Source of the DNA: Escherichia coli | GTDB taxonomy: Bacteria > Pseudomonadota > Gammaproteobacteria > Enterobacterales > Enterobacteriaceae | NCBI RefSeq assembly: GCF_003334355.1 | Contig: NZ_QOWP01000077.1 | Length of the DNA stretch: 2,235 nucleotides | Direction: 5' to 3' (one strand) | In this document: positions 1 through 2,235 of the stretch, piece after piece | How positions within the stretch are numbered: the first letter of the stretch is position 1 | How the letters are laid out: the number at the start of each line of letters is the position of its first letter | Notes under the pieces: model-generated | Seen by the model: only the letters and a program-made list of their open reading frames with translations | Databases searched by the model: none | What the model was told of the DNA's origin: nothing | Made by a program: the position numbers and the translations under genes

Positions 1-159
1 AAACCAGACGGGTTAACGGCAGCAAAGAACCTTGCAGAGGCGTTCGAGCATTATAACGAATGGCATCCGCATAGTGCACTGGGTTATCGCTCGCCACGGG
101 AATATCTACGGCAGCGGGCCAGTAATGGGTTAAGTGATAACAGGTGTCTGGAAATATAG
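1..159 (+). CDS. insD: IS2 transposase OrfB (InsD), C-terminal 52 codons; 5'-partial at window edge
   Basis: Open frame 1 from position 1 to TAG at 157..159; the translation carries the [18 protein letters not shown] motif. Confidence 0.8.
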
Positions 160-170
160 GGGGAAATCCA
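130..170 (+). repeat. IS2 right terminal inverted repeat (inner boundary approximate)
   Basis: Terminal sequence ends in GGGGGAAATCCA at 170, as recalled for the IS2 right end; it overlaps the OrfB stop codon. Confidence 0.65.
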
Positions 171-244
171 ATGAACACCTCCCTCTCGAGATTTTTAAAC
201 AAAGCACATTGAAAAATAAATCTCTCTGGGATTGAATTATTCAT
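171..244 (-). pseudogene. 5' stub (24 codons, MNNSIPERFIFQCALFKNLEREVF) of a small gene, probably ymgC, interrupted by IS2; the frame reads on into IS2 with no stop before the window edge
   Basis: Minus-strand ATG at 244..242 preceded by a good Shine-Dalgarno (GAGG, plus 250..253, 5-nt spacer). The position, downstream of ariR on the same strand, is where ymgC lies in the K-12 ycgZ-ymgABC operon. I cannot confirm the YmgC N-terminus from memory. Confidence 0.4.
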
Positions 245-356
245 GTCAGCCTCGTAGAAATATTAACCCAATAAAATTATGCTGTGTATAGTCTAAAGCG
301 ACAGACAAAAATAAGATGAATGAGTTTTCTATAAACTTATACTTAATAATTAGAAG

Positions 357-623
357 TTACATATCATCAGCTGTGTATCGCAACACGATTTCCAGTGTTT
401 TTCTAATCACATCAGCTTTGAGAATATCACTTGTTGTTTCCAGGGAGTGTATCAGACTTAAGATAATATTTTTATTATTAACATTATCGCCTGAAAGCAT
501 TAAATTGGTGACAGCCTGCCCTAACACTGCTGACTCTTCTTCTAACAAATTACCCGAACTGCGAAAGTAACTTGCTAACGCTTTATCAGTTATTGCATTA
601 TGAATTGTAGTATCTTCAAGCAT
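357..623 (-). CDS. ariR: AriR/YmgB, small regulator of acid resistance and biofilm (88 aa)
   Basis: Complete 88-aa ORF with Shine-Dalgarno GAGAGG (plus 629..634) 5 nt upstream of the ATG. Length, sequence and operon position match the recalled E. coli AriR. Shares the L-G-x-x-V-T...N...K...L-E pattern with the ycgZ product. Confidence 0.9.
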
Positions 624-651
624 GGTAACCTCTCATCTTACTTATGAAATT

Positions 652-924
652 TTAATGTATTCTGTTTATTTTCTTACCATTGAACATACTTTTATTGTCA
701 GCTGTCGCTGTTCTTCGGTTTGGCCCTCCTGAATCACTATTGCTAAAATCACGAATTATGCTGTCAATTAAATCGCGTCGGAAAGCATCTTCCTCAGCCG
801 ATTTCATTACGAGTAATTGCTTAATAAGAGTCTGCAATGAAAAATTTATCTTCATGCGCAGTATCTGGAGCACCGCCTGGCCAGTAATTTCATATTTTAT
901 ACGTTCATTATCAGATGTCTTCAT
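652..924 (-). CDS. ymgA: YmgA, small connector protein of the ycgZ-ymgAB operon (90 aa)
   Basis: Complete 90-aa ORF lying 42 bp downstream of ycgZ and 28 bp upstream of ariR on the same strand. Contains a GQAV motif shared with AriR. Own Shine-Dalgarno is weak (GAAG); a 4-codon overlapping upstream ORF is described in findings. Confidence 0.88.
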   Translation of the reverse strand: MKTSDNERIKYEITGQAVLQILRMKINFSLQTLIKQLLVMKSAEEDAFRRDLIDSIIRDFSNSDSGGPNRRTATADNKSMFNGKKINRIH

Positions 925-966
925 AACGACTTCATAGCTAACCTGTTAAATAATCAGGCTGTTGCA

Positions 967-1203
967 TTATTCAAAAAGCAACCCAATTAGTGCATTATAA
1001 TGTTTCTGTTCCTCTTCCCCTGTCGCTTGTTCCAGTCGGCAAAGAAGTTTGGCACAAAGCGACTTTCGACTCAGATTACGTCCATCTTTCAAAATCTCAG
1101 TCACAATTTCCCCGAGAGTTTCCTGCTGAGTAGGCAAGTTAGCTTTTGCAAAGTAACGAGTGATTGCTCCCGCAGAATCTGAAGTCACTGAATTTTGATG
1201 CAT
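967..1203 (-). CDS. ycgZ: YcgZ, first gene of the ycgZ-ymgA-ariR operon (78 aa)
   Basis: Complete 78-aa ORF with Shine-Dalgarno AGAGG (plus 1211..1215) 7 nt upstream of the ATG. Clear similarity to AriR (YF...LGEIVTEILKDGRNLSRKSLCAKLLCRLE against [29 protein letters not shown]). Divergent from bluF as in K-12. Confidence 0.9.
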   Translation of the reverse strand: MHQNSVTSDSAGAITRYFAKANLPTQQETLGEIVTEILKDGRNLSRKSLCAKLLCRLEQATGEEEQKHYNALIGLLFE

Positions 1204-1259
1204 GCTACGCCTCTGTTAAAAATGTTAATCAATGTGAAGTGAGGTAACAATAGCAAACT

Positions 1260-1278
1260 TGTACGAAATATGTGTACA
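1260..1278. promoter_or_regulatory. Inverted repeat TGTAC-N9-GTACA, candidate repressor operator
   Basis: TGTAC at 1260..1264 and GTACA at 1274..1278 are reverse complements separated by 9 bp, about 57 bp upstream of the ycgZ ATG. Confidence 0.25.
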
Positions 1279-1297
1279 GAATGATAAATTAATTTTT

Positions 1298-1316
1298 TGC
1301 AATTAGTGCTAATGCA
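1298..1316. promoter_or_regulatory. Imperfect inverted repeat TGCAATTAG-TG-CTAATGCA, candidate operator
   Basis: Left arm TGCAATTAG (1298..1306) and right arm CTAATGCA (1309..1316) are reverse complements apart from a single-base indel. Confidence 0.25.
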
Positions 1317-1516
1317 TATAAAACAATGTGTTATGATAAAAAATATTGCATCATTTAACTGACAATCTATACAAGATTTTTCGCCAACTAGTGTTCAACT
1401 TTTTCCATTTTTTATCAATGTAAAGAAACGGTTATGTTTTGGTATTAAAAGAAAGACACAAGAAGATATGTCTGTTACCGTCTTACTCTCGCCTCACCCA
1501 TTACCCTGGATTGTTA

Positions 1517-2116
1517 ATGCTTACCACCCTTATTTATCGTAGCCATATACGTGACGACGAACCTGTCAAAAAAATCGAAGAAATGGTTTCGATAGCAAAT
1601 CGCAGGAACATGCAGTCTGACGTAACAGGGATCTTACTGTTTAATGGTTCTCATTTTTTCCAGCTTCTGGAAGGTCCGGAAGAACAGGTTAAAATGATAT
1701 ATCGGGCTATATGCCAGGATCCACGGCACTATAATATTGTTGAGCTGCTGTGCGATTACGCGCCTGCTCGCCGTTTTGGCAAAGCGGGAATGGAATTATT
1801 TGATTTGCGCCTGCACGAGCGAGATGACGTTTTACAGGCCGTATTCGACAAAGGCACATCAAAATTTCAGCTAACTTATGATGACAGAGCGCTACAATTT
1901 TTTCGTACTTTTGTCCTTGCAACCGAACAATCAACCTATTTCGAGATCCCTGCCGAAGACTCCTGGCTTTTTATCGCTGACGGATCTGATAAAGAACTTG
2001 ATTCCTGTGCCCTTTCACCAACTATAAACGACCACTTTGCCTTTCATCCTATTGTCGATCCCTTATCGCGGCGGATAATCGCTTTTGAAGCCATTGTGCA
2101 AAAAAATGAAGATTGA
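1517..2116 (+). CDS. bluF: BluF/YcgF blue-light antirepressor, N-terminal 199 aa only (intact BLUF domain, EAL domain cut off just after its signature); truncated by IS3 insertion, likely pseudogene
   Basis: MLTTLIYRSHIRDDEP...GILLFNGSHFFQLLEGPEEQV is a BLUF photoreceptor signature. FHPIVDPLSRRIIAFEAIVQ corresponds to the start of an EAL domain, but the ORF stops 5 codons later at the TGA (2114..2116) that is the first triplet of an IS3-type terminal repeat. Recalled full-length BluF is about 403 aa. Start placed at 1517 rather than the track's 1439. Confidence 0.85.
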   Translation: MLTTLIYRSHIRDDEPVKKIEEMVSIANRRNMQSDVTGILLFNGSHFFQLLEGPEEQVKMIYRAICQDPRHYNIVELLCDYAPARRFGKAGMELFDLRLHERDDVLQAVFDKGTSKFQLTYDDRALQFFRTFVLATEQSTYFEIPAEDSWLFIADGSDKELDSCALSPTINDHFAFHPIVDPLSRRIIAFEAIVQKNED

Positions 2117-2152
2117 TCCTACCCACGTAATATGGACACAGGCCTAAGCGAG
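2114..2152. repeat. IS3-type terminal inverted repeat (about 39 bp from recall; inner boundary approximate)
   Basis: Starts with the TGATCC typical of IS3-family ends (5'-TG...), abutting bluF codon 199. Confidence 0.65.
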
Positions 2153-2235
2153 GTTCTGGTTTTCAAATTGTTCCGGACTGAGGCCGCCACACCAACTGTG
2201 CCGCCGCCACCGATTGTAATCACATTCGATATAAT
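2144..2235 (-). CDS. IS3-family transposase OrfB, C-terminal fragment; 5'-partial at window edge
   Basis: Minus-strand frame open from the window edge to TAG (plus 2146..2144); the translation ends ...YNRWRRHSWCGGLSPEQFENQNLA. Confidence 0.7.
   Translation of the reverse strand, partial: YIECDYNRWRRHSWCGGLSPEQFENQNLA

Follow-up and report, generated by a model that had tools for sequence, protein, structure and literature searches.

In E. coli K-12, the ycgZ-ymgABC module is controlled by BluF and BluR and is arranged around a divergent promoter region (Tschowri et al. 2009, 2012; PMC3509220). BluF antagonises BluR by direct binding, and operator mutations derepress ycgZ (PMC3509220). Transcription starts 36 nt upstream of the ycgZ start codon and 30 nt upstream of that of bluF, and the operator motif consists of GTACA repeats (PMC3509220). 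We have analysed a 2,235-nucleotide stretch of E. coli DNA (the window) in which the genes of this module, their order, the divergent promoter region and the operator are the same as in K-12. Unlike the K-12 module, however, the window encodes a BluF cut off behind residue 199, and ymgC, the fourth gene of the operon, ends after codon 24. In our reading, to which we assign a probability of roughly 85%, the window is a segment of an E. coli chromosome close to those of strains PSS-12 and ATCC 8739 that received two simple IS insertions, with a predicted loss of BluF anti-repression.

The core of the window (171-2113, 1943 bp) differs from K-12 at nine positions and has no gaps, giving 99.5% identity. 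It matches E. coli ATCC 8739 with 100% identity and is one base away from commensal E. coli PSS-12. Three intact genes lie on the minus strand: ariR (ymgB; 357-623, 88 aa) and ymgA (652-924, 90 aa), whose proteins are identical to those of K-12, and ycgZ (967-1203, 78 aa), which carries three substitutions relative to K-12 (positions 8, 24 and 59). These substitutions are common to PSS-12, and the ycgZ DNA of the window is identical to that of PSS-12 and of ATCC 8739. The divergent ycgZ/bluF control region (1204-1516) contains three SNPs relative to K-12 (1236, 1243 and 1342), all of them outside the BluR operator TGTACACATATTTCGTACA (1260-1278), which is identical to that of K-12. Transcription would be expected to start near 1239 for ycgZ and near 1487 for bluF. 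Its gene order, together with a divergent promoter that contains the BluR operator and the products YcgZ, YmgA and AriR, identifies the segment as the ycgZ-ymgABC/BluF-BluR module, and the preliminary description was right that the sequences of the three small genes and of their control region are intact. No RNA family in Rfam matched the window, and a search for repeats inside it returned short chance matches only.

On the left, the segment adjoins the right end of an IS2 isoform (1-170, plus strand; IS2 positions 1162-1331), which is identical to K-12 IS2A at 164 of 170 positions (96.5%) in an ungapped alignment. The reading frame at 1-156 (plus strand), with its stop codon at 157-159, specifies the 52 C-terminal residues of the IS2 transposase and differs from the K-12 InsD tail by a single substitution (C to S). 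The IS2 tip, ...AAATCCA, has its last base at position 170 and closes the right terminal inverted repeat (approximately 130-170). Compared with the 41-bp terminal repeat of IS2 of K-12 (IS3 family, IS2 group), the window copy differs at two positions. Position 163, eight bases from the tip, is G in the window and C in every other copy examined, making this C-to-G change private to the window lineage; it recurs in a contig found in five sequencing runs.

The full element can be seen at the same ymgC site in PSS-12. Alignment of this genome to K-12 showed that the homologous flanks overlap by 5 bp (K-12 reverse-complement positions 5180-5184), with ATGAA on either side of a complete 1331-bp IS2 isoform. 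That copy is 95.7% identical to K-12 IS2A over 1331 bp, with 57 substitutions and no gaps, so that both it and the end in the window lie within the identity of about 95% or more that is expected of an IS2 isoform. Its terminal inverted repeats are imperfect, and a programmed -1 frameshift joins its two overlapping ORFs; RefSeq names its transposase merely an 'IS3 family transposase'. The window's own IS2 is visible over its last 170 bp. Based on PSS-12, ATGAA at 171-175 of the window is the right-hand copy of the 5-bp target-site duplication characteristic of IS2, both copies of which are present in PSS-12.

What is left of ymgC (171-244, minus strand) amounts to 74 nt, which by alignment to the K-12 gene comprise the start codon, 24 of 82 codons and 2 nt. 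The remnant ORF continues into IS2 and in PSS-12 yields an 81-aa fusion ORF, where the remnant is annotated as 'YmgC, missing C-terminus'. Exact-protein look-ups returned no match for either variant of the 81-aa YmgC'-IS2 fusion or for a 33-aa junction ORF; a 34-aa edge-of-contig version of the junction ORF did give matches.

On the right, the last 122 bases of an IS3 element (2114-2235, minus strand) are identical to K-12 IS3A at 121 positions; the K-12 element has 1258 bases, of which these 122 are visible in the window copy. Its terminal sequence TGATCCTACCCACG... is common to K-12 IS3 and the window. The terminal inverted repeat begins at 2114, with the correct tip, TGATCC, abutting the target, and the last 29 residues of InsF are encoded at 2147-2233 (minus strand, stop codon 2144-2146) with one substitution relative to K-12, K to Q, near the C-terminus. 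We regard the IS matches on both sides as exact matches to named elements and not as chance resemblance. The two right ends face inward, as the preliminary description had stated, and the genes at both edges are indeed broken.

The broken gene on this side is bluF (1517-2116, plus strand; native over 1517-2113), of which codons 1-199 of 403 remain, identical to K-12. Its stop codon, TGA (2114-2116), is provided by the first three bases of the IS3 end. The truncated protein retains the BLUF domain and the linker, and its degenerate EAL domain runs to just beyond the EAIVQ motif, whose position was taken from PMC3509220, and Pfam BLUF is recorded for an identical 199-aa product. Many public contigs encoding this 199-aa product end in native GATA or GATAG, or exactly at GAT without any IS bases, and these were discarded as evidence of insertion.

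The other IS3 junction was found in a contig (L035) with the orientation and genetic background of the window. It reads ...GGGTAAGATCA followed by GAT and AGCCC, and the native K-12 sequence at the insertion site is GAT followed by AGCCC. Beyond GAT come the 3' end of bluF, an intact bluR, ycgX and icd, and over 3.6 kb this contig shows no mismatches and one 1-bp gap relative to PSS-12. On this basis, GAT at 2111-2113 is the left-hand copy of a 3-bp target-site duplication; the duplication combines the window junction with a reciprocal junction from a different sample (SRR3823860) that is unlinked to the samples carrying the double bracket. The preliminary description had considered that the IS-like segments might be short relics without complete elements beyond the window. 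As far as this can be tested, the complete, duplication-flanked IS2 of PSS-12 speaks against it, as does, on the IS3 side, the reciprocal junction with the rest of bluF beyond it.

Taken together, these observations suggest that an IS2 isoform inserted in ymgC after codon 24, duplicating ATGAA, and that IS3 later inserted in bluF after codon 199, duplicating GAT. The IS2 insertion is placed earlier because PSS-12 has IS2 while its bluF is still intact, and both insertions are considered simple because of the ATGAA duplication in PSS-12 and the GAT duplication at the reciprocal IS3 junction. The inward orientation of the two right ends would then be a coincidence. Among 5426 complete E. coli genomes, the IS3/bluF junction is absent and the IS2/ymgC junction occurs in PSS-12 only, which differs from the window at 2 of 2113 positions. 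No complete genome carries both junctions together. Exact junction patterns returned nothing from JGI metagenomes or GTDB species representatives. With its structure, identities, duplications in relatives and reproducibility demonstrated, the bracket is real, and it constitutes ordinary strain polymorphism.

On sequence grounds, the regulatory module is broken although the three ORFs survive. With most of its EAL-like domain absent, the truncated BluF would not be expected to act as a functional BLUF-EAL anti-repressor and would probably have become largely or wholly unable to remove BluR from the ycgZ promoter. Since bluR has its own promoter and would lie intact downstream, as it does in the reciprocal-junction contig, we predict that ycgZ, ymgA and ariR stay BluR-repressed, and that their induction by blue light and low temperature has probably been removed. 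Their remaining expression would be basal, sigma-S-dependent and MarA-dependent only. The accessory last gene of the operon, ymgC, would be lost, and operon transcripts would now enter IS2. Two-hybrid data show contact with BluR even for the N-terminal part of BluF on its own (PMC3509220), and for this reason the 199-aa product might retain some activity. IS3-family right ends carry an outward -35 (reviewed in PMC9330008). A scan of either junction found no consensus-like hybrid promoter, with overall counts at shuffle level, and no consensus-like terminator; manual inspection of the IS2 junction showed no usable -10. Read-through from the IS3 transposase, which runs in the same direction as ycgZ, could provide some BluR-independent transcription.

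The bond that follows GAT at bluF codon 199, between 2113 and 2114, has been entered more than once and independently: by IS3 in the orientation of the window, by IS3 in the opposite orientation (L003, L008 and L036) and by IS911 (L004).

These three insertions lie on three different core haplotypes. Just upstream of the site, an A-tract leads into TGAAGAT, in which TGAAG matches the IS911 tip over its first five bases. IS3 flanks at other loci had been chosen by BLAST for their similarity to the query and are unusable as an unbiased target consensus. We propose only tentatively that IS3-family elements have a true insertion hot spot at this bond.

Alternatively, the recurrent hits could reflect selection that favoured a BLUF-only product or a null allele of bluF, in line with the suggestion of the preliminary description that the locus was under selection to be remodelled. 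The insertions would then have been favoured because they silence the light and cold signals that enter through BluF-BluR-Ymg-Rcs, for instance in a lineage restricted to a host or kept in the laboratory. The three IS insertions, independent of one another, at a single bond on three haplotypes speak for this, as do the frameshift at the same spot and the operon loss in Shigella sonnei, and further IS hits in bluF, ymgA and ymgC among complete genomes. However, a target preference of the transposases accounts better for hits at one identical site, as selection for null alleles would scatter hits over the gene. Approximately 90% of complete E. coli genomes (4890/5426) retain the core in one place, and the three codon-199 junctions are all absent from the 5426, so that each allele is rare and there is no sign of a sweep. 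Selection is also not needed, because, in an even sample of 58 complete E. coli genomes, 5 (~9%) have some IS within the 1.9-kb core. We consider adaptive remodelling unlikely.

Even less likely is that one or both junctions are breakpoints of IS-mediated deletion or inversion, such that the segment is no longer beside the rest of ymgC or bluF. The window ends inside both IS elements and so stops short of the DNA beyond them, and S. sonnei shows that IS-mediated deletion occurs at this locus. Against this, the IS2 junction in PSS-12 is a simple insertion with a 5-bp duplication, and the reciprocal IS3 junction has a 3-bp duplication and a matching background. The bracket had also been described as a substrate for rearrangement. 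This holds for each IS together with other copies of itself; recombination of IS2 with IS3 is excluded because their nucleotide sequences are not homologous (the best match covers 14 nt, E = 0.58). For the same reason a composite transposon or mobile cassette moving ycgZ-ymgA-ariR as a unit, which a small gene cluster with an IS at either side might bring to mind, has practically no standing: the IS2 and IS3 ends and transposases differ, there are neither two copies of the same IS nor ends for one transposase, and the segment occupies its native position in the chromosome, with 12 of 5002 core matches on plasmids. Nor is there any real prospect of an assembly artefact joining IS ends to the locus in a chimeric contig: the window resembles a short-read contig, its left edge comes directly after IS2 base 1161, which is variable between IS2 isoforms, and many public contigs begin at the same IS2 coordinate, but both junctions abut exact IS tips with the expected duplications, the left one is present in the complete PSS-12 genome, and an identical contig was recovered from five independent public sequencing runs (ERR4578542_267, 2002 bp, an exact substring of window positions 141-2142 with both junctions included). 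The window is probably a whole short-read contig ending where repeats collapse.

The practical consequences are small. The junctions can serve as lineage markers, with IS3/bluF in 0 of 5426 complete genomes and the double bracket in at least five public runs. A strain with this allele is predicted to have lost the induction of AriR and YmgA by light and cold, together with the Rcs activation that these proteins trigger, and this could shift biofilm and acid-resistance phenotypes. The case also illustrates how ORFs, here three, may look intact although their regulation is broken. The locus has little importance beyond strain typing; the apparent bluF hot spot is the only point of wider interest. 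Were it a true hot spot, it would offer a natural, sequence-defined target for studying target choice by IS3-family transposases and a recurrent route to BLUF-only BluF proteins.

The double bracket had been taken to suggest an IS-rich, Shigella-like genome. Its nearest relatives are instead the ordinary E. coli strains PSS-12 and ATCC 8739, and the two IS ends of the window have only about nine further matches in PSS-12, about two of them to the IS2 end. The ymg/bluF locus of S. sonnei is built differently. As in the window, IS2 and a further IS adjoin bluF, and bluF is inactivated at the very same position. In contrast to the window, ariR, ymgA, ycgZ and the control region of S. sonnei are deleted, with IS1 in their place, and its IS2 lies elsewhere and in the other orientation. 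Its bluF lesion is a 4-bp deletion and not an insertion, yielding a 198-aa product, and could be the scar of an insertion followed by excision.

Our analysis showed that an intact ycgZ-ymgA-ariR segment lies between IS2 and IS3 and that ymgC and bluF are both broken, as the preliminary description had proposed; the identities along the window agree with each part of this arrangement. Positions 1-170 (plus strand) align without gaps to 1162-1331 of K-12 IS2A (164/170 identical) and form the right end of IS2, encoding the last 52 residues and stop of its transposase InsD (1-159, plus strand) with one residue unlike K-12. The first 74 nt of ymgC follow (171-244, minus strand), as judged by alignment to K-12. 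On the other side, 2114-2235 (minus strand) corresponds, in reverse complement, to the final 122 bases of K-12 IS3A (121/122 identical) and carries the last 29 residues and stop of the IS3 transposase InsF (2144-2233, minus strand), also with one residue unlike K-12. The right ends do face inward, their tips adjoining the core at 170 and 2114. Between them, 171-2113 (1943 bases) differs from the K-12 ymgC-bluF region by nine mismatches and no gaps. Three genes on the minus strand are intact: ariR (357-623) and ymgA (652-924), with products identical to those of K-12, and ycgZ (967-1203), whose product has three substitutions. The 313-bp divergent control region between ycgZ and bluF (1204-1516) contains the BluR operator TGTACACATATTTCGTACA, as defined in PMC3509220, at 1260-1278 and in the same form as in K-12. 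Only codons 1-199 of bluF are left (1517-2113, plus strand); these residues are identical to K-12, and the TGA stop is the tip of IS3.

The junctions were also sought in short-read data by predicting the gene-caller products expected at contig edges and looking these up. A 34-residue YmgC'-IS2 product carrying a private variant of the window led to the 2002-bp Logan contig ERR4578542_267, which was found as the same contig in five samples and is an exact substring of the window (141-2142) with both junctions included. The window's left edge directly follows IS2 position 1161, where IS2 isoforms differ, and the start coordinate (1162) recurs in contigs from 185 blocks of the public collection. 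The window is probably one entire short-read contig, cut off where repeats collapse, which would account for its unusual length.

PSS-12, an isolate from human faeces in Ecuador, is the only one of 5426 complete E. coli genomes in which the IS2/ymgC junction was found in one piece. At ymgC it carries a full-length IS2 isoform of 1331 bp (95.7% identity to K-12 IS2A), with a frameshifted two-ORF transposase and ATGAA on either side. The window and PSS-12, in which bluF is intact, differ at 2 of 2113 positions (163 and 251). At the first, eight bases from the tip in the right terminal repeat of IS2, the window has a private G, whereas all other IS2 and isoform copies examined have C. The G is real, since the contig common to the five samples has the same base, and it might reduce further transposition by this copy. 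Many E. coli plasmids match window 111-187 at 88.5%, a stretch comprising an IS2-like right end and, past the tip, 17 bases similar to the ymgC target; either a common target preference or an alignment extended by chance may account for this.

The IS3/bluF junction was absent from all 5426 complete E. coli genomes searched. The product predicted for the reciprocal junction led to a 13-kb contig of SRR3823860, which opens with the left end of IS3 in the window's orientation; after this come GAT, the remainder of bluF, and bluR, ycgX and icd. Over 3.6 kb the contig matches PSS-12 with no mismatches and one 1-bp gap. Taken together, the two junctions indicate a 3-bp GAT duplication and a normal downstream context, SRR3823860 being a separate sample that may also carry the IS2 insertion. 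Both elements therefore probably entered as simple insertions, the IS2 duplication being seen in PSS-12 and the IS3 one by way of this other sample. The K-12 IS3A annotation (1255 bp) omits the first three bases of the left end (TGA), the element being 1258 bp.

The 199-residue BluF product also occurs on other contigs with different elements at the same bond (window 2111-2116). IS3 stands after GAT in the opposite orientation in three records (left end at L003 10598-10626 and L008 8065-8093; L036 1-31), and the sample behind L008, SRR27009658, has the reciprocal junction too, GAT duplication included. A fourth record has the left end of IS911 there (L004 10598-10625), an identity confirmed by the IS911 literature and plasmid annotations. 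These represent three insertion events (two IS3 orientations and IS911) on three different core haplotypes. All three junctions are missing from the 5426 complete E. coli genomes, which marks each allele as rare. This sequence pattern suggests that the codon-199 bond is a target-site hot spot for the IS3 family, with ascertainment biased because the cases were found by querying the exact product. In Shigella sonnei (L031, about 6585-6600), a 4-bp deletion, GAAG[ATAG]CCC, falls exactly at the IS3 target (corresponding to window 2110-2113 plus the bases that follow) and yields a 198-aa BluF, which was seen on hundreds of contigs. Slippage between AG repeats, or an insertion that was later excised and left a scar, could have produced the deletion.

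A composite transposon was ruled out, as IS2 and IS3 have no nucleotide similarity above chance (best match 14 nt). By the same comparison the two cannot recombine with each other, and the deletions or inversions envisaged in the preliminary description would need further copies of the same element. That both right ends point inward is coincidence. An IS in this locus is nothing out of the ordinary, and complete E. coli genomes show many further independent ones. When the ranking of complete genomes was sampled evenly, 5 of 58 genomes with the full core (~9%, counting genomes as they stand, shared ancestry included) proved to have an IS within it. Strain HS has an IS3-family element and an O157:H7 strain has IS1203 in ymgA; the others are IS1A, ISVsa5 in bluF and a second IS3-family element. 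Other records have IS2 within ymgA, or IS3, flanked by a GTC duplication, at codon 40 of bluF (L002 6448-7705). Selection to remodel the locus is thus unsupported, and the bracket amounts to a commonplace insertion polymorphism, with known elements and a locus that has been well studied.

What would the insertions do to regulation? BluF binds the MerR-like repressor BluR and frees the ycgZ promoter in blue light and at low temperature, and ycgZ-ymgA-ymgB(ariR)-ymgC is transcribed as a single mRNA (PMC3509220). Substitutions in the EAL-like domain of BluF reduce derepression, and an operator mutation derepresses ycgZ as much as deletion of bluR does (PMC3509220). Since the degenerate EAIVQ motif comprises BluF residues 191-195 (PMC3509220), the IS3 insertion removes all but four of the residues that follow it. 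Based on these observations, we predict that BluF cut at residue 199 acts as a weak anti-repressor or as a null. BluR would still be produced, as bluR has its own promoter and is intact in the SRR3823860 contig, and ycgZ, ymgA and ariR would remain repressed, with light and cold induction lost. In two-hybrid assays the N-terminal part of BluF on its own was still able to contact BluR (PMC3509220), so the truncated product may retain residual activity. Loss of ymgC, which is accessory and absent from other enterobacteria (PMC3509220), probably matters little. Neither junction gave a hybrid promoter or terminator in a consensus scan, leaving IS-driven expression unsupported; any read-through out of the IS3 transposase gene would be sense to ycgZ.

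As to the source, the core is 100% identical to that of E. coli ATCC 8739 (record NZ_CP022959, from a silver-adapted derivative) and one base unlike PSS-12, which on sequence makes ATCC 8739, a strain in wide laboratory and QC use, a close lineage. The window's strain may have been derived in the laboratory from one like ATCC 8739. In PSS-12 the window's two IS ends have about nine further matches, about two of them to the IS2 end, and the median over all genomes is five places matching the whole window. The preliminary description was therefore right about the structure and only partly supported in its interpretation: an IS-rich, Shigella-type genome is not indicated, because the S. sonnei locus is quite different and the core is that of ATCC 8739. 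In S. sonnei (L031 3596-5940), ariR, ymgA, ycgZ, the control region, pdeG, ymgF and ycgH have been replaced by IS2 and IS1, and only remnants of ymgC and bluF remain beside bluR. Its IS2 is further off and in the opposite orientation to that of the window, and its bluF is frameshifted, whereas the window's is interrupted by IS3.

Follow-up and report, generated by a model that had tools for sequence, protein, structure and literature searches.

The window, i.e. the whole 2,235-nt stretch of DNA analysed here, covers the bluF / ycgZ-ymgA-ariR-ymgC locus of E. coli, flipped relative to its orientation in K-12. Its central part was matched by megablast, under the same gene names, in nearly all of 5,426 complete E. 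coli genomes, and both gene order and spacing are those of the K-12 record. Three intact genes lie on the minus strand, namely ycgZ (967..1203, 78 aa), ymgA (652..924, 90 aa) and ariR (ymgB; 357..623, 88 aa), as identified from the list of open reading frames and from the annotation of strains PSS-12 and K-12, together with that of KD602 for ymgA and ariR and the published operon structure (PMC3509220) for ycgZ. Directly downstream of ariR, across a gap of 112 nt that is the same in K-12 and in the window, begins ymgC, of which the window holds a 5′ fragment (171..244, minus strand). In K-12 the ycgZ-ymgABC operon appears on northern blots as a single polycistronic mRNA with ymgC as its last gene, the ycgZ promoter is controlled by BluR, for which BluF acts as anti-repressor, and the occurrence of ymgC is restricted to some strains of E. 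coli (PMC3509220). Both domains of BluF contribute to the interaction with BluR. An Rfam scan of the window returned no family at the gathering threshold.

The 1,943-nt chromosomal core (GC content 0.38) is flanked by the ends of two insertion sequences (GC content 0.50), that of IS2 at 1-170 and that of IS3 at 2114-2235, and both elements direct their right ends toward the core, so that the window looks like a short, repeat-bounded contig of a draft assembly. At the IS3 side, bluF (1517..2116, plus strand) keeps 199 of its 403 codons: the encoded residues 1-199 are the same as in the full-length BluF of PSS-12, and the next codon is a TGA stop (2114-2116) supplied by bases 1-3 of the IS3 end. 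The IS3 end (2114..2235, minus strand) adjoins bluF and encodes the C-terminus of OrfB; in numerous E. coli genomes it has matches, at 94-98% identity, to the ends of elements annotated as 'IS3-like element IS3 family transposase'. Its orientation, which we take to be that of a right end facing bluF, was read from the sequence by comparison with the ends of IS3.

The strain therefore carries two IS insertions in one blue-light/Ymg module. What comes after the point of the bluF break (window 2113/2114, following ...AATGAAGAT) varies between assemblies: in one it is an IS3 left end (i.e. the opposite orientation), in another a different IS-like end (TGAAGTGGTCAAC...), and six contigs of unrelated assemblies terminate 1-2 nt beyond it (about 6597-6599 in their loci). 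Contigs encoding the 199-aa truncated BluF are heterogeneous at this position, where they show an oppositely oriented IS3, a different IS end or a contig break, and ymgC is intact in every one of them. This point in bluF may be a hot spot for insertion of IS3-family elements.

The IS2 right end and the ymgC fragment

The other boundary of the core is formed by the 3′ end of IS2 OrfB (InsD; 1..159, plus strand), consisting of 52 codons (1-156, KPDGLT...NRCLEI) and a TAG stop (157-159). The translation of 1-156 aligns with positions 250-301 of 301 in the NCBIfam model NF006918 ('IS2 transposase TnpB'), with E = 7.8e-32 and a score of 111 bits that lies below the whole-protein cut-off only because the query is a 52-aa fragment. 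Overlapping the end of this frame is the right terminal inverted repeat, IRR (130..170, plus strand; 41 bp, TTAAGTG...AAATCCA), with the sequence TTAAGTGATAACAGGTGTCTGGAAATATAGGGGGAAATCCA, which differs at one or two positions from other IS2 copies and of which the outer 11 bp (160-170) constitute the cleavage domain; its length, its ends (TTAA...AATCCA) and the 11-bp cleavage domain protected by transposase are as described for IS2 (PMC3299598). Across the whole of 1-170 the window agrees with the IS2 copy of PSS-12 at 169/170 nt, and with a copy named IS2 by PGAP at 164/170. The repeat abuts ATGAA (171..175), probably the right-hand member of a 5-bp duplication of the target site; this is the single copy present within the window, and both copies are seen in PSS-12.

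Position 163, the eighth of IRR from its outer end and hence inside the cleavage domain, is G in the window and C in each of the three other IS2 copies compared, a difference that could weaken the donor end in this copy of the element or could be a sequencing error. A hybrid outward promoter, combining a -35 hexamer within IRR (TGGAAA, 149-154) with flanking sequence, was considered and rejected, as the -10 hexamer at 17-nt spacing is TGAACA, a poor match; both hexamers were placed according to our reading of the description of Pjunc.

On the minus strand, 171-244 is identical to nt 1-74 of K-12 ymgC (b1167) at 74/74 nt and 24/24 aa, a match far beyond chance. The fragment comprises 24 complete codons (MNNSIPERFIFQCALFKNLEREVF) and 2 nt of codon 25, the N-terminus of K-12 YmgC being MNNSIPERFIFQCALFKNLEREVFMTHGY..., and its translation signals are conserved: a GAGG Shine-Dalgarno sequence (250..253, minus strand), as read from the sequence, lies 5 nt upstream of the ATG (244-242), and the 40-nt start region that includes GAGG-N5-ATG has no differences between the window and K-12. 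At the junction codon 25 changes from ATG to ATT (M25 to I). The full-length 82-aa YmgC frame is absent, since the reading frame departs from ymgC after codon 24, which makes the sequence at this locus a fragment of a pseudogene that does not count as a functional ymgC. A profile search gave 0 NCBIfam families for the full K-12 protein, and no Pfam match is on record for YmgC. YmgC is known to bind the kinase domain of RcsC (PMC6900184), and a fragment with 24 of 82 residues has presumably lost this function.

The same allele in E. coli PSS-12

A 160-nt probe spanning the junction is contiguous in one of the 5,426 complete E. coli genomes, that of PSS-12 (NZ_AP027697.1), in which window positions 1-2113 are matched in one piece with mismatches only at 163 and 251. 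The inserted element of PSS-12 measures 1,331 bp, possesses both IRL and IRR terminal inverted repeats, is flanked on each side by ATGAA and has the 3′ part of ymgC beyond it; in-silico removal of IS2 and one ATGAA yields a ymgC that equals that of K-12 at 249/249 nt. The two alleles share the insertion point, the orientation, the IS2 sequence variant and the ATGAA beside the ymgC 5′ fragment, and differ in that PSS-12 has C at IRR position 8 (G163 in the window) and an intact bluF. The structure in PSS-12 bears the marks of a genuine transposition of IS2 into ymgC, and it is from this genome that we infer what lies to the left of window position 1, i.e. the full IS2, the second ATGAA, the ymgC 3′ half and the exact stop codon of the hybrid reading frame described below.

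An earlier note on this DNA, made without database searches, had proposed that IS2 interrupts a well-initiated, ymgC-like minus-strand frame (GAGG, ATG at 244) after 24 native codons, and that this frame is the last gene of its operon. Each part of this proposal agrees with the present results: the element is identified as IS2 by its IRR, by the OrfB C-terminus and by the 1,331-bp element with 5-bp duplication in PSS-12, which shares the junction; the start region and all 24 codons are those of b1167, at 74/74 nt and 24/24 aa over 171-244; ymgC ends the operon, in line with the single mRNA of the northern blots (PMC3509220) and a spacing of 112 nt from ariR as in K-12; and, on the far side of IS2 in PSS-12, the sequence continues ymgC exactly.

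Two further features of PSS-12 may be recorded. Position 251 of the window, where PSS-12 differs by the only base within the 1,943-nt core, is C here and in K-12 (giving GAGG) and T in PSS-12, so that the Shine-Dalgarno sequence of ymgC in that strain reads GAAG. Downstream of ymgC, between its 3′ half and pdeG (2512-2565), PSS-12 has a 24-bp hairpin with 96% complementarity and a 6-nt loop, which may be the operon terminator or a REP-like element, and which the IS2 insertion shifts 1.3 kb farther from the ymgC start.

In the RefSeq annotation of PSS-12 (AABK13_RS05055 / RS05060 / RS05065) the ymgC halves are pseudogene fragments ('protein YmgC, incomplete'), the PGAP label on the equivalent of 171-244 being 'protein YmgC, incomplete, missing C-terminus', and the element is an IS3-family transposase with programmed frameshift (OrfA/OrfB); the annotation thus consists of two pseudogene fragments, with the chimeric ORF not called. 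The allele is an ordinary IS2 insertional pseudogene, and the same allele is already annotated in RefSeq.

The existence of this second genome bears upon two alternative accounts of the window. The first, that the contig ends are collapsed repeats and the join between ymgC and IS2 a product of mis-assembly, would suit a sequence that is bounded by IS2 (1-170) and IS3 (2114-2235) ends, as is typical of repeat-bounded draft contigs, and for which the ymgC-IS2 and bluF-IS3 junctions occur together in none of the 5,426 complete E. coli genomes; junction-pattern scans of species-representative genomes and of JGI metagenomes likewise gave 0 matches to the ymgC-IS2 junction. However, this junction sits precisely at the IS2 terminus (...AAATCCA) and is reproduced to the base in the independent complete genome of PSS-12, along with a complete 1,331-bp element that is bordered by a 5-bp duplication and beyond which ymgC resumes exactly, and a mis-assembly is on this evidence extremely improbable.

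The second account accepts the insertion as genuine and holds that it arose independently at the PSS-12 site, which would then be a local hot spot, and not through shared descent or recombination. The strains do differ at bluF, which is disrupted by IS3 in the window and intact in PSS-12; IS2 has repeatedly inserted in this locus in other strains, and its orientation agrees among the three loci that were compared; and the element is reported to prefer intrinsically bent targets (PMC3299598). Against this, the window and PSS-12 share not merely the site and orientation but also the IS2 variant (169/170 nt, for a variant that is 95.7% identical to a canonical-type copy), a single base separates the two strains over the 1,943-nt core, and a later insertion of IS3 into bluF is the simplest account of the difference between them. 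We consider independent insertion unlikely as compared with a common origin of the two alleles by descent or recombination.

The hybrid reading frame

As a consequence of the orientation of IS2, a fusion frame between ymgC and the element extends over 2..244 of the minus strand, with 81 sense codons: 24 from ymgC, one across the junction and 56 that lie antisense to IS2. Its translation is MNNSIPERFIFQCALFKNLEREVF followed directly by IGFPPIFPD...LPLTRLV, 81 residues in all and with no stop. Codon 82 starts at window position 1 and continues beyond the edge; the corresponding codon of PSS-12 is TAG, giving 81 aa, whilst in two other, more canonical IS2 copies the stop falls two codons later, giving 83 aa. 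Identity between the IS2 copy of PSS-12 and the copy named IS2 by PGAP is 95.7%, and since window 1-170 equals this less canonical PSS-12 copy at 169/170 nt, a length of 81 aa is the likelier. The description of the frame in the earlier note, as open from 244 to the window edge for 81 codons or more, can accordingly be both retained and refined to at most two extra codons (81 versus 83).

Reading into the right end of IS2 yields 12, 28 or 56-58 codons according to phase, the ymgC fusion using the longest of these, and a 57-codon open stretch inside IS2 is unremarkable. The fusion, used as a query against ~5.8 billion protein clusters, gave 935 matches, and the best 120 of these all carry a GFAPIFPD...TRLV(WA) tail, borne on 119 different N-termini and ending in ...LV in 82 cases and in ...LVWA in 37. 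The N-terminal partners are unrelated, to judge by their Pfam domains or source names (among them IstB, RHS, phage lysozyme, Arc and FimG-like), and the YmgC N-terminus is on none of these best 120 of 935 matches. The public chimeric ORFs thus resemble the ymgC fusion in their IS2-antisense tail (...LPLTRLV(WA)) and in having the same two ends, and differ from it in their N-termini and at the residue set by window 163, which is Pro here and Ala (from C) in all of the best 120 of 935 proteins with the IS2 tail, i.e. the G163 Pro variant is found in none of them. No gene on record was found for the exact 81-aa fusion, whether with the Pro of the window or with the Ala of PSS-12.

The idea that the 57-codon stretch represents a conserved gene antisense to IS2 was rejected, as the stretch has no start of its own, varies in length with phase, and is met only as a tail on unrelated N-termini. 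The tail is a mechanical by-product that arises wherever IS2 lands in the same orientation and phase.

Expected consequences and relation to other IS2 insertions

The best explanation of these observations, and one that is very probably correct, is that IS2 transposed into ymgC of the BluR-controlled operon, creating a pseudogene and, as a by-product, a hybrid reading frame. In the sequence of events proposed, IS2 (IS3 family, 1,331 bp) would have inserted between nt 74 and 75 of ymgC, duplicating the 5-bp target ATGAA and leaving 24 of the 82 ymgC codons still joined to their start signals. Because the transposase genes of IS2 run opposite to ymgC, the ymgC start reads into the right end of the element. 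Ribosomes initiating at GAGG-N5-ATG would then cross IRR, pass in antisense through the final 52 codons of OrfB and stop at most two codons past the window edge, and the product would be a chimera of 81-83 aa with 57-59 C-terminal residues set by the sequence of IS2 and not by selection on the peptide. Translation of the chimera from the native Shine-Dalgarno sequence and ATG is plausible.

Transcripts of the operon may similarly enter IS2 in antisense, and such read-in is also plausible. A simple scan identified no intrinsic terminator-like sites between ariR and IS2, or in 1-1500 as a whole, which is consistent with co-transcription of the four genes here, and none in the IS2 copy of PSS-12 when its antisense strand was scanned; promoter-like sites were not commoner than in shuffled sequence. 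The first few hundred bases past the fusion stop are, by a crude measure, C-rich and G-poor, and as the RNA in this region would also be untranslated, Rho is expected on the basis of its general properties to limit read-in, making Rho-dependent termination after the fusion stop likely.

Whether the fusion serves any function must be considered separately from its origin. The chimera might keep an N-terminal activity of YmgC, or antisense read-in might modulate expression of the IS2 transposase: the fusion ORF retains the native ymgC translation signals, no terminator-like site was found before IS2 or within its antisense strand, and YmgC is a genuine protein with a binding partner, the kinase domain of RcsC (PMC6900184). 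Set against this, the tail is dictated by the IS2 coding sequence on the opposite strand and recurs on at least 119 unrelated N-termini, 24 of the 82 YmgC residues are left, the allele is rare (1/5,426 complete genomes) and has no fusion gene call on record, the C-rich, G-poor stretches right after the fusion stop favour, by the crude measure used, early termination by Rho, and the IS3 insertion in bluF probably impairs derepression of the operon. With regard to this last point, since BluF is the anti-repressor of BluR and is cut by IS3, the operon may stay repressed or be poorly derepressed, and expression of the chimera becomes even less likely. A functional fusion is thus highly doubtful. 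The same very low probability attaches to the more specific proposal that the blue-light-, cold- and sigmaS-regulated ycgZ promoter directs synthesis of the 81-aa chimera and of antisense RNA over the 3′ portion of the transposase gene of IS2, which, if true, would link either the expression of the transposase or a new small protein to an environmental signalling pathway.

For annotation, the favoured reading, i.e. insertional inactivation of ymgC by IS2, means that the locus should be described as a ymgC pseudogene and that the ORF of 81-83 codons should not be called as a protein. More generally, a single IS2-antisense tail lies behind hundreds of 'hypothetical proteins' in public databases, which calls for caution in annotation pipelines. 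The ymgC and bluF insertions together indicate that the BluF-BluR-Ymg-Rcs module is decaying through IS activity in this strain, and the double lesion is of use in typing strains and in the prediction of their biofilm and Rcs phenotypes; beyond correct annotation, the ymgC insertion taken singly matters little.

The allele can be compared with other IS2 insertions in the same locus. In E. coli A8, IS2 (1250-2580 of the locus) lies in ymgC near codon 51, with a duplication of GAATC and a predicted 63-aa product that ends in a 12-residue IS-derived tail; in KD602 it occupies the spacer between pdeG and ymgC (1840-3170 of the locus), with a duplication of AGCAT; and in several other strains it lies within ymgA. 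The A8 and KD602 insertions are like that of the window in the identity of the element, its orientation relative to the operon, its length of 1,331 bp and the 5-bp duplications, and unlike it in their target sites and, for A8, also in the phase of read-in. In total the right end of IS2 is found inside the locus in at least 26 of the 5,426 genomes. A hot spot for IS2 in this locus was considered, but these counts are not clearly above what clonal relatedness, together with the presence of several copies of IS2 in each genome, would produce.

Comparison may also be made with the IS2 insertion mutations of gal and lac of the 1970s, which reportedly combined gene inactivation with polarity that depended upon the orientation of the element. 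The ymgC insertion resembles these mutations in the inactivation of a gene by IS2 and in possible effects on transcription through the element; however, because ymgC is the last gene of its operon, there is no downstream cistron of the same operon to come under polarity.

Follow-up and report, generated by a model that had tools for sequence, protein, structure and literature searches.

Three short genes stand in tandem in AT-rich DNA of Escherichia coli, and the question that this locus raises is whether all three descend from a single ancestral gene and, if so, how old and of what origin the resulting cluster is. The window analysed here, meaning the whole stretch of 2,235 nucleotides, carries three open reading frames, ariR, ymgA and ycgZ, which ORF calling placed on the minus strand at the coordinates that a first-pass annotation of the same DNA had given them, and identical DNA bears the same three names in RefSeq (Table 1). 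It contains the ycgZ-ymgA-ariR portion of the ycgZ-ymgABC operon on a chromosome of the E. coli/Shigella type, and for its YmgA protein there is a Shigella flexneri entry with 100% identity. These genes form a well-studied biofilm-regulator operon of E. coli and Shigella that is already known. The operon itself, its control by BluR/BluF, MarA and RpoS (Tschowri 2009/2012; Kettles 2019), its outputs through Rcs and SpoT and the suspicion that it is of foreign origin have all been published, and the window matches its K-12 counterpart in genes, order, spacing and the divergent bluF promoter region, whereas, unlike in K-12, ymgC is cut by IS2 and bluF is truncated by IS3. Everything about the locus is ordinary except the place of YmgA in its family, which is weakly documented.

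Table 1. Features of the analysed window, with positions counted from its first nucleotide.
Feature	Positions	Strand	Description and basis
IS2 3' end: end of transposase gene and terminal repeat	1..170	+	GC 50.6%; annotation in matching genomes
ymgC remnant, first 25 codons	170..244	-	Fourth gene of the operon, interrupted by IS2
ariR (ymgB)	357..623	-	88 aa; third in the triad; three-helix YmgB/AriR fold; ORF and RefSeq
ymgA	652..924	-	90 aa; middle of the triad; divergent member, supported as sharing the fold; ORF and RefSeq
ycgZ	967..1203	-	78 aa; leads the operon; paralog of the YmgB/AriR family; ORF and NCBIfam/Pfam/hhalign
bluF/ycgZ divergent control region	1204..1516		31% GC; ycgZ promoter, bluF start and BluR operator lie within
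Predicted MarA site (marbox) GCACTAATTGCAAAA	1295..1309	-	On the ycgZ strand; one mismatch to GCAHWWWWTGYYAAA
bluF (ycgF) 5' part, codons 1-199	1517..2113	+	BLUF domain and linker retained; by translation
IS3 terminal part, inserted in bluF	2114..2235		GC 50.4%; identity to the ends of IS3 copies

YcgZ and AriR are clearly homologous in sequence. Their Smith-Waterman score of 61 (z = 7.9) was equalled by none of 5000 shuffles, and the Pfam family YmgB (PF10798) matches AriR over the whole model (E = 9.7e-26) and YcgZ over model positions 3-39 (E = 1.2e-5), its precomputed mark being carried by all of the AriR and YcgZ homologs retrieved. Comparison of the two families with hhalign gives a probability of 94.9% (E = 4.6e-8). 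The NCBIfam equivalog NF040640 (YcgZ_fam, cutoff 80 bits) scores YcgZ at 124.6 bits and AriR at only 27.3 bits (E = 3.2e-6), so that AriR is related to this family but is not an equivalog. BLASTP missed the similarity between YcgZ and AriR and returned nothing useful, which reflects a lack of sensitivity since Smith-Waterman alignment with shuffling recovers the pair. Residues 25-88 of AriR are identical to the crystallised sequence of PDB entry 2OXL, chain A, and a sequence search of the PDB with YcgZ produced chance-level matches only. The alignment of these two products over their central region, as claimed in the first-pass annotation, is therefore borne out by the shuffling test, the common Pfam family and the profile comparison. 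The motif that was written down for it is right in substance but wrong in its literal form, which matches nothing, being one x short before the final L-E; ending in L-x-x-x-L-E, it is found at residues 34-62 of AriR and 30-58 of YcgZ.

The same annotation had joined YmgA to the group through a GQAV element shared with AriR, and this element is indeed present, at position 15 of YmgA and position 35 of AriR. Because the pairwise signal of YmgA is weak, with Smith-Waterman shuffle fractions of 0.023 against AriR and 0.008 against YcgZ, the GQAV match is insufficient on its own and the case for a third tandem paralog has to be carried by profiles and a structure model. YmgA has no match in Pfam even at E <= 10, none in NCBIfam, NF040640 included, and none to YcgZ by BLASTP. 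A word-indexed search gave E. coli/Shigella variants only (at least 76% identity), too shallow a profile, and with sequences from E. coli alone hhalign compares YmgA with the families at an E-value of about 0.03 and a probability under 2%. A family of 85 representatives was instead assembled from synteny-derived orthologs, those at the corresponding position in Citrobacter and in another, third genus, and from an exhaustive profile search, and a 66-sequence profile was used. Aligned with a combined AriR+YcgZ profile, it reaches a probability of 90.6% (E = 1.3e-6) and a score of 34.6, compared with a mean of 9.6 (sd 1.8, maximum 16.4) for 200 column shuffles and 9.4 for the reversed profile; these two controls took the place of a circular-shift control, which was dropped as uninformative because local alignment re-finds the same segment. 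Against the single families the hhalign probabilities are only moderate (YcgZ 53%, AriR 19%), and the alignment register is identical across every comparison. The YmgA-family HMM scores AriR at 15.8 bits and YcgZ at 15.1 bits. Among Pfam families, only PF10798 finds a match in more than two members of the YmgA family (6/66 at E <= 0.1, 1/66 at E <= 1e-3), and since it leaves the YmgA of the window unmatched and is rare in the family, YmgA was filed as a distant superfamily relative rather than as a Pfam member. YmgC was also considered as a fourth paralog and was rejected, because the two family HMMs give the full-length protein no more than 0.3 and -0.5 bits.

A sequence search of the PDB returned nothing for YmgA. 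Its AF2 model comprises helices at residues 2-23, 30-43 and 47-63, with a block-mean pLDDT of about 93-95 over residues 11-60, and when this model was compared with 350,542 PDB chains using Foldseek, the top match was the AriR structure 2OXL (rmsd 1.0 Å over 56 columns, TM 0.83), the second-best chain having a TM of 0.37. The Foldseek E-value for 2OXL is a modest 0.05 because the domain is short, and since AlphaFold was trained on the PDB, 2OXL and the fold match are not wholly independent. A shallow YmgA alignment led to a different AF2 model, consisting of two long helices with no PDB match. The YmgB/AriR family (PF10798, 2OXL) would thus comprise a protein that has been crystallised (AriR 25-88), one that fits the Pfam model (YcgZ) and one whose predicted structure superposes at 1.0 Å (YmgA). 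The last differs from the others in that it is without the N-terminal Y-F segment common to YcgZ and AriR, and its helical core, approximately residues 2-63, is followed by a variable tail (residues 64-90) that is predicted to be disordered and ends in a conserved ...K-x-H, the final residue being the conserved His.

Taken together, the profiles and the model support YmgA as a further member of the YmgB/AriR family, one that becomes visible only with deep profiles, and the reading that we prefer, to which we assign a probability of roughly 85%, is that a single ancestral gene was triplicated in tandem, long before the split of Escherichia and Citrobacter, and that the three resulting genes belong to one YmgB/AriR superfamily and have stayed together in order beside bluF-bluR. 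One alternative is that only ycgZ and ariR are paralogous and that the small helical gene between them, ymgA, has no kinship to either, its resemblance being convergent or due to chance. The missing Pfam and NCBIfam matches, the weak pairwise scores, the poor hhalign result with E. coli sequences alone and the ease with which short helical bundles superpose all speak for this, but the diverse profile lifts the match far above its shuffled and reversed controls, one register is retained throughout, YmgC, of like size and composition, scores close to 0 bits, 2OXL is the lone outstanding match in the PDB and six members of the YmgA family touch PF10798 directly, such that we consider this explanation improbable. 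A different alternative accepts the kinship and makes it young: the triad would have been amplified recently within one lineage, or carried into E. coli by a phage not long ago, as the nearness of prophage e14 might suggest. It draws on the low GC and GC3 of the genes, on the integration of e14 at icd about 4 kb away and the closeness of the prophage-like ycgX, on the IS elements at the flanks of the window and on the phage-associated transfer suggested by Tschowri 2012. Against it, the order YcgZ-YmgA-AriR beside bluF/bluR is constant in every complete locus read, and the ordered triad is conserved in Citrobacter and on other enterobacterial contigs. Orthologs of E. coli and Citrobacter are far more alike (about 85% identity for YcgZ, 72% for AriR and 49% for YmgA) than the paralogs are to one another (22-24%). 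Of 5426 complete E. coli genomes, 4880 (90%) have one copy of an 847-bp block at 95-100% identity, and none of 50,697 phage records matches it. It does occur in 16 plasmid records, every one of them non-mobilizable, and among those listed two are of chromosome size (4.8-4.9 Mb). A recent or phage-borne origin was rejected on this distribution and appears to us very improbable indeed. The tandem duplication proposed in the first-pass annotation accordingly stands as far as paralogy is concerned, whereas the event is ancient, being neither recent nor specific to E. coli.

The base composition of the segment is as unusual as had been claimed. Exact counts give a GC content of 35.2% for positions 171-1500, 37.9% for 357-1203 and 21.7% for 301-360, a stretch that is almost wholly intergenic and for which about 22% had been estimated, in comparison with a mean of about 50.8% for the E. 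coli genome. The individual genes have 35.6% (ariR), 37.0% (ymgA) and 42.2% (ycgZ), their spacers about 31% and the IS flanks 50-51%. Third codon positions agree, with a GC3 of 30-35% in the three genes against 55% in a fragment of the nearby icd (icd GC 51%), and the alleged position next to a prophage-prone site is correct, icd being the attachment gene of e14. That the module was acquired horizontally, an idea put forward earlier by Tschowri et al. 2012, is plausible if the event was an old one: the low GC, the H-NS sites published from genomic SELEX and the occurrence of the module in three unrelated chromosomal neighbourhoods in three genera fit acquired DNA, whereas a recent event is contradicted and no phage copy was found. 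Since most E. coli have the block in a single copy, no phage record has it, it occurs on plasmids only where these are non-mobilizable and the protein family is spread over Enterobacterales, any transfer would date far back, with another enterobacterium as its probable source. The low GC could also have nothing foreign about it, if the module descended vertically within Enterobacterales and was moved by rearrangement while its AT-richness was kept locally, either through weak selection on rarely expressed small stress genes or through a need for curved DNA responsive to H-NS or sigma-S. Consistent with this are the presence of the protein families across Enterobacterales, the near-universality of the module in E. 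coli, the lack of a mobile vehicle among the phage and plasmid records, the AT-richness of the entire icd-pdeG interval, including iraM, ycgX and ymgC as well as the triad, and a module GC that varies with the host (36-42% in E. coli, 41-47% in Citrobacter and 39-50% in L006). Yet the three genera house the module at three unrelated positions, in each of them its GC lies 5-15 points below that of the housekeeping flanks, and its distribution is patchy, the module being missing from Salmonella, Yersinia and O157 (Tschowri 2012). We regard vertical descent as less likely than not, and an old horizontal origin as plausible.

The suggestion that the DNA is targeted by H-NS is supported in part. 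Published genomic SELEX in K-12 places H-NS sites, in vitro, in the bluF/ycgZ, bluR/bluF, iraM/ycgX and ymgC/ycgG spacers, whereas neither in vivo H-NS ChIP nor hns-mutant data for the operon were found in the literature. Two sources that might have supplied them were rejected: in an ETEC ChIP table ycgZ is listed among sites with CRP-type sequences and not as an H-NS site, and in a paper on 'transposon capture' the operon appears in the reference list only. Papers on temperature shift and AZT contain expression data and no link between H-NS and the operon.

All functional claims for these small, cytoplasmic, helical proteins come from work on E. coli K-12, a different strain, much of it by overexpression (Tschowri 2012; Kettles 2019; Guiraud 2023; Duval 2017; an Rcs preprint). 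According to distances in Tschowri 2012, ycgZ transcription would start at about position 1239, 36 nt 5' of the ATG, and that of bluF at about 1487. The centre of the predicted marbox lies about 63 bp upstream of this inferred ycgZ start, which agrees with the 62 bp of the published site, a forward-oriented one (Kettles 2019); sequence matches at one mismatch are not above chance by themselves. A consensus scan for promoters and terminators was left unused because its signal did not rise above shuffled expectation. In the published scheme, BluR would repress the sigma-S-dependent ycgZ promoter and BluF, activated by blue light, would take it off, whilst MarA may activate the promoter via sigma-70. 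The products would then switch on the Rcs phosphorelay, with colanic acid going up and CsgD and curli going down, an induction that is RcsF-independent when driven by YmgB (Rcs preprint). AriR is further reported to bind SpoT and to raise ppGpp, and YcgZ to lower ompF transcription and to be degraded by Lon. In two-hybrid and co-elution experiments YcgZ, YmgA and YmgB bind one another and RcsC's histidine-kinase domain (Kettles 2019), and we infer that this hetero-association may be made through the helical interface that also holds the AriR homodimer together, as expected of diverged paralogs.

That YmgA, a protein without a Pfam or NCBIfam family, has evidence for the AriR fold is a modest addition to this picture. 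If it is true, the YcgZ-YmgA-AriR complex would be an assembly of three ancient paralogs and a starting point for modelling the contact with RcsC, and the conserved C-terminal His motif of YmgA is flagged as a target for mutagenesis. A more far-reaching joint reading, which we offer tentatively and do not think probable, is that the AriR fold has a third branch, evolving fast and founded by YmgA, which family databases have left unlinked to AriR/YcgZ, and that the three ancient paralogs form an obligate hetero-oligomer whose genes move through Enterobacterales together with bluF-bluR as one cassette, the whole triad being duplicated in one genome. The near-invariant ...K-K/L/I-H at the C-terminus of YmgA, following a disordered linker, would in this case serve as a signal for docking or for degradation, addressed to RcsC or a protease, for instance.

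The structure of AriR was reportedly described by Lee et al. in 2007 as Hha-like despite negligible sequence identity. Like the triad, Hha, YmoA and Cnu are small, all-helical regulators that work through protein partners, but the documented partners of the triad are RcsC (Kettles 2019) and SpoT (Guiraud 2023) and not H-NS. No Hha-family chain is among the top 50 Foldseek matches of the YmgA model in the PDB, and neither AriR, YmgA nor YcgZ has an Hha match in Pfam. The connectors and anti-adaptors IraM, PmrD, SafA and MzrA are likewise small and signal-induced, and bind a signalling protein to re-route a two-component or proteolysis pathway. The iraM gene even shares the AT-rich interval of the triad, but none of the four has sequence or fold kinship to it, and the triad is unusual in comparison with them in that three paralogs act as a complex (Kettles 2019).

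Both flanks of the window are insertion sequences. Positions 1..170 are annotated in matching genomes as 'IS3-like element IS2 family transposase', and 2114..2235 is 98.5-99.2% identical to the ends of copies annotated as 'IS3-like element IS3 family transposase'. IS3 cuts bluF after codon 199, with loss of the EAL domain from a product that has 403 aa at full length in RefSeq; matches to E. coli genomes end at 2113, and the bluF::IS3 junction occurs in no complete E. coli genome searched. The IS2 cut, after codon 25 of ymgC, is annotated at the same junction in E. coli PSS-12. With the EAL half of BluF gone through IS3 and ymgC interrupted by IS2, this strain has, judged from the DNA, probably lost its control of the operon by light, while the three paralogous genes are intact despite both insertions.

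The three adjacent small-protein genes ycgZ, ymgA and ariR (ymgB) described in the first-pass annotation are confirmed here, and the proposal that they descend from one ancestral gene by tandem duplication is supported. The locus is known biology and a horizontal, H-NS-associated origin had previously been proposed in print; the incremental points are the model-based assignment of YmgA to the AriR fold, a conserved C-terminal histidine motif in YmgA, a duplicated triad in one genome and the disruption of bluF and ymgC by insertion sequences (IS) in the strain of the window. The motif said to be shared by YcgZ and AriR was correct in substance but lacked one variable position before its final L-E; once corrected, it matches AriR residues 34-62 and YcgZ residues 30-58. 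BLASTP does not detect this pair. Smith-Waterman alignment gives a score of 61 (z = 7.9), which none of 5000 shuffles reached, and the NCBIfam YcgZ model matches AriR (3.2e-6). The Pfam YmgB family (PF10798) matches both AriR (9.7e-26) and YcgZ (1.2e-5) and marks every retrieved homologue of either protein, whilst profile-profile comparison of the two yields 94.9% probability (E = 4.6e-8, 58 columns). Together, these Smith-Waterman, Pfam and profile-profile results establish YcgZ and AriR as paralogues. The crystallised YmgB (PDB 2OXL) is identical to AriR residues 25-88.

YmgA can be added as a third member. The GQAV string reported for YmgA and AriR is indeed present in both, and is a weak signal alone. 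Pairwise comparison gives shuffle fractions of 0.023 (AriR) and 0.008 (YcgZ), YmgA has no match in Pfam, NCBIfam or PDB sequences, and a profile built from E. coli sequences only reaches a best E of about 0.03. Synteny yielded divergent orthologues, each encoded between the orthologues of ycgZ and ariR; YmgA is 49% identical to the Citrobacter protein and 34% to that of another enterobacterial contig. Searching 1.84 billion proteins with the resulting profile yielded 85 cluster representatives, and an alignment of 66 family members has the consensus M-x-R-S-x-x-E-x-L-x-D-E-L-I-G-E-A-V-L-x-L-L..P-I..A-L...L..M...E-x-D..R-R, followed by a variable tail and a K-x-H end. With hhalign, this family matches the YcgZ family (E = 1.4e-4, 53%), the AriR family (E = 1.3e-3, 19%) and a combined AriR and YcgZ profile (E = 1.3e-6, 90.6%), the last with a score of 34.6 against a mean of 9.6 (sd 1.8, maximum 16.4) for 200 column shuffles and 9.4 for the reversed profile. 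The family HMM gives AriR 15.8 bits, YcgZ 15.1 bits and the similarly sized negative control YmgC about 0 bits. One alignment register is constant across all YmgA comparisons, and PF10798 is the sole Pfam family with more than two matching YmgA-family members.

An AlphaFold2 model of YmgA from a deep alignment predicts helices at residues 2-23, 30-43 and 47-63 and then a disordered tail, with block-mean pLDDT of about 93-95 over residues 11-60; when the alignment was shallow, the model had two helices. Among 350,542 PDB chains, the top Foldseek hit of the deep-alignment model is 2OXL (rmsd 1.0 Å over 56 columns, TM 0.83, a structure that AlphaFold may have learned in training), followed by a hit of TM 0.37. 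The E-value for 2OXL is only 0.05 because the domain is short. We place the probability that YmgA is homologous to YcgZ and AriR at about 0.85-0.9.

In the C-terminal part of YmgA (window 652-735), the last residue is a nearly invariant histidine across the 66 aligned proteins, usually after K-K, K-L or K-I and preceded by a variable linker with predicted disorder. This motif might serve for docking or as a degradation signal. Annotation of the family in public databases is inconsistent: among AFDB50 hits, most members are called 'uncharacterized', and several go under 'YcgZ', 'YmgB/AriR', 'IraP' or 'integron gene cassette protein'.

The paralogues are identical at 10-11 of 46 residues in the common register, whereas E. 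coli and Citrobacter orthologues share about 85% (YcgZ), 72% (AriR) and 49% (YmgA), YmgA evolving fastest of the three. The order YcgZ, YmgA, AriR is constant in every complete locus read, the triad adjoins bluF-bluR in longer contigs, and members of the YmgA family occur, according to AFDB hits, in Klebsiella, Enterobacter, Cronobacter, Pantoea, Erwinia, Pectobacterium and Ewingella. These identities, the conserved order and the spread across genera indicate that duplication was ancient within Enterobacterales rather than recent in E. coli. In one enterobacterial assembly (GCA_009990205.1, loci L008/L009), two complete triads (1-865 and 3729-4603) flank bluF-bluR, one divergent from bluF and the other downstream of bluR; the duplication thus covers all three genes as a unit.

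Features of the window, with gene names from the RefSeq annotation of matching genomes.
Feature	Position	Strand	GC (%)	Remarks
IS2 end	1-170			inserted in ymgC
ymgC remnant	244..170	minus		first 25 codons; cut by IS2
ariR	357-623	minus	35.6	ORF, 88 aa
ymgA	652-924	minus	37.0	ORF, 90 aa
ycgZ	967-1203	minus	42.2	ORF, 78 aa
Marbox-like GCACTAATTGCAAAA	1309-1295	minus		ycgZ strand; one mismatch to consensus
IS3 end	2114 to 2235			cuts bluF after codon 199

Positions 1-2113 are 99.9% identical to E. coli matches (megablast, 5,426 complete E. coli genomes), and the YmgA encoded matches a Shigella flexneri entry at 100% identity, which makes a Shigella-type source likely. In annotated matching genomes, bluF follows ycgZ and is divergently transcribed. 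Both edges of the 2235-bp window are insertion sequences. An identical ymgC/IS2 junction is present in E. coli strain PSS-12; the bluF::IS3 junction was not found in any of the 5,426 genomes. Through IS3, bluF retains its BLUF domain and loses its EAL domain, which we take to be the part required for antagonising BluR. The blue-light anti-repressor of this strain is probably non-functional, and light induction has therefore probably been lost.

Exact counts bear out the reported AT-richness: GC is 21.7% at 301-360 (nearly all intergenic; estimated as about 22%) and 35.2% over 171-1500, against 50-51% in the IS flanks. It is 37.9% over 357-1203 and 31.0% in the bluF/ycgZ spacer; in the three genes, GC3 is 30-35%, and an icd fragment in a related intact locus has 51% GC and 55% GC3. 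The low-GC tract is wider than the triad, running from iraM to ymgC with part of pdeG. In the E. coli locus L002 (8649-9667 and 4355-4603), iraM has 34%, the ymgL/ymgK interval 29%, ycgX 37% and ymgC 35% GC, and the entire icd-to-pdeG interval therefore looks compositionally foreign.

Phage-associated acquisition was already proposed from the adjoining e14 and the prophage-like ycgX, the unit being absent from Salmonella, Yersinia and O157 (Tschowri et al. 2012). The bluR-bluF-ycgZ-ymgA-ariR module lies between icd/iraM and pdeG in E. coli (L001/L002), between gdhA-like and glycosidase genes in Citrobacter (L005) and between murJ and flgN in a third genus (L006). These unrelated neighbourhoods favour a foreign origin, as do a module GC 5-15 points below that of housekeeping flanks in all three genera and H-NS sites located by genomic SELEX in the bluF/ycgZ, bluR/bluF, iraM/ycgX, ymgC/ycgG and ymgF/ycgH spacers; our literature search turned up no in vivo data on H-NS at the triad operon. 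Vertical inheritance, with the module moved by rearrangement and its AT-richness maintained locally, is a possible alternative. The horizontal, H-NS-targeted origin suggested at first pass is thus partly supported. Recent import or carriage by phage is disfavoured: 4880 of 5426 complete E. coli genomes hold a single copy of the 847-bp block (95-100% identity), and none of 50,697 phage records contains it. The 16 'plasmid' records carrying it are all non-mobilizable, and at least two, among the matches listed, are chromosome-sized (4.8-4.9 Mb). The module may plausibly have been acquired long ago from another enterobacterium.

All pairwise interactions among YcgZ, YmgA and YmgB have been observed, with none for YmgC (Kettles 2019); such a hetero-complex of three paralogues would use the inherited AriR dimer interface. 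YmgB induces Rcs without requiring RcsF (Rcs preprint) and binds SpoT, raising ppGpp independently of Rcs (Guiraud 2023), whilst YcgZ, a Lon substrate, lowers ompF transcription (Duval 2017). The ycgZ-ymgABC genes are cotranscribed as one unit from a sigma-S promoter located 36 nt upstream of ycgZ, which BluR represses until BluF, activated by blue light, lifts repression (Tschowri 2012). MarA activates sigma-70-dependent ycgZ transcription via a marbox 62 bp upstream (Kettles 2019). Relative to the inferred transcription start of ycgZ, the centre of the putative marbox GCACTAATTGCAAAA lies about 63 bp upstream, and the position of this candidate agrees with the published MarA site.

Follow-up and report, generated by a model that had tools for sequence, protein, structure and literature searches.

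The spacer between ycgZ and bluF of Escherichia coli carries two inverted repeats, and the question raised by this locus is which of them, if either, serves as an operator for the MerR-like repressor BluR. We addressed this question in a window of 2235 bp (the whole stretch of DNA analysed), in which ariR (357..623), ymgA (652..924) and ycgZ (967..1203) lie on the minus strand and the 5' part of bluF begins on the plus strand at 1517. With its ATG at 1203, ycgZ comes first in the regulated ycgZ-ymgA-ariR(-ymgC) operon. bluF (ycgF; 1517..2113) encodes the BluR antagonist and is cut in the window by the end of an IS3 element. A megablast search of 5,426 complete E. coli genomes matched window positions 1..2113 at 99-100% identity with the same annotations, and these matches confirm that the region is the ycgZ/bluF divergent region named in the original prediction. 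The ycgZ-bluF spacer measures 313 bp (1204..1516), has a G+C content of 31% and contains both repeats.

Both ends of the window consist of insertion sequence DNA. Positions 1 to ~170 are an IS2 end that interrupts ymgC, and positions 2114..2235 are the IS3 end, which cuts bluF after approximately codon 199. The bluF-IS3 junction was absent from all 5,426 complete E. coli genomes. The window strain would be without the EAL domain of BluF, and is possibly Shigella-like or IS-rich. Compared with the K-12-type sequence, two bases differ near the ycgZ start, namely C for T at 1243 (-3) and C for A at 1236 (+5). Published regulation of this locus is that of K-12, a caveat for a strain with two base changes near +1 and a cut bluF; the operator and marbox discussed below are unchanged in this strain comparison.

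Both inverted repeats were found in the window as originally described, at 57-113 bp upstream of the ycgZ ATG (1203, minus strand). Dyad 1 is TGTAC-N9-GTACA at 1260..1278 (TGTACGAAATATGTGTACA). Dyad 2 is TGCAATTAG-TG-CTAATGCA at 1298..1316 (whole repeat TGCAATTAGTGCTAATGCA; -76..-58 relative to the ycgZ transcription start), which reads TGCATTAG-CA-CTAATTGCA on the minus strand and is imperfect: one arm has 9 nt, the other 8 nt, and a single base is bulged. As judged against 2000 dinucleotide-preserving shuffles of 1204..1516, neither repeat is unusual for DNA of this composition. The interval held 7 perfect 5-bp inverted repeats whose spacer was 15 or less, versus 9.4 expected from the shuffle mean, and 47% of shuffles contained an inverted repeat with 8 or more paired bases, either perfect or singly bulged, and a loop no longer than 6. 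A repeat search with a 6-nt seed reported neither dyad. The shuffles justify the caution, attached to the original prediction, that a 5-bp dyad could arise by chance in AT-rich DNA. Thus, the evidence that bears on both repeats is conservation and published experiments, not symmetry.

Primer extension placed the ycgZ 5' end 36 nt upstream of the ATG, with an 18-bp promoter spacer (Tschowri 2012, PMC3509220). The operator mutants in Table S1 of that study are C-39A/T-38G(/G-37A), G-24A/C-21A, T-23C/A-22G/A-20G and a quintuple mutant (PMC3509220), and their primers map onto the window with C-39 at 1279, G-37 at 1277 and G-24..A-20 at 1264..1260. Together with the primer extension result, this mapping sets the transcription start of ycgZ-ymgABC at A1240 on the minus strand. 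From the -10, the +1 and an 18-bp spacer, we place the -35 hexamer TACACA at 1271..1276 (-36..-31), overlapping the upstream BluR hexamer. The extended -10 would be TGcTATTGT at 1247..1255, comprising the -10 hexamer TATTGT at 1252..1247 (-12..-7), a C at -13 and TG at -15/-14. A C at -13 is a hallmark of sigma-S promoters. An extended -10 and a -13C contact have been described for the ycgZ promoter (Kettles 2019, PMC6900184). Between the marbox and the -35 lies an A/T-rich distal UP-element half-site at 1283..1293 on the minus strand, with approximate limits taken from construct sequences; a 5-bp deletion just downstream of the marbox, in which UP-element DNA was lost, lowered sigma-38 transcription (Kettles 2019, PMC6900184). 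A consensus scan of 1150..1560 for sigma-70 promoters and terminators missed the real ycgZ promoter and returned no terminator. Where the promoter is of the sigma-S type and its spacer measures 18 bp, such a scan is uninformative.

Set on this promoter map, dyad 1 (1260..1278, minus strand) spans -38..-20 and is the published operator of BluR (YcgE). Its minus strand reads TGTACA-CATATTT-CGTACA, two TGTACA-type hexamers 13 bp apart, and its half-sites are at once a direct repeat (GTACA..GTACA) and a palindrome (TGTAC..GTACA), which fits the motif of PMC3509220. The binding data, as given in the text of that paper, consist of one DNase I-protected site overlapping the -35 and spacer; EMSA further showed that point mutations in the half-sites weaken or abolish BluR binding, and ycgZ was derepressed to the same extent by mutation of dyad 1 alone as by bluR::cat (PMC3509220). 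Every published mutated base falls in 1260..1279. The -39..-20 sequence of the window is the same as that of the K-12 operator and occupies the same place relative to +1, -35 and spacer; the published site is therefore the same locus in another strain, with no difference in the operator (PMC3509220). The operator is also invariant across the window, a K-12-type strain and two divergent E. coli strains; within-genus conservation was assessed on these three E. coli strains beyond the window, the genome scan having returned no other Escherichia species. The original prediction expected a BluR operator embedded in the ycgZ promoter, and for dyad 1 this is upheld by the published footprint, EMSA and lacZ data (PMC3509220). 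Indeed, the footprinting, EMSA and promoter-lacZ experiments it proposed had been published in 2012 and place BluR at dyad 1 (PMC3509220). A full-text literature search for BluR and TGTACA yielded no further work beyond Tschowri 2012, and Duval 2017 (PMC5491885) contained no binding-site information. Dyad 1 is the published BluR operator, with binding and regulation taken from literature on an identical sequence.

Conservation across genera supports the same assignment. We compared 52 BluF-homologue loci from species-representative genomes, plus the E. coli reference locus L001; 24 loci, L001 included, have the arrangement ycgZ <-> bluF-bluR. In ycgZ promoters of Citrobacter, Enterobacter, Atlantibacter, Erwinia, Pantoea, Kosakonia and others, the operator appears as TGTACA-N7-TGTACA (N8 in three loci); its distance to the ycgZ ATG stays at 61-71 bp, although the sequence on either side has diverged. 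A strict double hexamer was present in 20 of the 24 loci with adjacent bluR versus none of the 28 BluF-homologue loci without it (Fisher's exact p = 8e-11). Nineteen of these 20 strict matches are the promoter operator; the strict match of L009 is a distal pair, and L009, L007, L044 and L048 have a one-mismatch operator at the promoter. Conservation and co-occurrence with bluR thus mark dyad 1 as a genuine site under selection and linked to BluR, for which a pair of palindromic hexamers 13 bp apart is the better description. These comparative data add small new points to the published picture, namely the operator form TGTACA-N7-TGTACA and its tracking of bluR across Enterobacterales. Conservation had been suggested as a check on both repeats: it holds across genera for dyad 1 and fails for dyad 2, the symmetry of which is not kept.

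Two further observations came from the aligned loci. In Siccibacter and Rahnella (L028, L032-L039 and L045), ycgZ- and ariR-like genes adjoin BluF homologues, and neither bluR nor a double TGTACA motif was detected; the Rahnella loci are among the 28 without adjacent bluR. The small-protein operons in these genera must therefore be controlled differently. In addition, TTGTATAAC/TTGTATAC is conserved ~25 bp downstream from the operator centre in most non-Escherichia loci (L007-L022 and others); its counterpart in E. coli and the C. freundii group is TTGTTACC/TTGTTATAAA. This difference suggests that the -10 of those genera may sit ~8 bp further from the operator than the TATTGT of E. coli.

The operator resembles several known systems in part. 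Canonical MerR-type operators, such as those of MerR, CueR, SoxR and ZntR, have a dyad within an over-long promoter spacer, as here (18 bp). In the canonical arrangement, the dyad is centred in a spacer of 19-20 bp and the protein activates by untwisting the DNA. In contrast, the BluR dyad is centred at 1269 (~-29/-30) with its upstream arm on the -35, and BluR acts solely as a repressor, unlike the canonical activators. A MerR-type DNA-binding domain is also carried by the LitR/CarH family. Like BluR, two class II members of this family from Pseudomonas, PmlR2 and PplR1, are repressors that bind a TGTACA repeat over a -35 (TGTACA-N12-TGTACA in their case) and are removed by a separate blue-light photoreceptor (PMC9758184). 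The spacing is N12, the photoreceptor domain is LOV instead of BLUF-EAL, and the genes and hosts are others; the likeness is one of resemblance only. MlrA is a MerR-like paralogue of BluR. Both proteins use a TGTACA-type hexamer, and BluR binds the csgD site of MlrA weakly (PMC3509220). As quoted in PMC3509220 from Ogasawara 2010, the MlrA site at csgD is AAAGTTGTACA-N12-TGCACAATTTT (TGTACA-N12-TGCACA). Hexamer centres are 18 bp apart for MlrA (N12) versus 13-14 bp for BluR (N7; N8 in three loci). MlrA is an activator working from upstream; BluR, placed on the -35 and spacer, does nothing but repress.

It is possible, if somewhat doubtful, that the TetR-type regulator RcdA is the main protein at dyad 1, or a further one, in which case BluR and RcdA would compete or cooperate. 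The RcdA box TTGTnnACA contains the same TGTACA core, and three overlapping one-mismatch matches to TTGTNNACA at 1270..1281 coincide with the upstream BluR hexamer. In Shimada 2012 (PMC3535384), SELEX and DNase I experiments place RcdA at the ycgF-ycgZ spacer, with a promoter-proximal band of 36 nt containing tandem boxes, and RcdA's own operator is given as TTGTGTACAttTGTACACAA. However, one-mismatch matches to TTGTNNACA are not enriched in the window (15 observed versus 9.1 expected), the same study reports an effect of RcdA on ycgF (bluF) mRNA and not on ycgZ (PMC3535384), and the motif co-occurs with bluR, an indication that BluR is what selection acts through. The 36-nt stretch protected by RcdA may overlap dyad 1, and BluR need not be the sole protein there. 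We retain BluR as the regulator to which dyad 1 is assigned.

Dyad 2 coincides with a different kind of site. On the minus strand, 1294..1309 (-69..-54) is a marbox for MarA (and SoxS), GCACTAATTGCAAAAA, in forward orientation and centred at 1302 (-62), inside the range of ~50-70 bp upstream for class I sites; it covers 12 of the 19 bases of dyad 2. The match to the consensus GCAHWWWWTGYYAAA is 14/15 at 1309..1295, minus strand, and is the sole match to that consensus in the window at no more than one mismatch, with 0.13 expected by chance. MarA ChIP-seq assigned the marbox gcactaattgcaaaa to ycgF<>ycgZ, and SoxS was found by ChIP-exo at ycgZ as well (Sharma 2017, PMC5684230). The window 15-mer is identical to the marbox of Sharma 2017 and to the block reversed in the Kettles construct ycgZ.1inv. 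Thus, the ycgZ-ymgABC marbox of both studies is the same 15/16-mer, GCACTAATTGCAAAA(A), centred at -62 and forward (PMC5684230, PMC6900184). Compared with this published marbox, dyad 2 reaches 7 bases further upstream (1310..1316) and falls 4 bases short at the 3' end.

Function of the marbox has been established by EMSA, in vitro transcription and lacZ fusions (PMC6900184). The MarA binding site lies 62 bp upstream of the ycgZ start, and binding is lost when the marbox is mutated or truncated (Kettles 2019, PMC6900184). MarA activates ycgZ transcription dependent on sigma-70, and not that dependent on sigma-38, via W19 and the alpha-CTD, and the forward orientation and exact position of the marbox are required, an orientation that the authors consider atypical for class I (PMC6900184). 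The marbox is also needed for induction by salicylate and for inhibition of curli and biofilm (PMC6900184). Across the aligned promoters, the conserved block beneath dyad 2 is TTAGCAC-N5-TG-N-TAAAAA, and a marbox match of at least 14/15 is found in 14 of the 24 loci at a fixed 32-33 bp from the operator centre. Loci with such a match belong to Escherichia, Citrobacter, some Enterobacter, Phytobacter and Kosakonia. Within the 24-locus set, the marbox was absent from Atlantibacter, Erwinia, Pantoea and Pectobacterium. This distribution of sequences suggests that MarA/SoxS/Rob input is a later addition to an older BluR-controlled promoter.

The symmetry of dyad 2 behaves differently from the marbox beneath it. 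All 8 of 8 bases pair only in E. coli, versus 2-6 of 8 in 13 other marbox-bearing loci. Two E. coli strains, TC_EC10 and MLI109, have natural substitutions at 1314 (C>T) and 1302 (T>A) that do not compensate each other; these changes break the pairing and keep the marbox consensus. We regard the symmetry as incidental, arising from the GCA...TGC pseudo-dyad of the marbox together with the sequence TGCAT at 1316..1312, which is specific to E. coli. The site recognised by MarA is asymmetric and takes a monomer (PMC6900184), and dyad 2 was rejected as a dimer operator on the grounds that it is a MarA monomer site with E. coli-only symmetry that is broken by natural SNPs.

There is only a slim chance that dyad 2 also serves a further dimeric regulator besides MarA, such as Lrp. 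The Lrp SELEX consensus, YAGHAWATTWTDCTR, resembles TAGCA-N5-TGCTA of the dyad 2 block. Loci L004, L005 and L008 read TTAGCA-TTTTT-TGCTAA, a perfect 6-5-6 dyad that matches this consensus at 14/15 by hand count, and conservation reaches 3 bases past the 15-bp marbox core (TTA/ATA before GCA). Yet the E. coli sequence matches at only 10/15 (hand count), the 6-5-6 pairing amounts to 3-5 of 6 in most loci and 5 of 6 in E. coli, and the full 20-bp marbox AYNGCAC... already explains conservation 5' of GCA. Titles and abstracts retrieved by a ycgZ and Lrp literature search mentioned no Lrp site at ycgZ.

The original prediction offered dyad 2 as a second BluR candidate, and this part of it fails: the repeat is without GTACA, a single footprint was described, its symmetry is not conserved and it overlaps the marbox. 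A scheme in which BluR has two operators here, dyad 1 as the primary one within the promoter and dyad 2 as an auxiliary one upstream, is accordingly very improbable. Both are dyads in the right region, MerR-like proteins bind dyads, and the BluR EMSA fragment starts at 1317 and so includes dyad 2. However, the GTACA motif is absent from dyad 2, the only GTAC occurrences in the spacer being at 1261 and 1274. The 176-bp BluR footprint fragment maps to 1197..1372 with dyad 2 in its middle, and it gave one described protected site; that BluR produced no second footprint over dyad 2 is our deduction from the wording 'a protected site' in the text of PMC3509220. Moreover, point mutations that touched dyad 1 alone were enough to abolish binding and to relieve ycgZ repression as completely as bluR::cat does (PMC3509220). 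Least credible of all is that the repeats, both of which are inverted, act as nucleic-acid structure (a cruciform, RNA hairpin or terminator): they lie upstream of the ycgZ +1 (1240) and, with respect to the divergent bluF +1 (~1487), ~170-230 bp upstream, and are thus transcribed from neither mapped promoter, the scan returned no terminator-like site, and the stems are short and A/T-rich, with a 9-nt loop in dyad 1.

Collectively, these data leave us with little doubt that 1255..1320 is the upstream half of the ycgZ-ymgABC promoter and holds two characterised sites, the BluR operator and a class I marbox. Coordinates, identity with published sites, conservation and co-occurrence were established from the window, and protein binding and regulation come from the literature. 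Both sites were already known, having been mapped experimentally between 2012 and 2019, and the novelty of the finding is therefore nil. Its value lies in correction: only dyad 1 is a BluR site, and dyad 2 is part of the MarA/SoxS stress circuit, through which antibiotic stress is coupled to the suppression of biofilm. In the resulting arrangement, the elements follow one another toward ycgZ as the marbox (-69..-54), the first BluR hexamer over the -35 (-38..-33), the second hexamer, which occupies -25..-20 of the spacer, the extended -10 (C-13 included), and +1. The two TGTACA-type hexamers over the -35 and the upstream part of the 18-bp spacer are occupied by a BluR dimer, which excludes RNA polymerase, mainly its sigma-S form, from the promoter. 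Under blue light and cold, BluR is bound by the BLUF-EAL protein BluF and removed from the DNA. A MarA monomer (probably SoxS too) on the marbox contacts the alpha-CTD and increases sigma-70-dependent transcription. The UP half-site serves the sigma-S holoenzyme, with MarA providing an alternative alpha-CTD contact for the sigma-70 holoenzyme.

A new side observation concerns a third TGTACA box further upstream. In 17 of the 24 bluR-linked loci, a solitary box lies 97-105 bp (mode 102) upstream of the operator centre, against a TGTACA background of 5 occurrences in 7,269 bp. The sequence on either side of it does not align, and bluF lies anywhere between 132 and 275 bp from the box. At this distance from the operator, the TGTACA of other genera is perfect and E. 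coli has TGTATA. The degenerate E. coli box (TTGTATAGA) occupies 1366..1374 on the minus strand, with TGTATA at 1373..1368 (~-133..-128). We tentatively suggest, from its placement across genera, that this distal box (~95 bp upstream of the operator, ~-130) may be an undescribed third element that has decayed in E. coli; one possible role is that of an auxiliary operator, through which BluR or RcdA might bridge or loop the promoter. The primer used for BluR footprinting begins at 1372, inside the box, which therefore lay under the end primer. In Shimada 2012 (PMC3535384), the distal E. coli sequence is called RcdA-box-like and sits at the edge of an RcdA footprint. Finally, the 6-nt seed repeat search returned a 13-nt A/T-rich inverted repeat, 85% complementary, at 1339..1351 and 1369..1381 (AAAAATATTGCAT and ATACAAGATTTTT), the right arm of which overlaps the distal TGTATA box.

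Follow-up and report, generated by a model that had tools for sequence, protein, structure and literature searches.

The bluF gene of the Escherichia coli DNA analyzed here is interrupted after codon 199 by an insertion of IS3, and the resulting allele is, with high probability, a loss-of-function allele. Together with an insertion of IS2 in the neighboring gene ymgC, it very probably reflects the ordinary decay, driven by insertion sequences (IS), of a dispensable module. The window, that is the whole stretch of 2,235 nucleotides (contig NZ_QOWP01000077.1), is a piece of the E. coli chromosome bracketed by IS2 on the left and IS3 on the right. Among complete genomes, that of E. coli PSS-12 (NZ_AP027697.1, locus L001) comes nearest to the window here, and its bluF is intact with 403 codons. 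Positions 172..2113 of the window differ from PSS-12 by a single mismatch, at position 251. The features of the window are as follows.

1..171, plus strand: right end of IS2, with one mismatch (position 163) to the PSS-12 copy
1..156, plus strand: C-terminal 52 codons of the IS2 transposase, the translation ending ...CLEI*
157..159, plus strand: stop codon TAG of the IS2 transposase
up to 171, plus strand: last bases of the IS2 terminal repeat, ...GGGGGAAATCCA
172..176: ATGAA, 5-bp target site in ymgC duplicated by IS2 (one of the two copies)
172..244, minus strand: 5' stub of ymgC, about 24 codons, translated as MNNSIPERFIFQCALFKNLEREVF and then IS2-derived residues
357..623, minus strand: ariR (ymgB), intact, 88 aa (list of open reading frames and annotation of the near-identical PSS-12 locus)
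652..924, minus strand: ymgA, intact, 90 aa (list of open reading frames and PSS-12 annotation)
967..1203, minus strand: ycgZ, intact, 78 aa, with which the operon repressed by BluR begins (list of open reading frames and PSS-12 annotation; operon structure from PMC3509220)
1204..1516: divergent control region of ycgZ and bluF, with the ycgZ promoter and its BluR site and the bluF promoter (placed according to PMC3509220)
1517..2116, plus strand: truncated bluF reading frame, 199 native codons and a TGA supplied by IS3
1520..1792, plus strand: BLUF domain, complete, residues 2-92 (Pfam PF04940, E = 4.5e-24, on the full-length protein)
2033..2113, plus strand: remnant of the EAL domain, residues 173-199 of 173-388 (Pfam PF00563, on the full-length protein)
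2087..2101, plus strand: degenerate EAIVQ motif, residues 191-195 (motif named in PMC3509220)
2111..2113: GAT, target triplet, a second copy of which is expected beyond the other end of IS3 (on the basis of contig L013)
2114..2235, minus strand: right end of IS3, its terminal repeat beginning TGATCCTACCCACG at 2114 (121/122 identity to annotated copies)
2235..2144, minus strand: 3' end of the IS3 transposase gene including the stop, C-terminus ...YIECDYNRWRRHSWCGGLSPEQFENQNLA*

The bluF sequence at 1517..2113 is identical, with zero mismatches, to the first 597 nucleotides (199 codons) of bluF in PSS-12, and the first mismatch falls at 2114. From this base onward the window (2114..2235) is identical at 121 of 122 positions to two annotated IS3 copies of strain Res13-Lact-PEB20-37-A (L002). 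The same segment matches IS3 in thousands of E. coli records (E ~1e-59), where it is annotated as IS3-like element IS3 family transposase. Both the identity to IS3 and a terminal inverted repeat opening with 5'-TG are found in it. The TGA at 2114..2116 that closes the bluF stub is made up of the first three bases of this terminal repeat. The first-pass annotation had placed the end of bluF identity at 2113 and the beginning of IS3 at 2114, with the stop codon of the stub supplied by the terminal repeat, and the comparisons with PSS-12 and with the annotated IS3 copies bear this out. Its description of a 199-residue product with an intact BLUF domain and linker, the reading frame of which stops shortly past the EAL signature, also agrees with our analysis: the residues are identical to those of intact BluF, the Pfam BLUF domain spans residues 2-92, and EAIVQ (191-195) is followed by KNED and then by the stop.

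The transposase gene of IS3 lies on the strand opposite to bluF, and the window carries the last 29 codons of its second open reading frame. The near-identical IS3 copy in L002 is 1258 bp long and is annotated with a programmed frameshift. The sole base of 2114..2235 that differs from the annotated copies, the G at 2158, changes the C-terminus of the transposase from ...FENKNLA to ...FENQNLA. On the other side of the stub, the bluF promoter and start are untouched, and the control region at 1204..1516 shows zero mismatches to PSS-12; the transcription start sites have been placed 36 nucleotides upstream of ycgZ and 30 nucleotides upstream of bluF (PMC3509220). A consensus scan for a promoter-like site created near 2114, that is an outward IS3/bluF hybrid driving antisense transcription or ycgZ, found none.

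The second insertion in the window shows the terminal repeat and the 5-bp target duplication of IS2. The duplication, ATGAA, flanks both ends of the PSS-12 copy and is present once in an intact ymgC (L003), the product of which has 82 residues. In PSS-12 both halves of ymgC are annotated as pseudogene pieces and the IS2 copy as IS3 family transposase, while in other records the same IS2 sequence is annotated as IS3-like element IS2 family transposase. The frame of ymgC continues through the antisense strand of IS2 for at least 81 codons and runs off the left end of the window. Two single-base features were seen in this part of the window, namely a G at 163 in the IS2 terminal repeat (GGGGGAAATCCA vs GGGGCAAATCCA in the reference) and a C at 251, in the spacer between ariR and ymgC, which is the single-base difference from PSS-12. 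Since PSS-12 shares the IS2 site in ymgC and has an intact bluF, the insertion of IS3 into bluF would be later than that of IS2 in this lineage, provided that the two IS2 copies go back to the same event. The operon ends with ymgC, and the separate interruption of this gene by IS2 is part of the usual decay, through insertion sequences, of a module for environmental sensing that is dispensable.

The probable consequence of the IS3 insertion was considered on the basis of what is established for intact BluF. In blue light BluF binds the MerR-like repressor BluR and frees the ycgZ promoter from it, and bluF and bluR are transcribed independently from separate promoters (PMC3509220). The window retains ycgZ-ymgA-ariR, present and intact; bluR lies beyond the window and is present past the far junction of a related public sample (L013). 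Of the two parts of this BLUF-EAL anti-repressor, the N-terminal BLUF domain is present in the stub together with the complete linker, and a complete degenerate EAL domain is absent. The stub retains 27 of the approximately 216 EAL residues. With residues 200-403 it lacks 189 of the 216, including positions the mutation of which weakens the antagonism of BluR. In an alignment with BlrP1, the active homologue from Klebsiella pneumoniae (PDB 3gfx, E = 4e-97), FEAIVQK stands opposite the canonical FEALIRS; the degenerate EAIVQ motif was named explicitly by Tschowri et al. 2012 (PMC3509220).

We propose that a copy of IS3 inserted into the chromosomal bluF gene between codons 199 and 200, antisense to bluF, and that the 3-bp target GAT would have been duplicated on insertion. 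With the leading TGA of IS3 in frame, translation would end at once, and the predicted product would be a protein of 199 residues in which the BLUF flavin domain and linker are complete and the EAL domain breaks off after 27 residues. A large share of the surface with which BluF removes BluR from the ycgZ promoter belongs to the EAL domain, so that this bluF allele has most likely lost its function, and ycgZ-ymgA-ariR would stay repressed by BluR in light and dark alike. No polar effect on bluR is to be expected because bluR has its own promoter. The regulatory outcome and the stability of the stub are predictions from sequence.

The first-pass annotation had stated that BluF needs its EAL domain to act on BluR and, marking this as inference, that the truncation should uncouple the operon from its control. 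The latter is a reasonable expectation; the former turned out to be a simplification. Point mutants in the EAL domain antagonize BluR less, and the purified N-terminal domain of BluF did not bind BluR in vitro; in two-hybrid assays, however, both domains of BluF contribute to binding, and the isolated N-terminal part contacts BluR and MlrA (PMC3509220). A null allele would therefore be the most likely outcome, and in view of these two-hybrid contacts the stub may conceivably have some residual or altered activity.

A look-up with the exact 199-residue product retrieved further junctions at the same site. At the bond equivalent to 2113/2114, L003 (10598..) and L008 carry the left end of IS3 in the opposite orientation, and L004 (10598..) carries an ISEc52/IS911-like end; over 1.9 kb the former differ from the window at 6 positions and the latter at 5. 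Judging from these backgrounds, the junctions, that of the window included, appear to represent at least three independent insertions of IS3-family elements at one bond. Two other IS3 copies in the orientation of the window lie close by. One (L037, at about 2079) follows bluF codon 193, 18 bp upstream, and the other (L002, 4868..6125) lies 75 bp upstream with the duplication CTT on both sides, in a complete genome that also has IS3 in ymgC.

It is tempting to explain these events by the hypothesis that IS3-family elements insert preferentially at GAAGAT|AGCC in bluF, which would then be an insertion hot spot. The three different junctions at one bond in different backgrounds (window; L003/L008; L004) are in line with it, as are the same-orientation IS3 copies 18 bp and 75 bp upstream and a deletion of 4 nucleotides at the same spot in Shigella sonnei. 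The look-up with the exact product, however, can find events at this codon only, so that the sampling is biased to this site, and the collection searched is very large, so that coincident matches are not very improbable. Neither of the alternative same-bond junctions, with the IS3 left end or with the ISEc52/IS911-like end, occurred in any of the 5,426 complete E. coli genomes, and the same is true of the junction of the window. The three thirds of bluF were also searched in these genomes. Large disruptions were found in 32 genomes for the first, BLUF-coding third, in 14 for the middle third and in 10 for the last third; the middle third is not enriched, and a regional IS hot spot was rejected. 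A resemblance of the target to the ends of IS3 was rejected as well, since the best match, 10 of 12 bases, was reached by 25 of 200 shuffled sequences and is no better than chance. We therefore regard a target preference as rather unlikely, though worth keeping in mind, and take the three junctions at one bond as a mild curiosity.

It is worth considering another interpretation of the truncation itself, in which the function of BluF is changed and not abolished. If the 199-residue stub were made, bound flavin and contacted BluR or MlrA, in a light-dependent or a dominant manner, it might, in the manner of the natural short BLUF proteins, sense blue light on its own, or it might interfere as a dominant fragment, instead of being a null product. 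The two-hybrid interactions of the isolated N-terminal part with BluR and MlrA and the untouched promoter and start of bluF would be compatible with this. In addition, structures of a BLUF-only construct of the homologue BlrP1 have been solved (148 aa, PDB 2kb2), and a 198-residue stub in S. sonnei ends at the same codon. On the other hand, the purified N-terminal domain showed no binding of BluR in vitro, the 27 orphan EAL residues at the end of the stub are unlikely to fold, and S. sonnei is without the target operon ycgZ-ymgA-ariR, which fits decay and not a new function.

The distribution of truncations along bluF also argues against a stand-alone sensor. Each third of the gene is in one piece in approximately 4,900 of the 5,426 complete E. 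coli genomes. Approximately 490 of these genomes gave no match to any third, that is, the gene is absent from about 9% of them. When stubs with their last residue at codons 190-205 were looked up by exact sequence, the contig counts were uneven, namely 27, 23, 10, 43, 48, 5, 31, 1, 14, 2 and 2. At the level of DNA the stubs near codon 199 have mixed causes, namely E191* and E198* nonsense mutations, an A7-to-A5 frameshift, another IS3 and plain contig ends; in all, nonsense, frameshift and IS events were found at bluF codons 174, 191, 193, 196, 198 and 199. The E191* (GAA to TAA), E198* (GAA to TAA) and A7-to-A5 alleles occur in separate lineages (L014-L017, L019-L024 and L027-L030) with stubs of 190-197 residues, and the frameshift lies in a run of A at the window-equivalent positions 2100..2106.

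As a control block, stubs of 49-58 residues, which end inside the BLUF domain, were looked up in the same way. A stub of 51 residues was found on 41 contigs, one of 55 residues on 58 contigs and one of 58 residues on 97 contigs, and some of these contigs are of Mb size. Convergent truncation at the boundary of the BLUF and EAL domains was rejected, since the causes are mixed and the stubs inside the BLUF domain are equally abundant, with up to 97 contigs. There is thus no sign of selection for a BLUF-only product, because disruptions are most frequent in the very third that encodes the BLUF domain (32 genomes vs 14 and 10). The bluF gene is broken again and again along its whole length, as is characteristic of genes that are dispensable. 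We accordingly consider a working stand-alone or dominant stub to be very improbable, and a null allele is retained as the preferred reading.

The reality of the allele was examined in public sequencing runs. A look-up with the predicted product of the ymgC-IS2 edge retrieved a contig of 2002 bp (L057, Logan ERR4578542), which is reported for 5 samples. This contig is 100% identical to positions 141..2142 of the window and spans both of its IS junctions. The far junction was searched with the predicted protein in which the left end of IS3 reads in frame into the 3' part of bluF, and this protein is on record; for a product one residue longer than predicted there was no record. The contig concerned (L013, Logan SRR3823860) starts with ...GGGTAAGATCA|GAT|AGCCCATCAGCC. 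The remainder of bluF follows, with bluR, which is intact, and ycgX after it, and the 2,797 nucleotides past the junction are identical to PSS-12. The allele therefore recurs in public runs. The 199-residue product is in NCBI already, as a partial or hypothetical E. coli protein, and no mention of an IS insertion in bluF or ycgF was found in the literature and supplements searched.

A 3-bp duplication and the remaining 3' sequence of bluF had been expected on the far side of IS3, and both were found in the related sample, the duplicated triplet being GAT. Since L013 bears the matching far junction, with the IS3 left end, GAT, bluF and bluR in this order, the event would be a simple insertion of IS3 with the 3-bp duplication GAT. 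As the window ends within IS3, the GAT duplication and the downstream gene order are those presumed for its own genome from this related contig. The absence of the junction of the window from all 5,426 complete RefSeq E. coli genomes might point to an assembly chimera, or ...KNED might be the natural end of a short BluF variant, but the break falls exactly on the tip of the IS3 repeat, the 2002-bp contig, reported for 5 separate samples, is identical, the reciprocal junction with its 3-bp duplication is present in another sample, and the annotated intact protein has 403 residues with each third of its gene unbroken in approximately 4,900 complete genomes, so that these readings are refuted and retain practically no probability.

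We conclude that bluF has become a pseudogene here through a routine IS insertion, at a locus where decay is frequent. For annotation, both bluF, interrupted by IS3, and the nearby ymgC, interrupted by IS2, should be entered as pseudogenes, and the locus should not be described as a gene for a short BLUF protein. The allele adds to a pattern in which the blue-light and cold module of BluF, BluR and YcgZ/YmgA/AriR is broken repeatedly and in many ways, both in E. coli and in Shigella, as would be expected if certain lifestyles can dispense with the module. No long-standing question becomes newly testable through the allele. Strains that bear it could be used as naturally occurring bluF mutants in studies of biofilm formation and Rcs signaling.

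Several natural BLUF photoreceptors, such as BlsA of Acinetobacter, PixD and BlrB, consist of a BLUF domain and a C-terminal extension and have no enzymatic output domain. These natural short proteins evolved C-terminal helices that bind partners. A PDB hit of our search, 2byc, is labelled as a blue-light receptor of the BLUF family. The stub resembles such proteins in having a BLUF domain without an enzymatic output domain. Unlike BlsA, PixD and BlrB, however, it is an accidental truncation that ends in 27 orphan EAL residues, with nothing pointing to selection. The full-length counterpart of the stub is BluF (YcgF) of E. coli K-12. The stub agrees with intact BluF at each of its 199 residues and has the whole BLUF domain and linker, and the divergent ycgZ-ymgA-ariR neighborhood is kept; residues 200-403 are present in the full-length protein and missing from the stub.

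The YcgF/BluF stub of S. sonnei (198 aa, for example in strain 53G, HE616528.1) is likewise BLUF-only, and its native sequence ends at the same codon as in the window. It was found on 840 contigs, annotated as blue light and temperature regulated antirepressor. Its cause is different: a deletion of 4 nucleotides (AGAT/GATA) at the spot where IS3 lies in the window, together with an in-frame deletion of 12 nucleotides, and no IS lies within the gene. The 4-nucleotide deletion may be the trace of an IS or a coincidence. In S. sonnei 53G (L061, 2501..3097) an IS1 lies 60 nucleotides upstream of the bluF start and ariR-ymgA-ycgZ is missing. The IS3 copy in bluF of strain Res13-Lact-PEB20-37-A (NZ_CP062853.1) shares with that of the window the element, the gene and the orientation. 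It is flanked by the 3-bp duplication CTT, and its flanks are annotated by RefSeq as the halves of a bluF pseudogene. The two insertions differ in the way in which the protein ends: the copy in NZ_CP062853.1, 75 bp upstream, lies out of frame and adds to the stub a short tail encoded by the IS, whereas the copy in the window provides an immediate in-frame TGA.

Follow-up and report, generated by a model that had tools for sequence, protein, structure and literature searches.

Junctions of an IS2-like element and IS3 with the bluF locus of Escherichia coli: ordinary insertions that probably form no hybrid promoter

Two insertion sequence ends bound the studied bluF locus. They most probably form ordinary insertion junctions that make no hybrid promoter, and RNA leaving the elements would originate at most within IS3 or from transposase read-through. 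The stretch of DNA analysed here (further referred to as the window, 2235 bp) is an Escherichia/Shigella-type bluF locus lying between two different insertion sequences, an IS2-like element and IS3. The interval 2100–2160, flagged in a preliminary description as a possible source of outward transcription, is the bluF'/IS3 junction, the last base of bluF codon 199 being 2113 and the right inverted repeat of IS3 starting at 2114. The genes and element ends of the window are as follows.

1..170, plus strand: right end of the IS2-like element with the 3' end of orfAB (stop codon 157–159) and the tip at 170, assigned by sequence identity and the PSS-12 annotation
130–170: 41-bp right inverted repeat of IS2 (ending ...AAATCCA)
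171..175, no strand: ATGAA, the 5-bp target-site duplication of IS2 in ymgC (right-hand copy), assigned from the PSS-12 arrangement (...GTCATGAA, then IS2, then ATGAACACC)
171..244, minus strand: ymgC', the 5' fragment of ymgC cut by IS2, start codon 244–242, assigned by mapping the PSS-12 and KD602 annotations onto the window
357..623, minus strand: ariR (ymgB), intact
652..924, minus strand: ymgA, intact
967..1203, minus strand: ycgZ, intact
1517..2116, plus strand: bluF' codons 1–199 (BLUF domain and linker) with a TGA stop codon (2114–2116) from the IS3 tip
2114..2235, minus strand: right end of IS3 comprising the 3' end of orfB (stop codon 2146–2144) and the inverted repeat, 122/122 identical to the annotated 1258-bp IS3
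2114..2152, minus strand: right inverted repeat of IS3, 39 bp, starting with TGATC, its tip adjoining bluF base 2113

The identities and orientations of the elements bear out the geometry proposed earlier. Both right ends face inward, toward ymgC'-ariR-ymgA-ycgZ-bluF'. Transcription leaving IS3 would run along the minus strand, antisense to bluF, and transcription leaving IS2 along the plus strand, antisense to ymgC'/ariR. Between the divergent genes bluF and ycgZ, the intergenic region (1204–1516) is intact, with at most a few SNPs between the loci compared. Both insertions are ordinary insertions of IS3-family elements and show nothing beyond the known kinds.

Positions 1–170 of the window are 96.5% identical to annotated IS2 and match the copy from E. 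coli PSS-12 at 169 of 170 positions. In PSS-12 the same IS2-like element resides in ymgC as a simple insertion with ATGAA on either side; this copy is 1331 bp long and 95.7% identical to standard IS2. Over its 1943-bp core, the PSS-12 locus shows a single base difference from the window, and bluF of PSS-12 is intact. The ymgC-borne element has all the hallmarks of IS2, namely the 41-bp right repeat, the adjacent orfAB and the 5-bp target duplication. Its insertion cuts YmgC after about 25 codons. Of the junctions of the window, only that of IS2 with ymgC was found in a set of 5,426 complete E. coli genomes, in strain PSS-12.

The ymgC-borne element is a variant of IS2, and other genomes carry a nearby IS2 in the same orientation, for instance, KD602, where it lies between pdeG and ymgC. 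Several top matches have IS2 at other spots of the ymgC–ymgA stretch. These sequence comparisons suggest that the ymgC–ymgA region is IS2-prone. At position 165 the tip of the element reads GGGGGAAATCCA, as opposed to GGGGCAAATCCA in PSS-12 and canonical IS2, which is a private C-to-G substitution six bases from the tip. [quoted passage not shown]

At the other end, the plus-strand gene bluF begins at 1517 and is cut after codon 199 (base 2113), whereas the uninterrupted gene, 403 codons long when intact, would run on as AGCCCATC. The first three bases of the IS3 repeat, TGA, are the stop codon of truncated BluF. The element has the features of IS3, an imperfect 39-bp inverted repeat starting with TGATC and the adjacent 3' end of orfB; in a direct comparison, its right and left repeats match at 28 of 39 positions. 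The bluF/IS3 junction is absent from the 5,426 complete E. coli genomes, which were searched for its right-end, left-end and IS911-like-end forms. With the IS3 right end, it occurs in draft assemblies (e.g. locus L011), and the exact 199-aa BluF' product is found in other assemblies too. The locus is best described by a canonical IS3 that has inserted, right end inward, after bluF codon 199, truncating BluF behind the BLUF domain and supplying the stop codon, with the IS2-like element as its counterpart at the opposite end, a simple insertion into ymgC with a 5-bp duplication.

Right ends of IS2 and other IS3-family elements carry an outward −35 box from which junction or hybrid promoters can arise (PMC3299598, PMC9330008). 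Hybrid promoters of IS2 are well documented for ampC, acrEF and neoR (PMC9330008). These precedents favor the proposal that a −35 box in each right repeat pairs with a −10 box in bluF or ymgC DNA, with antisense starts just outside the tips. The following two positions are relevant at the IS2/ymgC junction.

149..154, plus strand: TGGAAA, the outward −35 box of the IS2 minicircle junction promoter (Pjunc), located by rebuilding the circle junction and from PMC3299598
172..177, plus strand: the slot for a would-be hybrid −10 box, reading TGAACA, with no A at position 2 and no T at position 6

Every pairing of −35 and −10 boxes with spacers of 15–19 nt was scored on both strands. The scoring matrix was a simple log-odds one, based on consensus-base frequencies of E. 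coli σ70 promoters, and the scores are an approximation only; the matrix takes no account of UP elements, discriminator effects or other sigma factors. It was calibrated on lacUV5 (14.1 bits) and lacP1 (10.0 bits). As a null test, the same element ends were joined to random local flanks and the best hybrid was rescored. The IS2 circle junction rebuilt with a 1-bp spacer served as a positive control, and for the IS3 circle junction all 64 possible 3-bp spacers were scored. The positive control yielded TGGAAA-17-TAGACT with 8.1 bits, consistent with the 17-nt spacer that the IS2 junction promoter absolutely requires (PMC3299598).

The IS2 end of the window has the same TGGAAA, intact and as far from the right tip as it is in Pjunc and the known hybrid promoters. 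The difference lies in the second box: TAGACT of the circle, or the host −10 box in activations of the ampC type, is replaced here by TGAACA. The latter is no −10 box (−2.5 bits alone), and the total for TGGAAA-17-TGAACA is 1.1 bits. Given this hexamer at the obligatory 17-nt spacing, no promoter would be assembled at the IS2/ymgC junction. The best-scoring hybrid over the IS2 tip, GTGTCT-17-TCCAAT, is a near-miss with 5.65 bits, but the A that is essential at position 2 is missing from TCCAAT, and random local flanks equal or beat it in 26% of cases.

At the IS3/bluF junction, the repeat contains no −35-like hexamer able to pair with the flank, the best one within approximately 30 nt of the tip scoring at most 1.0 bit. 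The circle junction of IS3 also produced no good pair (median 2.5 bits), and this poor score indicates that the IS3 repeat has no obvious −35 box. The best hybrids over the tip are ATTACG-17-CATTTT (3.3 bits) and TAGGAT-17-CACAAT (3.0 bits), the latter being the near-miss at this end. Random local flanks equal or beat the real hybrid in 77% of cases.

Matrix scoring detected no −10 box at a workable spacing in either flank, and extended −10 boxes (TGn), sought in both flanks, are absent from the junctions. A consensus scan was negative for outward promoter-like sites at both junctions; across the whole window it found 6 sites, with 6.6 ± 2.4 expected. The preliminary description had also failed to identify a convincing −10 box at the correct spacing in either flank, and in this our results agree with it. 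Its premise, that right ends of IS3-family elements carry an outward −35 box forming junction promoters, holds in principle and for IS2 with its TGGAAA at 149–154, but is not supported by the scoring for IS3, in which no terminal −35 box was detected. The hybrid promoters themselves find no support at either junction, since even the best hybrids do not exceed chance, and we regard their existence here as highly improbable. Neither junction, then, would make a hybrid σ70 promoter.

Two hexamers at the IS3 end deserve mention in their own right. CACAAT (2098–2093) lies downstream of the IS3 tip; with the critical bases A2 and T6 in place, it needs a single mutation to become a good −10 box, and it might allow a start in the bluF flank that is very weak or does not depend on a −35 box. 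Among the −35-like hexamers of the IS3 right end, TTGAAA (2166–2161, minus strand) scores highest (6.0 bits), with no −10 partner 15–19 nt downstream (GCCTGT at 17 nt). Both resemble the proto-promoters described in ends of IS3-family elements by Fuqua and Wagner (Nat Commun 2025; PMC12095673), whose boxes are one mutation away from activity. Those were measured on plasmid reporters, whereas here the resemblance is at the level of sequence. TTGAAA may be a proto-promoter of this kind, and it may relate to the highest rate of promoter emergence, which was observed for the IS3 right end: in that study, promoters emerged by mutation least often in IS2-R (0.02) and most often in IS3-R (0.23) (PMC12095673).

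Candidate starting points for outward RNA lie deeper within IS3. The features of its right end that bear on outward transcription are listed below.

2165..2195, minus strand: P3R, the published complete outward promoter of IS3, with −35 box TTGGTG (2195–2190) and −10 box CAATTT (2170–2165), start expected near 2158
2213..2235, minus strand: a second outward pair, −10 box TACAAT (2218–2213) and −35 box TTTAAT with a 15-nt spacer, 6.9 bits, corresponding to hotspots 14 and 15 of PMC12095673
2139..2149, minus strand: putative RNA polymerase pause element, position approximate, mapped on the assumption that the published 150-bp fragment ends at the tip

The TTGGTG and CAATTT boxes are those of Charlier 1982 as quoted by Fuqua and Wagner (PMC12095673), and the name P3R is used by Kanai et al. 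(NAR 2022; PMC8860574), who also cite Charlier 1982. Both hexamers are found in the window on the minus strand, reading outward, and the expected start (about 2158) is inside the flagged interval 2100–2160. P3R is a poor match to the consensus, scoring −0.5 bits at its 19-nt spacer and 6.5 bits if read as TTGGTG-17-AACAAT. For the second pair, only the last two bases of TTTAAT (2235–2234) lie inside the window, the rest being read from the annotated IS3 copy. As IS3 is documented to have a complete internal outward promoter, the earlier idea of a terminal −35 box overlooked P3R. The antisense starts anticipated at 2080–2113 (minus strand) should be relocated accordingly: given P3R within IS3 and no hybrid pair at the junction, any starts are expected inside the element, at about 2158 or about 2206.

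The window shares with the P3R of Charlier 1982 the element itself, the two boxes and the right end (identical over 122 nt), and in both cases the promoter reads through the right repeat into host DNA. The settings differ, as P3R faces here the 3' side of a truncated gene, in antisense, as opposed to a promoterless gene. Moreover, the 2025 reporter study found the wild-type IS3 end to be essentially inactive and self-attenuated (PMC12095673). In that study the terminal 150 bp of IS2-R and IS3-R were chosen because they lacked detectable promoter activity, a promoter being detectable only within 150 bp of the reporter. Removal of the last 50 bp of IS3-R increased outward expression about 1.9-fold (1212 vs 638 units), and the authors ascribe this effect to a pause site for RNA polymerase, possibly acting with Rho (PMC12095673). 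The key positions within the 150-bp IS3-R fragment, 123 and 125 according to the preprint of PMC12095673, would map to window positions 2141 and 2139, and the pause pattern G(−10)...Y(−1)G(+1) fits g2149...t2140 g2139. Our analysis therefore points, if anything, to the flagged interval 2100–2160 as damping outward transcription rather than sourcing it.

The whole window is predicted to be free of intrinsic terminators, and a search for stable hairpins or other RNA structure across the tips showed the outward RNAs to be no more stably folded than shuffled sequences (z = +0.8 and +0.65). Consequently, transcripts reaching a tip would run on into the flank. The strength of P3R is contested, its activity being 'strong' in Kanai et al. 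(PMC8860574) and undetectable in Fuqua and Wagner (PMC12095673). This disagreement makes the real chromosomal output of P3R uncertain. Both element ends may be silent, leaving gene disruption as the sole effect of the insertions. Such silence would agree with the inactivity of the wild-type 150-bp IS2-R and IS3-R fragments in the sort-seq reporter and with the pause element in the IS3 tip (PMC12095673), as well as with the native IS2 promoter being weak and repressed by OrfA (PMC3299598). It is at odds with the reporter values themselves, since 638 units for IS3-R against 1212 without the tip imply some initiation (PMC12095673), and with the IS3-driven argE expression recovered in Charlier 1982, as related in PMC12095673 and PMC8860574. 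Besides, no terminator halts the transposase mRNA ahead of either tip. We consider complete silence possible, though the less probable case.

The preferred reading remains that of ordinary junctions with at most weak, low-level antisense read-out, which our analysis predicts for this particular locus. RNA leaving IS3 would begin at the weak P3R (2195–2165), possibly at the TTTAAT/TACAAT pair, or would be transposase mRNA reading through; the pause element within the last 50 bp would then dampen this transcription before it proceeds antisense into bluF'. For the IS2-like element, transposase read-through would be the only plausible outward transcription.

The path of IS3-derived RNA is antisense to bluF' for about 600 nt and then co-directional with ycgZ-ymgA-ariR. 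RNA from P3R and transposase read-through might cross bluF' and enter ycgZ-ymgA-ariR in sense, providing functional, BluR-independent expression of these genes. In addition to the shared direction, such expression would be compatible with the lack of an intrinsic terminator on the minus strand from 2114 to 1203 and with a known case in which the outward promoter of IS3 activated a gene downstream, argE (Charlier 1982, as related in PMC12095673 and PMC8860574). However, about 900 nt of untranslated antisense RNA are a good substrate for Rho, the IS3 tip attenuates transcription, and the wild-type end has no detectable reporter activity (PMC12095673). Furthermore, in other assemblies the same bluF site holds an oppositely oriented IS3, which counts against orientation-dependent selection. 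Because of weak initiation, attenuation at the tip and the exposure of about 900 nt to Rho, productive read-through to ycgZ-ymgA-ariR is very unlikely.

The insertion point in bluF is of separate interest. The bond 2113/2114 (after ...AAAAAAATGAAGAT) carries different ends of IS3-family elements in different assemblies, with the identical 199-aa truncated BluF each time. It is occupied by the IS3 right end in the window and in locus L011, and by the IS3 left end in loci L003, L010 and L012. The third occupant (loci L004/L013) is an end reading TGAAGTGGTCAAC... / TGAAGTGGTCAACAAAAACTGGCCACCG, which may be the IS911 left end. We considered whether all exact 199-aa matches represent one IS3 insertion and rejected this, as the sequence ends show a mixture.

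About half of the exact 199-aa matches are contigs that stop 0–2 nt after codon 199; these are selected by the look-up itself and provide no evidence of insertion. Nine contigs from unrelated assemblies end with ...GAAGAT, ...GATA or ...GATAG without any insertion sequence, six of the nine at +2. As an exact 199-codon partial product needs a contig end at this point, these nine stops are largely expected. Two long contigs break at the codon 199 point, one of 54 kb (NCBI assembly) and one of 34 kb (gut metagenome).

In Shigella sonnei, a widespread YcgF allele of 198 aa (840 contigs) ends with ...QKNEAHQP and has no upstream IVDP; the end corresponds to window positions of approximately 2108–2117. 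Judging from the protein, a deletion of 4 nt (GATA/ATAG) at the place in bluF where IS3 inserted would encode exactly the ending ...KNEAHQP. Such a deletion could be the footprint of an excision or a lesion that arose there independently. The window itself is not the S. sonnei allele of bluF, given that the 198-aa YcgF lacks IVDP and ends with KNEAHQP.

BluF relieves the repression of ycgZ-ymgA-ariR by BluR. With BluF cut ahead of the EAL-like domain, this relief is presumably lost. We tentatively suggest that the bond 2113/2114 might be a preferred target of IS3-family elements, at which the EAL-like, anti-repressor C-terminal half of BluF is lost recurrently among lineages, although we think this doubtful. 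The events that would count toward it are IS3 in both orientations, the IS911-like end and the putative 4-nt deletion of S. sonnei. If true, the BluF/BluR switch for blue light and cold, which governs ycgZ-ymgA-ariR, would have been inactivated convergently.

Outward and hybrid promoters borne by insertion sequences are a textbook way of rewiring neighboring genes, and there is no sign of a new one at this locus, where the observations are already known biology. If RNA-seq shows an antisense or junction-spanning signal here, its source should be sought in the internal promoter of IS3 or in transposase read-through and not in a junction promoter. What the two insertions mainly do is disrupt genes, cutting BluF behind the BLUF domain and cutting YmgC.
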